64,000 nt of DNA from Candidatus Latescibacterota bacterium (GCA_965223905.1 CBDCXV010000011.1:1952001-2016000), one strand, 5' to 3'. Counted from the stretch's first letter, positions 1-64,000 are shown. The notes: generated from the letters alone by a model not told the origin. Made by a program: numbers and translations.

Positions 1-854
1 AGGCCGACGTTGTCCGGTACGATGCCGCCGTTGGCGCCGGCGCGCTCCATCCAGGCCTCGGTGTATTCCAGGATCCAGTCGCGGTACTTCCCGTCCGCCG
101 TCAGCAGGTAGGCGTTTGCCCCCAGGGTGGTCGCCAGGAGATTGACCACGGCGTCGCCGCGGCCCATGCGATCGCGCATGGCCAGGCCCAGCCGCTCGCC
201 CAGCTCGGGACTACCTCGCACCGCCTCGTGATTGGTGCATCCCGGCACGTCGTAGAAGGGCAGGTTGTACCCCTCATAGGGCCAGTGCGGACCTTCCTCG
301 AAGGCCCGGTAGGCCGGCCCCTTGCTGCCGTTTCTCGCGCAGCGGATGATCCGGTGCTCCGGGTCGTAGTTTGGCGCCTCCGGATCCTCACCGAGGAAGA
401 GCCCAGCGAAGCGCCGGGCCCGCTCGATGTGGGCCCCGTTGGTCGGATCGGCCATGCAGAGCATGTAGAACAGGTAGTTGCCCTCGCCCTGATGGAACCA
501 GTCGTAGCCCGGCTGGTATTCCTTCACCACCATGGGGTAGCCGTGGCCGGTGCCATGCTGGCTCATCTGCTCATTGATGACGTCGAATTCCCGATGGGCA
601 TCGGCCAGGAACCGGTCGCTGCCGCCGAGAAGGTAGAAGAGCGGCCAGTTGTGGAAGCTCTCGTAGCAGTCATCCAGCGCGTCGATGCTCTGGAAGTCGG
701 GACTCGGGGGCCAGAGCAGGCGCCCATCCGGATGGGTGTATCTCTCGAGCGCCTGCGGAGCGGCGTCCTCGATTGCGTCGAACAGCTGGCGCTGAAGCAG
801 GGCCCACTTCGGTGGTGTCCGGGCCGATTCGCGCGCCTCCAGGGAGACTGCCAT
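1..854 (-). CDS. Conserved hypothetical protein, runs off the left edge
   Basis: Read by hand: ATG at 854 after GGAGAG RBS, open to base 1 (MAVSLEARESARTPPKWALLQRQLF...DALDDCYESFHNWPLFY...YDWFHQGEG...). Absent from the ORF track because there is no stop in the window. Confidence 0.8.
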   Translation of the reverse strand, partial: MAVSLEARESARTPPKWALLQRQLFDAIEDAAPQALERYTHPDGRLLWPPSPDFQSIDALDDCYESFHNWPLFYLLGGSDRFLADAHREFDVINEQMSQHGTGHGYPMVVKEYQPGYDWFHQGEGNYLFYMLCMADPTNGAHIERARRFAGLFLGEDPEAPNYDPEHRIIRCARNGSKGPAYRAFEEGPHWPYEGYNLPFYDVPGCTNHEAVRGSPELGERLGLAMRDRMGRGDAVVNLLATTLGANAYLLTADGKYRDWILEYTEAWMERAGANGGIVPDNVG

Positions 855-922
855 GGTCACTCTCCTTCCGTTTTGGGCTGGTACCACTCGATGATCAAGG
901 TATGCTCCTCCGGTCTGATTCC

Positions 923-2680
923 TCATGGGCCGGGAGCCGGATCGGGGCGTCCCACCTCGCCCTCGACCAGCGTGACGAACCGATCGGGTCTCAGACCCGC
1001 CAGACGCTCGACCGCGCCGCCGGGCCAGTGGATCCGCACCGAGTCGACCCGCGTCCTGGCGCCCAGCCCGAAGCTCACCCGCATGTCCCGCTGCGACAGA
1101 TAGCTGAAGCTGCCCCGGACCTCCTTCACCTGGTAGAGGCCGCCCGCCCACACCTCGATCCGCGCCCCGATGCCGTCCCGGTTGCTCGGTCCGCCCCGGG
1201 TGGAGATGGTGAGCCAGTGGCGGGAATTCCCCTCCTCGTTGCGCAGCAGGGCGGGCGACTGCCCGCTGTTGGTGACCACGATGTCCGCATCGCCGTCGTT
1301 GTCGTAGTCACCCACGGCGCAACCGCGGCTGACCCGCGCCTGTGCCAGGGCCGCCCCCGCCCGGGAAGAGACGTCCCGGAACCGGTACTGGCCGCGGACG
1401 TCGGGTCCCTGGTTCCGCAGCAGCTGGTTCGGCTGGGCGTAGCTGCTGGATTCGTAGAACGCGGAGGCGTTGTCGAGCACGTGGCCATTGGCCACGAACA
1501 GGTCCTGGTAGCCGTCGTTGTCGTAGTCGACGAAGCCGATGCCGAACGAAAGGTAGCGCAGGCTGACCAGACCGACCCCTGCGGAGTAAGAGGCGTGCGG
1601 GAAGAACCCGGTGCCCCGGTTCTGGTACAGGCTGTTGGGCTCGTTCTCGAAATTGGTGACCACCAGGTCCATGTCGCCGTCGTTGTCGTAGTCGGCCGCA
1701 TCGACCCCCATTCCCGCCTCCTCCTGGCCGTCCTGGCCGTAGGCCACGCCGGCCAACCTGCCGAGCTCGGTGAAGCGCCCGTCGCCCTCGTTTTGGTAGA
1801 GGAAGTTGGGCACGGCGTCATTGGCCACATAGAGGTCACTCCAGCCGTCGTTGTCATAGTCGGTGGCCACCACGCCCAGCCCCCGCCCGGCCGCGGCCGA
1901 GGTGTCCACCAGCCCGGCCAGCCGATTCACGGCGCGGAAACGTCCGTCGCCCTCGTTGCGAAACAGATGGTCCTCGGCGCCGGCGAAGTTCCGCGGATGG
2001 GGGTATGCCTCGATCCCTTCTTCCGGGACGCGCCGAGAGACGGCCAGGTAGGCTTCCAGATCCTTCCCCGCCCAGGCCAGGTCGTAGTGGACGTAGTTGG
2101 CCACGTACAGGTCGAGGTCTCCGTCGTTGTCGTAGTCGACGAAGGTGCCGCCCGTGCTCCAAGCGGTATCCGCCACCGAGGCCTGGTCCGTGACATCGCG
2201 GTACCGCCCATCGCCCTCGTTGCGGTACATGACGTTGGCTCCGTAGTTGGTCAGGTACAGATCCGCGTCGCCGTCGTTGTCATAGTCGGCAAACGCACAT
2301 CCCATGCCATGGCCCGGGTCGTCGACGCCAGCGTCCCGGCCCGCCTCCACGAAGCGGTCGCCCTCGTTGCGAAACAGCGCATTGACTGGATCCGGCGAGC
2401 CTTTGTACCCTGGGAATGCAGCGCCGTTGACGAAGTATATGTCCAGGTTCTGGTCACCATCGAAGTCGACGAAAGCAACGCCGGAGCCCATGGTCTCCGG
2501 GAAGTACCGCCGACCGCTCGCCCCGGTGACGTGCTGAAAGTCGACCCCGACCTGCTCGGCCACGTCGACGTACTCTATCGCGGGAAGAGGCGCGGGTTGA
2601 GCGGCTCCGCCCGCGGGCGCGCCCAGGCACAGCACGGCCGCTATCCCCGCGTCGCTCAGGGCACCCAGTGGTCGGCGCAC
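923..2680 (-). CDS. CRTAC1-like FG-GAP repeat protein with C-terminal ASPIC/UnbV domain
   Basis: Repeated DYDNDGDxDL motifs, YFPETMGSG, SNRDGIGA...SYLSQ...FGLG. Probable GTG start at 2680 after GGAGAAGG. Confidence 0.9.
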   Translation of the reverse strand: MRRPLGALSDAGIAAVLCLGAPAGGAAQPAPLPAIEYVDVAEQVGVDFQHVTGASGRRYFPETMGSGVAFVDFDGDQNLDIYFVNGAAFPGYKGSPDPVNALFRNEGDRFVEAGRDAGVDDPGHGMGCAFADYDNDGDADLYLTNYGANVMYRNEGDGRYRDVTDQASVADTAWSTGGTFVDYDNDGDLDLYVANYVHYDLAWAGKDLEAYLAVSRRVPEEGIEAYPHPRNFAGAEDHLFRNEGDGRFRAVNRLAGLVDTSAAAGRGLGVVATDYDNDGWSDLYVANDAVPNFLYQNEGDGRFTELGRLAGVAYGQDGQEEAGMGVDAADYDNDGDMDLVVTNFENEPNSLYQNRGTGFFPHASYSAGVGLVSLRYLSFGIGFVDYDNDGYQDLFVANGHVLDNASAFYESSSYAQPNQLLRNQGPDVRGQYRFRDVSSRAGAALAQARVSRGCAVGDYDNDGDADIVVTNSGQSPALLRNEEGNSRHWLTISTRGGPSNRDGIGARIEVWAGGLYQVKEVRGSFSYLSQRDMRVSFGLGARTRVDSVRIHWPGGAVERLAGLRPDRFVTLVEGEVGRPDPAPGP

Positions 2681-2877
2681 GGGACTCAATCCTTCTCCTG
2701 GCTGAAACGCTGCTTGACCGGCCCTTCCCTCGCCCCGGCGACTCCGGGAGGCGTGGAGAATCACTTCGAGCTCTTCTTCGGAGGAGGCGACCACGTTCGC
2801 GGCGGAGTGGCAGCGGCGAGCCGGCACGTCCTGATTCCGGCGCATGGAACAAGATATCACAACCCGAGGTGATTGAC

Positions 2878-5190
2878 ATGGCAGAGCTCAATGACGGCAG
2901 GCCCTTCGCCACGCTCGAAGGCGCCCGCGATGCCGTGCGAGAATTGAAGGCGACCGCTGGCCTGCCTGCCGGCGGCCTGAGGGTCCCGGTGCGCAGCGGG
3001 ATCCACGCGCTGGCGCGCGGCGTGCGCTTCGGCCCGGAGGACTCGGGCACGGCCGCGGCGCCCATCGTGTACTGCGCTGCCGAGGGCGAGACGGTGCGCC
3101 TCCTGGGCGGCCGGCAGCTCGACCCGGCAGCGTGGACGCCGGTGATCGATCCCGCGGTCCGGGCCCGTCTGGCCGGGGCGGCGAAGGAGCACGTCGTGCA
3201 GATCGATCTGGCCGCCCAGGGTGTGACGGACCTTGGCGCCTTTGTCTCGCGCGGGTTCGGCCGCGACACGGCGCCGGCCCATCTGGAGCTGTTCTTCAAT
3301 GACCTGCCCATGACCGTGGCCCAGTGGCCCGATTCCGGGCAGTTCGCCGAAATCACCGGCTTCACCAAGGGGATGTCCAACGCCTGGGGCCAGGAAGCGG
3401 GGGATCTGACCGGCGGGTTCACCTGCGACGGGGACCGGCCGAGCCGCTGGGCGCCGGCCGATGACATCTGGGTCCACGGGTACTGGGCCTATGACTGGGC
3501 CAACTCCTACGAGCGGGTCAGCCGTCTCGATCCCGGGAACCGCCTGGTGGAAACCGCCCCGCCCCACGGCAACTACCACTTCTCCCCGGGGCAGCGGTTC
3601 TACTTCCTCAATGTCCTGGAGGAGCTCGACCAACCCGGCGAGTACTACCTGGACCGCGTCGACGGCATTCTCTACTTCTGGCCTCCGGGCGAGCTGTCCG
3701 AGGCGGAAACCGTGGTATCGGAGGTGAGCGAGCCGCTGCTGACGCTGCAGAACGTCAGCCACGTGGAGCTCCGCGGCCTGACCGTGGAGGCGGGGCGCGG
3801 CAGCGGCATCGAGGCCGAGGGCGGCGAGGGGCTGCGCATCATCGGCTGCACCATTCGCAACTGCGGCACCTGGGCCGTGCGGATCGAGGGCGGCACCGAC
3901 CACACCGTGGCCGGATGCGACATCTACGGGTGCGGCGACGGCGGCGTCAGTGTCAACGGCGGCGACCGCCCCAGCCTTTCCCCCTGCAACCATGCCGTCG
4001 TCAACAACCACATCCACCACTTTGCGCGCTGGACCCGCTGCTATGTCGCAGGGATCGGGGCCGACGGGGTCGGCATGCGCCTCGCCCACAACCTGATCCA
4101 CGACGCGCCGCACAATGCCATCCTTTTCTCGGGCAACGAGATCCTGATCGAGAACAACGAGATCTACCGGGTCTGCCTGGAGACCGGGGACGCCGGGGCC
4201 ATCTACACCGGCCGCGACTTCACCTTCCGGGGCAACGTCATCCGCCGCAACTTCGTCCACCACATGGGCGGGGTGGGCATGGGCACCATGGCCATCTACA
4301 TGGATGACTGCGTCAGCGGCACCCGCATTGCAGAGAATACCCTCTGGCGCTGCCAGACCGCTGTCGTGCTGGGCGGCGGCCGCGACTTCGCCGTCGAGCA
4401 GAACGTCTTCGTGGAGTGTCTTCTCGCCATCGGCGCCGACGCCCGCGGGATAGACACCAATCCGGTCTGGCAGAACAACATCAAGGGACTGCGGGAAAGC
4501 CTCGAGGCGATGCGCTACGACGAGCCCCCCTACAGCGAACGCTATCCCGAGATCGCGGGGGTCGACCCGCACTATGCCGCGGGGAAGGGCGTGCCGCCGG
4601 AGCACAACCGGGTCGAGGCCAACGTCTGCTGGCGCTGTTCCACCTGGATCGGCGAGCCCTGGCCGGCCGGGGCGGACAACGGCATCACCGAGAAAGACAA
4701 CCTGGTCGGCATGGACCCGGGATTCACGGACGAGGCCTTCGGGGTGCTGACTCTGGGCCCGGGGTCGTCGGAGCAACCCCTGGGGTGTGGCGCGATTCCC
4801 CTCGACGAGATCGGCCTGGTCCGGGACGCTGCCCGCGCCACCGTGCCGCCGCGCGTGCGCACCGCCCTGGAACCGGGGCCGCCGCGGGGGCCCGGCGAGC
4901 CGGCCGGGCTGCGCCTGCGGTTGCGCAACGATGGCGCCGACCCGGCCCGGGGCACGGTCGTGGTGGAGACGAGCACCTCGGCGGACCCAACCTCGATTGG
5001 CAGTGAGCGCTTCGACTACGCCCTGGCTCCGGGCGAAGTCCTGGCCCGCGACCTGACCGTGCGCGCGCCTCGGGAAGGGGAGGCCGGCGCGCCCGGCGAG
5101 CTGACCGTGCAGGTTCACTCACCGAACAGCCGCCTGCAGCCGTCGCGACTGGTCGTTCCCGGCCCGCCGGGAGACGAGCCTGCAGATTGA
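2878..5190 (+). CDS. Right-handed parallel beta-helix protein (GH141-like glycoside hydrolase)
   Basis: PFATLEGARDAVR, NVLEELDQPGEYYLD, DAGAIY, IYMDD and Asn-ladder repeats. Confidence 0.75.
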   Translation: MAELNDGRPFATLEGARDAVRELKATAGLPAGGLRVPVRSGIHALARGVRFGPEDSGTAAAPIVYCAAEGETVRLLGGRQLDPAAWTPVIDPAVRARLAGAAKEHVVQIDLAAQGVTDLGAFVSRGFGRDTAPAHLELFFNDLPMTVAQWPDSGQFAEITGFTKGMSNAWGQEAGDLTGGFTCDGDRPSRWAPADDIWVHGYWAYDWANSYERVSRLDPGNRLVETAPPHGNYHFSPGQRFYFLNVLEELDQPGEYYLDRVDGILYFWPPGELSEAETVVSEVSEPLLTLQNVSHVELRGLTVEAGRGSGIEAEGGEGLRIIGCTIRNCGTWAVRIEGGTDHTVAGCDIYGCGDGGVSVNGGDRPSLSPCNHAVVNNHIHHFARWTRCYVAGIGADGVGMRLAHNLIHDAPHNAILFSGNEILIENNEIYRVCLETGDAGAIYTGRDFTFRGNVIRRNFVHHMGGVGMGTMAIYMDDCVSGTRIAENTLWRCQTAVVLGGGRDFAVEQNVFVECLLAIGADARGIDTNPVWQNNIKGLRESLEAMRYDEPPYSERYPEIAGVDPHYAAGKGVPPEHNRVEANVCWRCSTWIGEPWPAGADNGITEKDNLVGMDPGFTDEAFGVLTLGPGSSEQPLGCGAIPLDEIGLVRDAARATVPPRVRTALEPGPPRGPGEPAGLRLRLRNDGADPARGTVVVETSTSADPTSIGSERFDYALAPGEVLARDLTVRAPREGEAGAPGELTVQVHSPNSRLQPSRLVVPGPPGDEPAD

Positions 5191-5217
5191 GATCAGCGAC
5201 GCGGAAGGTCGGATCGG

Positions 5218-7299
5218 TCAGCCGGAGTTGCGCCGGTCCGGCATGCGCTGCGGCGTCGTGGTCACCGGCCACGTGGGACGGCGTTCGTCGGCGTACAGCC
5301 CCATGCGCTCCACCGGAAGGGGCTGAAACCCCGTCGCCAGCACGGGAGCGTCGGGACGCAGGCGGAAGTCGCCGCCCTCCGCGTCGACGAACCCGGCATC
5401 CTCTTCCGCGTACTCCGCGTTGTCGCTCAGATCGAGGACTGCCGGATCCCCCGTCGTCGCCGCACCACACCGGTAGAAGACGTTGCGCCATACGTGGTTG
5501 ATGCCGGGCTCGTCGAGGACCTGCGCCAGCTTCGGATAGCGCGCCAGGTACAGGTCGGTAAAGTAGAAGTCGTCAGGCGTGTTCCCACCGCGCATGGTCT
5601 GCCACACCGCATTGCCGGCGTACCATCCCCCGCTGATCCCCTGTTTGCAGTCGACGAACAGGTTGTTCTCGATGGCGTTGTCGCGGCCGCCGTTCATCTG
5701 CACGGCGCCGAAGCCGCCGTTGGCGCAGCGGACGAAGAGGTTGCCGTAGATGTGCAGGCCGCTGATGGCGTCGTCAAGGCGAATAGCCGCCTGGCCGTGC
5801 ACGGCCGTCTCGGACCCGATTTTCCCCAGGTCGTGGAAGGAGTTGTAACGGAACACGACGCCGCGATAGGTCGTGTTCATGAACAGCTCCATCCCCCCCT
5901 GGTCATCCGATTCCTGCACCGCGCTGTGCACCTCGTTGTACTCGATCAGGTGATCGTTGCCCTCGATGCGCATGGTGCTGCTCGGGCAGTCGTACATCAG
6001 GTTGTGGGCTACCCGGTGACCAACACCCTCGAGCTGAATGGCCGGCGTGTAGGTGCGGTCGATGCGGCCGAAGCCGTGTATGCGGCAGTTCTCCACGAAG
6101 TGGCGCCCAGGGACCAGCGCCTCTCGATCTCCCCCGATCACCTCGGTCGCCCGGCGGCCGATGGTGTGGATGTCGCAGCTCAGGATCCCGTTGGCCTCGC
6201 CGCCGTGGATGAGGATGCCATTGGCCGCCATTCTCGAGACCGTGCATCCCCATACCACGCAGCGCCGGCAGTCCCGCATCACCACGCCGTTGTCGCGCCC
6301 CAGGTTCAGGGTGAGACCCTCCAGACGCACGTCGCTGGCCCCGTCCAGGGTGATCATCGGCGTGGTGAGCATGCCGACTTCCACTGTAGCCTTGCCGGGG
6401 TCCGAGGGCGGGTAGAAGTAGAGGACACCGGTGTCGCGGTCCAGGTAGTACTCCCCCGGCTCGTCGATCTCCTCCAGCAGGTTGAAGACGTAGTAGACGA
6501 TGCCCTGCTCCATGCTCATACCTCTGTCGTCGGCGTACACGTACGGTTCCGCCGTGATGAGGGTCCGGGCTACCGGGTCGACCGCCCCCAGCGGCAGGGT
6601 GGAATCGGCCCAGAGGAAGCGGAAGTAGCCGAAGAGCCAGGGATCCCTGGCCCGGGTCCAGCGCGCGGGCCGCGGGTCATCGTACTCCAATACGGACGGG
6701 CGCCCGTCCGCGGGAGATCCCGCGTCCACCAGTCTGCGGACCTCCACGAACCCCTTGTTGGGCCACCGGGCCACGGTCAGGGGCCGGCCGTCGAACATGA
6801 GCTCCAGGGTGGGGGGAGGGTTCGGCTGGCCAAACCCCCGGATGTGCAGCTCCCCGTAATCGGAGATGCCCTGGGCCTTCAGGTCGCACTGCATCACGCA
6901 ATCGCGAGCCTCCGCCGGCAGACGCGACAGCACGTCCCGGTCGGTCACCGGCGTAAAGCCGCTGAGCCGCTGGCCGCCATACAGCACGGTGCGCCCCGGC
7001 TCGGCCGCACGGTACACGACCGGACTTGCAGCCGTGCCCGAGTCCACCTCGGTGAGCTCCAGCGCCGTCGTGACCGGATACTCGCCAGGAGCCAGGGTGA
7101 CGGCGATGGGGCCGTCCACCCCCTGGGCGCGCAACGCGCGCACGGCATCGCGGGCCCGAGTCAGACCGGCAAAGGGCCTCGCCGCACTGCCGTCGCCACC
7201 GTCATCGCCATCGCATGAGACGTGGACCTCTGCCGCCAGGGGGCCGGGAGGGGGAAGCTGCGTATGAGAGGTCTCGGCTTCGTTGCGGGATTCGCTCAC
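5218..7299 (-). CDS. Right-handed parallel beta-helix protein (GH141-like), paralog of the convergent neighbour
   Basis: VSCDGDDGGDGSAARPFA, NLLEEIDEPGEYYLD, DQGG, IRLDD. GTG at 7299 after AAGGAG. Confidence 0.75.
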   Translation of the reverse strand: MSESRNEAETSHTQLPPPGPLAAEVHVSCDGDDGGDGSAARPFAGLTRARDAVRALRAQGVDGPIAVTLAPGEYPVTTALELTEVDSGTAASPVVYRAAEPGRTVLYGGQRLSGFTPVTDRDVLSRLPAEARDCVMQCDLKAQGISDYGELHIRGFGQPNPPPTLELMFDGRPLTVARWPNKGFVEVRRLVDAGSPADGRPSVLEYDDPRPARWTRARDPWLFGYFRFLWADSTLPLGAVDPVARTLITAEPYVYADDRGMSMEQGIVYYVFNLLEEIDEPGEYYLDRDTGVLYFYPPSDPGKATVEVGMLTTPMITLDGASDVRLEGLTLNLGRDNGVVMRDCRRCVVWGCTVSRMAANGILIHGGEANGILSCDIHTIGRRATEVIGGDREALVPGRHFVENCRIHGFGRIDRTYTPAIQLEGVGHRVAHNLMYDCPSSTMRIEGNDHLIEYNEVHSAVQESDDQGGMELFMNTTYRGVVFRYNSFHDLGKIGSETAVHGQAAIRLDDAISGLHIYGNLFVRCANGGFGAVQMNGGRDNAIENNLFVDCKQGISGGWYAGNAVWQTMRGGNTPDDFYFTDLYLARYPKLAQVLDEPGINHVWRNVFYRCGAATTGDPAVLDLSDNAEYAEEDAGFVDAEGGDFRLRPDAPVLATGFQPLPVERMGLYADERRPTWPVTTTPQRMPDRRNSG

Positions 7300-7943
7300 C
7301 GTCTGAATCTCCTTGTGCGAATGGACGTCCGGCCCTTGCCTGCCATGGATATGCGAGGTGCCGGCACGAATTGCAGACGGCCCTCGCCGTCGAACGCGCC
7401 GTCGATCATGAGGATGAAGATGTGGGCATGGGGAGGGATTGGACCGAGGTTCTTCGTCAGAGGTCAATTACGGTGGCGCCGCCAGGAATAACCAGGACCC
7501 TTCAAGCGCTCCGCCAGCCTGATTTTCGATGTCCCCCCAACGTCGCTGAGGTTGGCCAATCCCGGCAGATCTTCCAAGTTAGGGTCCGGGACGCGGTTTC
7601 CCGATGCCGGGTGATCGCGCCGGAGTGAAAGGGGGTGGGATCATTTCGACAGACCGGGGGGATGGAGGGAAAGAGGATCCGGTCCCGAGAAGACGAAAAT
7701 GCTCGAGTAATCGGGACTCGTCATCGCCCGCCTGCACGACACCTGGGACAACTGGCCCCTCGAACATGGGACTACCGAGATGTGGGGGATGGAATCACCG
7801 GCCGACTACGTCCAGAGAACGTGGCCTGAGCTGAACGTCATCCATCTCGACAAGCACTGGAAGGTCTGGCACGTAAGTGCGTAGCGCTCGTCGGGCGGCC
7901 GTCATGCGGTGTCGAGTGCAGCCGGAGTTCGAGAGGTGAAGAG

Positions 7944-8753
7944 GTGAACACGCAGCGGGCAATCGATCAGTACCACCGCGATGGCTACGTCGTGCTCGAG
8001 GATGCCGTAGCGCCGCGCAGCCTCGCAGCAGTGCAGGACGGCTACGAAGAGACCATCGTAGCAGCGATGAACCTGGGACGGGCCGAGCGCGATGAAGACA
8101 CGGGCTTCCTCGGCCAATACCGGTTCCAGAATCCACACCATCCCGAGATCGCGCGCTATCCCCTCATGGAAGCCCTGGCGGCGCCTGCCATCATGGACTT
8201 TGTCCAGGCGTTGTGCGGCGACGATGCCACCATGCACGGCATTGCGGCTTTTGCCATGAACCCGGAGTACGGCTACCGCGGTCCCTGGCATCGGGATTCC
8301 TACTTTGCCTGGGGCAAGGATTCAGCCTTTGAGCGGCAGATCAGGGAGATGAAGACCTTCCCGGTGACGCAGATTATGCTGGCCCTCGAGGACGACGCGA
8401 GCTTCTGGTTCGTTCCCGGCTCCCACAACCGCGCCAACACCGAGGAGGAGGAAGCTCGTTTCGAGGAGAGGCGGACGGCCAGCGACGAGATGTTCCCCGG
8501 CGCAATCCAGGTGCATGCCCGCGCCGGCAGCGCCGTGCCCTTCGACGCTCGCGGCATCCATCGCGGACTCAAACCGCCCGGTGAGAAACGTCGATCCCTC
8601 TTTATCGTGTACGGCACTGCCGAGTCAACGAAGGATTCGGTGGTCAGCGCCTGGGCTCAGGAGCCGGAGTACGCCGATCCCCGGTATCTCGCATCGTTGC
8701 CTCAAGCGTTTCGCGAGCCCGTCGAGAGGACGATGCAGGTCCTCAAAAGCTGA
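7944..8753 (+). CDS. Phytanoyl-CoA dioxygenase (PhyH) family protein
   Basis: YHRDGYVVL, WHRD, VPGSH, IHRG: Fe(II)/2OG HxD...H pattern. Confidence 0.85.
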   Translation: MNTQRAIDQYHRDGYVVLEDAVAPRSLAAVQDGYEETIVAAMNLGRAERDEDTGFLGQYRFQNPHHPEIARYPLMEALAAPAIMDFVQALCGDDATMHGIAAFAMNPEYGYRGPWHRDSYFAWGKDSAFERQIREMKTFPVTQIMLALEDDASFWFVPGSHNRANTEEEEARFEERRTASDEMFPGAIQVHARAGSAVPFDARGIHRGLKPPGEKRRSLFIVYGTAESTKDSVVSAWAQEPEYADPRYLASLPQAFREPVERTMQVLKS

Positions 8754-9303
8754 TAGATCTCACTCGCTATCAGGCGCACGGCCTCGCCGAATCCCGTGAA
8801 CTGTAGCGCCTCCCGGGCCTGTCGAATGCCCTCGAAAACGGCCTTCGATGTCCGGATCGGACGAATCCAGCAACCGCTTGACGCCTCAGCCGAAGCGCCG
8901 GCGGTGTGTAGGTCGCCGAGCACGTAGTTCTCGAATGAGATCACGGAGGACATCGGGTCTGTCGTCCACCCAATCGGGTTCTCTGCGCAGGAGGCCCGGA
9001 CCGCGGGGGCGGACGGGCGGTCCAGGAACCGATAAGCTGAAGGTCCTCGATTGAGGAAGGAGGAAAGGCGTTGAAGATCACCGACATCCGCTTCACGCAG
9101 GTGGAGGGCGTGCTCGCCCACGACGGGGAGCTATGGGAGTCGCGTGCGGCCGCGCCCATCGAGATCTATCCCGAATTCCGGGTCGAAGGCGGGGGGTACA
9201 CGCCCAGGACCCCCGAGGGAGACTACCGGATCGAGGCGGGAATTATGTATTTTACTACGCAAGGGTAATTTTAGTAATCTCATCCGCGAATTTAAAGATA
9301 ATA

Positions 9304-9312
9304 TGGTATAAT
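9304..9312 (+). promoter_or_regulatory. Extended -10 element TGGTATAAT in the left TIR, facing inward
   Basis: Exact TGnTATAAT consensus in an AT-rich context. Confidence 0.55.
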
Positions 9313-9423
9313 AATATAGAAGGAAGTGCAGAGAAATGGGATCTCCCCGTCCCTACTGTTTAGCCCGAACACGGAGGCGTGTCAAATTGGCACCGTGGGA
9401 TCGGGATCGATGCAAGCCTCATT

Positions 9424-9775
9424 TCTGGGTCTGCAAGCTGCCGCTGGGGGTGAGCAGGAATCATTTCGTTTGGTTGACAAGTTGGCAAGGCAAGATGGAC
9501 TCACTCCTGGGTCGGCGAGAGGGGGACCGGAGGCAACGAGCAGCAGCATATTATGCGTTCTCAAAGTCAGGCAAGTCCGCATCGTGCGATTCTCCGGACT
9601 GGCAGGCACGTCCCCCCTGGAGTCGGCACCCTGGATCGAGAAGGCCACCGCTCTGATCGAGGAGGGGATGCGCGAATTCCCCTGAGTCTGCAAAGCCGTC
9701 GTCGCCGGGGTGAAGCAGGAATCATTCCGTTTGGTCGACCCGTCGGCAAGCAGGATGACTGAGGATTCCTCGGGT
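9424..9775 (+). repeat. Diverged ~90-bp direct repeat pair (about 9424-9512 and 9681-9775), each with a hairpin
   Basis: GGGGTGAGCAGGAATCATTTCGTTTGGTTGAC versus GGGGTGAAGCAGGAATCATTCCGTTTGGTCGAC. Confidence 0.75.
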
Positions 9776-9834
9776 GCAGGCTGAGCTTCAGGCGCAAGAG
9801 GGGAGGCAGCCGGCAGCGGGATGTCCCTTGCTGA

Positions 9835-10822
9835 CTATTCGAAAAGCTTCGCCCTTTCCTTCCACCGATGATAGGTGAAGGGAATAGGAGGGATCTCCGT
9901 CCCCACCAGATCCCGATACGTCAGCCGTTTTCCCACCATCCCGGAAGCAAGCAGTTCCATCTGTTCCAGGATATCCATCCCTCGGGTATTGTACCTCCCT
10001 ACCATCTCGATGAGGTATCGGGGGAAATACTTGGGAGATATGTGGTGATAGATCCCGCGATAGATTCGTTTCGCCAGAGCCCAGAACGATTCGATGCCGT
10101 TCGTATGGACATCCCCTCTGACGTATTCATTCTTGTGGTTGACGGTTTCGTGCTTTCCCTGCCACCCGAAACCGTCACCATAAGCCGGGCCATTGTCGCT
10201 GTAAAGGGTGCCCTCTGGGGATAGGTGTTCCTCGGCGAAGGGGAACAAGATCTCGCGATCCGCATTGAGGATCACTTTGGCGGCCACCAAGCCGGTTTCC
10301 CGGTCAACCATTCCGGCCACGGCGGTATTACCATACCTCCATTTCCAGTGAAACTTCTTGTTGCGGTGTTTCTTTTTATCGTCTCCTCCGAAATAGGCTT
10401 CGTCTATCTCGGCTATCCTGCTGCGCAGCGGTTCCGGATCCGGCCAGGCTTCGCGGATGCGGTGCAGAAGGAACCACGCCGACCGATAATTGAGTTTGAG
10501 TTTGCGGCTCAGCTGCCTGGCGTTGATTCCCTTCGGATCGGAAACGTGCAAGTAGAAGGCGGTGGCCCATTTCCACAAAGGGATCTTGGAGTGGGACATT
10601 ACGGTTTTCGGTGCGAACGCTGAAGCGCTTTCGGCAGTCGCCGCACCAGTAGGGCATGGGATTGCGGTTGGGACATTCCGATACCATGCCGTAGCAGCCG
10701 CAGGGAGGGCAATGCAAGCCTCGTCTCCATAAGATCTTTTCGAACCATTCTTCTGCCGTTGCATTGTCTGAAAATTTAACGGTTAATTCGATACCATTGC
10801 CATCATCAATACCATTTTTCAT
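9835..10822 (-). pseudogene. IS1595-family transposase, frameshifted near 10605
   Basis: Zn ribbon CPPCG...CGDC in ORF 10376-10822. IDEAYFGG, YSD, VHTNGIESFW in ORF 9835-10764. One extra base in an A run joins RFSVRT to TVMSHSK. Confidence 0.9.
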
Positions 10823-11107
10823 TCCGATAACCTTCGCGCCGTGGAATACCGAACTTGAGACCAGCGGCCCTTACCAAAACGATGTGATTCACGCTCCCAT
10901 ATTATTCCTTTCGGTTAATGGGATGGTGACTCTGTCGGCGTTCACCGACAGATAGGGACTTGGGAAGCGGTAGCGGATGCTGACGGCTTCCTCTTTGATT
11001 CTCTTATTACAACCGGGTCGAACTAAAAGAAAATTCCCCTGAACCTTTAGTTTGAGGAGGCGGGTCTCAGGGGCGGAACTTTAATGACTGCTGGCAGGAA
11101 AACCTGG

Positions 11108-11485
11108 AGCCTGGCCCTCGCGGGTTGCCGGTTGGTGACCTCCACCACCGCTGGGGCTTCCCGTGTTGCGTCGGATCTCCTTGTATACATGCCGTCGCCA
11201 TTACCCCGGCGGGATCGTTGGGTGCTCGCGTTGCTCCCTTCCCCAACGACAGCGGCCTTCCCCGAAATCCAGGCGGGTCGGCTCACCGCATTACCCTTTT
11301 CGAGGCCTGCTCAGCGTTCACACACGTTACGGCCTGCATACTCGCCGAGTCGCCTTGCGACCCTCTACACCAGAGGCTTTGAAGATTTCGTTGCCTACGT
11401 CCCCACTTCGGTTGCTTCCGACTGGAGCAACAGTTGTCGGGTGGGACTTGCACCCACTGAAGATCCGCGCCTTTTCACGGCGCAC
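11108..11485 (-). ncRNA. Group II intron 5' fragment (domain I region), no RT ORF or domain V
   Basis: Begins GTGCGCCGTGAAAAGGCGC...GGGTGCAAGTCCC. Contains GCCGACCCGCC-loop-GGGGAAGGC and AACACGGGAAGCCC elements typical of bacterial group II introns. Confidence 0.8.
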
Positions 11486-11619
11486 TGGAGCCTTCAGGTT
11501 AGTTGAACCAACACCCTCGTTGTTCAATTACCTGTCCTTTGTTGTGTTGTGTTGGGATCAGTTGCGCCATTTCCCGAGAATGCCTATGTACGTACCTCGT
11601 ATTACGGGAGGTGGCGTTT

Positions 11620-11700
11620 GAGGCTGTAGCTCAGTGGAATTAGAGCGGGTTTGCTGCATCCGAAAGGCCAGGACGGGGGTTCGAATCCTTCTTGTCCTCA
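11620..11700 (+). ncRNA. tRNA-like cloverleaf (pseudo-tRNA) with enlarged anticodon loop
   Basis: TAGCTCAGTGGAATTAGAGC D-arm, GGGGG-TTCGAAT-CCTTC T-arm, GAGG/CCTC acceptor end, 12-nt loop GCTGCATCCGAA, no CCA. Confidence 0.65.
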
Positions 11701-11877
11701 GCGTCCTTCTTGTGAAGAGAGGGAGGGGGAGTCATGAGTAGTGTTGCTTGAAAAACATCAAGCGCACGGCTCACGAAGAGCCTTAAGGATCACAAACGTT
11801 ACACCAATCAGGAGGATACCTTTTGTCCTTACTGAAAGTGCTCAGGCGGCAGTTCCCTTCTCCCTCCCAAATTTGCC

Positions 11878-12087
11878 CATTGTGCGAAAGTATCCGAAAC
11901 CGGGTAAAGGGCGTCGGCCGATCCCGCCCGAGGTGATGTTGCGCATCTATTTCATGCAACAGTGGTATGGGCTCAGCGACCCGGCGATGGAGGACAGTCT
12001 GTATGACGTGGAGTCGATGCGTCGCTTTGCGGGAGTGGATCTGGACGGCATTCCGGATGAGACCACCCTGTGCAAGTTTCGCCATCT
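11878..12087 (+). pseudogene. IS5-family transposase internal fragment
   Basis: [10 protein letters not shown]...[24 protein letters not shown]...[13 protein letters not shown]. Confidence 0.85.
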
Positions 12088-12284
12088 ACCCATCCTTTCC
12101 GATTCGCAGAAGCGCACCTCGGTGACGATCCCGGGACGCTTGATTTTCAATAGGCGGGTATAGAACTGTTTGAGATCGGGCACGGAGGGCGTCCAACGAG
12201 GGCGGTTCCAACGAAAACCGATGGGCGACATTCCTTAGGATACCGCAACATGTTGGGGATACCCATACTCAACCCAGATGAGCC
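12088..12284 (-). mobile_element. Truncated ISL3 left end with transposase N-terminus
   Basis: GGCTCATCTGGGTTGAGTATGGG matches the ISL3 end at 13956. [15 protein letters not shown] matches DLKQFYARLLRIERP. Confidence 0.8.
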
Positions 12285-12382
12285 AAAAAAAGAGACTTGA
12301 CCCTCGGTAACTCAGAAGGTGTAGTAGAGTTCTCTCGCCATATCAATTTTTCTCGGAGCTGTTGTCAGTCAGGAGGATTTCA

Positions 12383-13318
12383 GTGCAACGACCCATCTTG
12401 CCCAAACTCAGCCTCACATTGGCAGGCTTCCTCTCTGTCGCAAACGCCCAACCTGCAGACCGCCTCTTTCCCATCATGCAGTTGACCGACCGCGACGTCG
12501 CCGAGATCGACGTTACGGACGGTTCAGTCGAGGACTGGGAAAATATCGTCGGGGAGCCCACGCTCACCCCGCTGGACTTCGCGGAAACCTTTTTCGCGGA
12601 ACCCTTTGTTGTTGGCTCGTACGATCCTTCTGATATGGATTTTCGCATCTGGCTTGGATGGCACGATGCCACTGACCGGATTTTCTTCGCCATGGAGCGG
12701 GTCGACGACGTATACGTCAACGAATTCGACCGCGAGGATGAGAATTACGTTATGGTTTTCCACGACTCCTCGGTGGAGTTTGCCGTTGACGGAGACCACT
12801 TGGGCGGCGTGGTGTTCCCCGAGGGATCTCCAGAGGAGTGGGTCTGGCAGGTGCAGGTTTTTACTGCGCTCGGGGAGGTTTTCGACGGAGGCTCCCAGGT
12901 TGGCCTCGTCCCCCATGCGTATTATTTGAGTGCGGAATGGCTCATTCAGCCTCCGTTTGCACACGGAGGCGGCGCAGTGGTTGGCGGATCCCCCATCTTC
13001 TCGGTGACGGAATTCTACGTGACGCCGTTTGACCGCTTTGAACCGACGGGGGATCCGGAAGACAGTGACGTGTCCGATCTGTTCGGCGGAAAGATCATCG
13101 GTTTCAACATTCGGGTATTCGACGTTGATGATCAGCCTGGGCTGGAGACCATCCACCAACTAGCAGTCCCCCCAGCCTACGAATCTTATAGGCATCTGTT
13201 GTCGATGTCAGCAGACTACTTCGCCGATGGGATTCTGATGACGCCGGATGGCTTGTCATCTGAAGATTCGGCGGTCGAAAGCGATTCCTGGGCCCGAATC
13301 AAGGCGACGATGGAATAG
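12383..13318 (+). CDS. Secreted CBM9/DOMON-like protein with C-terminal SAVESDSWARIKA motif (IS passenger)
   Basis: GTG after AGGAGG, signal peptide, DVTDGSVEDW, VDGDH, IGFNIRVFDVD. ORF intact. Confidence 0.7.
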   Translation: MQRPILPKLSLTLAGFLSVANAQPADRLFPIMQLTDRDVAEIDVTDGSVEDWENIVGEPTLTPLDFAETFFAEPFVVGSYDPSDMDFRIWLGWHDATDRIFFAMERVDDVYVNEFDREDENYVMVFHDSSVEFAVDGDHLGGVVFPEGSPEEWVWQVQVFTALGEVFDGGSQVGLVPHAYYLSAEWLIQPPFAHGGGAVVGGSPIFSVTEFYVTPFDRFEPTGDPEDSDVSDLFGGKIIGFNIRVFDVDDQPGLETIHQLAVPPAYESYRHLLSMSADYFADGILMTPDGLSSEDSAVESDSWARIKATME

Positions 13319-13418
13319 TACCTTCCCAGCCCGAAGGATACTCCGCTGCAAGCGGGTGTGGACTATCATCCTATGGACCTGTCCCAGTTCGACAGGTTCT
13401 CCCCCACCACCTTCTCCA

Positions 13419-13443
13419 TGAGGTGGACCCCATTCTTTGGACA
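13419..13443. mobile_element. Possible solitary IS3-family terminal repeat
   Basis: TGAGGTGGACCCCATTCTTTGGACA resembles IS3-family ends. No partner seen. Confidence 0.35.
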
Positions 13444-13457
13444 GCCGGACAGCAGAA

Positions 13458-13733
13458 TTAAGGTGGATTCATTATTTGCGCCCCGTCGTCTGGCGACCAC
13501 GATGCTCCCCCCGGGTTGGTTACCTGTGAAGGCAGCTGCACCTTCAGGTTTTTTGAACCGTCACGAGAGACAACACGGAACTCACTGGTCTTCCCGTCAA
13601 ACAATTCGTAGAGAATACGCTTGCCGTCCGGGGCCCAGGTTGGACCGGAAGCGCTGCCTGTTAACTCACCCGAAACCCTCTCCAGGTTGGAACCGTCCCT
13701 CTCCACACAGAAAACAAAAACTCGCCCATCCAT
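13458..13733 (-). pseudogene. TolB/PD40 beta-propeller fragment abutting the right TIR
   Basis: PTWAPDGKRILY, ASWSPD and DGSN repeats. Confidence 0.7.
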
Positions 13734-13955
13734 ATTATTATACCATATTATCTTTAAATTCGCGGAAGAGAATACTAAACTTACCCTTGCGCAGTTAAGT
13801 ACATAATCCCCATCGAGGCCGTGTTTGCCGAGGTCGACACGGACGAGGGGGTCACCGGTGTGGCCGGTCCGATTACGACGGACCAGGTCTCCACCATCGG
13901 ACAGTACCTCCCGCGTGGGGCCGCCGAGATACACTGCCACGAAGTGGTTTTTTCG

Positions 13956-15311
13956 GGCTCATCCGGTTTGAGAGTGGGCCCCCCCAAGATGTAGTGGTAT
14001 CATAGGGCTGCCGTCCCTGTCCCACCCTCATCGGGGAGTGCCGTCGTGGAAGACCTCAAGCAGTTCTATGCCCGTCTGTTGCGAATCGAGCGGCCCTGGA
14101 TCGTCATCGAGGTGCGGTTTCCGGACCAGGAGCGAGTCGACGTCTACGTGGATCATGAGCGCGGGATCAAGCTGCGCTGCCCTCGGTGCGACGCCTGGTG
14201 TCCCGTCTACGACCACTGCCCCGAGCGGGAATGGCGGCACCTGGACACGTGCGACGTGCCCACCTACGTCCATACCCGCCTGCCCCGGGTGCAGTGCAAG
14301 GTCCACGGCGTGCTGTCCATCGCCTCGGAGTGGGCCGAGCCCGGCTCGAATCTGACCCGGGCCCTGGAGGCCCACGTCATCGACTTGGCCAAGGAGGCCA
14401 GCCTGCAGGCGGTGAGCCGTCTCACCGGGCTCAGCTGGGACCGCTGTTGGGGGGTCCTGGGCCGCGCCGTCCGCCGGGGCCAGCGCCGCAAGGCGTGGAA
14501 GGTGCCGGCCCATCTCGGCGTCGACGAGAAGGCCTTCGCCAAACGTCATCAGTACATGACCCTGGTCTGTGACCTGGAGACCAAGAGCGTGGAATACGTG
14601 GCCGAGGGCCGCCGCTGGGAGAGCCTGGAGGAGTATTTCCTCCCCTTCGACGAGGAGGAGCTGGAGCGGATCGAGGCCATCTGTGTGGACATGCACGACC
14701 CCTACATCGCGGCCGTGCGAGCCTGGGTGCCCGACGCCCAGGACAAGATCGTGTTCGACAAGTTCCATGTCCTGCGTCTGATGAACGAGGCCGTCGACCG
14801 GGTGCGCCGCCAGGAGCACAAGAAGCTGCGGGCCCAGCACGACGAGGTGCTCAAGGGGACCAAGTATCTCTGGCTCTACCACCCCGACCACATCCCCGAG
14901 GCCCTGCTGCCCCGATTCGAGGAGCTGCGTCGCATGGACCTGCAGGTCAGCCGCGCCTGGGCCCTCAAGGAGAACTTGCGGCAACTGTGGACCTACCGCC
15001 GCGAGGGCTGGGCTCGTCGCTTCTTCCGACGCTGGTATTTCTGGGCCACCCATAGCCGGCTGCCGCCCGTGATCGCGGTGGCCCGCACCCTGAAGCGGCG
15101 GCTCGACAACATCCTGACCTACCTGCGACACCGGATCACCAACGCCCTCAACGAGTCCCTGAACGCCCAAGTGGAGAAGGTCAAGCGCATGGCCCGCGGC
15201 TATCGCAACCGCGCCCACTTCCAAACCGCCATCTACTTCCATTGCGGCGGACTCGACCTCTATCCACGCCCACAACATGTAGGGGCTACCCACAGTAATT
15301 CCCGATGAGCC
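13956..15311 (+). mobile_element. Complete ISL3-family insertion sequence, 1356 bp
   Basis: TIRs GGCTCATC...GTGGG at both ends. 8-bp TSD TTTTTTCG (13948-13955 and 15312-15319). Confidence 0.93.
14046..15308 (+). CDS. ISL3-family transposase
   Basis: CPRC zinc finger, LGVDEK, DMH, FDKFH, TNALNESLN, ARGYRN. Confidence 0.95.
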   Translation: MEDLKQFYARLLRIERPWIVIEVRFPDQERVDVYVDHERGIKLRCPRCDAWCPVYDHCPEREWRHLDTCDVPTYVHTRLPRVQCKVHGVLSIASEWAEPGSNLTRALEAHVIDLAKEASLQAVSRLTGLSWDRCWGVLGRAVRRGQRRKAWKVPAHLGVDEKAFAKRHQYMTLVCDLETKSVEYVAEGRRWESLEEYFLPFDEEELERIEAICVDMHDPYIAAVRAWVPDAQDKIVFDKFHVLRLMNEAVDRVRRQEHKKLRAQHDEVLKGTKYLWLYHPDHIPEALLPRFEELRRMDLQVSRAWALKENLRQLWTYRREGWARRFFRRWYFWATHSRLPPVIAVARTLKRRLDNILTYLRHRITNALNESLNAQVEKVKRMARGYRNRAHFQTAIYFHCGGLDLYPRPQHVGATHSNSR

Positions 15312-15975
15312 TTTTTTCGCCACGGCTCGGGAGCGGGCCGGGAGGGGATGGCAAAGAACCTGGAGCTGGTACGGGTTCTGCGGGAAAGCGTGGGCGAGGA
15401 CGTGGACATCATGTTCGACGCCTGGAACAGCTGGGATGTGCCCTACGCCATTGCCATGGGAGAGCGCATGGCCGAATACCGCCCGCGATGGCTGGAAGAG
15501 CCGGTCCCGCCCGACCGCATCGACAGCTACACCGCCATCCGCAGGGGGATCGGTTTTCCCGTCGCCGGCGGTGAGCACGAGTACACTCGCTGGGGTCACA
15601 GGGATTTGATCGAGGCGGGGGCAGTCGATGTGCTGCAGCCCGACATCTACTGGGCGGGTGGTCTCACAGAGGTTGCGAAAATCTGCACGCTGGCGTCTGT
15701 CAGCGAGCCGCAGGTGATTCCGCACGTCCATTCGGTGTCGGCGACCGTCCACCTGCTGGCTGCGCAGCCCCCGGATGTGTGTCCTCTGCTGGAGTATCTG
15801 CTCACCTGGAATCGGGTCAACCAGTTCTTTCTCAAGGACCCGATCAAACCCCGCAACGGTGAGGTTGCCTTGCCCGAAGGTCCGGGCATGGGAATGGAGC
15901 TCGACGAGGACAAAATCGTTTCCCGGCGGGAGCTGGAGTGGTGAGGACAGCCTGGCCCGTTTGCTCGAGTGAGGG

Positions 15976-18060
15976 TTGGTGAGCGCGGCCAAGCGGGCAA
16001 AGGGGCAACGCCGCACGGCGTGGGGCGGCCGTCTGGTCGCCCTGGCCCTTGGCTTGGCGTTGGTGGCCGGCCTCGAGGGCTTGCTGCGGCTGCTCGGGGT
16101 GGCTCAGCCGCCGCCCTTGGTGCGCCCATTGGTCCGGCTGGAAGGGCAGACCCTGTACACGATTAATCCCGACTACCCCCAGCGCTTCTTTCAAGGCACG
16201 GCGGCCGGCCATTCTTTGGCCGGGGTGCGCATGTCCCCCCAGCCCTTTGTCGAACCCAAGGGAGAAGATGTTTTCCGAGTCGTCTTTGCCGGGGGGTCCA
16301 CGGTGCAGGGATTTCCCCACCCCAAGCGATTGGCCGCCGCTTCATACCTGCAGGCGATGCTCCAGGACATCTGGCCCCGGCGCCAGGTCGAGGTCTTCAA
16401 TCTGGGTATTACCGCGGTATCCAGTTTTGCAGTGGCCCGTTGCGTCGAAGCGGCAGCGGACCTGGCGCCGGACCTGGTGGTGGTCTACACCGGGCACAAC
16501 GAGTTCTACGGCGTCTACGGGGCTGCTTCGCTGCGCCAAGGGGGCCACAGCATCCGGCTCAAGCGCTGGCACTACCGCTTGATGCAGTGGCGCTTGACCC
16601 GATTGCTCCGCCAGCTGCTGGCCGGGGGCAGGGCAGAGGAGGCGCCCCCCTCGCTGTTGCGGGTGATGGCCGGGGCCGGGCAGGTGGCGCCGGAGGACCC
16701 CCGCCGCCAGAGCGCGGCGGCGAACCTGACGGCCAATCTGGAAGAGATAGCCGATTTTTGCCGGCAGCGGCAGATCCCTTTGATGCTGTGCACCCTGGCC
16801 AGCAACCTGAGCGGTTTTGCACCGGCGGCGGACGAGCCCCCCCTCGAACCCCGACAGCTCAAACAGTGGCGGGACACAATTGAACAGGCCGAAATCCTGG
16901 CGTCGACGGCCTCAGGGGCCGAGCGGGGTTTGGCCCTTCTCGACGAGGCCGCCCAAGAGGGGGCGGTAAGCGCCCGGCTGCAGTGTATCCGCGGGCGCTT
17001 ACTGCAACAGTTGGGGCGGGACACCGCTGCCCGGGAGGCCTTTACCCAAGCACTGGATTGGGATCGGGTGCCTTTCCGGGCGCCGACAGCGTTCAACCGG
17101 GTTATCCGGGAGGTGGCCGCAGCCAAGGGGTGTCTGTTAGCTGATGTGGAGGCCGCTTTTGAGCGGGCGAGCCCCGGCGGCAGCCCCGGTTGGAGCCTGA
17201 TAGCTGACCATCTGCATCCCTCGGCTGCGGGGCAAATCCTCCTGGCCCGCAGCCTGGTGCAGGCACTGGCCGACCCCGAAAGCCCCTGGCCTATTGCCGC
17301 CGAGGCCCTGCAGCGACTGCGCCCGGCCGAGGAGTACCGCTCGAGGATGGGGGATTCGCCCCTCGAGCAGTTGCGGGTGTGCCAGACCATGGCCCAGTTG
17401 TTGAGCGAAAAACCCCTCGACCGCGGCCACCGCCGTCGGGTGGCCGAGTTGGTCGAAGACGGCCAGGCCCTTTGGCGAAGCCTGCTGCCGGCCGAGCGGG
17501 CGGCCTACGAGCGCCAGCAGAGCCGTCAAGGGGGCGAGCCGCTGGCACTCAGCGGGGCAGATCAGCTCTTTGCCGCCGGCAATCTGGCCGCGGCGCGGCG
17601 CTACTATCGGGCGAGCCAATTGGAGCGCCCCTTTACGGTGCGGGGGGATTTGTGGGCGACCTTGCGCTGGGCCCGGTGCGCCCAACTCCGCGGCCCGTTG
17701 GCGCCGGCAGAGGTGGAGGCGGTCGAAGCCGCCGAGTGGCGGGCCCGTTTTCTCGCGGAAGCGCCGGGCGCCAATCAGGCGTTCTTCACCTTTTTCAAGG
17801 GGTATGCCCGCCATCTGGTCGGGGACGGGGACCAGGCCCTGGCGCATCTGGAAAAGGCCGCGGCCGACGCAGGGATGCGGCGCACCTTCTTTCATGATCT
17901 GCTGTGGCTTTTGTGCGAAGGCCTGGCGGATCGCGGACGGTTTGCGGCGGCCGAAACCTACGTGCGCCAGATAAGCGCCGAGGTGGGGCAAGAACAGCTT
18001 GGCCGGCAACTGCAGGGGTGGCTGGCCGAACGCAGGAACCGGGTGGGGACCGCAGAGTGA
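15976..18060 (+). CDS. Membrane-anchored SGNH/GDSL hydrolase with TPR-like region
   Basis: N-terminal TM, GGSTVQG, YTGHNEFYG, DHLHP. Confidence 0.8.
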   Translation: MVSAAKRAKGQRRTAWGGRLVALALGLALVAGLEGLLRLLGVAQPPPLVRPLVRLEGQTLYTINPDYPQRFFQGTAAGHSLAGVRMSPQPFVEPKGEDVFRVVFAGGSTVQGFPHPKRLAAASYLQAMLQDIWPRRQVEVFNLGITAVSSFAVARCVEAAADLAPDLVVVYTGHNEFYGVYGAASLRQGGHSIRLKRWHYRLMQWRLTRLLRQLLAGGRAEEAPPSLLRVMAGAGQVAPEDPRRQSAAANLTANLEEIADFCRQRQIPLMLCTLASNLSGFAPAADEPPLEPRQLKQWRDTIEQAEILASTASGAERGLALLDEAAQEGAVSARLQCIRGRLLQQLGRDTAAREAFTQALDWDRVPFRAPTAFNRVIREVAAAKGCLLADVEAAFERASPGGSPGWSLIADHLHPSAAGQILLARSLVQALADPESPWPIAAEALQRLRPAEEYRSRMGDSPLEQLRVCQTMAQLLSEKPLDRGHRRRVAELVEDGQALWRSLLPAERAAYERQQSRQGGEPLALSGADQLFAAGNLAAARRYYRASQLERPFTVRGDLWATLRWARCAQLRGPLAPAEVEAVEAAEWRARFLAEAPGANQAFFTFFKGYARHLVGDGDQALAHLEKAAADAGMRRTFFHDLLWLLCEGLADRGRFAAAETYVRQISAEVGQEQLGRQLQGWLAERRNRVGTAE

Positions 18061-18331
18061 GCGGGCGCGGCCCGGCCCTTCGGTAAGCTGGACCTCGGTC
18101 AAGCCGCTGGGCCACCGGCGGGGGCCCCTGAGTCAACGGATTTACTGGCCGTCCCGGGCACCGCCTAGCGCCCCGGCCCGTCCCCATCCTCAGCACGAGT
18201 TCGAAACGCTGCTTGCAGCGTCCGCCGCCGTCTGAAGCACGGCGCGTGGGTTGACTGCACTCCTGTGCGTGTTACGGCGCGCCCCCGAATCGACGCCCAG
18301 GAAAAGGTGAAGTGAAAAACGGAGACCTTTT

Positions 18332-21028
18332 TTATATCATCCCGGTCCATTGCCCTTCGCCTTCGCGGATGAAGATCCTGCGATCGACGGGAATGTCCGT
18401 GAAGATCTCGGGATCGCTCCCGGGCCAGCGGATCTCGATCTTGTCGATCTTCGTCGCCTTGCCGAGGCCGAACTCCACCGGCGGCGAGTTCGAGCAGCCG
18501 AATCCTTCCCCGTTGTGCTTCTCGCGAAAGAGGGTCCGTCCCCCCACCGTGACGAAGATCTTGGTGTCGAGGCCGTCCCGGTTGCTCTTCGTGCCCTCGA
18601 TGTCGATGTGGATCCAGTGGTTCCCCGACTCCTGGAGATTCAGGTAGAAGGCGTTCGGGAACGGATCTCCGTGGACGAACCCGCCCTCGGGGGCGTAGAT
18701 CTCGAGATCGCCGTCGAGATCGATGTCGACGAAGGTGTCGCCGTGCCCCTTGCCCACGTTGGGGACTCCGGCCGCGAACGTGAGGTCGGTGAAGGTCCCG
18801 TCTCCGTTGTTACGGTAGAGGCGATCCGGCTCCATCCGCTCGATGGCCGGACTTCCCGTCCCGAAGTAGATGTCGAGATACCCGTCATTGTCCAGATCGG
18901 CCACCCCCGTTCCCATAGCGCCGTTCGGGTGGATGAACCCGGCCTCCACCGACACATTCGTGTACGTCCCGTCTCCGTTGTTCCGGTAGAGCCTCGTGCA
19001 GTGCCGGAGCATCTCCTTCTTCTTCTCGGCCGGTAGATCGTCGTAGCGGTCCGAAAGTCCCAGCAGCACGTGGTTCCACGGGGCGAGCGACGGGCGCAGG
19101 ATGTCGAGATCGAGATCGTTGTCGTAGTCGAAGAAGAAGCAGGTGTAGCCGGTTGTGAGAAGCTCGTCATCGAGGAGGCCGGCCTCGGCGGCCAGGTTCG
19201 TGAAGGTGCCGTTCCCGTTGTTCCGGTAGAGCCGGTTCGCCGTCTCATACCCGCTCACGAAGAGATCGGGCCACCCGTCGTCGTTGTAGTCGCCCCAGCA
19301 GTTCCCGATCGTCTTGATCCCGCGGGCCTCCTGGAGCCCCGCCTCCGCGGTCACGTCGGTGAACGTGCCGTCGAAATTGTTCCGGTACAGGGTGTTCGTG
19401 TCGCCACCCCCGGTGATTCCGTTGGCGATGTAGAGGTCGACGTCGCCGTCGTTGTCGTAATCCGACCACTGGCACACGAAGGTCGAGCCCGGGTTCCCCA
19501 GTCCGGCCGTGTCCGTCGTCTCGGTGAAGGTCCGATCCCCGTTGTTCACGAAAAACGAGTTCGTGATGGGGCCGTTCCACCCGTCGCGGCCGACGTGCAA
19601 ATCGATCCAGCCGTTGTTGTCGTAGTCCGACCAGGTCGCGCTGAAGCCGGACTGCACGTGAAACAGGTTTGCCTCCCGGGACACGTCGGTGAACGTCTCA
19701 CCGTCGTTCCGGTACAGGGCCCCGTAGCTGTCGCCGCCGGTGACGAACAGATCGTAGTCGCCGTCCCGATCGTAGTCGCCCCACGCGCTCGGCCCCAGGC
19801 CGTCGTACTTGTCGATGCCGTACTTCGCCGCCACGTCCTCGAACAGAAGGGGCGTCGGATCCCCCGGCAGCGCCAGGTCCTTGCGGAATTGAAACGTCGC
19901 CTTCCGCTTGTCCAGCGGGGTCCCGGATCCCTCGTGGGCCAGGTGAAGGAGCCAGAGATTCGTCAGTTCCTGCCGGAAGTTCTTGCTCGCTCCGGCGAGG
20001 GATTCCTCGAGGAGCTCGATGGCCTCGGCATACCGCTCCTGCTTGAGGCGCGCGAGTCCCTTGCGCCCGATCTGAAACTGCCGGAAGTCCCCCTCGACAC
20101 GCGCATCCCTCAGGAGCAGATCGGCCAGTGAGATCGACTCGTCGTAGTCCGCCATGAGCATCGCCACGCGGCTCAGCATGTAGATGATGTCCCGCGCCAT
20201 GGGCGATCCGGGGTGGATCTGGTCGTACACCCTCTCGAACTCGGTCTGGGCCATATCGAAGATGAGGGCCGACGCCATGGGCCGCAGCCCGGGACGATTG
20301 CTGTAGTTGACCCGGATCTCTCCGAGCACGAGCATCTTCGCGTAGTAAAGGCGCACCGCCGCGAGATCGGGGTACTGCGCCAGGATCTCCTCGATCACGG
20401 GGACCACCTTGCTCGGGGCGTAGTACCCTTTTCTATAGAGTCCCTGCACCGCTTCACGGAACCGGAGCAGGTCGTCCGCGTTCTTCGCCCCCTCCCTCAC
20501 CCCGACGAGCTGCAGATTCGGTCCGCTTCCCACCTGGTAGTGGCGCGCGAAAGAGGCGATCTCCATCTCGCCCATCTGGCCATACGCCTCGAAGATCGCG
20601 TCCCGGTGGGCGAGGGCGGCCGGCTCGTTCCGGCGGCGCGATTCGAGCTCGTACAGCAGGCGATGAGCCTTCACGCTGTCCGGCCGAAGAGCGAGCACCT
20701 TCTGCAAGAGCCCGATCGCCGCCTCGAGGTCGGCCGGCTTCGCCGACGTCGCGAAGATGAGCCGGGCCTGCTGAAAGAGGAGCTCCGGATCATCGGGTCG
20801 CAGCCGCGCGCACGCCTCGAACTCGGCGCGGGCCGATTCCGGAAGGTGTCGGCGGAGCTGCTCGATGCCGAGGCGCAAACGCCGCTTGAACTCCATGTCG
20901 GCGTTCGATTGCGGCTCCATTCCCGACTCCGCGTCGCCGTCTCCTCCCCCGCTGCAAGCGGGAACGAGGGCGACCGCCAGCACGAGCGCGATCCACGCGA
21001 CCGGATGGATGGTCCTAGCCATGCTCAT
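18332..21028 (-). CDS. Lipoprotein with TPR, FG-GAP repeats and ASPIC/UnbV domain
   Basis: VPAC lipobox-like, TPR helices, many DYDNDG repeats, SNRDG...FGLG. Confidence 0.88.
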   Translation of the reverse strand: MSMARTIHPVAWIALVLAVALVPACSGGGDGDAESGMEPQSNADMEFKRRLRLGIEQLRRHLPESARAEFEACARLRPDDPELLFQQARLIFATSAKPADLEAAIGLLQKVLALRPDSVKAHRLLYELESRRRNEPAALAHRDAIFEAYGQMGEMEIASFARHYQVGSGPNLQLVGVREGAKNADDLLRFREAVQGLYRKGYYAPSKVVPVIEEILAQYPDLAAVRLYYAKMLVLGEIRVNYSNRPGLRPMASALIFDMAQTEFERVYDQIHPGSPMARDIIYMLSRVAMLMADYDESISLADLLLRDARVEGDFRQFQIGRKGLARLKQERYAEAIELLEESLAGASKNFRQELTNLWLLHLAHEGSGTPLDKRKATFQFRKDLALPGDPTPLLFEDVAAKYGIDKYDGLGPSAWGDYDRDGDYDLFVTGGDSYGALYRNDGETFTDVSREANLFHVQSGFSATWSDYDNNGWIDLHVGRDGWNGPITNSFFVNNGDRTFTETTDTAGLGNPGSTFVCQWSDYDNDGDVDLYIANGITGGGDTNTLYRNNFDGTFTDVTAEAGLQEARGIKTIGNCWGDYNDDGWPDLFVSGYETANRLYRNNGNGTFTNLAAEAGLLDDELLTTGYTCFFFDYDNDLDLDILRPSLAPWNHVLLGLSDRYDDLPAEKKKEMLRHCTRLYRNNGDGTYTNVSVEAGFIHPNGAMGTGVADLDNDGYLDIYFGTGSPAIERMEPDRLYRNNGDGTFTDLTFAAGVPNVGKGHGDTFVDIDLDGDLEIYAPEGGFVHGDPFPNAFYLNLQESGNHWIHIDIEGTKSNRDGLDTKIFVTVGGRTLFREKHNGEGFGCSNSPPVEFGLGKATKIDKIEIRWPGSDPEIFTDIPVDRRIFIREGEGQWTGMI

Positions 21029-21689
21029 CCGACACGATTCTTCCATCGTCGAGCCGGACGATCCGTCTCTCCTCCGGGATCACCTCGACGTTGTGGGTGG
21101 CCACCACCACCGTCAATCCGTCGCGGTGGAGATCCCCGATCAGTTTCCAGAGGATCTCGGCGTTGCGCCGGTCCAGGTTCGCCGTGGGCTCGTCGGCGAA
21201 CAGCACGTCCGGCTGGTTCGCCAGCGCCCGCGCCAGAGCCACGCGCTGCATCTCCCCGCGGGATAGGGCGTCCGGCCGGTGGCGCGTGCGGTGGGCGATG
21301 TTCACTCGCTTGAGCAGGCACTTCGCCTCGTCCGCGTCCTGGTCGCGATTACCGAACAGCAGCGGCAGCTGGACGTTTCCCAGCACCGTGAGATGCCGCA
21401 CGAGCCGGAAGTCCTGGAACACGAATCCCATGCGCTCCCGGCGAATCCGGGCGAGCCGTCCCGACGCCGCCGACTCGAGGGCCTCGTCCTCGAACCTCAC
21501 GGCCCCGCGCGTCGGCCGGTCCATTCCTGCCAGAAGCGACAGCAACGTCGATTTCCCCGACCCGGACTCCCCCGTCACCACGACGAGTTCGCCCCGTTCG
21601 ATGGCCAGCGTCACGTCGGCGAGCGCCGTCACGCTGGTTCCCGGCTGGGGAAACTCCTTCCAGACCCCGCTCGCTCCCAAGAGCGCCAT
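21015..21689 (-). CDS. ABC transporter ATP-binding protein (LolD/MacB-like)
   Basis: GESGSGKST, LSRGEMQR, FADEPT, ATH. ATG overlaps the permease stop. Confidence 0.92.
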   Translation of the reverse strand: MALLGASGVWKEFPQPGTSVTALADVTLAIERGELVVVTGESGSGKSTLLSLLAGMDRPTRGAVRFEDEALESAASGRLARIRRERMGFVFQDFRLVRHLTVLGNVQLPLLFGNRDQDADEAKCLLKRVNIAHRTRHRPDALSRGEMQRVALARALANQPDVLFADEPTANLDRRNAEILWKLIGDLHRDGLTVVVATHNVEVIPEERRIVRLDDGRIVSDEHG

Positions 21690-22876
21690 CACGCGGCCCC
21701 CCGAATCGAAGTCAGGGGAGAAACGAGCGAGGACTTGAGCGCCGGATAGACTCCCGCGAGAAGACAGAGTACCACGACGGCGGCGCAGCTGCCGAGGAGA
21801 GTTTCCGGGGTCACGGCCACCACCGTTCCCGCCGGAACGAACGTGAGGGTGGAGCGAACGACCCACTCGGCGGTCCCTCGCAGCGCCAGGGTGAGCCCCC
21901 CCCCGACGATCACGCCCGCCAGGCCAAGCAGCAGGGACTCGGACAAGACGAGCTGGAAGAGGGTCCCGCCCGGGCATCCCAGCGCCCGCAGCACCCCCAT
22001 TTCCGGAATCCGCTCGTTCACCGTGATGAGGGCGACGTTGAACACCCCCATGAGGGCGACGAGGAGGCACAGGGCCCCGAACGCCAGCAGCAGAGCCCGC
22101 ACCCCGCTCAGGATGTTGAGGATCGTCCCCTGCACCTGGGACATCCGCACCACCTGTAGCGACGGAATGTCGTACAGGCGATCGATGAAGCCGCCGGCAT
22201 TGCTCATGTCGTGCAGGCGAATTCCGATCCCGGTGAGGCGGTCCCGTCGCTCGAACAGGTCCTGGTTCACCTCGAGGGGCAGGAAGATCGTTCCATCGTC
22301 CTGGGTTCCGAGCTTGTCGAGGATCCCCCGGACGGTGAAGGTCCGGCCCTGCACCCCGATGGTGTCCCCGATTCCGAGGCGACGGTACTCGGCCACGTTG
22401 AATCCGAGGATGGCCTCGTCGGCGAGCGCGCCGCTGAACCACTTCCCCCGCTGGAATTCGACGCCGGGCTTCAGCGCGAGAAAGTTCTCGTCGATTCCGA
22501 CATAGAGCTGGTAGGAGCTTCCGTCGCGATCGGGAACGGTCTGCATGAAAAACCGCGTCGCGTCCTTCACATCGGGCTGCTCCACGATATGGCGATACAC
22601 CTCCTCGCGGATGTACATCGGAATGGAGCCCCCGCGCAGGATCAGGGTCGCCGCCTCGTGAGGGCATCCCTTTCCCGTCACGAGAATCTGGTACCCCATG
22701 GAGTCGATGTTGTGATTGAGGGATTGCTCGTAGCCGGACTGGAAGCCGAGAATGCTGGCCACCAGCGCGGTGGCGAGCCCCACCGCGACGATGGTGAGGA
22801 GGGTCCGGGTCTTGTGAAAAGCCAGGCTCTGGAAGGCCCAGGAGGCAATCATTCGCAACCGTCGGGCGGAACCCAT
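21689..22876 (-). CDS. ABC transporter permease (FtsX/MacB-like)
   Basis: KTRTLLT TM, periplasmic domain, ERIPEMGVLRALG, YPA. Confidence 0.9.
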   Translation of the reverse strand: MGSARRLRMIASWAFQSLAFHKTRTLLTIVAVGLATALVASILGFQSGYEQSLNHNIDSMGYQILVTGKGCPHEAATLILRGGSIPMYIREEVYRHIVEQPDVKDATRFFMQTVPDRDGSSYQLYVGIDENFLALKPGVEFQRGKWFSGALADEAILGFNVAEYRRLGIGDTIGVQGRTFTVRGILDKLGTQDDGTIFLPLEVNQDLFERRDRLTGIGIRLHDMSNAGGFIDRLYDIPSLQVVRMSQVQGTILNILSGVRALLLAFGALCLLVALMGVFNVALITVNERIPEMGVLRALGCPGGTLFQLVLSESLLLGLAGVIVGGGLTLALRGTAEWVVRSTLTFVPAGTVVAVTPETLLGSCAAVVVLCLLAGVYPALKSSLVSPLTSIRGAA

Positions 22877-22885
22877 GGTCGTCCC

Positions 22886-23293
22886 TTACTTCACTACGAG
22901 TCCCACAGCGTGAATGGCGAGGTCCGGCTTCTCTCCCACGAGCTTGCCCACGAGGATGGCGCTCTTCCCCTCGATTCTCGTCGGTACGGTGAAGGTCGCT
23001 CCCCCCTTCAGATCCACAAAAATCTCCACCGGCTCCTCTCCCGTGAGATCGCGCAGAGTGAGCCAGCAGCCGGCCGACCGGCACACCGTGGCGATGATGC
23101 CGGAGACGGTGATGGACTCCTCGCGATTCGCGGGGAGATCCGCCATCAGATCCTTCAAGGGGGTGGCCGCGGCCTCATCCACCGGCTCGCCGTACGCCCC
23201 CGATCCTCCCTCACCGCAACCGGATACGAAGCCGGCGAGAACAGCCACGATGGCGGTGGTCCGGAGGATCCTCCAGCCGAGACGGGTCGGCAT
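22886..23293 (-). CDS. Small OB-fold-like lipoprotein (DUF4920-like)
   Basis: VSGC lipobox, YGEP, VCRSAGCW. Confidence 0.65.
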   Translation of the reverse strand: MPTRLGWRILRTTAIVAVLAGFVSGCGEGGSGAYGEPVDEAAATPLKDLMADLPANREESITVSGIIATVCRSAGCWLTLRDLTGEEPVEIFVDLKGGATFTVPTRIEGKSAILVGKLVGEKPDLAIHAVGLVVK

Positions 23294-23563
23294 GGTCGAC
23301 TCCCGTCGGGCGCCCGAGGTTCGTGCACCCGTATCCGGCGAAACGGAAAGTGGTTATAAACGGCATTATCAGTAGTCGGTCAAGATAAAGGGTTATGCGC
23401 AACTTCGCGGCGCTACGCAACGCATACACCCTGTATCCTTATCATTTCTTTCCGGACTTCAGTCCGGTGGTGTTTCGTTTTGTGCCGAAAGTCCTTGCTG
23501 ACGCATCGTCAAGCAGAGTGGTCGATTGTTGCGAGTCACTTCCTCGGAGATAGGCTGATTCTG

Positions 23564-25009
23564 ATGCGGGTAACGCTGCGCCGAACCAGCTGGTTTGTGG
23601 CACTGCTGATCGTGGTGATCGCTGCGTCGTGGGCGTTCGACCTGTTCGTCGGTCCGCCGGTTCCCGAGCCGACCGATCTCGATCAGATGGACCCCATCGT
23701 CGCCGAAGCCGTCCGAGACGCGCTCGAATCCGCTCGCCGACAGAGAGGCAATGAGAGCCGCCGAATGACACTTGGCATGGTGTACGAAGCAAACGGGATG
23801 CTTGGCCTCGCCATGGCATGCTATGACGAGGTGGCAGAGACCCGACCGCAGGATGCTCAGGTTCAGTATCGCATCGCTCAGGTAGAGGAACGCGGTGGAG
23901 ACCTCAGGGTAGCAATTGAGTCGGCACAGCGGGCCGTCGAACTCGATCCCTCCTACGAGCCGGCCCGCGCTCAGCTCGGTCTCTGGCTGCTCGATGACGG
24001 AAGAATGGATGAAGCTGCGGCACATTTCTGCGAGGTTGTCGAACGTGAACCTAATAATGAGGCGGCGCTCTTCGGAATGGTGCTTCATGCGATCCGCGCG
24101 CGCGAGCCCGAGCGGGCCTCGAAGCTGCTACTCGAGCATGATCTTCTCAACGGTTCGAATTCGGGCTACGCGAAACACCTCGACTTGATCATCCGCCGAC
24201 AACTGGGAGAGCAAGTGAGCGTTACCGAGGCAGGGTCGAGAAGCGAGCAGGTTCGACCGCAGTGGCGCGACCCATGGAATGATGCGGTCAAGGCGCATCA
24301 GACGGGTGTGAGGTTGCTCCGGAGGGCAGCCCGCAGCCACATGAGTCGAGGACAGTATGCACACGCGGCGAATCTGCTCGAGCGTGCTCGCCGCGCGGAA
24401 CCCGAGAACACGCGGATTCTGATTACGCTGGCAACCTGTTACCGCAATCAGGGGCGGATCAAGGAGTCCATCGCCGTTCTCGACGAAGCGTTTCGGCTCG
24501 ATCCGGATGACTACTGGACGAATCTGAATCGCGCCGACATGCTACTCGCTGAGCGTCACGCGGACGCAGATGCCCTGCGTTTCGCCTACGAGCATGCCCG
24601 GGCTGCAACACGGGCCCGACCGGAATCTGGCGATGCGTGGGTGCTCATCGGACGAGCCTGTCAGGCCCTGCGCCGATTCGACGAGGCAATCGATGCGTTC
24701 CTGCACGCGTATGAAGTGGACAGTCGAGACTCCTCGGTTCTCACTCAGGCTGGGTTTCTGCTCTACCAACAGGGGCGCAGGGATGAGGCGGAACAGCTCT
24801 TCCATCGGGTGTGCGAGCTGGATCAGCAAGCCGGATCGCCGCGCATCGGATTGGCGATGATTGCGATTGATCGAAAGCATGTGAATGAAGCCAGCGCGCT
24901 ATTGGAAGAAACGCTCCATCTGCGGCATGATCATGCCAAACTCTGGGAGCATGCCGTCGAGCGACTCCATGGATTGCGTATCAAGATGACCGGGAACGAG
25001 AATGATTGA
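23564..25009 (+). CDS. Tetratricopeptide repeat protein
   Basis: N-terminal TM and repeated A..LDP TPR units. Overlaps the next gene. Confidence 0.85.
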   Translation: MRVTLRRTSWFVALLIVVIAASWAFDLFVGPPVPEPTDLDQMDPIVAEAVRDALESARRQRGNESRRMTLGMVYEANGMLGLAMACYDEVAETRPQDAQVQYRIAQVEERGGDLRVAIESAQRAVELDPSYEPARAQLGLWLLDDGRMDEAAAHFCEVVEREPNNEAALFGMVLHAIRAREPERASKLLLEHDLLNGSNSGYAKHLDLIIRRQLGEQVSVTEAGSRSEQVRPQWRDPWNDAVKAHQTGVRLLRRAARSHMSRGQYAHAANLLERARRAEPENTRILITLATCYRNQGRIKESIAVLDEAFRLDPDDYWTNLNRADMLLAERHADADALRFAYEHARAATRARPESGDAWVLIGRACQALRRFDEAIDAFLHAYEVDSRDSSVLTQAGFLLYQQGRRDEAEQLFHRVCELDQQAGSPRIGLAMIAIDRKHVNEASALLEETLHLRHDHAKLWEHAVERLHGLRIKMTGNEND

Positions 25010-26705
25010 TTGGCGCGAAATACAGGCGCGGCGCGCCCTCCGATACGTATTCGTGCTGCCGCTCCTTTGCGCAGGATGTGACGGCTCGACCGAAGCGCCC
25101 GCTGCGGAGGAACCCGTGGAAGCCGTCGGGGATGCGTGGTTCAGTGACGTTGCCGAGCAGCGGGGGATTTCATTTACGCATGTAAGCGGCGCCTCCGATG
25201 CAATGTATTTTCCCGAGATCATGGGAGGCGGGGCGGCGGTTTTCGATCTGGAGAACGATGGAGATCTCGACGTCTATCTCGTGCAGAGCGGTCGGATTGC
25301 GGGCGACGATCCGGATCAGCCGGGCAATCGATTGTTTCGAAATGACGCCGCCGGCGTGTTTGAGGACGTGACGGAAGGCAGCGGAGCCGACGATCGTGGA
25401 TATGGAATGGGGGTGACGACCGGTGACTTCGACCATGACGGTCTTACCGATCTGTATGTCACGAATGTTGGGCCGAACGCTCTCCTGCGCAACCGAGGCG
25501 GCGTTACCTTTGAGGATGTCAGCCGCCACGCGAATGTTGCTCACAACGGGTGGGGGACGAGTTGCGCCTTCGTCGATACCGATCACGATGGCGATCTCGA
25601 TCTCTACGTTGCGAACTACATCATCTGGTCGCCCGATGATGAACTGCAGTGCAGGGACAGCGGCATGCCGGATTACTGCAGTCCGAACAGTTATCAGGCT
25701 CCTGCGGCCGATGTGCTGTACGAGAATCAGGGTGATGGGCGATTCCTTGATATCTCCGCGAAAGCGGGGATGCGCACGGCTTTCGGGAATGGCCTCGGCG
25801 TGGTCTGTGATGATTACGACAATGACGGATTCATCGACATCTTCGTCGCCAATGATCAACTGCCCAACCAACTCTGGCGTAACAACGGTGATGGCACGTT
25901 CAGGGACGTTGCAGTGGAATCCGGTGCTGCGATCGACGCCAGCGGGGAGGCCAAAGCGGGCATGGGCGTCACCGCGGCGGACATTGATGATGACGGCGAT
26001 TCTGACTTGCTCGTCGTGAATCTCGAGACCCAGTCTGATTCCTTCTATCGCAACGAAGGTGCGTATTTCATGGACGACACCCCACAGGTCGGTCTCGGCG
26101 CGATCACACGCAAGCCGACTCGATTCGGCGTCGGTCTGTATGACTTCAACAACGATGGCTGGTTGGATCTCTTCGAAGCGAACGGTCGCGTCACCCGACC
26201 GAAGACGGAGCAAGCAGAGCACGCTGATCCCTATGCCGAAGCTGACCTGCTTCTTGCGGGCGGGCCGTCCGGTCGATTCGAGCAATTCGGTCCACCGGGC
26301 GGGACGGTCGCGTCCCTGATCGCAACCAGTCGGGCGGCGGCCTTTGGCGACCTGGAGAACGACGGCGGCGTAGATATCGTGATCGTCAATCGCGATCACC
26401 GGCTCTGGGTGCTCCACAACATTGCGCCGCGGGAACACTGGATCATGTTCCGTGTGGAAAATGTCGATGGAGGAATTGCCCACGATGCCCGCGTGACGGT
26501 GACCCTCGGCGATCGCATGGTGACGAGGTCGGTGCGAGTTGCATCCAGTTACTGTGCCGCGAATGATCCTCGTGTGCACTTCGGATTGGGCAGTCAGGAC
26601 GAGGTTCGCGAGGTTCGCGTAACGTGGCAAGACGGCCATCAGGAATCCTCAGGCCCGTTCCGGGCTGATCAGATCGTCAGCCTGCGTCGAACCGCCCACA
26701 GGTGA
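25002..26705 (+). CDS. CRTAC1-like FG-GAP/ASPIC-UnbV lipoprotein
   Basis: CAGC lipobox, YFPEIMGGG, D.D.DG repeats, SSYCAANDPRVHFGLG. Confidence 0.9.
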   Translation: MIDWREIQARRALRYVFVLPLLCAGCDGSTEAPAAEEPVEAVGDAWFSDVAEQRGISFTHVSGASDAMYFPEIMGGGAAVFDLENDGDLDVYLVQSGRIAGDDPDQPGNRLFRNDAAGVFEDVTEGSGADDRGYGMGVTTGDFDHDGLTDLYVTNVGPNALLRNRGGVTFEDVSRHANVAHNGWGTSCAFVDTDHDGDLDLYVANYIIWSPDDELQCRDSGMPDYCSPNSYQAPAADVLYENQGDGRFLDISAKAGMRTAFGNGLGVVCDDYDNDGFIDIFVANDQLPNQLWRNNGDGTFRDVAVESGAAIDASGEAKAGMGVTAADIDDDGDSDLLVVNLETQSDSFYRNEGAYFMDDTPQVGLGAITRKPTRFGVGLYDFNNDGWLDLFEANGRVTRPKTEQAEHADPYAEADLLLAGGPSGRFEQFGPPGGTVASLIATSRAAAFGDLENDGGVDIVIVNRDHRLWVLHNIAPREHWIMFRVENVDGGIAHDARVTVTLGDRMVTRSVRVASSYCAANDPRVHFGLGSQDEVREVRVTWQDGHQESSGPFRADQIVSLRRTAHR

Positions 26706-26837
26706 TTCGTGAAGTTTCGCCGAATAGCTACCCGTCAGTTGGCTCGCCCGCGCGCGCTCTAACCGAGCCGCTACCCTGAAGAGCATCGCATCGCGGAACA
26801 TTCGACGATCCCTGTCCGATCCACCCCTCGGCCGGAC

Positions 26838-27902
26838 TCAGGCGAGGGCCTCCCGGAGGAAGTCGTAGGCGCGGGCGCCGCTGATCTGGTGCCGCCCCGA
26901 GAAGATATCCGCCTTCACCTGTCCGCCGGCACCAAAAACCCCGTACACACTGCGCGCCTTGGCCAGGCCTGAGCGCACTGCGGAAACCGGGAAGATCGGG
27001 TCGTGGGTGCCGGCTTCCACCAGCATCGGCCGCGGGGCGATGAGGCCGGCCAGATCGTGCATCTCGCCGAACTCCGACAAGCCCGGCACGTAGTTGCAGG
27101 GACAGTGCGCCATGGCGAAGAGGCTGTCCCGGAAGGTCGAGAAATAGCCGCTGACCACGCAGGCGCGGATGCGCTCGTCGATGCAGGTGGAGAAGAAGGT
27201 GTGCATGCCGCCCCCGGAAATACCCATGGCTCCGAGGCGGTTGGTGTCGAACTCGGGGTGGGTCTCGAGGTAGTCGACGAGGCGCAGGCCGTCGCGCACG
27301 CGGATGCCGACCACCGAGGTTCCGAGGTGGAAGGCGAGCATGGCCATGTGGGCGCAGGTCGAAGGCGTCCCCTGCCCGAGGTCGAGGTGGGAGAAATCGG
27401 TAAGGCGCTCGCCGAAGCCGGAGATCTCGGGGGCGGCCACGGCAAAGCCGGCGCGGCACAGGGCGACGCCGAAATCCTTGTGGTACCCGTCGGGGACGTC
27501 CCGCTCGCCGCCGTCCTCCCACAGGCCGACGATATCCTTCACTCCGTACCCGTGGCCGTGGAAGGCCACCACCGAGGGCAGGGGTCCCTCGGCGCCTTTG
27601 GGCAGCAGGATGTACACCGGCATCTGCGCGTGGGGACCGGTGCGCAGGAGGATCTTCTCGCGCAGGTAATCCCCCTTGTCCACCACCTCGATCCTGCGGG
27701 GCGCCGGGGGCGTGGCGTCGCCTGCCTCCAGGCGGAGAAGCCCGGCGAGGGCCCGGCGCGTCGTCTTCTGCCAGCGCCGCGCCACGGCGGGAGTTTCCGC
27801 CTTGAAGGCGCGGGGGGCTGCCGCCGGGTCGTACTGCTTCCACAGCGACGTCGCCGGTTGCAGCGGTTTCATGGTGCGGATGTCGAGTACCCTGGAAGCC
27901 AT
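26838..27902 (-). CDS. Alpha/beta hydrolase (dienelactone hydrolase/acetylesterase-like)
   Basis: HGHG, GISGGG, IAPRP, D and H catalytic positions. Confidence 0.85.
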   Translation of the reverse strand: MASRVLDIRTMKPLQPATSLWKQYDPAAAPRAFKAETPAVARRWQKTTRRALAGLLRLEAGDATPPAPRRIEVVDKGDYLREKILLRTGPHAQMPVYILLPKGAEGPLPSVVAFHGHGYGVKDIVGLWEDGGERDVPDGYHKDFGVALCRAGFAVAAPEISGFGERLTDFSHLDLGQGTPSTCAHMAMLAFHLGTSVVGIRVRDGLRLVDYLETHPEFDTNRLGAMGISGGGMHTFFSTCIDERIRACVVSGYFSTFRDSLFAMAHCPCNYVPGLSEFGEMHDLAGLIAPRPMLVEAGTHDPIFPVSAVRSGLAKARSVYGVFGAGGQVKADIFSGRHQISGARAYDFLREALA

Positions 27903-27972
27903 GCTGTTCCTCCTCGAGGGCGGCCGGGGCCGCCGGTTTTTTGCAAACAGTGAAAGCCTGCGCGCCCGTGGC

Positions 27973-29034
27973 CTACATCCGGATCCAGTCCGCCAGCTTC
28001 TCGTGCTGGAATATCATGGTCTCCTGGATGCTCGAAACCCGTCCCGCCCCCGCTTCCCTGGCGCGTTGGTACATCGCGTGGGCGATCGCCACGTCGACGT
28101 AGGCGAGGCCGACGGCGTTGAAGTAGGCCCGCTCCTCAGGCGTCTCCCTTCCGCTCTTCTCGCCGGCGATGACCTCGACCAGGTTGGCGTGGACATCCTC
28201 GTCCCGAAGCTCGCCGTCCTTGTACATGCGGCTGAGGGTCTGCGTCCGGTGCTTCACGGTTTCCCAGTCGTCGCAGACGATCTTGTCGCACTGCTTCGCC
28301 ACCCCGTACTCGTCCTCCCAGCCGCCGATATGGCTGTAGAAGCTGCCCGGCTTCATCCACGCCGCCTTGAGAAGAGGGGCCTGGGCGCTGGTGGCGGTAA
28401 CGAGGATGTCCGCCCCTTCCATGGCCTGCTCCGCCTTCGTTCCCGCGGCGGCGAAGCGCATGTCTCCGAACAGGGGCTGCATCTCCTCGATGAACTGCTG
28501 CTCCTCGGCGGCCAACTTGGCTGAAACCCGGCACTCCTCGATCCCGGGAACGACCGTTTTCATGCCGATCAGGTGCATCTTGGCCTGCTCGCCCGCCCCG
28601 ATGAAGGCGATGCTCCCGGAGTCGGGCCGCGCCAGATGCCTAGCGGCAAGGGCTCCCATCGCCCCGACGCGGACGTTGGAGCACAGGGTTCCATCCATGA
28701 AGGCGATGGGGAAGCCGCGCTCGATCTCCGACAGGACGATCACCGCCGACAGGTTCTGCATGCCGTACTTCTCGGGATTGCGGGGAAACACCGACACCCA
28801 CTTGACCCCGCATACCTTTTCCGGCAGCAGGGTTGCCGGCAGGCAGTTGATCCGCTCCTGGGTATCGTCGTCGAAGATCTGCACCACCTTGTCCGGGAAG
28901 AGGATCTCGTCCCTCCGGAAAGCGAGCATGGCGTTTTCCGCGGCGCTAATGGCCAGCCGCATATCGAAGCAGCCGGCTTCAAGGAGGTCCTCCTGCGAGA
29001 GGAAGAGGCACTCGATGCGGTTCCTGTCGGTCAT
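27973..29034 (-). CDS. Ornithine cyclodeaminase/mu-crystallin family protein
   Basis: GVKWVSVFP.NP, IGAGEQA, ADILVTAT, NAVGLAYVD. Confidence 0.88.
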   Translation of the reverse strand: MTDRNRIECLFLSQEDLLEAGCFDMRLAISAAENAMLAFRRDEILFPDKVVQIFDDDTQERINCLPATLLPEKVCGVKWVSVFPRNPEKYGMQNLSAVIVLSEIERGFPIAFMDGTLCSNVRVGAMGALAARHLARPDSGSIAFIGAGEQAKMHLIGMKTVVPGIEECRVSAKLAAEEQQFIEEMQPLFGDMRFAAAGTKAEQAMEGADILVTATSAQAPLLKAAWMKPGSFYSHIGGWEDEYGVAKQCDKIVCDDWETVKHRTQTLSRMYKDGELRDEDVHANLVEVIAGEKSGRETPEERAYFNAVGLAYVDVAIAHAMYQRAREAGAGRVSSIQETMIFQHEKLADWIRM

Positions 29035-29168
29035 GGTTTCGCCTTTCTCAGCTGTTCGCTCGGCCCGGGATGGAACCTGATATCGGCCGCATCCATCCGG
29101 TAGTGCGGCCACACTTCATCGTTCCCCGCTTGATGGCTCCGGCCTGCCTGACGCTGGCTGCAAGTTTT

Positions 29169-29933
29169 TCAAAGTCGCGCTTTTTCATGCGGGATACTCC
29201 TTTTTTCGACAATAAAATACCCACGTCTCCCCAGCTCGTAGGGATCGTCGTCCAGAGACGAAAAAGCCCCGCACACCTCGAAACCCACTTCGGAAAAAAG
29301 AGAGGTCAACTCACGATATCCGTAGACCCGCATCGAGGTGGTCTTCGTTTCTGAAACACCGTCTGCAACCAGGGTCCACTCACAGTCGATCCGGCTTTCC
29401 ACGTGCCTGTACGTCCTTTCCTCCAGGACCAGCGTTTCGCCCACCTTGCTCCAACTGCGCGGCTGCAGCTTCGGGAGTATTGTTTCCGCGATGTTGGCCA
29501 AATCGAGGGCAAACCTCGAACCATGCTTGAGGGCTCGATGCACAGCCTCCAGAAACCCTTTGTTACCCTCGTCGTCAAAGTACCCGAAGCTCCCCCAGAA
29601 ACAGAACGCCGCGTCGAACCTCTCGGTCCAGGGCAGGTCCCTCATGTCCGTCTCGACAAGCTCGAGGTCCAGGTTCGCTTCCTGCGAAACGGATTGCGCT
29701 TCCTGAAGAAGGGTTGCCGTTATATCGACACCGGTGACGCGGCAACCCCGCTCAGCCAGCGGAATCGCCAACCTGCCATTGCCGCACGGAGCGTCAAGGA
29801 CCCGGCATCCCGCGGTCAAATCCAGGTTTCGCTGCAGGAATTCCACCTCCTTCGCAGTGCGGCCCGAACGCACGTTTCTTTGCACGTCGAGCCAATTCCC
29901 CGAGAAAAAGCTCCTCCACCAGTCAGTTTCCAT
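29169..29933 (-). CDS. Class I SAM-dependent methyltransferase
   Basis: VLDAPCGNGR, DMR, SFGYF. Confidence 0.9.
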   Translation of the reverse strand: METDWWRSFFSGNWLDVQRNVRSGRTAKEVEFLQRNLDLTAGCRVLDAPCGNGRLAIPLAERGCRVTGVDITATLLQEAQSVSQEANLDLELVETDMRDLPWTERFDAAFCFWGSFGYFDDEGNKGFLEAVHRALKHGSRFALDLANIAETILPKLQPRSWSKVGETLVLEERTYRHVESRIDCEWTLVADGVSETKTTSMRVYGYRELTSLFSEVGFEVCGAFSSLDDDPYELGRRGYFIVEKRSIPHEKARL

Positions 29934-30137
29934 ATCGGGCTTCCAGTTCAGGATTACCCAAAATCCGGTTATTCATCCTCTCTGGTACGCGCCGGCGATG
30001 GTGGTTCCCGGAGATGATGGATTGGCAAACCTCGCCGGTAGGGAAAGGACCGCATATCCCAGGCGACATCGGCACAGCTGGCCGTACTTCTTCCCGACAT
30101 TCGTCACGTTGGCGAGGCCCTTTTCCATTGCAAGGAG

Positions 30138-32024
30138 TCACCCCCTGAGCGCACGGGCAAGGTGCCGGTCGTGAAAGCTCCTGAGGCTCCCCGCGGCTTC
30201 CGGAAACCGCGCCACCGCGGCCTCGAGCCCGCGGCGGGCGCGTTCGTATTCCCGCAGCTCGAAGCAGAAGGAGATGTACTCCGTGAACGCCTGGAGTATG
30301 GAATCGCCGGTCCGGAGGGCGCGCTCGTACGCATGCAGCGCCTCCCCGGTGCGGCCGCCGGCGCGGTACACGTGGGCGAGGTTGATCCAGACGCCGAAGC
30401 GATGGGGTTGATGGTCCCTGACCATCTCGAAGGTCTCGACAGCCCGGTGGGGCTGACCGGTCATGGCGTACATGGAACCGAGGTTGATCCAGGCCTGCCA
30501 GAACTCCGGGTCGATGGCCACCGAACGTTTGAACGACGCCATCGCCCCATCGATATCCCGCTTCTTCACCTGGGCGTTGCCGATGTTGTAATGGATGAGG
30601 GCGTCTCCGTCGAGGTCCATCGGAGCCAGGCGATGGTTGAGGGCTCCTGCCAGCAGAACGACCGCTGCCAGGGTGGCGATTGCAACAGGAGAACGCTTCC
30701 CCACGCCCCGAAACAGGGTGCCGAGCTGCATCACCCCGTACACGGCAAACAGCGCCAGCAGCGGGCATAGGGGAATCCGGTAGCGGGCCGTCGGAAAAAA
30801 GGCGATCACCGCGGCCGCGTACAGGCCGACGAACAGAACGGCGATGAGCCCTTCGGGGGGAACCCGCGGCAAGGTAAACACCGGTACCGGGGCGGGAAGC
30901 AGGCGCGGCGCCCGGCAGCGCACCAGGTAGAGGGCCATTCCCGCAAGCGCCAGCGGGGCGATAAGGCCGAACGGGAAGGCGAGGTACTCCGTCTTCCACA
31001 GTAACGCCGACAGCAGATGCGAGTAGTTGCGCCAGAAGTAGACCGCCTGGTTGCGGCCGATCTCGTCGCCGTGCCAGAAAGCATAGGTCTTCTCCGCCAG
31101 CAACCCGGCCCAGGCCAGCGGTTCGGAGGCGATGAACTCCCCGGCCTGCCTGTAGAAATACCGGGACTTCTCCGAGGGCCTGTCGATGCCGGCATGCTGC
31201 GGCATGTCGACGAGGTCGTCCCACTCCCACCCCGGCCGCGCTCCAAGGGTCTTCCCGGTGTCGCCGTTGTTGCCGGCGTAGAAGTTGATGCCCCCGTTGT
31301 AGGAGATGAGCACGGCGTCGTTGCCGACGGCGTAGTTGCGCAGGCTCACCGGGGCAATCGGCAGGGCCACGCCGAGCAGAAAGAGAAGCCCGGCCGCGGC
31401 CCCACGCCGCATGTCCCGGGCCCGCCAGCCTGAAACGGCGACCCAGGCTGCGGCCGCGGCGCAGAACGGCAGCACCGTCGGCACGGTGACCGCGGCCAGC
31501 CCGAAGCTGATTCCCGCTGCCAGGAAGCGCCAGGGCGACTGCCGATCCAGCGCCCGCAACAGCAACAGCAGGCCGAGGGTATCGAGGAAGGCAGCTGTCG
31601 TTGCCGGAAGCAGCTCGCCGGCGAAGAAGATCATCGGGCCGTACGCCGCGGTGACGACACCGGCGCCGATGCCGGCAGCTCTGCCGAACAGCCGGGTGCC
31701 GAGGTAGAAGACCAGCACGCACGTAAAAGCGTCGATCAGCGCCTGAAGGAGGCGGGCGGCGTAGAAGAACTCCGGCCCCGGGAAGAGCAGCTTGACCGCC
31801 CCGAGGGAGTAGGGAAACAGCGGCGGCTGCCAGAACGGACCGATGCCTCGGCTCAGCCAGTTCCCCGCGGCCAGCCTTTCGGCGTGCTGGTTGTAGGTGT
31901 CGGCATCGACTGCCGGGTGTTGAAACAGAGGGGAGGCGTCGAGCTCGAAGACGTAGGCCAGCCGCAGGAGCAGGGCCAGCCCCGCGATCAGGACGGGGGC
32001 GGAATACAGAAGGCGCAGGTTCAT
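30138..32024 (-). CDS. GT-C fold glycosyltransferase (family 39/PMT-like) with C-terminal TPR
   Basis: VDADTY, PPLFPY, many TM segments, GINFYAGNN, RYRIP, TPRs. Confidence 0.85.
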   Translation of the reverse strand: MNLRLLYSAPVLIAGLALLLRLAYVFELDASPLFQHPAVDADTYNQHAERLAAGNWLSRGIGPFWQPPLFPYSLGAVKLLFPGPEFFYAARLLQALIDAFTCVLVFYLGTRLFGRAAGIGAGVVTAAYGPMIFFAGELLPATTAAFLDTLGLLLLLRALDRQSPWRFLAAGISFGLAAVTVPTVLPFCAAAAAWVAVSGWRARDMRRGAAAGLLFLLGVALPIAPVSLRNYAVGNDAVLISYNGGINFYAGNNGDTGKTLGARPGWEWDDLVDMPQHAGIDRPSEKSRYFYRQAGEFIASEPLAWAGLLAEKTYAFWHGDEIGRNQAVYFWRNYSHLLSALLWKTEYLAFPFGLIAPLALAGMALYLVRCRAPRLLPAPVPVFTLPRVPPEGLIAVLFVGLYAAAVIAFFPTARYRIPLCPLLALFAVYGVMQLGTLFRGVGKRSPVAIATLAAVVLLAGALNHRLAPMDLDGDALIHYNIGNAQVKKRDIDGAMASFKRSVAIDPEFWQAWINLGSMYAMTGQPHRAVETFEMVRDHQPHRFGVWINLAHVYRAGGRTGEALHAYERALRTGDSILQAFTEYISFCFELREYERARRGLEAAVARFPEAAGSLRSFHDRHLARALRG

Positions 32025-32240
32025 CTAAGGGGTACGTTCCCCGGAGGAAGACAACGCCGGCTGGGACAGGGCACTATTGTCCGGAAATGGATGGCACAAA
32101 TCCGGCCTCCTTTCATGCCGCCGATGCGGCCGCGGCCGTAGTCGTTCTCAGGGCCGGGATCCTCCCCGGCGGACGGCAATGCCGGCGCGCGAAACGCCAT
32201 ATCGGCAAACGGGATTTTCCAGGAAGCAGCGGGCACGAAG

Positions 32241-32687
32241 CTATTTCTCCCTGACTGAAATCCCCCTGGCCTCGGCGAACGCCTTCAGCTCGGAGATGAT
32301 GCGGGGCTTGATGACCTGGTTCGCGCTGTAGCTCATGGCGCCGAATTGGATTTCCTCGGTTCTCCCCCCGGCGACATGAAACTCAACCTTCATGAACCTG
32401 ACATGGATCTCCGAGATGGCTTCCCAGGAGATTTTCCGATGTCTGAGTACCCCTGTGCGAATTTCCAGGTTCTCATCGTTGAACTCTACGACGTATTTGT
32501 GGAAACGATGCATCAGAAAACCTGCGGGCAGAGCGAAAAGACCGAATGCCAGCTGAAGGACGCCGACGAGAGTTTCGCCCCGCAAACTGAAAAGACCGCT
32601 CATGATCCAGCATAATCCCATGACGATCCAGAGCACCTGGACCGGGCGGCTTGCAGGCTGGGTCAGATCGAATGTCCGTTCTTCCAT
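32241..32687 (-). CDS. Hypothetical membrane protein (2 TM plus PH-like domain)
   Basis: ATG after AAGGAG, two hydrophobic helices, ISWEAISEI. Confidence 0.65.
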   Translation of the reverse strand: MEERTFDLTQPASRPVQVLWIVMGLCWIMSGLFSLRGETLVGVLQLAFGLFALPAGFLMHRFHKYVVEFNDENLEIRTGVLRHRKISWEAISEIHVRFMKVEFHVAGGRTEEIQFGAMSYSANQVIKPRIISELKAFAEARGISVREK

Positions 32688-32853
32688 GAGTTTGGTCTCC
32701 TTGCTTACGTGGGTCGCCAGAAATCCCCGGAGAGTGCGCACAGTACCGGCTCCGGGATGACGCATATCATGCAAGGACTTTTCCTCTCGCCCAACCCCTC
32801 CGCAGGCTGGTTGCCGGGCGCCCGTCGCCCGGAAGAAAGCCCCGTGCTTCCGG

Positions 32854-33954
32854 CTACCGGGAAACCTCCAGAACAGCCAGCGCCGCCTCGATGCCGGCGA
32901 TCGCTTCTCTTTCCACCTGCAACGCCTCACCGATCAACCTGCCGGCCTCGGCGCGGCCCTCGGCAGTAAACCCATCGTTCTCACGCGCTGCTTCTAACAG
33001 ATCGTGCAGCGATTTCAGTACCGCCACCTCGCGGTCGTAGTGGGCCGCGGCTTCACCGATGGGCCCGGCCGCTTCGGGGAACAGGGTGAGAAGCTCCCGC
33101 AGGTACGCGGCGGCGATCATGCGCCGGTCCCTGAGGATGGCGGCGTGGTAGTGGGAACGGTTGGGGGAGACCTCCTCTGAGCCGAACGCCTGCCGCCAGA
33201 CCTCGTACGCGGCGAAACCCTGGCTCCACTTGCTCTCGAATCGGGTCCCCTCCGCAAAGGCAACCGCGTTTCTGAGCGCCGGCAGGTTCAGCATCCTTTG
33301 GTCGACATCACGGAGTTTCTCGAAAATCCCAACGTAGAACCACTCGACCCCGTCGCTGTGTCCGATGGCGTCGTAGCGAACGGTGTAATCCCCGGACACG
33401 AACGGGTGCCGGATCGTGTAGGTCTCCTGCGCTTCGTCGTATCCGACGATCAGGCCCCAGCAGTAGGCGCCGCGGCCGGCGGCTTTCTGCTCGAGGCTCA
33501 TCGGTTGCCATACGAGGGGCGGGATCCCTTTCTGGAGGCTTGCCAGGGCGGCATCCCGGGCATCCCGCTTCAGCGCCGGCAGATCGACGCCGGTGTCTTT
33601 CTTCGTCGCTTCGAAGACGCGGAACCGCGCCATCTCCGGGAGGAAATCCAGGGCGATCCCCCAGTCGATGTTGTCGTGAAAGACTCCTCCGCCCCCTTCC
33701 ACCATCTCGAAATGGAAGGCATGCCCCATGATGCCCTGAAGCCGTGTCGCCGACCATTCCGGGGCGCCGACCGCCTGCAGCAACGCGCTGACGCAGGAAA
33801 CCAGGCTCGTTCCGTAGTGCGGCTCGGACAGTGTGACGTCCGCCATGACGTCCATCGGTCGATCCGCTTCCTTTCTGTCCGCCGCTTCATCCGCGCCCGC
33901 CTCGGCAACGACAGCGGCGAGAAGGATGATGATGGACAGTGTTGGAATGGTCAT
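32854..33954 (-). CDS. Secreted hypothetical protein
   Basis: Signal peptide; WGLIVGYD and GFAAYEVW motifs. Confidence 0.7.
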   Translation of the reverse strand: MTIPTLSIIILLAAVVAEAGADEAADRKEADRPMDVMADVTLSEPHYGTSLVSCVSALLQAVGAPEWSATRLQGIMGHAFHFEMVEGGGGVFHDNIDWGIALDFLPEMARFRVFEATKKDTGVDLPALKRDARDAALASLQKGIPPLVWQPMSLEQKAAGRGAYCWGLIVGYDEAQETYTIRHPFVSGDYTVRYDAIGHSDGVEWFYVGIFEKLRDVDQRMLNLPALRNAVAFAEGTRFESKWSQGFAAYEVWRQAFGSEEVSPNRSHYHAAILRDRRMIAAAYLRELLTLFPEAAGPIGEAAAHYDREVAVLKSLHDLLEAARENDGFTAEGRAEAGRLIGEALQVEREAIAGIEAALAVLEVSR

Positions 33955-34161
33955 TTCGCGCCTATCTCTATGCTTTGCTCACAAGCTGTTCGGCATGTCG
34001 GTTTTCGGCAGAAGCCATCCTTGCGGAAAGGATGCCGGCAATCTCAACGAACGGACGGCTTGCAGCGGCTTTCACAATACGCCGCGGGCAGCACAATGTC
34101 AGTACCGGCCGCACCCATGCGCTTCAAAGGCGGCGATGCAGCCGGGTGGGATCTCAGCGAA

Positions 34162-35421
34162 TCAATCGCCCTGATAGCCCCGTTCGGCCCAGACTTTCCG
34201 GGCCAGCTTTTTTGCCTCGGGGGCCAGTTCGATTTCCCCCAGTATGCTGCTCGGTGGCTGCCCCTTCTTTGTGCGCCCGGGGTCGGGCGACCAGTCGTCC
34301 CCGGCGTATTTCCGGCGCACCGACTCGCGGCGGAAGTCGGGCACTCCCATCGGTTCCGAGTCGCTGAGCGCCGAACGCCAGGCCTGGATCCCGGCGATGC
34401 TCATGTCGATGCCGCGGTACACGTCGAGATAGGGCGGCTCGCCGCTGCGGATCGCCTCGGCGAAGTGGCAGCTGGTGAAAAAGTCGCCGCCGCCGTGTCC
34501 GGTGCGAGTCGCCTGGGCATGGTGCACGGGGAAGTCGGGCCTGTACACGGTTTCGACCGGATCGCTCCTGCGCTTTTCCCACGGCTCGTACCACACGCGC
34601 AGCCGCTGCTGGTCGCCGTGGCGGCAGTTTTCCATCACCCCCTTGTTGCCGTGGATGCGGACGTAGTTGCCGTGGCCGCGCAGCCCGCCGTGCAGCGACT
34701 TCATCACCGCGTCGTTGTCCATGCGGCAGATGATCACTGCGGCGGTGTCCCCCCGGTTCATGTGCAGCGTCTGGGTGGAGTCGGCGAAATCAAAGGGAAT
34801 GACGAAGCCGTTCACCTTCACCGGCCGGGTGTCGGTGATGTACATGACCGGGGCGATGGAATGGGTGCAGTAATACGTGGCGGGGATCCAGTTGCGCCAG
34901 TGGTCGCGCCCGCAGCTGCGCGCCAGTTTCACCTCGGGCGGGTCGGGGTGGACGTACTCGCCCTCGCCGTACTTGAACTCGCCGACGCGGCCCTTCCGGT
35001 AGAGCCGCTTCATCTCCTGGTTGAAGACCATGTAGGGGTAGTTCTCGGCGAACATGTAGGTCCTGCCGCTTTTCTCGACCGCTCTCGCCAGCGCCACGCC
35101 TTCCCCCAGGGTGTGGCAGGCCGCGGTCTCGCTCATTACGTGTTTGCCGGCGTTGAGCGCTTTGACCGCGAACGGCGCGTGCTGGTGGAAGTAGTTGGCC
35201 AGCACCACCGCGTCCATGTCGCAGCCGAGGAATTCTTCGTAGTCGAGGTATGTCTGCACGTTGAGGGCCTTGCCTTCCGCAAGGAGGCGCTCTTCCCAGG
35301 TGTCGCAGATGGCGACCAGTTCCATGCCGGTCGCCACGGCCGCCTGCATGAAGGACCGGCCGCGGCCGACGCCGACTACGCCGACCCGGATGGGATGTTG
35401 TTTGCCGCGTTTCCTGGCCAT
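34162..35421 (-). CDS. Gfo/Idh/MocA family oxidoreductase
   Basis: VGVVGVGRG, GKHVMSE, AENY, YCTH, GHGGGD. Confidence 0.9.
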   Translation of the reverse strand: MARKRGKQHPIRVGVVGVGRGRSFMQAAVATGMELVAICDTWEERLLAEGKALNVQTYLDYEEFLGCDMDAVVLANYFHQHAPFAVKALNAGKHVMSETAACHTLGEGVALARAVEKSGRTYMFAENYPYMVFNQEMKRLYRKGRVGEFKYGEGEYVHPDPPEVKLARSCGRDHWRNWIPATYYCTHSIAPVMYITDTRPVKVNGFVIPFDFADSTQTLHMNRGDTAAVIICRMDNDAVMKSLHGGLRGHGNYVRIHGNKGVMENCRHGDQQRLRVWYEPWEKRRSDPVETVYRPDFPVHHAQATRTGHGGGDFFTSCHFAEAIRSGEPPYLDVYRGIDMSIAGIQAWRSALSDSEPMGVPDFRRESVRRKYAGDDWSPDPGRTKKGQPPSSILGEIELAPEAKKLARKVWAERGYQGD

Positions 35422-35438
35422 GGTCTATGTCCTGCGTT

Positions 35439-36225
35439 TCATCCTTGACGGCGCTCGGCCCTGGGGTTGTGCGTAGTGCGACCGCCTTGTGGCGGGGCGG
35501 ATAGAGGTTTCCCCAACCTCATGAGCAACAGCATCGGCCAACCAAGATCGAAATCGTCCTGGAACCCGGTCCAGTACTCCTTCGCCCTCGGGGACTTCTC
35601 GAGCAGGGATTCGTCCGCAAGATGTTCTTCGATGCGGTCGATCCGGAGTCGGGCCTTCAAGGCTGCATTGACATAGTCCGCGATCTGGTGGCGATAGCTC
35701 TCGACGTTGACCTTCCGGCCCGTCTGCGTATCGGTGAAGCGGGCCTGCAGGCGACGGAGACGCATCGCCGGGGTGGAGTTCCGAGATGATGACGAAACCT
35801 CCCGGCCGGCAGATCCTCCCCATCTCTCCGATCACCGAATCCAGGTCGGAAACGTGCTCCAGGACCAGGCAGCACAGGACGCGATCGAAGCTGTCGTTGT
35901 CGAACGGGAAGCGCCCCGTCAGGTCGTGGGTAACGAATCGCACGTCGTGTTTCTTCGCCTTCCCGATGGCTTGCGCCATCATTTCCGGGGCGAAGTCGAC
36001 TGCCGTCACCCTGGCGCCTGCTTCCGCCAGATAGAGGGTGTGGCGACCCGTGCCGCAGCCGATGTCGGCGACGCTGAGTTCCCGGACGTCCCCCAACAGG
36101 GACCGCACCAGCGGCTCTTCCAGAACGATCAAGGGATTGTCCTGGGTGTCGTAGGTTTCGGACCAGCGAGCGTAGCCCTGCCGAACGGGTACGATCTCGG
36201 TAACAACCCTGGATTCGTCAATCAC
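35439..36225 (-). pseudogene. SAM-dependent methyltransferase with one frameshift near 35770 (possibly a sequence error)
   Basis: DIGCGTGR...ISELHP in ORF 35425-36225 continues as AMRLRRLQARF in ORF 35439-35765. Confidence 0.75.
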
Positions 36226-36296
36226 GTTGGTTGCCTTCGGGTAACGCCGGTGGCTCCGGCCGGGCCTTCAGGTTAACTGGAGGTATCCGAACGATC

Positions 36297-36368
36297 GTTC
36301 GGTCCGCGATTGGAGCGGTTCGTCCTGCGGTCACACGCTGGAGTGGGCGGCCTTGGTCGCCCGGGGGT
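36297..36368. repeat. Diverged direct repeat, copy A
   Basis: 50/72 ungapped identity to 37947-38018. Confidence 0.7.
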
Positions 36369-36458
36369 TTCAAACTGGATGAAGTCCGCCAATCGTGGAA
36401 AACGGCCCTTGTGTGTCGCTGCCGAAACGCGCCACGCCTCAGTGATAGCGGCGGGTAC

Positions 36459-37065
36459 TCATCTACAACTGACTGCGGATATACCCCAACCGTTAACGAA
36501 CTTTGTCAGCAATTTGCAACCGTGGGCAGTCAGTTGATCTTCGATATCCGGGTTCGCAAAATCCTTGGAATTTTTGGTAATGAAACAGCGAAGCTCCCCG
36601 GATTCTGTAGTCAGATGAGCGAGAATCGAAGCATAAACTATGGAATCCCGCGGCGATAGATCGAGACTCTTTTGGAATGTAATGGCGTCGCTGATAATAC
36701 CCAAATCGATGGGTATTATTTCAACGTTCTGTAAGATCTTCTCCAGAGCATCATCGAGTCGATGCTTCTCTTCTTCACCACTTCTGATCAATAAGTTTGT
36801 GAGTTCCCGGAACTCATCAGAGGCTTCATGGTAAGGGCCCGAACGAGAGAGTTTCATGAATTGCCATACGGAGTTGTTCATGCAGATCACGTCTTTGCTT
36901 TGACCGGCGAACCCACGCTTCATACGGTTCTCCAATACTGAAGGCGGGTACCACCAAGCGAATATCTCTCTATTCCGATAAGCCCAAAATCGCCGAGCAA
37001 CTTTCATGTTCCTCCTGAAAGAATGCGAGTTCGAGGACGAAATTAGATTCTACGTATAAAATCAT
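36459..37065 (-). pseudogene. PIN-domain protein with in-frame TAG and a frameshift
   Basis: MILYVESNFVLELA start overlapping the upstream stop (ATGA); C-terminal SPRDSIVYAS...FITKNSKDF. Confidence 0.75.
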
Positions 37066-37514
37066 GTGGCAGCTTCAAGCTCGACAGAACCGTGCCTGAT
37101 TGCCTCGTATAATCCTGAGTCAAGGAGCCATTTGGGATTTGGGTTAACTGAGTCTCGTTGCAGATCGTTACGGACCACATCTTCCAGCCACGAAATCGTA
37201 AGAAGTTCCAGTCCATATCCGCTTAGATCGTAAAGGGGTTGGTTTGATTTCAGGTATGGAGCCAGTACTTCGGTAGCCTCTATTTTATAATCAGGTCTGG
37301 CGGTACCATCAACTAGGTTAGCGTCAGTCCACAGATAGAGAGAGTCAGGGAGCACAAGTAAGAAAAAGGGAGCATTAGGCATGAACGAATGGGCCAACAA
37401 ATTGCGGCGCATGCGGATCACCCACTCAGCAGATGCACCAAGTTTGCTTTTGATTTCGACTACGAGTTGGAGTTTTTCCTCCGGATCTGATACTGCAATA
37501 TCGACAAATTTCAT
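37062..37514 (-). CDS. Hypothetical protein with PD-(D/E)xK-like motif
   Basis: ATG after GGAGG; VDIAV...LVVEIK; low GC. Confidence 0.6.
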   Translation of the reverse strand: MKFVDIAVSDPEEKLQLVVEIKSKLGASAEWVIRMRRNLLAHSFMPNAPFFLLVLPDSLYLWTDANLVDGTARPDYKIEATEVLAPYLKSNQPLYDLSGYGLELLTISWLEDVVRNDLQRDSVNPNPKWLLDSGLYEAIRHGSVELEAAT

Positions 37515-37946
37515 TGTATGAACCTCCACATGGCTGGCTACCGCCCCTTGAGATGTTAGTAAACAGGTTCCCTCTATGAGCTTATGGCACGTAGGGGTTT
37601 TCTTTACAATTGTGGGTCAACATACCCTCCATGTTGAACCCTGTCAACCAACATCGAGTCACGAACAAGTAGAAGTTGGAAAAAGCGATTTTTTCCGTTA
37701 CGGATATGATTCTACGTGGCGGACCCGCCCTTGCCTTGGATGCCTGCTCATTCCTCGGTGAAGACTTTGCCTTGCCTCAAACGCCCTGCCCGCATGGGAC
37801 GAGCCATCCTCTGCTTTCGCTCCTGGACCTTCTGGAGAAGGAGGAGGCTCTGGCGCCCCCGCCTCCTCCGCTGCCAACGAAGTCTTGCCCCCCTGCCCGA
37901 GGCCGCGAACGCTAACGTTCCGGCGAGGCCGATTGCGGTGCTGCCA

Positions 37947-38018
37947 GTGCGGACGGCGATTCGAGTGGTTCGTCCTTCGGTTGTCGAATGGTGTGGGCTG
38001 CCCTGCCGGCTCAGGTGT
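37947..38018. repeat. Diverged direct repeat, copy B
   Basis: GCGATTCGAGTGGTTCGTCCTTCGGT versus GCGATTGGAGCGGTTCGTCCTGCGGT. Confidence 0.7.
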
Positions 38019-38294
38019 CCGCCGAACTCAGCCCCTTGCCCAAACCTGTGGCGTCCCCTCGGAAACCCAACCCGCCCTCACAGATTCGGCCTCCATTTGA
38101 CCCTATCCGGGGGGGCGGGGCCGGATATGGCAGCCGTAAACAAACCGGTTCCGGGGGCGCCCATCAGAAAAAACCGCAAACGATCTTCAGGAACTCTGGC
38201 GACCCGGGCGTGCGCAAGACGCATTGATTGAAACCCAAAAAAGGTGCCTAATTATCCGGGCACCTTCCGATTTACAACGAAAGATACGCGCTCT

Positions 38295-41200
38295 ATGCCT
38301 CAACCAAACGGTTCCCGCATTGAAGCCGTCCGTCGGGCAATCGAGCGGTGGCAGAAGGATCTCTTCGATACCTCTGGCCGCAACCGGCTCGTTCGATACC
38401 GCGACCTGAAAACGAGTACGCTCGATCTCACACCCGGTCGAGCGTACGGTCTCGACAAACGGGCCTTGGACCGGCTGCTGGCGGACAAACCTGTCAGCCT
38501 CAGCGATCTCTTTCCTGATGCTCAAGATGGCTCCGACGACTCGACGGCCTTCAACGACGCCCGCCGCCGCCTCGCGGCCATCCACAAGGTTGCCCTCGCG
38601 AACCTGGAGGAGAAGGGCATCGAGACGCTCTTTGCCGCCATCGGGCTCGCGACCTGGAGAGTCGATTCCGGGACCCCGCCGTACGCGCCGGTGATTCTCC
38701 TGCCGCTCGGGGTGGAAGCCACGGGTGCCGCTGCGCGTGACTTCAAGATCCGTGTCTCGGGTGATGCCCACCTCAACCCGGTGCTGGCCCACGTCCTGCG
38801 CACCGAACACGACATCGAGATCGACGACGAAGAGGGGGATGTGGCTGAAGACCCACCAACCAACCTCAACGGATTCCAGGTCCTGCTCAACCGGTTCGCG
38901 GAGTCGTGGAAGGCCCTTCCTGATCTGGTTATTGAGCTACGCGCCGTTTCAGCGGTTTTCTCTTACTCAACGATGCCGCTGGTCACTGATCTGGAGCAGA
39001 ACGGCGGGCTGTTTGCTGCAAGCGACATCGTCGCCGCTATCGCCGGCGATGGAGAGGCTCGAGAGGTCGTTGCCTCCCGCATTTGCGAGCCCGAGCCCAA
39101 CCAGCCCGACACGGATCCTCCCGCGGACGAGTTCCTCGTGCTCGATGCCGATTCCAGCCAGCACATGGCGATCAATCGCGTGCTCGGCGGGGAGTCGCTC
39201 GTTATCCAGGGTCCGCCGGGCACGGGCAAATCCCAAACAATCGCCAACCTCATCACAGCCCTCATCGCCCGAGGCAAACGCGTCCTTTTCGTCGCCGAGA
39301 AACGCGCTGCCATCGAAGCCGTCACAAAACGGCTGGAGCAAGTGGACCTCGGCGACCTTGTCATGGACATGCATGGCGGCGTCACCTCCCGGCGTGATTT
39401 CGCGCGCACGCTCAACGACTCCCTGGAACGCGTCGCCACTATTCCCGCGCGCGACTACTCTGCTCTCCACAGGCGTCTCGGGGAACGTCGAGATGCCCTC
39501 ATTGCAAACGATGCCGCCCTGCATGAACCGCGCCATCCCTGGAAGCTCTGTGTCTTCGACATGAGGGAACGACTCCTTGCCATTCCCACAGCTGCTCACA
39601 CCCAACTGCGCCTTTCTACCGAGGCGGCGCGCGCCCTCGATAGCGCCGGTTTCGAACAGCTTGCAGGTGGAATTGAAGAGTGGGTCAACCTCGGTGGCCA
39701 TACACTGGCTGAGAACCATCCAGAGTGGTCCCGCAGCTCCATCACTACCCCCGCCGAAGCGCGCAAGGCCTACGATCTGGTCAGCGATCTTGCGCACCGG
39801 CTCCTGCCCGCCGCCCGCGACGCCCTCTTCCCGTTGCTAGATGAGCGTGCCCTCCCTCGGCCGGAGAAGGTTGCCGAGTGGGCCAGGACGACGCGGTTCC
39901 TCGTGGTGGCAAGCGGACCATGGTGGAGGCGGATAATTGCGCAGATCATCTCGAAAGAGTACCGGGCGGCCAAGCGAGCGCTTGGAAATCCTGGTGCGCT
40001 GTCACTCACACCAGACAAGCTGAGTGATTTGAAAGAGCGCGTACGTGCCCTCGCCGCAGGGTTTGCAGCCTTGGCCAAAGTGGGGGGGATCTACGGTCTG
40101 GACGGGTTGCCACACACCGATCTGTCCGTGGTGCTCAATCGGATGATAGCCAATCGCACCGCGGCCACGAGCCTTCCCACAATCCGCGAGCTTGAAAGGC
40201 GGTTTGGCGAGGCCGGGATCGAAAACGTCATTGCGCTCGTTGGTGGGGACATTCCACCCGACCATGCTGCCCTCGCCGTCGAGAACGCCTGGCTATGGCG
40301 CGTCCTGGAAGATCTCGAGTTTGAAGATCGACGGATCGCTGCATTCGACAGCAGTACACATTCCCGCCATCGGGACGAATTCGCCGAAACCGATCGTCAG
40401 CACCGAGACTCTACCCCTCAGCGGGTTCACCGGCTGGCCGCCGAGGCCATCATAGCGACGATGAATGATCATCCAGAGGAGACCGCACTGGTCCGGAAAG
40501 AAGCCGCGAAGAAGCGCCGCCACCTCAGCGTCCGGCAACTCTTCGCGCGCGCCCCCCACGTTCTCTCCACGCTCCGCCCCTGCTGGACCATGTCGCCCAT
40601 CCTCGCAGCTGAGATGATCCCCGCAAACCTGCGGCTCTTCGACGCCGTCATTTTCGATGAGGCTTCTCAGATTCCCCCGGCGGAAGCGATCAGTAGCCTT
40701 GCGCGTGCTCCCCAGACCGTGATCGCCGGGGACAGCCGCCAGCTTCCCCCCACTTCGTTCTTCGGCCACAGCGCCGACGATGAAACCGAAGACGAAGACG
40801 ACGACGAGGGGGTTCTGACCAGCGACATCGAGTCCCTGCTTGACACCGCCGGCGTGCTTCTGCGCGACAAGATGCTGCAGTGGCACTATCGCAGCCGCGA
40901 CGACCGCCTGATTGCGTTCTCCAACAACCATATCTACGGCGGCTCTTTGACAGCCTTCCCGGGCGCAATCGTCAATACCCCGATCACGCACTGCCTGATC
41001 CCTTTCCGCCCCATCACCGGGGTCAGCGGCACGCGCTCGAACCCGGACGAGGTCGAGAAGGTCGTCGGTCTCGTCCTCGAACACGCCCGTGAGACCCCAG
41101 ACGAGACTCTCGGCGTCATCGCCTTTGGTCAGCATCACGCTGACAACATCGAAAACGTACTCCTCCGCCGCCTCAGTGAGGTGAACGATCCTTCCCTCGA

Positions 41201-42161
41201 CGAGTTCTTCGCCGAAACGAACGAGGAGCGCTTCTTCGTCAAGAATATCGAACGCGTCCAGGGGGATGAGCGGGACGTCATCATCCTCAGCGTTGGCTAC
41301 CACAAGGATGCCCGCGGAAGCCTGCCCTACCGTTTTGGGCCAATACTGCAGGAAGGTGGAGAACGCCGTCTCAACGTTGCCGTAACGCGCGCCCGTTCGC
41401 GTCTCACGCTGGTCTCTTCATTCAGCCATCGCGACATGGACCCGGGCCGCTCCTCCGCGAAGGGGGTCGATCTGCTCCGGCAGTATCTCGAATATGCTGC
41501 TTCCGGCGGCGAGAACCTCGGTTCGGAGGTGCACGATGTGCCGCTCAACCCATTCGAGCTTTCCATCCTGGATGGACTGGAACGCCGAGGCATTCCGGTT
41601 ACGCCCCAATACGGCGTCTCCGGTTACCGCATCGACTTCGCCTGTGCGCATCCCGACGAGCCCGGGCGGATGGTGCTCGCCGTCGAGGCCGATGGCGCCA
41701 GTTATCACTCCGCGCACACTGCCCGCGACCGCGACCGCCTCCGCCAGCAAGTACTGGAGGGCAAGGGTTGGCGCTTTCACCGTATCTGGTCGACGGCGTG
41801 GTTCAGAGACCGCGAGGCGGAGCTCGACAAGGCGGAGGAAGCGTGGAAACGGGCTGTTGAGGCGTCAGACAGGGACGAGCCGCTTCCAACTGTCGGAGCA
41901 CCCCCCGACATCCCGCAGAGTCCATCCCCGCAACGCGGCCCGCGTCCCAATGTTCCCCGAAAAGGAAGGCTTGGTTACGACAGCATCACCGATTACAGCC
42001 ACCTGCAACTGGTTGCTCTTGCCCGTTGGATCGAGTCCGATACGCTCCTGCGGACCGACGACGACCTGATCCGGGAGATGATGAAGGAGCTTGGATTCAA
42101 GCGTTCCGGGAAGCGTATCACAGATGCGCTCAGGATGGCCATCAGAGATGCCCGTCGCTGA
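38295..42161 (+). CDS. DUF4011-SF1 helicase-Vsr-like endonuclease protein (Hhe-like defence protein)
   Basis: LFDTSGRNRL, QGPPGTGKS, FDEASQ, GDSRQLPP, HYRS, VQGDERD, RLNVAVTRAR, YRID...EADG...RDRLRQ. Confidence 0.88.
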   Translation: MPQPNGSRIEAVRRAIERWQKDLFDTSGRNRLVRYRDLKTSTLDLTPGRAYGLDKRALDRLLADKPVSLSDLFPDAQDGSDDSTAFNDARRRLAAIHKVALANLEEKGIETLFAAIGLATWRVDSGTPPYAPVILLPLGVEATGAAARDFKIRVSGDAHLNPVLAHVLRTEHDIEIDDEEGDVAEDPPTNLNGFQVLLNRFAESWKALPDLVIELRAVSAVFSYSTMPLVTDLEQNGGLFAASDIVAAIAGDGEAREVVASRICEPEPNQPDTDPPADEFLVLDADSSQHMAINRVLGGESLVIQGPPGTGKSQTIANLITALIARGKRVLFVAEKRAAIEAVTKRLEQVDLGDLVMDMHGGVTSRRDFARTLNDSLERVATIPARDYSALHRRLGERRDALIANDAALHEPRHPWKLCVFDMRERLLAIPTAAHTQLRLSTEAARALDSAGFEQLAGGIEEWVNLGGHTLAENHPEWSRSSITTPAEARKAYDLVSDLAHRLLPAARDALFPLLDERALPRPEKVAEWARTTRFLVVASGPWWRRIIAQIISKEYRAAKRALGNPGALSLTPDKLSDLKERVRALAAGFAALAKVGGIYGLDGLPHTDLSVVLNRMIANRTAATSLPTIRELERRFGEAGIENVIALVGGDIPPDHAALAVENAWLWRVLEDLEFEDRRIAAFDSSTHSRHRDEFAETDRQHRDSTPQRVHRLAAEAIIATMNDHPEETALVRKEAAKKRRHLSVRQLFARAPHVLSTLRPCWTMSPILAAEMIPANLRLFDAVIFDEASQIPPAEAISSLARAPQTVIAGDSRQLPPTSFFGHSADDETEDEDDDEGVLTSDIESLLDTAGVLLRDKMLQWHYRSRDDRLIAFSNNHIYGGSLTAFPGAIVNTPITHCLIPFRPITGVSGTRSNPDEVEKVVGLVLEHARETPDETLGVIAFGQHHADNIENVLLRRLSEVNDPSLDEFFAETNEERFFVKNIERVQGDERDVIILSVGYHKDARGSLPYRFGPILQEGGERRLNVAVTRARSRLTLVSSFSHRDMDPGRSSAKGVDLLRQYLEYAASGGENLGSEVHDVPLNPFELSILDGLERRGIPVTPQYGVSGYRIDFACAHPDEPGRMVLAVEADGASYHSAHTARDRDRLRQQVLEGKGWRFHRIWSTAWFRDREAELDKAEEAWKRAVEASDRDEPLPTVGAPPDIPQSPSPQRGPRPNVPRKGRLGYDSITDYSHLQLVALARWIESDTLLRTDDDLIREMMKELGFKRSGKRITDALRMAIRDARR

Positions 42162-42233
42162 CCTCTGCCTGCAATACGCCTGACGACGGGTCTAGGATGC
42201 CCTGCAAGGTCTCACGGCCGTAAACGATCTACT

Positions 42234-42849
42234 TCACCGTGCATTGGCCGGTTTGATCGTGTAATTCCAATCGCCATGGAACGTATGTGGCGAGAGCTTG
42301 ACGTGCTCCATTTGCTCATCCGTGACGACCACCCCTTTGGGATACGAACGTTTGTCGATCTCGGAGCGAACGCGAAGCCCGGTGGCCGTGGTCGTCATAC
42401 CGATCAGATTGACCACCGCCGCCAGACTGACCAGGGGTTGGCCGCGCCAGTTCATGGCGATATACGCGAACAGACGATGCTCGATGCGGTTCCATTTGCT
42501 GGTGGGACCACCTCCTTCTTCTTGGTATCTACCGAAATGACCGGATGGCCTTTTTTCTGAGCGCTTCGCACCTGCTCGTTGAGGTAGCGGTGATCGGCTC
42601 GAGCAAGGCGTTGAGGTCCGACAACAGCGTCCCGTCCGTGTCGACGCGCCGCTTGCGACCGCCGCCATGCCCCATCGCTTCGGCCTCGGCGGCCGCCCAC
42701 AGGCGGCGCGTGCCTTCGCTCAAGGCGGCGCGTGCGTTCGCTCACCGGCGCCAAGGCCGCGTACTTCGCTCGCAGCGTTTCGATGTCCACCCATCAAGAG
42801 TAAGCCTGTTCTTCCCAAAAGTACATCATTTATTTCGTGACAAATCCTA
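42234..42849 (-). mobile_element. Internally deleted ISAzo13-family element
   Basis: ERTRRLWAAAEA, ISVDTKKKE, SKWNRIEHRLF...NWRG, FHGDWNY in broken frames. End resembles TAGGATTTGTCACGAAATAAATG. Confidence 0.85.
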
Positions 42850-42862
42850 AGGAGGTGATGAG

Positions 42863-43450
42863 ATGGCGAAGATAAAGTCCAACTTTACGCAGGGGCCCGA
42901 AGGCTGGTGTTCCTACGAATATCATGCGAGCATTATCGCGGGGACCAATATTTTCATCCTGACAACCTGGTGCCCGACCGGGGGAATCGACGGCGGCGGG
43001 TATGTCTGGGCCGACCATACTCGCTGGAGTGCGGATGCACCGGAAAGGCCGCTGTCGATCCTGCCGCTGATCCGCTATCAGAATTGGGTGGGGGATGGGC
43101 CGATCGATCTGCGCGAGGCGGAGTTGGGGGTCAGTCTGCGCGGGGACGGCTTGGCCCTCAATGGTGCCGCGTGCTATTTCTGGGCTCATATTGGCGGCAC
43201 GCGTTGGCATTGCAGCGGCCACCCGATTGAGATTCCCGCGGGACGCTGGACAGATGAGCCGACCCGCTTTACGCTTGCAAACGATGAGGCCCGCTGGTAT
43301 CACAGTTGGTCGCGGGATGGGGCGCAGCCCGCGGGTCTCGAGCAGGTGCTGGCCAATGCCGAGTCCTTCGGATTTTCGTTTGTCGGCTTTGGCGGCGAGG
43401 TTTCCGGGCGGGTGTCAATGGGTTATTTCGAGCTCAATCCTGCCGGGTAG
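42863..43450 (+). CDS. Hypothetical protein (Trp-rich, beta-sandwich-like)
   Basis: AAGGAGGT RBS, 195-aa ORF. Confidence 0.7.
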   Translation: MAKIKSNFTQGPEGWCSYEYHASIIAGTNIFILTTWCPTGGIDGGGYVWADHTRWSADAPERPLSILPLIRYQNWVGDGPIDLREAELGVSLRGDGLALNGAACYFWAHIGGTRWHCSGHPIEIPAGRWTDEPTRFTLANDEARWYHSWSRDGAQPAGLEQVLANAESFGFSFVGFGGEVSGRVSMGYFELNPAG

Positions 43451-43520
43451 GCAGGCATGGACATGGTGCGGATACGGCCCGCAACCTGGCCCTGCTTTGC
43501 GATCCGGCCTATATCATTTT

Positions 43521-43554
43521 CCAATAAACCATCCTGTTCCAATAAACCATCCTG
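43521..43554. repeat. 18-bp-period tandem duplication CCAATAAACCATCCTG
   Basis: Two adjacent copies upstream of the ankyrin gene. Confidence 0.8.
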
Positions 43555-43592
43555 CCTGACTACCGCTTTCCAGTGCCAAGGAGCGAAATACA

Positions 43593-44711
43593 ATGAAACC
43601 CGCCAAAGCACTCGCCACCGCAGCCGGTCGCGGCGACCTCGAAACCATGAACGCCATGCTAAAACAGGACAAGACGCTGGCGAGCAACTGGCAGCCGATA
43701 ATGGACGCCTGTTTCGTCGGACAGGCAGACGCCGTGGCGCTCCTGCTGCAGAACGGCGCCGATCCGAACATCAAATCCAGATCGGCACACCACTACCGTC
43801 CCCTGCACCGCACTGTAGAATTCAAGAAGACGGTGCCCAAACACGAGGGGCACCACCAAGTAGTCGATCTCCTGCTCGATGCCGGGGCCGACCCGTTGAT
43901 GACAGGGAGCAGTTGGCTCATCAGCGCAATTGCCCTCTGCGCCACCGGCGATTCGACCGAATTCCTGCCGGCCCTGCTGAAGAAGGCACCTGAACAGCAC
44001 GACATCTTCCACGCTGCCGTCCTCGGCGACGCCGAGCGCGTGAACACCCTCCTGGAGGCGGATCCGTCCCTGGCAAAAGTTCATCACGAGGGCAGTAAAC
44101 TCTGGACAAACGCCGATGGTTGGACATCCCTGAACTACTGTGTCGGTTCACACGTCGGAAAAGACGACGAGAAGAAGAGCAAGGGTTTGGCACAGATTGC
44201 GCGGTCCCTGCTGGATTGCGGCGCCGACATCACCGGCTGCGTCGATCAGGCAATCTACAGCAACAACATGGAGGTCCTGGGAATGCTCCTCGAGGCTGGC
44301 GGCACTTGCACCGACGACGACACCATCAACCACGCCGCATGCGACGGGCAGTTCGAGGCCTTGGAGATGCTACTGGAGTACGGAGCTAAACTCGACGGTA
44401 CCCGCGGTACCGAGCATCACGGTGGCTATACCCCCCTCGGCTGTGCAGTTTCCAGCCGCAGCATAAAGGGGGCGAAGTGGCTGCTCGAGAAGCGACAGGA
44501 TCCCAACGAAATCAAGAGCAAAGACGGGGAGAACTGCCTGCACGTGGCAGTGCATTTCGGCGCCAGCGACAAGATGCTGCAGTTGCTGCTCGAAAACGGC
44601 GCCAGGATCAACCAGAAGGACAAGCAGGGACGAACCCCGCTGGCGCGGGCCTACGAGAAGAATCACAAGAAAGCAATCGCCTTCCTCGAAACCGCGGGCG
44701 CCCAAACCTGA
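43593..44711 (+). CDS. Ankyrin repeat protein
   Basis: LLQNGADPN, TPLGCA, NCLHVA, GRTPL. Confidence 0.92.
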   Translation: MKPAKALATAAGRGDLETMNAMLKQDKTLASNWQPIMDACFVGQADAVALLLQNGADPNIKSRSAHHYRPLHRTVEFKKTVPKHEGHHQVVDLLLDAGADPLMTGSSWLISAIALCATGDSTEFLPALLKKAPEQHDIFHAAVLGDAERVNTLLEADPSLAKVHHEGSKLWTNADGWTSLNYCVGSHVGKDDEKKSKGLAQIARSLLDCGADITGCVDQAIYSNNMEVLGMLLEAGGTCTDDDTINHAACDGQFEALEMLLEYGAKLDGTRGTEHHGGYTPLGCAVSSRSIKGAKWLLEKRQDPNEIKSKDGENCLHVAVHFGASDKMLQLLLENGARINQKDKQGRTPLARAYEKNHKKAIAFLETAGAQT

Positions 44712-45035
44712 CCACCTCCGGAACGCACAAATTTCAGGCATCGACGATCTGCCAGGGTGAGGCGCCAGTCGAATCGCCATCGGCTCGATGGGGACCGTAT
44801 CCGTCACGGGAGGGCAATCCCTTCTTTCGGGCGATCCGCGGGATCTCCGGCTTCGCGGGTCCTTCGGCAGCGAACGACCCGAAGCACGGGCACGGGGCGG
44901 TCATTACGGCCGTGCCTTCTTGAGCGGGGGCAGCGGTCTCTTTATATCATCGCGGGAACGGAATGACCGGTGGAGGGAATTCACCGCGGGTAGGCAACCC
45001 CGGCCTTGCGAGGCCGACAGGATTGGAGAAAGGCG

Positions 45036-46484
45036 ATGGAGACGCAGCCCCTGCACGAATTCGGGACAGAGAAGCAGATCCTTTTCGACGACGCCCTGGT
45101 GGCGGGAAAGCGCGGGTTTCACCTGGCGATGAACCCCGCGGTGCGCGCCGAGCAGCCGGCGCTGGCCGCGGACAGGCCGTGGGAGGCCGGGGGCATCAGC
45201 CAGCCAGCCGTCGCCGCCGGCACCGACGGCCTGCACAAGATGTGGTACTACGGCCACGAGCCCGGCGGCGGCAGCCCGTGGCTCTGCTACGCAGAATCCG
45301 CGGACGGCATCGAGTGGGAGAAGCCGGAGCTGGGGATCTGCGAATACGAGGGGAGCACGAGGAACAACATCGTTGCCCGCGACATCCACGCCGGCGTGTT
45401 CGAGGACCCGCACGACGTCCCGGAACGGCGCTACAAGCTGATCGGCTCGGACCGGTCGAAATGGGGGGTCACCAGCGTCAACTGCGGGGGCGCCCGCTTC
45501 CGCTATTTCACGGGGGAGCTGGAGACCTGGGAGTACCAGGCCGTCATCGGCGCGCACTCACCGAACGGCATCCACTGGACGAAGTACGACGGGCCGATCA
45601 TGCCGTGGTACACCGACACCCACAACGTCGCCTTCTGGGACGACCGCATCGAACGCTACGTCGCCTACGTGCGCTGGAACGATCACCTGCACGTAAACGA
45701 GGAGGGCAGGCAGGTCGGCTCCTTCGACTACCGCTCCATCGCCCGCTCCGAGAGCGACGACTTCGCCCGCTTCCCGGAGCCGGTGAAGGTCCACGAGCCG
45801 GACTTCAGCCTCCCCGAGGACGACGACCTGGCCGGCGGCGGGCTCTACAACACCGCGGCGATCAAGTACCCCCTCGCCGCCGGCGCCTACCTGATCTTCC
45901 CCTCGGCCTACCACCACACCAGCGACACCCTCGACATCCAGCTGGCGACGAGCCGCGACGGCATCAGCTTCGACCGCTTGCCCGAGCCTTTCGTCCGGCT
46001 GGGGACGACGGGCCGTTTCGACTCGCGGTCGTTGTACATGGGGCCCGGCCTCGTTCCCGCCGGTGACGAGCTCTTCCTCTACTACGGCGGGCACCCGCAC
46101 CGGCACGACCTCGACGTCGGCCACCGGGATCCCGGGGGTATCGGGCGGCTCCGCGTCCGCCTCGACGGCTTCGTTTCCCACGACGCCGAAGCCGGAGGAA
46201 TCGTCGCTGACCACGGTCCCCTTCCCGCTCGCCGGGGACCGGCTGCAGGTCAACATGGACGCCAGCTCTCGCGGCTGGCTGGAGGTAGAGATTCTCGACG
46301 CAACCGGGCACACCCTGTGGGGGTACGGCCGGACAGAGGCGGACCGCCTGCACTTCAACGACGTCGCGCAGACCGCGACCTGGAACGGGTCCGCGATCTG
46401 TCGGCGCTGCGCGGAAGGAACGTGCGGCTCCGCTTCAGCGGCCGCTGGGTGAAGCTGTACGCCTTCCAGTTCCTCGGCTCGTAG
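45036..46484 (+). CDS. Five-bladed beta-propeller glycoside hydrolase-like protein, with two compensating frameshifts near 46195 and 46390
   Basis: ILFDD, YAESADGIEWEKPEL, SRDG, RLDGFVS. The native-looking C-terminal segment lies in frame 46063-46452. Confidence 0.75.
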   Translation: METQPLHEFGTEKQILFDDALVAGKRGFHLAMNPAVRAEQPALAADRPWEAGGISQPAVAAGTDGLHKMWYYGHEPGGGSPWLCYAESADGIEWEKPELGICEYEGSTRNNIVARDIHAGVFEDPHDVPERRYKLIGSDRSKWGVTSVNCGGARFRYFTGELETWEYQAVIGAHSPNGIHWTKYDGPIMPWYTDTHNVAFWDDRIERYVAYVRWNDHLHVNEEGRQVGSFDYRSIARSESDDFARFPEPVKVHEPDFSLPEDDDLAGGGLYNTAAIKYPLAAGAYLIFPSAYHHTSDTLDIQLATSRDGISFDRLPEPFVRLGTTGRFDSRSLYMGPGLVPAGDELFLYYGGHPHRHDLDVGHRDPGGIGRLRVRLDGFVSHDAEAGGIVADHGPLPARRGPAAGQHGRQLSRLAGGRDSRRNRAHPVGVRPDRGGPPALQRRRADRDLERVRDLSALRGRNVRLRFSGRWVKLYAFQFLGS

Positions 46485-46525
46485 CCTGCGCGCGTATTTC
46501 CGGGGAATCCGGCCGCCGCTGCATC
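46485..46525. repeat. Dispersed intergenic repeat
   Basis: GAATCCGGCCGCCGCTGCATC identical at 46505-46525 and 56494-56514. Confidence 0.75.
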
Positions 46526-46583
46526 CCGTTCCGGCGTCCGGATCCCGGCCATCCATTCCCGACGGGAAAAAAGCAGTAGGGCC

Positions 46584-48143
46584 TCAGTCGCCGAACCGGT
46601 AGCTGTAGAGGACGGCGTGGCTGTAGCGGATGCACACGACGACCTCCTCGCCGACCAGCCCGGAGACGTTGTCGCGGCGCTTCCAGCGCACCGGCGCGGC
46701 GACCGAGTTCTCCATGACCGACACGCAGTCCTCGTACCGGTAGCCGTCGATCGGCGCCCAGTCCGGCCGGCGCAGCTCGACGACGCACTCCCGCTCCGCC
46801 CACTCCTCGACGACCTCGATATTGACGGTCAGCTCGGGGCCCTCGACGCGCACCGGCCGGGTGATGATCCAGGCGGATGCATCCGTCCCGTCCGGCCCGC
46901 GGCCCCTCAGGTTGCGGCTCGCCATGCCGACGAACCCGTCGAGCCGCAGGTGGGCGCCGGCGATGCAGCGCACCCCGTCGGGGTGCTGCTCCTCGGTGCG
47001 CGAGCAGTCGTAGTAGATGTACATGCGGTCGCCGACGACGATCGGCTCGTTGTGCAGGGGCACGACGCTGCAGCGGTCGTGGGCGCCCGGGGCCCCGACC
47101 GGGATGAACGGGTGGTCGCGGAATACCCGCTTCCACGGGCCGCCGTCCCGGTGGGACAGCAGGTACGTGCTCGACAGGCCGCCGGTGCGCTGGCTGCTGG
47201 CGAACAGGAAGGCGAGGTCCTGGTTGCCGTAGTTGAAGGGGATGAAGCTCTCGAACTGCATCAGCTCGCCGTGGCCGTCCAGCTCGTCCGGGGTCAGCAC
47301 CACCTCGTTCGGGCTGGTGAACTCGACGAGGTCGTCGCTGTAGCTCAGCCCGAGGAAGCGGGTGTACCCGATCCCGGGAATCGGCTCGCTCAGCGGCCGG
47401 TCGAAGAGCATCCAGCGCCGGTTGCGGTGGTCGCGCATCAGGATCATGCGGTCCCCCCCCTCGCACCCCTTGAAGCGCTCCAGCGGCTGGTTCCAGTGGA
47501 TGCCGTCCGGGCTGCAGGTGATGTACTTGGCCCGGTGCGCCCAGAACCGCTCCATGTCCTCCTCGGGGCGGTCGAGCAGGTGCACGCGGTTGTCCCAAAC
47601 GTGGGAGGTCTCCCAGTGGGCGACCATCTTGTAGCGCCGCTCCGGGTCCACCTCGGCTTCGTCGCGGATGATGGTGTGGCCGTCCCAGTTGGTGACGCAG
47701 CCGTCGAACTGCCGCGACGCCGCCTCCCCGGTCAGGAAGATGTTGTTGTCCCGGGAGCCGCGGTGCTCATAGAGGCCGAGGTTCGGCTTCTCCCAGGTGA
47801 GGCCGTCCGTCGACTCGGCGTACATCCCGAGGGAGTGGTGGGTGATCGGGCACTCCCCCGGCATGCCCTGCGGGAAGAAGCCGTACTCCCTGCCGCGGCC
47901 CCAGACGCCGGCGCGGCCCATGTCGTGCCCCTTGGTCAGGTAGGACAGGTACCACAGCCGCAGGCGCCCGTCCTCCTCGCGGATCGCGTTGCCCCAGGCG
48001 GCGACGCCGCGGCCCGGCTCGCCGCTGGTGATCAGGGGCCCGGGCAGCTTGGTCGGCTGGTTGAGGACGCGCCAGGTGCCGAAGGTCTGGTGGATCTCCT
48101 CGTCGTCGACGAACAGGTGCTTCCCCATGTCGTGCGTGGTCAC
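46584..48143 (-). CDS. Beta-propeller glycoside hydrolase-like protein
   Basis: LFVDD, YAESTDGLTWEKPNL, RLDGFV. Confidence 0.78.
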   Translation of the reverse strand: MTTHDMGKHLFVDDEEIHQTFGTWRVLNQPTKLPGPLITSGEPGRGVAAWGNAIREEDGRLRLWYLSYLTKGHDMGRAGVWGRGREYGFFPQGMPGECPITHHSLGMYAESTDGLTWEKPNLGLYEHRGSRDNNIFLTGEAASRQFDGCVTNWDGHTIIRDEAEVDPERRYKMVAHWETSHVWDNRVHLLDRPEEDMERFWAHRAKYITCSPDGIHWNQPLERFKGCEGGDRMILMRDHRNRRWMLFDRPLSEPIPGIGYTRFLGLSYSDDLVEFTSPNEVVLTPDELDGHGELMQFESFIPFNYGNQDLAFLFASSQRTGGLSSTYLLSHRDGGPWKRVFRDHPFIPVGAPGAHDRCSVVPLHNEPIVVGDRMYIYYDCSRTEEQHPDGVRCIAGAHLRLDGFVGMASRNLRGRGPDGTDASAWIITRPVRVEGPELTVNIEVVEEWAERECVVELRRPDWAPIDGYRYEDCVSVMENSVAAPVRWKRRDNVSGLVGEEVVVCIRYSHAVLYSYRFGD

Positions 48144-48157
48144 GTGACACCTTCCCG

Positions 48158-48799
48158 TCAGTTTGCGGCCGGAAGCGCATCGATTGCAGCTATCATCCGA
48201 AGAAAATCGCGGACCGTGCTGAAGACGCTGTGATTCAGATCCCAGTAGTCATTCTTTGCGGCCACTCCTACGGAAAAGTGAGGATTGGGCTTTGTGGTCA
48301 GATAGGCATGGGCACGGGCTTTGTCGGATCTTCCGACAGACACGTCCGGCAGAGCTTCGACACAGTTGAAAAAGTCATCGATGCAGCTCTCCACCGGCGT
48401 AACCGCAATGCTCTCACACCGTAGCGTTTCAAGCATCCCCTGGCGATTGTCGCCGGGTAGTATCAGCACTGCCACCGCCGGGCTGCCCCCGGTGCATTCT
48501 ACAGGGCTGTCTGGCACGGGCAGTGCGGCATTGCTCAGCGCTGACTGAACGCTTTGGAAGGCCCCTCCGGCGGACGTTTCTGCATCCCGAACGATGCCGA
48601 GCCTGCGGACGGTTTCACGAAATCCAGTCGCGCCTACGAATCCCTCCAGGAAATCGCTCAGTTGGTTGACCCCGCCAAAGTTCTGAACCTGGACATTGGC
48701 GATCGAGAGGTGACTGGTAAATGCCTCAAAGAAATTGCGCTGATCATTGCCCTCGACAAGAAGCTGGACTGCCAATTCGATTTCTGCTGGCTTCGGCAT
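48158..48799 (-). CDS. DUF3226-like TOPRIM-type protein
   Basis: LLVEGND, GIVRDAE, ILPG...GMLETL, KARAHAYL. Confidence 0.7.
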   Translation of the reverse strand: MPKPAEIELAVQLLVEGNDQRNFFEAFTSHLSIANVQVQNFGGVNQLSDFLEGFVGATGFRETVRRLGIVRDAETSAGGAFQSVQSALSNAALPVPDSPVECTGGSPAVAVLILPGDNRQGMLETLRCESIAVTPVESCIDDFFNCVEALPDVSVGRSDKARAHAYLTTKPNPHFSVGVAAKNDYWDLNHSVFSTVRDFLRMIAAIDALPAAN

Positions 48800-48801
48800 A
48801 T

Positions 48802-49842
48802 CTAGCGCACCTCGAGATTGTGTCGGATGGCGGCACTGATTCCATTTGGCTTGAAGGTGACGCAACGATTTTCCGCGTCGCTGACTTCGAGCCGGTGTAG
48901 AAGAAAGCCGTCAGGGCCGAGAGCGAGATGCGCCGCCTCTATACATTCAAAACTATGCGTGGTGGCGAATATCTGCGTGTGAAACTGCCTGGCTGCTTCG
49001 TCAATGGCCCGCCAGACATCGGGCAGTGCCGAGTGGTGAATGCCGTTTTCAATCTCATCGACGAGAACGACACCATCCGGCATGGAAGCTATGGCCAACA
49101 CGAGCCGGGCAATCTGAGTCATGCCTTCACCCATTGCTGGCAGCGGCACCAGTTCGGGCAACCCGATATCCCCCCAGATCATGGGAGCGCCGCTGGAGGA
49201 ATTGTCTTCGATGCTCTGTAGCTTCGGCTCGATGGCCTGTAGTGCTCTCAAGAGCAAATCGCCCTGTTTCTGTCTTCTCAACTGTCCCAGCTTCGTGGCA
49301 TCTTCCTGGGGATTCCTGGTTCGAGACAAGAGAATTGCAGTAGGCAAGAGAATCTTTGTGGCAGATTGATTGACCTCAAGGTCCTGTCCCTTGATGCGTA
49401 TGTGACTCTCAATTTCCTCATTGAAAGGGTCGCTGTACTGGAAAACGAGCGAACGTTCGTCGAAGAGATTCGTCGCCGAAACGTCGTCCGTACGCTCAAG
49501 GGAGATCTCGGTGGTGGACTGTCGCTCCGAGGTGATCTTCAAGGACAATTCACCACGCGATTCATGATATCCTGTAATGTCAATATGACGCCCCATGTCC
49601 AGATTGTAGAAAAGTTGTTTCCAGAAGGGATCTTGCACTGGAGCACCTGGTTCTTTTCCCCGAATAACATTGGCATTTACGGCCAATTGCGCGTTTCCGG
49701 CACCAGCCAAGAGAAAGAGTGCCTCGAGCAAGCTGGTCTTGCCGGAATTATTCTCTCCGGCGATGAGGTTGATGCTGCTCAACGGATCGATTTCAAGCGC
49801 GTTGAAGCAGCGGAAATTCCGTATCTGCAAGCGTTTCAACAT
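48802..49842 (-). CDS. AAA_15/AAA_21 ABC-type ATPase
   Basis: IRNFRCF, GENNSGKT, MGEG, VDEIENGIH, TTHS. Confidence 0.9.
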   Translation of the reverse strand: MLKRLQIRNFRCFNALEIDPLSSINLIAGENNSGKTSLLEALFLLAGAGNAQLAVNANVIRGKEPGAPVQDPFWKQLFYNLDMGRHIDITGYHESRGELSLKITSERQSTTEISLERTDDVSATNLFDERSLVFQYSDPFNEEIESHIRIKGQDLEVNQSATKILLPTAILLSRTRNPQEDATKLGQLRRQKQGDLLLRALQAIEPKLQSIEDNSSSGAPMIWGDIGLPELVPLPAMGEGMTQIARLVLAIASMPDGVVLVDEIENGIHHSALPDVWRAIDEAARQFHTQIFATTHSFECIEAAHLALGPDGFLLHRLEVSDAENRCVTFKPNGISAAIRHNLEVR

Positions 49843-49951
49843 GACATTGACTCCTCCATGATCCAAGAGTACAGGACAGAGAGCACTCGACAGACATGCT
49901 CAAGCCTCCTGCGCACCCGCGTCGGGTTCGTTGGAGGGAGTGGCTTTGCAT

Positions 49952-52900
49952 TCATGACGCCGTGTTGCCCCCGGGTCCCTCGGCTCGCGTATTGGTGATC
50001 GTGGGCTCTGAGGCCAAGCGTCGCCGCCAGTCCGCCAGGATACCAGCGTCGACGCCGAGCGCAGCTGCCGCAGCCCTGTCAAGAGTCTTGCGGGCCTCGC
50101 ATTCCTCGGCCTGCCTCATGGGGAGCAGTTCCGTGTCGCAGACCTGATCGAAGGCATCGCGCAGTGAGGTCCAGGCCGGGCTGTCCGGCTTCGGAATTCG
50201 GATTTCCCGAAGGTGCGCGAGCTGCCACGTCGGATAGGTCAACGTTTGTGCCCTTCGATTGAGCAGCATCAGCCGCACGGGGGTCGAGTTCCACCAGGCG
50301 GCAAGCGATTTCTGTCTATCTTCGCCGGGTACCGCAACTGGCACCCACCATCCGAATGATGGTTGTGCCGTCCACAAGCCCGTCACTCTTCCGCTCACCG
50401 TATTGAGACGCATCGGGACCAGAAGATGGCTTCGTTGCGCCTTGTATCGATCTGCCAAGCCGCGCTTGGCTGCCTTGGGCCGATACCAAACGTCAGGCTC
50501 ACTGAGCAGCGTGCGGCGTAGACTGCCCGCGACTGAATGGAACCCCGGGAGCGCTCCGGGCTCTTCTCCGTCGCAAACCTCGTAGGCGTCCTGGATGCGC
50601 TGGCCTGCGGGACCGATTTCATGGCGCAGTCCGGCGGGCTCCAACAGCGTATTGCGCTCCAGCTCCCATGCGGCCTCCGCCAAGGAGCCATCATACCACT
50701 GCGCCGGGGTCCAGTCCCCGGCGCTGACGAGGTCCGCCGGCCAACGCTGGACGCTGCCCCAGCCTCCTGGCGCACCGGAGGCGATGGCATCTGCCGCCGC
50801 AATCGCCTCTTCGGCGTCGTCCGGCATGACTCGGAGCGATACGAACTCCGTCGCCGGTCGCGCTCCTTGCGGATGGCGTCGACAGACGAGAAGACACTCG
50901 TGGATGCTGGTGTTTTCCGAGAAGTTGATCCGTTTCGGGTCATGCGTGGTCACGATACGTTCGACATGGAAGCGCTCGGCGAGGAAGCGCCGTTCGTCAA
51001 CGCCCGATGCCCCCGTGCAGGCCGTGGCCGGAATTACCTTGGCCAGCACGCCGCGGTCGGTTCGCAGTAGCTGGTCGGAAAGCGGCGTGAAGAACGTACG
51101 GATGCTGTTGGTCGTGATGACCCGCCCCGCCGCCGGATCGCGCTCTTGAAGCCTGTCCCGAATGTCCAGTTCATGCCGCTGCATGTCCTTTACCGACTCG
51201 GCGGTGAACTTTCGACTGCGCTTCCTGTTGTCGGTGAACGGCGCGTTCATGATCACGGCATCGACGCCGCGCAGCGGGAACCGGATTTCCTCACTCTCGT
51301 TCACCTGCTCGGCGTCGAAGTCCTCCAACGATTGCCTGGGCCGCGCCGCCTCGAACAGGTCGAGCCGCTCGGCCTTGGCATTCAGCAACTCAAGAGAGCC
51401 GGCCCTGAACGTGCCGTCGGCCTGCGGGCCGTGGGGCATGGTCAGAAGGTTCATGCGCGCGTAATCGACGGTCGGCGCGCCGAGTGTCATGTTGCAGGCA
51501 GCCAGCTGGACGCCGTGCTGGTTGATGTCCAGGCCGCAGAGCCCATCTTCGACGAGCCGCTTGTGCAGGGTATTTTCGTCCTCGCCGCTCAGCTCCCGAG
51601 TCTCGGCGACCCGGGCTTTGAGGGTCTGAAGCGTGGCCATGAGCAGCGTCCCGGTTCCGCAGGCGGGATCGATGATGCGGAGCGCCGCCACCGTCTCCGG
51701 GTCGGACCAGTCGAGCAAGTCCCGCGTGAAGGCGAGCCGCGCCAGCATGACGGCCGACAGGTTGTTGGTGTAGAAAGCTCCGTCACTCTTGGCTGAGCCG
51801 AGGATCCGGTGGTAAAGCGGTCCCGCGTGGTCGTAGCCGAGATCGCTCAGGGAGTCGGCGACGCGGTTGGCGCACTCGGCGACCATGCGGATGGCGTCGT
51901 CGATCGCCTTGCCTTCGCGCAGTGCCCCGAGCACCGCGAGGCCGGGCCGGAAGACCGGCGCGTAGTCCTTTTCGAGAATCGACTCCCAGGCGACTTCGAG
52001 AACCTCTCTCGGGTGTCTCGCGCCTGCGACCTTGTCGAGCCTGACGATGGTCTTCATCTCCGGCTCGTCGCGCAGGCGGCGCTGCAGCAGGCAGGCGTTG
52101 CAGAGCATGAGCGCGGCGACCGTGCAGATGCCCTTCGAGCCGCCGTCGTCTTCCGGCACGAGGTCGAGGGCTTCTGCGAGTGGACCCTCCATCGATTCTT
52201 CCTGGAGTACAGCGCTGGCGCGCCTCACCGCGTCGGCGATCTCGTCGGCGACGATCTGACCGGGCCTGCCGAGCCCCGAGGCCGCGGCGACATGGGCGTA
52301 GATCCCCTGCTCGGCTTCCTTCAATTCCAGTTCGCGCTGGAGATAGCCGTCCCCGGCTTCGCGCACCACGCCGCCGCCGCTCGAATCGGCCGGCGCCCTG
52401 GCCTTCTGCTCTTCGTAGACCTTGATGAAGTTGGCAGGCGACTCCGCGAGGCGTCCGTCGTGGGCCTGTAGCGCGCGCAGCACCCGGCCCACCGTCCCGT
52501 AGCCCTCGGTGCCTCGCTCGAGCGCCGCGGCCACATCTCGGCCCGGTTCGACGACGACGGGGATGATGATGTAGCCGAAGCGCTTGCCCGGCGCCTTCCT
52601 CATGACGCGGCCGACGGCCTGGACCACGTCGACCTGACTGTCGCGGGGGTCCAGGAAGGCAACGGCGTCGAGGGACGGCACGTCCACGCCCTCGGTGAAG
52701 AGCTTGACGTTGCAGACCACCCGGCACTCTTCGTCGCGGTCGGCCTCGGCCAGCGCCCGCAGTTCCTGATTGCGCCGAAGGGCGCTGGCCGAGGCATCGA
52801 GGTGCCGGGCCGTCACCTTCATCGCCCGGCCGGTCTGCATGCGCCGGGTCGTCGCCCCGAGAACCTGGCTCTCCATGAGCGCTTCGGCATACCACTTGGA

Positions 52901-54367
52901 GCGCGCGATGCTGTTGGCGAAGGCCATCGTACGCGGCAGCTGGCCGGGCTGCTCCAGACCCTGGCCTTCGGTGACACCGTTCACGGCCAGCGAGACGCCG
53001 AGCACGCGCGTCATGTCGTTGGTCGTGGGGGCCTGACCGCGCTTGGTCGTCGTGTCGATCTCCTCGAGGCGCCGGCGCAGGCCCTCGGTGACGCTGCCCT
53101 CGCTCACCCCGAGTACGATCACCCGGTAATCGGAGAGCATCTGGTGGTCCACGGCCTTGGCGAACGGAAGCCTGTGGAGTTCCGGCCCGTACACGTCGTA
53201 GTCACCCATGTCGACGACTTCGACTCCCCGTTCGGCGAGCTTGGCTCTCGACCGTTCGGTGTAGAGGCGCGGAGTGGCCGTCATGTAGAGGCGCTTGCGG
53301 GCTTGCAGCCGCGCGTCGTCATGGAACTCCTGGAAGTCGACCTCGCGGGCCCCGCCTGCACGGCGCTTCCCGAGAGTCGCTCCGGTCGTCCTGTGAGCCT
53401 CGTCGGCGATGGCTATATCGAAGACCGGCGCGTCATGAAGCGCCTGAGCCTCGGTGACCCGGCCCAGCGAGTGGTAGGTGCAGAAGACCACGCGGGTTGC
53501 GCCTTCGCCGTCTAGCGACTCCGCGATCTCGGCCGGGTCCGTCGTCACCGGACATTCAAGCTCAGAAATCCGGATATCCTCGTTCTCGTTTCGTCCGCCT
53601 GCGGTGGGATCGGAGCACACGACCATGCATTCAAGCCTGCGCGTCGTCTGCCGGAGCCATTCGCGCCGCGCCTGAGAGACCAGCGCGATGGTCGGGGCAG
53701 CGAAGAGAATCCGCTGTCCGTCTTCGACGATCTCCTCGGCGATGCGAAGGGCGGTGAAGGTCTTGCCCGTCCCGCAGGCCATGATGAGCCGGCCCCGGTC
53801 GTGGTGGGCAAGTCCGGTGACAGCGTCTTCGATCGCCTCGGCCTGAAGAGGCCAGGGCTCCTGCACCGGGCGCCTGGCGTCCTCCTCCTCGACCTGGACG
53901 TTCAGATACTGCCGAAAGTCGACCTGCGTGATTTGGGGATGGGCGTTCTGGATGGCGCGCTCCGCATTCGGCCCCCATCGGCACGTCGCCACGATCCAAC
54001 GCAGGCGGAAGACCGGCTGTTGGGAGCCGCCGAGAAACTTGTCGATCCCGCCCTTGCCGAGAACATGCCGGTCGTCGTAGCACTTGCACTGGATGGCGAC
54101 CCACTCGCCGGAGGTTCGCCGCGCCACGAGATCGATCCCGATGTCCCGTCCGTCGAGTCCGGTCAGAGCCTCGCGCTCGGGCCAGTCGGGCCAGCGCCAG
54201 ATTTCCTCGATCTCGAACTCCGGCTCCTGAAGCGCGACCCGCATGAACAATTGTTCGAACCAGCGCCCCTTCTCGGCCTCGTCGCGGCTGTCCTCGCGGA
54301 TGCGGTCGAGGACGACGCGCGCGCTCGGCCTACCCGCGAGATCGAGGTTCATCTGTGCTTCCGTCAT
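49952..54367 (-). CDS. Type ISP-like restriction-modification enzyme (Mrr-like nuclease, SF2 helicase, adenine MTase, TRD)
   Basis: DIGIDLVA...AIQCK, MACGTGKT, DEAH, TAT, QAVGRVMRK, DPACGTG, NAPF. Confidence 0.88.
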   Translation of the reverse strand: MTEAQMNLDLAGRPSARVVLDRIREDSRDEAEKGRWFEQLFMRVALQEPEFEIEEIWRWPDWPEREALTGLDGRDIGIDLVARRTSGEWVAIQCKCYDDRHVLGKGGIDKFLGGSQQPVFRLRWIVATCRWGPNAERAIQNAHPQITQVDFRQYLNVQVEEEDARRPVQEPWPLQAEAIEDAVTGLAHHDRGRLIMACGTGKTFTALRIAEEIVEDGQRILFAAPTIALVSQARREWLRQTTRRLECMVVCSDPTAGGRNENEDIRISELECPVTTDPAEIAESLDGEGATRVVFCTYHSLGRVTEAQALHDAPVFDIAIADEAHRTTGATLGKRRAGGAREVDFQEFHDDARLQARKRLYMTATPRLYTERSRAKLAERGVEVVDMGDYDVYGPELHRLPFAKAVDHQMLSDYRVIVLGVSEGSVTEGLRRRLEEIDTTTKRGQAPTTNDMTRVLGVSLAVNGVTEGQGLEQPGQLPRTMAFANSIARSKWYAEALMESQVLGATTRRMQTGRAMKVTARHLDASASALRRNQELRALAEADRDEECRVVCNVKLFTEGVDVPSLDAVAFLDPRDSQVDVVQAVGRVMRKAPGKRFGYIIIPVVVEPGRDVAAALERGTEGYGTVGRVLRALQAHDGRLAESPANFIKVYEEQKARAPADSSGGGVVREAGDGYLQRELELKEAEQGIYAHVAAASGLGRPGQIVADEIADAVRRASAVLQEESMEGPLAEALDLVPEDDGGSKGICTVAALMLCNACLLQRRLRDEPEMKTIVRLDKVAGARHPREVLEVAWESILEKDYAPVFRPGLAVLGALREGKAIDDAIRMVAECANRVADSLSDLGYDHAGPLYHRILGSAKSDGAFYTNNLSAVMLARLAFTRDLLDWSDPETVAALRIIDPACGTGTLLMATLQTLKARVAETRELSGEDENTLHKRLVEDGLCGLDINQHGVQLAACNMTLGAPTVDYARMNLLTMPHGPQADGTFRAGSLELLNAKAERLDLFEAARPRQSLEDFDAEQVNESEEIRFPLRGVDAVIMNAPFTDNRKRSRKFTAESVKDMQRHELDIRDRLQERDPAAGRVITTNSIRTFFTPLSDQLLRTDRGVLAKVIPATACTGASGVDERRFLAERFHVERIVTTHDPKRINFSENTSIHECLLVCRRHPQGARPATEFVSLRVMPDDAEEAIAAADAIASGAPGGWGSVQRWPADLVSAGDWTPAQWYDGSLAEAAWELERNTLLEPAGLRHEIGPAGQRIQDAYEVCDGEEPGALPGFHSVAGSLRRTLLSEPDVWYRPKAAKRGLADRYKAQRSHLLVPMRLNTVSGRVTGLWTAQPSFGWWVPVAVPGEDRQKSLAAWWNSTPVRLMLLNRRAQTLTYPTWQLAHLREIRIPKPDSPAWTSLRDAFDQVCDTELLPMRQAEECEARKTLDRAAAAALGVDAGILADWRRRLASEPTITNTRAEGPGGNTAS

Positions 54368-54369
54368 GA

Positions 54370-54756
54370 TTACGCCGCCTCGATATCGGTGCGTGCGAAT
54401 TCCTCGCCCTTGAACAGGAGCGGTTCCCCGGTCGTGCGCGCCAGGGCGTAGGCGAAGCAGTCGCCGAAGTTGAGAGCCGCCGGATGATTGCCTTTCCCGA
54501 AGCGCCGCCAGGCGCGTCTCGCCTCCTGGGCATGTTCGGGCATGACTGGTGCCGGATCGATCTCCGCCTTGTCCAGGAAGGCGTCGCACTCGTGACCCGC
54601 CGCGGCGCCGCCCCGGCTCTCCACGACGATGTATACCTCCAGCAGATTGGCCACCGACATGCGGCAGTTCAGTGCCGCGGCGATCGCCTTCTCGTAGCGC
54701 TCCGCATCCGCCTCGCGGAGCAGAACGGCCAGCACAGCCGAGCTGTCGACGATCAC
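54370..54756 (-). CDS. vapC: VapC PIN-domain toxin
   Basis: MIVDSSA, LNFGDCFAYA, LLFKG. Confidence 0.93.
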   Translation of the reverse strand: MIVDSSAVLAVLLREADAERYEKAIAAALNCRMSVANLLEVYIVVESRGGAAAGHECDAFLDKAEIDPAPVMPEHAQEARRAWRRFGKGNHPAALNFGDCFAYALARTTGEPLLFKGEEFARTDIEAA

Positions 54757-55010
54757 TTGGGTAATCCGCCCTCGTCGTAGAGTAGATCGCCGTGCTCAAC
54801 CGCGGAGGGGCCCGGGCCCAGCAGCCGAGCACAGCGCTCGGCGATTGCCCGCAACTCCCTTGCACGGGTCTCGGCGCTGCGTTCGCGCCTCTCCCGTTCG
54901 AGACGTTCCCGCAACGCCACGGTGATCGCCTTGGTCTTGGTCTCGCCGGTCAGTCGAGCGAGCTCGCCGGCGAGCCGGCAGGTCTCGTCGTTCTTGATGT
55001 TCAGGCTCAT
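54753..55010 (-). CDS. vapB: VapB antitoxin (Rv0623-like)
   Basis: MSLNIKN...LARLTGE...LYDEGGLP; GTGA overlap with vapC. Confidence 0.9.
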   Translation of the reverse strand: MSLNIKNDETCRLAGELARLTGETKTKAITVALRERLERERRERSAETRARELRAIAERCARLLGPGPSAVEHGDLLYDEGGLPK

Positions 55011-55019
55011 TTCCGCTTC

Positions 55020-55052
55020 CAGGGTAGAATTGAGGCGTCGAGTTCTACCCTG
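55020..55052. promoter_or_regulatory. Inverted repeat, probable VapBC operator
   Basis: CAGGGTAGAA-N13-TTCTACCCTG between a minus-strand TAGAAT (55053-55058) and the vapB ATG. Confidence 0.7.
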
Positions 55053-55229
55053 ATTCTAAGTGGCGCGGCCATCAGGCGCCACACCGGCGCAAGTTACGCC
55101 GGAGACAGCACCATGGGTGCCGCTTCCCCCGCCCCGCGCACCGCCCCGGCGGGTCTCGCGAGCCGGCTTCCCGACGCCGGCCCCTTCGATGTGCCGCCCT
55201 CCCGGCCGGGCTTCCAGGCCTCCGTCGGT

Positions 55230-56432
55230 TCATGGCCGCTCCGTCACCGTTTCCTTGGCCTCCAGCCGCCTGCCCGCCAGGGGATGCATGACCCCGGCGC
55301 CGGCAGGCCACACACCCGGCTCGGCCTTCAGGCCGCGGCAGATGCGCTGCCCGTGAGGGGACAGAGTCTCCCAGATTTCATGGGGCATCGTCTTCCGGAA
55401 CTCCCTGAGTTCGTCGATCCACGCCGGGGCGTATTCGACGTTGGGCATGGCGCGGACTTCGCGGCTCAGGTTGGGGGTGCCGCCGTGCCAGGCCCGGTGG
55501 TCGCGGAACACCCCGGCTCCGGCAGGGGCCCCGACCAACGTCGAGAGGCGCATCCACTCCGGTTCCTCTTCCTGGGAAGGCGGATCGAAAGCGGATGACT
55601 GGGTCGCCGGAATCTGCCTGACCGGCCCGTTCTCCCAGGTCATGTCCGTCATCAGGAAGTTGATTATCACCAGCTGCGGAGTCAGCTCGATTACCTTGCG
55701 CCGGGTCTGTTCGTCGAGGCCGCCCGAGGCGCCGCCGCCGGACAGCTCGACCCCGAGCGACTCGGCCTGCCTGAGGCGGGAAGCCGGCATCTCGTGCGAC
55801 TCCCTGCCGTCGGCGTGGAGGTGCTGGTACTCGATGGCTCCCGGAAGGCACAGGTCGCCCCCTGATCCCGCGCAGAGGTATTCCGGCGATCCGAAGATTT
55901 CGGTGAGTATGGGGGTCGTCGCCGGCAGGTCGACCATCGAGGCCCAGACCGGATCGTGCAGCAGCTGCCGCGAAGCGGAGGAGGATCCGTAGCTGTAGCG
56001 GTGGGGCAGGCGGCCGCTCTCGTTGACGTACTTGCGGCCGTCGCTTCCGGGGATCTCGAGGATCCGGCGGAGCACGCGCGCGCAGCCGGCGCGCCAGCGG
56101 CTCAGTGCGTCCGCGTCGAGGAGGTCGCGAACGACGACGAAACCGTCGCGCCGGAAGATGCGGGCGGCGCGCTCGATTTCGGAGGGCTCGCAGATGTCGA
56201 GACCGCGCATGCCGTTGTGCCGGCGAAGGTGGTCCCGCAGCGCTGCCACATCCGGGTCGTCATGAACCCGGCGGGCGGGAGAGCGCGGGTCGGGATGTCC
56301 GGGGCGCCGCTCCTCCGGAGCCAGGCGGCGGCCCTCGTCGTCGACGAACTCGTTCGGCAGGGTCCGGCCGCACCAGCCGACCGGGCTGTCTCCGTGTACG
56401 GTCAGGGCGTCGAGTTCGGGGGTCGGTGTCAT
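55230..56432 (-). CDS. PhyH family dioxygenase
   Basis: FRRDGFVVV, LHAD, WHGGTPN. Confidence 0.85.
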   Translation of the reverse strand: MTPTPELDALTVHGDSPVGWCGRTLPNEFVDDEGRRLAPEERRPGHPDPRSPARRVHDDPDVAALRDHLRRHNGMRGLDICEPSEIERAARIFRRDGFVVVRDLLDADALSRWRAGCARVLRRILEIPGSDGRKYVNESGRLPHRYSYGSSSASRQLLHDPVWASMVDLPATTPILTEIFGSPEYLCAGSGGDLCLPGAIEYQHLHADGRESHEMPASRLRQAESLGVELSGGGASGGLDEQTRRKVIELTPQLVIINFLMTDMTWENGPVRQIPATQSSAFDPPSQEEEPEWMRLSTLVGAPAGAGVFRDHRAWHGGTPNLSREVRAMPNVEYAPAWIDELREFRKTMPHEIWETLSPHGQRICRGLKAEPGVWPAGAGVMHPLAGRRLEAKETVTERP

Positions 56433-56464
56433 GGCGTTACCGCCCCCGGTTCATTTGGCGAGAA

Positions 56465-56705
56465 GCCTGGTGCCCGAGCGCGTAGTTCCGCGTGAATCCG
56501 GCCGCCGCTGCATCGCGAGGGATAAAATCGCAGTTCAATCCGAACCATTTCATCTGTGCGATTTTTCCCTCAACGCCGGCTCGGGGCGTTCCCTTCCACG
56601 GGGCGTAGGGAAACGCCTGGTACCTGAGCGCGCATTCCCCGTGAATACGGAACCTGCTTCCCCGCACACGGGGCCCTCGTTTGAACGCTTGCTTACGCGC
56701 GCAGG
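56465..56705. repeat. Intergenic repeat cluster (two direct copies, one partial inverted copy, central hairpin)
   Basis: 56465-56514 and 56615-56650 similar. GAGGGATAAAATCGCA...TGCGATTTTTCCCTC stem between them. Confidence 0.65.
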
Positions 56706-56746
56706 CACTGGCGGAATGCGGCCGGCGCCGTTCTCGCAGCGGCCGC

Positions 56747-57904
56747 CTACGCCAGATCCAGGGCCCACCGGGTAGCCGCCACGTGAGTTACGCTGTCGCC
56801 GAGAGTCATGTAGTACACTGTGAACAGCGAGCCGTCCGAAAGCTCGACCGTCCGCGGATAACCCAGGTCGGCGGACGTGCCTTTCCCCGCCTCCCTCCCG
56901 TCGGTGGTGAGACCGTCGCCGCGCAGCACGATCCCGTCCGCGGGTTCCCAGGTTTCGCAGCCGTCGCGGGACACGCAGGCCCACACCCCGTACGGAGCCC
57001 GCCGGTACCCGTAGCTGCAGAGGACGTCGCCGCTGCCCAGCAGCAGCAGGTGCGGAGGATACCCCCACAATCCGGTATTTCTGATCTCGCTCCAGGTTCT
57101 GCCGCCGTCGTCCGAGTGCGTCTGGAACAGGTACTTCTCTTCATGAGGAATGCGTTTGCTGCCGCTTGCCGTGCGCACCATCGCCACGATGCGTCCGCCC
57201 GGCAGCGCCAGGAGGCTGCTCTCGTTGAACGGATGCTCCCCGCCGTCGTACGCCATCGTCACCATCTCCCAGGTGTCCCCGCCGTCTTCGGAGCGCAGCA
57301 CCCAGGCCCGGAACGGATCCCCTGCCGCGGCGCTGCCGTACACCTGATTGAGAATGGTATCGTCGGCGAGAACGCAGCTCTTCAGGTCGGTCCCGTTGCG
57401 GACCAGGGCGAAGAACGGCAGCTCTTCGCCGCTCCTGAGCAGGCGGTGTTCCCAACCGCTTTCTCCCGGCCGCTTGCTCGACATCCGCAGGCTGTGCTCC
57501 ACGTGGATGCGTTCGGGAAAATCCTCAACCGCAAACCCGCGCCGCGCGAACTCCTCCCTGCGCTCGGGCGGGTACGCGTTGACGGGCCTGGAGATCCTGA
57601 CCTGGGTGCCGTCGCTCAGCACCGCGCTTCTCAACGCCTCCGGGCATTCGCGGTACCGGTCGTCCTTCCCCTGCTCGAACCAGCTGCCCCCGCCGTCCGG
57701 AGAGAACAGCTCTTCGTGACCGGTCGCGCCCCCCGCCAGTCCGCCCGCATGGGAGTGCGCCGCACCTTCGACGCCGCGCGCCAGCGGCGTGTGGGAGTTC
57801 CAGTTGAAACCGACCCAGAGCTCGTCGCCGTCTCTCTTTGCCACGGTCGGGAAGCTGGAATACCGGGCCTCGTCCCGGTACAACACGGAATGGTTCATAG
57901 TCAT
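56747..57904 (-). CDS. Sialidase/BNR-repeat protein
   Basis: YSSFP and Asp boxes SPDGGGSW, SEDGGDTW, SDDGGRTW, SRDGCETW; DLGYP. Confidence 0.88.
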   Translation of the reverse strand: MTMNHSVLYRDEARYSSFPTVAKRDGDELWVGFNWNSHTPLARGVEGAAHSHAGGLAGGATGHEELFSPDGGGSWFEQGKDDRYRECPEALRSAVLSDGTQVRISRPVNAYPPERREEFARRGFAVEDFPERIHVEHSLRMSSKRPGESGWEHRLLRSGEELPFFALVRNGTDLKSCVLADDTILNQVYGSAAAGDPFRAWVLRSEDGGDTWEMVTMAYDGGEHPFNESSLLALPGGRIVAMVRTASGSKRIPHEEKYLFQTHSDDGGRTWSEIRNTGLWGYPPHLLLLGSGDVLCSYGYRRAPYGVWACVSRDGCETWEPADGIVLRGDGLTTDGREAGKGTSADLGYPRTVELSDGSLFTVYYMTLGDSVTHVAATRWALDLA

Positions 57905-58003
57905 ATGGGTTCACCTGCCATAGATTCGCCTCCGATTGCAAACCGCCAATGATATACAAACCCCGCCGGCGCCCGCGAAACGCGGGTCCGCAGCGAGGGA
58001 ATC

Positions 58004-58519
58004 ATGCAGCCGATAGATATCGGATCGAGCAAACAGCTGTTCTTCGACGACCGCTTCATCGCCACCAGCAACGGAGTGGAACTGGCGATGAATCCACCCT
58101 ACCAGGCCGCCGAGCCGGTGGTGACCGTCGACGCCCCCTGGGAGGACCCGTCCGACACGAGCTTCGGCATCTACAGCAGCGTGCTGGGGGAGGATGACGG
58201 CCGCGTCCGGATGTGGTACCACGTGCGCAGGGCCAGGGAGGATTCCGAGCTCAGCCTCGACCAGGCCTGCGTCGGCTATGCCGAATCGACGGACGGCATC
58301 CACTTCGAAAAGCCGGTGCTGAACCTCGTCGACGAGGGCGGGTCGACCGCCAACAACATCGTCCTCCCGAGCAAGCTCGGCGGCAGCTCGGTCTGGATAG
58401 ACCCCAATGCCCCGGCGGAAGAGCGCTACAAGAACCAGTCGAAGGTCTACAATCCCGAAGTGGCGATGCAGTTCCACATGCACAGCTCGCCGGACGGCAT
58501 CCACTGGAAATTCCTTCGC
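58004..58519 (+). pseudogene. 5' fragment of a beta-propeller glycoside hydrolase-like gene
   Basis: KQLFFDD, YAESTDGIHFEKP, SPDGIHW, then homology to the paralogs stops. Confidence 0.75.
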
Positions 58520-58700
58520 CGACGCCCCGGTGCGCTATCTGGATCTCGTCGCCAGCCGGCGCCGCCAGAAAGATGCCGCCAGCGCCCGCCGGCTCAACGT
58601 GGACGCCCGGGGAGCTCGGAACGCCGGCGGCGAACCGAGCGTAGCGGGCTATCAAAAGTAGGTCCAGTTAAATGGATACCCCCATCGTGCGTTATATCGT

Positions 58701-60305
58701 TCAGAATCGCAGTGCGGCGACGGCCGACAGCCGGCCCCTGGGGCCCGGTGCCAAGCCAACAGAGAAGCGGCGCTCTTCATGGAAGCCGCGCATCCCTTCG
58801 GATGCAAACGCAGCCACGACGGCCGGAACGCCAACAAGGACACCGGCCGCTACGGTGCCCGATAAATAGCCAAATACACCTGTACTGGGAAGTTTATCGT
58901 ACGCTCTGTCGTCCAGTTCGCGAACTACTTGCTTACCCACCCAGCTGCCTGCCAAGGCATACATGAGGGTAACTTTGTCGTATGGATCCACAATGGTTAC
59001 GCCAAAGGCTGTCCCGACTAGGTGACCAATTGATGCCCACTGCAAAGGAGGACCTCCTATACAAATGGGAGCGTCTTGTTCTATATCTTCTGCACATCGA
59101 TTGTAAGGAACACCGATCCAAAATCCCGCCACGGCCAATAGAGTGCCCCCATAAGCACCTGCGCCAAATTTGACTGCCAATCTTTTTTTCCGGTTTTCAA
59201 GCCCCGGCAAGTGCTGGCTATACTTGGTAACCAGTCTGCGGCTGGCAGCTGCTTTCAGGCTGTCCTCTGCCACCTTGCTCCGGGGGGGCTCGGCAACGGC
59301 GGTCGCCACGGTGTCCACCGTTCCATCCGTGTCCGGAACAACGTCGAAGGGCGTATCGAGGCTCCCTGGGCCTGAGCCCCCATCTCGAGAGTCCTCATCC
59401 ACCACAATGTCTGCCAGCCGACTCTCCCGGTCCGCCGATGTCAGGGGAAGTGATCCTACCAGGACCAGCGTTTGAATGCGCTTCAGTGCGATCCGATCCT
59501 GCCGTGGATCTCGTGCTCTGGCAAGGGTCAAGTCCTTCGCATCGACAGCTTGAACGTAGCCTCTGGTCGTAACCAGTTGTTCCCACTCCCCCGAGAGCGG
59601 GTGCCGTTCTCCCTGTCCATGGACAACCACGGCATAGGCGCCCACCTTCACCGTGCTGCTGTCGATCTCGCCGGCTTCCAGAATCACCCCGGCCCGTAAT
59701 GCCTCGGCGTCGCCCGCTGCGTGCCCAGAATCTGCCAAGACTTGAAAGTGCTCCAAGGCCATCGGCGCCGCCGGACCATCCCGCCTTTTCACCCGGCTGC
59801 TGGCGATCGCATCGGCGTTGTTCGCCCTGTCTGCCGTCGCCTCCATCTCCCCGCCGGCCGGCGTACTGTCGGTGCGCCCATCCTGGGGCTGGGGACTCCG
59901 CCTCGCTGGCAATCCGTTCGATCGTGCCCTAACGGCCTGCTCCACCCCCCTCCGGGTAGGCGACCCTACCAGGACCAGCGTTTGAATGCGCTCCAAGGTC
60001 ACCGGCTTCGGCCTGCCCTTTCGTCCCATGGCCAGGGTCAACGTCTCCCCATCGACGGCCTGGATGTAGCCGCGGACGGTCTCCAGCCCTTTCCACTCCC
60101 CCGAGACCGGGTGCCGCTCCCCTTGCCCATGGATCACCACCGCAAAGGCGCCCACCTCCACCGTGCTGCTGTCGATCTCACCGGCCTCCAGAATCACCCC
60201 AGCCCGTAGCGCCTCGGCTGGATCACTGGCTGAATCCGCGTACGTAAGAGTGGCTATTGAGAGAAGCGAAATCGCCGTGACCCAAAAGACAAAGATGATG
60301 CTCAT
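58701..60305 (-). CDS. Secreted or membrane protein with two ~85-aa internal repeats
   Basis: EALRAGVILEAGEIDSSTV...HGQGERHP.SGEW...RIQTLVLVGS occurs twice; signal peptide; C-terminal ...AALRF. Confidence 0.75.
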   Translation of the reverse strand: MSIIFVFWVTAISLLSIATLTYADSASDPAEALRAGVILEAGEIDSSTVEVGAFAVVIHGQGERHPVSGEWKGLETVRGYIQAVDGETLTLAMGRKGRPKPVTLERIQTLVLVGSPTRRGVEQAVRARSNGLPARRSPQPQDGRTDSTPAGGEMEATADRANNADAIASSRVKRRDGPAAPMALEHFQVLADSGHAAGDAEALRAGVILEAGEIDSSTVKVGAYAVVVHGQGERHPLSGEWEQLVTTRGYVQAVDAKDLTLARARDPRQDRIALKRIQTLVLVGSLPLTSADRESRLADIVVDEDSRDGGSGPGSLDTPFDVVPDTDGTVDTVATAVAEPPRSKVAEDSLKAAASRRLVTKYSQHLPGLENRKKRLAVKFGAGAYGGTLLAVAGFWIGVPYNRCAEDIEQDAPICIGGPPLQWASIGHLVGTAFGVTIVDPYDKVTLMYALAGSWVGKQVVRELDDRAYDKLPSTGVFGYLSGTVAAGVLVGVPAVVAAFASEGMRGFHEERRFSVGLAPGPRGRLSAVAALRF

Positions 60306-60330
60306 ATGCCCCCCTCCTACCTTTCGCTAA

Positions 60331-63300
60331 CTAAGACGGGCCCATGATTTGAGCACCCGCACGCACCCGGGAGGTGTACGCCTGACCGTTGCTCAGCTCC
60401 GGCACCGTGTGCGACCGGGTCGACGCCTCGCTGCCGGCGATCCGCTGCCACTCCCCCAGCACCGACCGCCTCACCCGATACTCCCACCCGGTGAGGTCGT
60501 CATTGCCCGCATCGGCCCAGCGCAGCGTCACGGTCTCGTGACCGGTTCCGCACGCAGGTCGGACGGCGCACCTTGTACCGCAGGACCGGCGAACCCCCAT
60601 CCGACACCGGAGCCGTCCAGCGCAACGTCACCCGACTGTCCCCCGGCTCCGCTTCCAGATTACCGGGCGCATCCGGGACGTCGGGCAGGATCACCTGTCG
60701 GGAGAACGAAACCGCTCCGGCCCGGTCGTCCCCCGCCGCGTACTCGTACACCGCCCGCACCTGGAACCAGTACTCTTCCCCGTTCGCAAGGCCCGTTACC
60801 GGGTGCGACGCCGTCGACGCCGTGCTGCCGGGCACGTCCTGCCAATCTCCCCAAGACCCGCGGCCTCTCTGTTGCCGATATTGCCACTCCTCGATGGTCT
60901 CCGCGTTGCCCGGGTTGTCCCAGCTCAGCCTCACCTGACCTGTCCCCGCCTGCGCCCGCAACGGTATCACCGCCACCGAGTCCGACGCCTCCCCCGCCAC
61001 CCCGTCCGCGTTGACCGCCCGCACCCGGAACTGGTACGTCTTCGTCTTGTCCAGGTCACTCACCCTGTGCGTGCTCACGATCGACCGGCGGTCGTCCACC
61101 GCCGCCACCCGGTTCGAAAAGGTCAGCGGACTCGACACCGGCTGACGAACCCCCCGAGAATCCGAGCTCGAACCCGACGTGCCCGAAGCCCCTCCACCGC
61201 CAAGGAGCCGAAATGCCTCGGTCCCGGACTTGCCCCACAACTGAAACCCTTCAAACTGCGCCAGTTCAGTGGGAGAAGCCCCCGGATCGATCAAGTCGCA
61301 GAAGGGGATGCAGCTTCCGACGATCTCAAATTCTTCACCGGTCGTCGGTGCCCCGAACCCCAAAGTCCGAATCCCAAAGCCCCTGACCTTGGGCACTCCC
61401 GGACTCACCCCGTTCTCTGGAAATACACCCGACCAGTCGCTGTCGCCGCGACTGTTGGTAGCCTGCAGTTGATAGCGATACTTCCGGGAGGGGCTCAGCC
61501 CCTCGTGTGGAAAGCTCAGTCTACTGCCGATCTCGTTTCCGGTGGTTGTGGTAACAGGAAGCGGGCAGACATTCCACGACGACCAGCCCACAAGCGGAGT
61601 CAATACCGGATTACTCTGGAACCGCAGCGTATATCCAGTCACCGGCGGGGTGGCCGTAACTGTGTCCCAACTTACCAGAATCTCCCCCAACCGGGCGGTA
61701 GCCGTACCCCCGCTCGGAGCGGTCGGTATGGTGCCTCCAGATAACGTGGCGGAGGCCGGGTGAATGGAAACGGTCGCCCGGCCCACTCTCCCCGTCGATC
61801 CTGCGGGAGATCCGGCCCGCACGCCGGCCGGCAGAGTTCCGAAACCCAGAGCCAGAACCTCCGTGTCTTCGGTCTCGGTATCGTAAAGAGCGGTGAGGGT
61901 CACCCGTTTCGAGTTGTCCCCAACGTCGAATCTCAGCGTGCTGGTACTCAGGGAATAGTCGGAGGCTGTCGCGGGATTTGAATTCAGCCCAGTTAGTCCG
62001 GAATGAATCCCCTGAACCGGAATCGTAACCGTCCGGTCCGCAGGCGGGGTCAGCCGAACGGTTACGTCCACGGCTTTGCCTTCGGTGGTCCCTTCGGCGT
62101 TCGGTTCGACCACTTCGTAGGTCTCCGCACTGAAGGAAACCTTCAAAAGCCCTACCTTCATCGCTTCGGCCGGGGGGCTCCCATCCCCACCGTCGCCAAC
62201 TACGGGAGTATTGACCGCCCGTACCTGGAACTTGTGGAATACTCCGTGCGCCAGTTCCCTAACGGTATACTCGGTGTCAGAAGGTTCCGTGTTCAACATC
62301 CCAGTCCAGCCCCCCCAAGCCCCGAGAGTTTCCACACCTTCCTTGCGCCTGTACTGCCAACCAGTCATCATGGGGTCGTCCGCAACTGGTTGATCCCATC
62401 TCAGTATCACTTGTCCATCACCGGGCTCGGCCGTAAGGCTGGTTGGAGGAAAAGAGGAAGGTGCATTGTCTCGAATCTGGGTATTTTCCAAGGGGGCTGT
62501 CCCACCCGGCATGATACGAATCCCCCCCCCAGGCGTAATTGCCTTGCCAGCTAGTGCCCGATTTCTTACGAAATTGGATTTGATTCCCGGTTTCGGTTGT
62601 TAGGGTTCCATAAACAAAAACCTCGGCGAGGTCGTTGTCTGCATCCCCATGAACTGGAAATTGGTGAATATCTTCTTCTGGTTCGAATTCGATAGCAGTT
62701 CCTGATGCTATGGTCAGCGTTGCACCTGGAAAAATCACGATGTCGCCTCGCAAAGAAACGGTACCACTCCAGGTAACGTCACCGACGATGGGAAAATGAT
62801 GGAATTCTCCTTCCGGAACGTTATCTTTTGACCAGTCCTCATCTCTTGTGTCAATACTTCTCCACCTTGTGTAAAATGGACCACGTGGAGCATCATTATA
62901 TGCATCAAAACAACGTTTTAAACGTTGGGAACCAAAAAGACGCATACACCCAAGACTTTCAAAATTTGCACCCGGTGAATCAACCATAGGAGTTCCCCAA
63001 AGAAGATCAGCTCCCAGCCAGCTCATTTCAGGTTCAAGTCCCATGTTTTCAACCAGGGCTTGCCCCGAATTATTCACATTGGGAAAAGGATCAGGTAACA
63101 TCACAAGTTTGTAGGATTCAGCAATATTCGGGATTGGTCTGGATATTGTAGGGTGTAGAACAATTCCATGTGGGGTCAGATTCTCAGCACCCCCGGCACG
63201 GGTATATATTCCGGGTCTAGGCAAATTCGCATGAGATCCGGCACCGACATAAATGACAGGGTTAGCATTTCCGACGATAGATATGTAGTTTCGAAAATTT

Positions 63301-64000
63301 ACCATAGAAGGATTGGTCGTAATTTCATCCCTATCGTACACCAAACTATTACCATGAAACTTAAAATCCACCCCGTAAACCTCAGCTTCCTGCGGGTTAC
63401 GGCTGGTCACCTTGACATTGATCTTGGCCCAGTCGCCCTCATGGTCATTTGTAAAGTCATTATATGGATAGAAGCAGAAATATTTAATGATGACAGATCC
63501 GTGATTATCCGCGGCATCGCGGGTAAATACACGGGCGTATACGGTATTCGGGAAATTTTTTCCTGCCTTGAGGCCAGATTCATACTCTCTATTCCAAGAT
63601 TCCTTGTCTTCTCCGGGGTAATCAAAAAAAAATGTGGGCTTACCCATTCTCCCCCTAACTCAGTTGGAGAATCCATACCTAGATAAGCAAATTTGTTGTC
63701 GGCAAAATTGACATTGGCAAACCCCTGACTTCCAAGCAAATTCTCAAGCTCTCTCCACTGAACAGGAGTACGTCCATTCTGACTTAAGCTATTCCCGTCT
63801 GCGGTCCAAACGCTGAAGTATACATTCCATAACGATTCTGCACCCATGATTTCAACTGGTTCAGGCCGGAGTACTTCGCGGCCAGGTCGAGTGGGGTTCT
63901 TTGTAAGCACGAGCACGGGAGCGAACTTGCTTGCAAGGGTCGAGTCACTTGCCGAGTTAGCTACAAAATCAGCATATACTTGGGGACACGGCTGATAAAG
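60331..64000 (-). pseudogene. Large Fn3-repeat surface protein with Vps62/NPP1-like N-terminal domain; frameshifted, 5' end outside the window
   Basis: FAPVL, FYPYND...HEGDW, GSHAN, then Fn3 (LRW...YxFQVRAVN) and Calx-beta-like units. Breaks at A9 63624-63632, C9 62522-62530 and about 60560. Confidence 0.75.

Follow-up and report, generated by a model that had tools for sequence, protein, structure and literature searches.

Insertion sequences (IS) of the IS1595 family are usually regarded as elements of 0.7-3 kb that occasionally carry one or two genes, and to our knowledge the passenger-carrying members described so far are under ~8 kb. Such passenger-carrying elements have been termed 'transporter IS' (tIS; Siguier, Gagnevin and Chandler 2009, as cited in PMC3129680). 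MTnSag1 of Streptococcus agalactiae and tISCpe8 of Clostridium perfringens are, in the account given by PMC5704250, small and conjugatively mobilisable with 25-bp IRs, a resistance gene and an oriT, whilst in the account of ISApl4 and Tn7560 two complete 712-bp ISs with 14-bp IRs, in direct orientation, make up a pseudo-compound transposon (PMC12561309).

Here we describe an element in a window of 64,000 nucleotides (the whole stretch of DNA analysed, positions being counted from its first letter) of a Candidatus Latescibacterota bacterium. As far as tIS are characterised in PMC3129680, the element resembles them in its ISXO2/IS1595-type DDE transposase, 8-bp duplication, terminal inverted repeats (TIRs, here with GGGAATTAT ends) and internal passengers. 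It differs in its 86-nt TIR, in an outward-reading transposase gene lying ~500 nt from the end behind subterminal repeats, in cargo placed between the far end and the transposase start, and in belonging to a lineage that reaches 48.5 kb. With MTnSag1 and tISCpe8 as presented in PMC5704250 the window element has in common a DDE transposase of the IS1595 family, IRs at its termini, a target duplication on its flanks and a passenger gene, but no resistance gene, oriT or conjugative mobilisation feature was found in it. ISApl4, placed by PMC12561309 in the IS1016 group of the IS1595 family, likewise has 8-bp direct repeats and its two copies bracket 4.3 kb of cargo, whereas the window element consists of one module plus a bare TIR and its large relatives have inverted modules without inner ends.

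A relative was also found in a Nitrosomonadaceae MAG, as a 2.77-kb IS (15 loci found) with 42% amino acid identity of the transposase. Its 52-bp TIRs begin GGGAATTATATA, 4/5 copies inspected have matching 8-bp flanks, its passengers are a methylase and an EcoO109I-type endonuclease, and a -35 TTGACA inside the TIR with TATAAT 17 nt on is predicted to drive its transposase. Like the window element, this IS has 8-bp duplications, carries the terminal GGGAATTATATA and holds a promoter-like element in its TIR. Unlike that element it has the canonical order IRL-promoter-transposase-cargo-IRR, the shorter TIRs and AT-rich targets, and is multi-copy and uniform.

Results

Insertion site and family assignment

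The element spans 9238-13811 (4,574 bp, ~4.6 kb) and, as the preliminary description had stated, is flanked on both sides by an exact 8-bp duplication of ATCGAGGC (Table 1), the chance of a single 8-mer match being 1 in 65,536. Scripted excision of the element together with one copy of the duplication gave an open frame, ...GDYRIEA-VFAEVDTDEG... (the hyphen marks the junction), which is colinear and ungapped across the junction with four enolase-superfamily ORFs of other genomes (L068-L071), so that the restoration of the host frame claimed earlier was reproduced. The C-terminal remainder of the host gene, at 15348-15944, matches MR_MLE_C (1.2e-54). The element interrupts an enolase-superfamily metabolic gene in one landing, and the duplication of ATCGAGGC together with the restored frame bears out the earlier view of a single insertion holding DNA unrelated to transposition. 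A foreign character is also suggested by a GC content of 0.52-0.60 inside compared with 0.61-0.69 outside. Across the left junction, contigs from three studies run with 0 differences, and one contig spans the right junction. The search for empty-site alleles proposed earlier yielded none in two sister genomes and no contig skipping the element among the joints listed, and no second copy of the 4.6-kb form with other flanks occurs in its own genome.

Membership of the IS1595 family, again as first proposed, is upheld by a PF12762 match over 9835-10764 (6.5e-31, 107.8 bits; cut-off 27) and by an intact sister copy scoring 163.4 bits with NF033547 (cut-off 75). Transposase homologues at E<=1e-20 numbered 4,772, the named ones being IS1595 family transposases. 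A CxxC...CxxC pattern is visible in the frame 10376-10822, where PF12760 gave no match; sister copies score 20.1-26.3 bits with this model (cut-off 25.4). The 8-bp target duplication and TIRs, both traits of the family, are present, as is the passenger trait of tIS: between the repeats lie a PD40 fragment and an intact gene for a 318-aa secreted protein, both of which the preliminary description had recognised. The ends read GGGAATTAT / GGGGATTAT and fit ggnnatTAT, which we take to be the ISfinder end consensus of the ISNwi1/ISNwi1+ subgroup, to which the element may belong. We consider it very probable that the 4,574 bp represent a single inserted IS1595-family element of the passenger-carrying ('transporter') kind. 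The element is a decayed variant of a known family and of a kind already described.

Table 1. Features of the element and its flanks (positions in the window).
Feature	Position	Strand	Evidence
Left target-site duplication, 8 bp, ATCGAGGC	9230-9237	no strand	
Left TIR, 86 nt, begins GGGAATTAT	9238-9323	+	repeat search
TGGTATAAT, extended -10-like motif, inward-facing, left TIR	9304-9312	+	
Conserved leader behind TIR, including GGAC..GTCC and TGTTTAG	9324-9400	+	sequence conservation
Subterminal repeat copy 1, core ATCATTYCGTTTGGTYGAC (earlier 'hairpin 1')	9442-9489	+	
Second copy of the subterminal repeat, 81% identity, lying 261 nt downstream of the first	9703-9750	+	
IS1595-family transposase gene, reading toward left end	9835-10822	-	
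Conserved region upstream of transposase gene	10823-11090	-	
Group II intron fragment	11115-11485	-	Rfam D1-D4 model RF02003 at 11322-11459, 94.5 bits
tRNA-like element	11620-11700	+	ARAGORN: tRNA-Cys(GCA)
IS5-family transposase N-terminal stub	11741-12100	+	DUF772 2.1e-20; NF033581 86 bits (cut-off 140)
ISL3 transposase N-terminal stub	12110-12231	-	
Intact 318-aa secreted protein, signal-peptide-like N-terminus	12362-13318	+	
Short dispersed repeat, at least 6 other genome places, 82-98% identity	13413-13473	no strand	
PD40 (TolB-like beta-propeller) gene, 3' fragment	13458-13725	-	
Right TIR, bare 86 nt; leader, subterminal repeats and transposase gene absent	13726-13811	-	
TGGTATAAT motif, inward-facing, right TIR	13737-13745	-	
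Right target-site duplication, 8 bp, ATCGAGGC	13812-13819	no strand	

Terminal inverted repeats and the -10-like motif

By repeat search the TIR arms are 90% complementary, and ungapped comparison gave nine mismatches, at positions 4, 13, 16, 20, 32, 40, 45, 81 and 84. The distribution reported previously, with seven mismatches in the outer 45 nt and an identical inner 35 nt (positions 46-80), was confirmed, but the repeats are 86 nt long rather than 80. They are indeed long for the family when set beside the 14-bp and 25-bp IRs given in PMC12561309 and PMC5704250. The left TIR lies downstream of the transposase gene and is therefore the IRR in IS nomenclature. The inner 35 nt are the same in both TIRs and differ from most other copies. 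Among the six large elements, five have TIR pairs with 0-8 differing positions and one has an indel in its pair; with mismatches at 9/86 the present pair may, judged by divergence, be old or chimeric.

The inward orientation of TGGTATAAT in both TIRs is as previously noted. The motif is exact in 19/26 family ends, with TGGTATA in 25/26, and its distance from the terminus is similar to that of the transposase promoter in the Nitrosomonadaceae IS. A consensus promoter scan did not call the site, its -35 is poor, and a terminator-like hairpin with a T-run lies 15-40 nt behind the expected start. As a conserved part of the end the motif may be a candidate promoter, in which case it may, at the module end, direct transcription antisense to the transposase and, at the bare end, transcription into the cargo. 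Just as well, its conservation may reflect a role in the transposase binding site and nothing more.

The left-end module and its transposase

One end of the element is a ~1.9-kb module made up of TIR, leader, one or two subterminal repeats, the outward transposase gene and ~250 nt upstream of it, and is followed by the cargo and then the bare 86-nt TIR. About 45 nt of the leader behind the motif are strongly conserved, and no consensus RNA structure was found in the conserved leader. The 'twin hairpins' described earlier were rejected as such, being an 81% subterminal direct repeat with folding energy no better than shuffles (z -0.2 to +1.1). Homology to other end-module copies ends at ~11090-11128.

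The transposase gene is broken up into two frames, the Zn-ribbon one at 10376-10822 and the DDE one at 9835-10764, and alignment to an intact copy locates an extra A at ~10605-10608 (GAAAAC versus GAAAC). Since contigs of three studies cover this site without a gap, the frameshift is not an error of this assembly. The window copy lacks an uninterrupted transposase frame, which concerns its activity and not its kinship, and because one extra A splits the gene the element is probably non-autonomous. An intact sister transposase, 90% identical and 352 aa from stop to stop, is present at another place of the same genome (G000 C11:~1207.3-1208.4 kb).

Cargo

All items of the earlier cargo list were found at their places, yet they are weaker than described. 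The intron was rejected as a complete group II intron: the match covers D1-D4, RF02003 is the sole match at E<=1 within 8500-15500 with none to domain V/VI, and no reverse-transcriptase ORF is present in the intron region, where the ORFs have no Pfam family. The tRNA-like element was likewise rejected as a true tRNA gene: its 22.2 bits with Rfam RF00005 fall short of the gathering score (29), its anticodon loop spans 12 nt and it encodes no CCA. It is unique in the genome, every host tRNA listed encodes CCA or a partial 3' end, and no such gene was found in 12 loci of other family members scanned. The 'RNA-like cargo' of the preliminary description thus comes down to a truncated intron, a tRNA-like element below threshold and a direct repeat without excess stability.

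The ISL3 stub shows 80% complementarity to the beginning of the ISL3 gene next to the element (14045-14119). The intact 318-aa protein, CBM9-like by language-model look-alikes only, is a member of a large host paralogue family; its nearest relatives are in chromosomal arrays on C6 and C1 (80-86% aa), whilst genes of the large elements share 33-34% aa. The PD40 fragment, its 5' side cut off by the right TIR, is 85% identical in DNA to a gene at C10:2134070-2134298. The cargo is a patchwork of dead mobile DNA beside host-type DNA, not a designed RNA payload.

Related elements in other genomes

The TIR and left end matched 3/41 genomes (its own and 40 relatives), and the TIR core motif occurred in 3/168 genomes of the phylum. 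These are the full set of three genomes of one Latescibacterota genus, to which the lineage, judged from these matches, is confined among the genomes searched. Recurrence of the TIR and the nature of what lies between, the check suggested earlier, turned out positive. Facing TIR pairs had perfect 8-bp duplications in 7/7 cases and bound 4.6, 24.9, 25.9, 34.4, 40.4, 44.9 and 48.5 kb, so that the pair is not unique; 14/26 aligned ends had no facing partner. The cargo of the large elements includes a type I restriction-modification system, a Dnd phosphorothioation system, large secreted proteins and other genes, these elements have a conserved core of RadC, a third transposase paralogue and SWIB-DnaJ, and ISs of IS21, DDE_3 and DUF4372 types are nested in them. 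In genome G002, the 24.9-kb element has PD40 and CBM9-like genes next to transposase modules.

The ISs of Tn10 and Tn5 each possess both an inside and an outside end and are able to move alone. The large relatives similarly carry inverted transposase-bearing modules at both ends around cargo but, unlike Tn10 and Tn5, no inner end was found beside any module of the Latescibacterota lineage. No inverted TIR partner was present within ~2 kb of any module, no inner end in the sister copies C11b and C2 (terminal 20-mer reverse complement, <=6 substitutions), and no inner TIR in the genome-wide TIR listings from the 41-genome and 168-genome searches. The window element was rejected as a compound transposon, since it has one module and a bare TIR and no second complete IS with its own ends. 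Among the elements with the same ends in the sister genomes are gene-carrying ones that are seven- to ten-fold larger.

Discussion

The most far-reaching reading, which taken as a whole we consider less likely than not, sees in the window element the smallest representative of an undescribed giant IS1595-family lineage of defence- and surface-gene shuttles in sponge-type Latescibacterota. The ~2-kb inverted modules without inner ends would leave only the whole island mobile, the window copy would show a bare 86-nt TIR to be a sufficient end, and TGGTATAAT would fire inward, restraining the transposase at the module end and reading the cargo at the bare end. That 86 nt may suffice as an end is suggested by one element, the one in the window.

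A 25-48-kb member may instead have inserted here and been worn down in situ by deletions and IS insertions to 4.6 kb, the present cargo never having moved as such. We regard this as somewhat unlikely. All other members flanked by target duplications are 24.9-48.5 kb, the element holds truncated IS5, ISL3 and intron pieces and a frameshifted transposase, the large elements also carry nested ISs, and the G002 element has PD40 and CBM9-like genes adjoining transposase modules; however, DNA to the right of ~11128 matches no large element, the entire core of the large elements is absent, and the secreted-protein gene is closest to the chromosomal arrays. That a solo TIR and a one-ended IS inserted independently and came to face each other by chance around host DNA can hardly be credited, common as solitary ends are. 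It is contradicted by the target duplication and the colinear host protein, and the lower interior GC and the inner 35 nt shared by the two TIRs also speak against it.

That the motif is an antisense promoter damping the outward transposase (copy-number control), the bare-end motif being a by-product of TIR symmetry, we judge unlikely: motif and transposase gene converge at every module end examined and the motif with its leader is strongly conserved, yet the transposase stop codon lies ~500 nt from the motif and the terminator-like hairpin would leave a very short RNA. The preliminary description had suggested a possible undescribed gene-capture vehicle with transcription of its cargo from either end. 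Conservation of the motif, the promoter of the related IS at a similar distance from the terminus and the common direction of the right-end motif and the PD40 fragment agree with such a dedicated vehicle having a promoter in each TIR. This reading is nevertheless improbable. The module-end motif opposes the transposase gene and has ~500 nt of non-coding repeat behind it, its -35 is poor, and the sole cargo gene that is intact starts 3 kb away from the left motif and runs toward the one at the right end. As for transcription from both ends, neither TIR was matched by an exact contig in the single RNA library holding any part of the window, and the leader showed no conserved RNA fold. Passenger-carrying IS1595 elements are already in print, as PMC3129680 attests.

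Elements of 4.6 kb to 48.5 kb thus share 86-nt ends and 8-bp duplications. This range, together with the restriction-modification and Dnd cargo, suggests that entire defence islands may be moved by a simple transposase of the IS type in a phylum that is uncultured and host-associated. The window element by itself is of more modest significance, a broken copy that serves chiefly as a natural 'minimal end' experiment. It is of interest mainly for the far larger gene-carrying elements of sister genomes that have the same ends. By analogy with the family, the DDE transposase would bind both ~86-nt TIRs, move everything between them and make an 8-bp staggered target cut, and the intact C11 sister copy could mobilise the window element in trans. 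A circular intermediate has been reported for MTnSag1 in PMC5704250, and a copy-out route is therefore possible for the window element as well.

Insertion of the element at a single site

The IS1595-family element of the window (9238-13811) is bounded by the single long inverted pair reported by the repeat search, two 86-nt arms (TIR-L and TIR-R) that are 90% complementary. Compared without gaps, the arms differ at nine TIR positions (4, 13, 16, 20, 32, 40, 45, 81 and 84), seven of them within the outer 45 nt, and are identical over positions 46-80, in agreement with the preliminary description, which had recorded an 80-nt repeat with seven mismatches in its outer 45 nt and the rest identical. 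The exact 8-bp target duplication claimed there was likewise recovered, the 8 bases directly outside each arm (9230-9237 and 13812-13819) being ATCGAGGC, as was the inward-facing motif at both ends, TGGTATAAT (9304-9312, plus strand; 13737-13745, minus strand). Scripted excision of the element together with one duplication copy gave an open frame in which GDYRIEA runs directly into VFAEVDTDEG, and the rejoined N-terminus aligned, with no gap at the junction, to homologues in other genomes, namely the four ORFs (409-439 aa) at loci L068-L071, so that the proposed restoration of the host frame stands and all 4,574 bp entered at one site. The C-terminal remainder of the host gene (15348-15944) matches MR_MLE_C (1.2e-54) and a Pfam scan of the two short host-gene halves returned no family; the interrupted gene is a member of the enolase superfamily. 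GC content is 0.52-0.60 within the element and 0.61-0.69 outside it.

Two sister genomes of the same genus (G001 and G002) yielded no usable DNA match to the flanks (8950-9237 and 13812-13990); conservation of the host gene does not extend to the DNA level in them. Contigs in runs of three studies bridge the left junction (8800/8802-9312) with 0 differences, and a contig in one of those three bridges the right junction (13737-13909), these contigs being not fully independent because the best-matching run may itself derive from the source sample. Among the joints listed for public runs none skips 9238-13811, an absence that, in contigs, proves nothing. The same host gene also contains an ISL3 element (13950-15340) with a 420-aa transposase (14046-15308; PF01610, 1.2e-71), which follows the IS1595 element at a distance of ~130 bp, and the gene appears to lack ~100 codons between its N-terminal and C-terminal portions. 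The enolase-superfamily C-terminal domain is strongly expanded in the window's own genome (G000), with 24 matches at E ≤ 1e-20.

Recurrence of the TIR and the large sister elements

A search of the genome and its relatives, as suggested in the preliminary description, found the TIR or left end at seven further places in G000. Across 41 genomes (G000 and 40 relatives) the left end matched in three, all of one genus, with 9 matches in G000, 11 in G001 and 12 in G002, and among 168 genomes of the phylum the TIR core motif CCGCGAANTTAAANNNANTNTGGTATA occurred in three, likewise confined to this genus; two TIR patterns gave no match in JGI metagenome contigs. Wherever a plus-strand end was followed by a minus-strand end within 50 kb the two had identical 8-bp flanks (7/7 pairs; Table). 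The larger of these elements enclose restriction-modification, Dnd and other genes, and the TIR is thus neither found once as a lone pair nor always wrapped around a transposase alone.

Table. Parts of the window element, and the elements delimited by facing TIR pairs with their target duplications and variable genes
Feature	Position	Strand	Size	Remarks
TIR-L	9238-9323		86 nt	leftmost part of element
Conserved leader	9324-9400			behind TIR-L
Subterminal repeat, 2 copies	9442-9489, 9703-9750			81% identical, 261 nt apart
IS1595-family transposase gene	10822 down to 9835	minus		PF12762, 6.5e-31
Conserved upstream sequence			~270 nt	beyond transposase start; homology to all other module copies ends near 11090-11128
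Group II intron fragment	11322-11459	minus		RF02003, 94.5 bits
tRNA-like element	11620-11700			
IS5-family transposase, N-terminal stub				DUF772, 2.1e-20
ISL3 transposase, N-terminal stub	12110-12231	minus		
Secreted protein, intact	12362-13318		318 aa	
Dispersed repeat	13413-13473		55-60 nt	
PD40 gene, 3' piece	13725 down to 13458			5' side cut by TIR-R
TIR-R, bare	13726-13811		86 nt	right end of element
G000 window element	9238-13811		4.6 kb	duplication ATCGAGGC
G000 element	C11:1182940-1208810		25.9 kb	duplication AACGCCAC
G002 element	C1:2741459-2766321		24.9 kb	duplication GGTCGATC
G001 element	C3:1304677-1339122		34.4 kb	duplication GAACGAGG; type I restriction-modification system, YgjP, ORC/Cdc6-like kinase protein, WD40 proteins
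G001 element	C3:6017644-6058067		40.4 kb	duplication ACCAGAAC; 1,726-aa protein with T9SS sorting domain, C25 peptidase, IS21
G001 element	C3:1941107-1986021		44.9 kb	duplication CTCGTAGC; DndB/C/D/E, PLD-helicase, GmrSD-like and NYN proteins
G001 element	C3:4234635-4283179		48.5 kb	duplication CGACGCGA; TIRs identical over 86 nt

Three of the G001 elements carry at both ends, inverted, a module of ~2 kb (TIR, leader, subterminal repeats, outward-reading transposase gene and upstream region), the two copies in the 44.9-kb element being 95.5% identical over 1.4 kb, and the large elements of G002 and G000 have one complete and one partial end. Neither an inverted TIR partner near any transposase module nor any inner end was found. 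Common to the large elements is a core of RadC, SWIB-DnaJ and a third, more distant IS1595 transposase paralogue (~66-68% DNA identity), joined in some by a DUF3102 protein; the gene lists are incomplete, as ORFs were chosen by a GC3 heuristic and five ORFs straddling locus joins were left out. Two solitary ends in G002 (C1:958103, minus strand, and C1:3233153, plus strand) have the 8-bp flank ATGCAATC in common and point in divergent directions across 2.27 Mb, which looks like a former pair split by chromosomal rearrangement or by intramolecular transposition.

Comparison with known IS1595 elements

The preliminary description had proposed an undescribed gene-capture vehicle, but passenger-carrying IS1595 elements ('transporter IS', tIS) are already in print, as a passage of PMC3129680 citing Siguier, Gagnevin and Chandler (2009) indicates. 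MTnSag1 and tISCpe8 have 25-bp IRs (PMC5704250), and ISApl4, with 14-bp IRs and 8-bp repeats, forms the 5.8-kb Tn7560 (PMC12561309). The Latescibacterota lineage differs from all of these in its 86-nt TIR, in a transposase gene that reads outward from behind subterminal repeats, in terminal modules without inner ends and in perfect duplications around elements of 25-48 kb; no IS1595-family element of 25-48 kb turned up in the literature searched, which lay outside the 2009 paper and ISfinder. It is a new form of passenger-carrying IS1595 element, and the window element is a decayed member of this class.

A relative was found in a Nitrosomonadaceae MAG (L047-L060 and L065; 15 loci returned), an IS of 2.77 kb whose transposase has 42% aa identity to that of the Latescibacterota lineage and whose passengers are an N6_N4 methylase (5.3e-40) and an EcoO109I-type endonuclease (6.6e-50). 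Its TIRs are 52 bp, and it is like the Latescibacterota lineage in the terminal GGGAATTATATA and in 8-bp duplications, AT-rich matching flanks being present in four of the five copies inspected. Two pairwise comparisons of its copies (L047 with L048 and L047 with L053) each gave 99.7% identity.

Decay of the window element is seen in its transposase gene. An intact sister copy on contig C11 of G000 (~1207.3-1208.4 kb) is 90% identical in DNA over 1,175 nt, and in alignment with it the window copy reads GAAAAC at ~10605-10608 where the sister reads GAAAC, the extra A parting the zinc-ribbon section from the DDE section. With the downstream frame at +1, a -1 slip of the IS1 type would not mend this. 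No gap interrupts the frameshift site in contigs from runs of three separate studies, so the extra base is not an artefact of this assembly. We take the window element to be non-autonomous, and it could presumably be mobilised in trans.

Possible promoter activity of the TIRs

In an alignment of 26 ends (12 from six of the facing pairs and 14 solitary) TGGTATAAT was exact in 19 and TGGTATA was present in 25, the 15 nt preceding TGGTATAAT being nearly invariant; a small conserved hairpin and a T-run follow the motif. The -35 region ahead of the motif is poor, and a consensus promoter scan of the element did not call the motif, which was not among the five promoter-like sites found (2.6 ± 1.7 in shuffles). 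The leader folds no better than shuffled sequence, and RNAalifold of 23 leaders gave -0.05 kcal/mol with two pairs and no covariation. An inward promoter near this distance from the terminus is plausibly ancestral, given that the Nitrosomonadaceae IS has TTGACA inside its TIR and TATAAT 17 nt beyond, immediately upstream of its transposase gene. In the Latescibacterota lineage the cargo is placed between that promoter-type end and the transposase gene, and the transposase-side end has the same motif pointing against the gene. One public RNA library, X12, was the only one to match any of the stretch (0.07 of words), and neither the TIRs nor the leader had an exact contig in it; its sole exact contig (11520-11812; 293 nt, depth 3.2) spans the tRNA-like element with flanking sequence and may be DNA carry-over, and its deep cover at 11075-11424, with mismatches, likely comes from other introns. 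On these sequence features, promoter activity of the TIRs is possible.

RNA-like cargo and subterminal repeats

The RNA-like cargo of the preliminary description fared less well. The group II intron is a fragment, with DNA similarity to two other genomic introns across 11115-11485; neither a match to domain V/VI nor an RT ORF is present in its region. At 22.2 bits the tRNA-like element falls short of Rfam's 29; its D and T arms are good, but the anticodon loop is 12 nt long, two of the acceptor pairs are weak and CCA is absent. It had no DNA match elsewhere in its own genome or in 40 relatives, and in global alignment with the 56 other G000 tRNAs the best match was poor, with no close parent. 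ARAGORN found no tRNA gene in 13 loci (12 covering the five large elements whole, and the Nitrosomonadaceae IS) and Rfam at E ≤ 1 returned nothing in loci of five relatives; the tRNA-like element is therefore not a conserved feature of the lineage.

What had been described as twin hairpins folds no better than shuffled sequence on either strand (z -0.2 to +1.1) and is instead the pair of subterminal repeats. Their core, ATCATTYCGTTTGGTYGAC, is present in one or two copies that always point the same way with respect to the terminus; of six elements searched, five had it at one end or at both and the 34.4-kb element gave no match. Such repeats may be protein-binding sites. In two public runs, low-depth contigs connect 9489 directly with 9751, a minor form in which one 261-nt repeat unit is missing and which represents either a variant within the population or a further copy.

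Host-type cargo

The secreted protein was rightly labelled host-type, as its family is strongly expanded in G000 (75 tblastn segments) and its closest relatives by tblastn are four tandem copies on contig C6 (80-86% aa) and two on C1. It had no match in Pfam, NCBIfam or a PDB sequence search; its language-model look-alikes (score 0.97, 220/256 features shared) are CBM9_1-type clusters, commonest in Latescibacterota, Gemmatimonadota and Poribacteria, which we treat as a lead towards a CBM9-like protein rather than a test. A truncated solo TIR, reduced to positions ~3-54, lies ~1.1 kb away from the tandem array (C6:3136-8868), on C10 a PD40 gene adjoins a paralogue of the CBM9-like family, and in the 24.9-kb G002 element the order PD40, CBM9-like family member (33-34% aa) and transposase recurs. 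The two families are repeatedly beside modules of this transposon, through either repeated capture or ancestral cargo.

At C10:1708297-1712310 of G000 a solitary TIR and leader lead directly into opposite-strand genes of the PD40-like and 'SW..IK'-ending kinds; ~4 kb onward the 11-nt flank ACCCGATGGAT is repeated, beside a partial TIR in direct orientation. A repeated 8-mer had suggested a 4.0-kb element here, but its supposed right end is that directly oriented partial TIR, and 8-mers are expected to recur by chance within 60 kb. The dispersed repeat next to the PD40 piece occurs at at least six further places on C1, C2, C10 and C11, at 82-98% identity.
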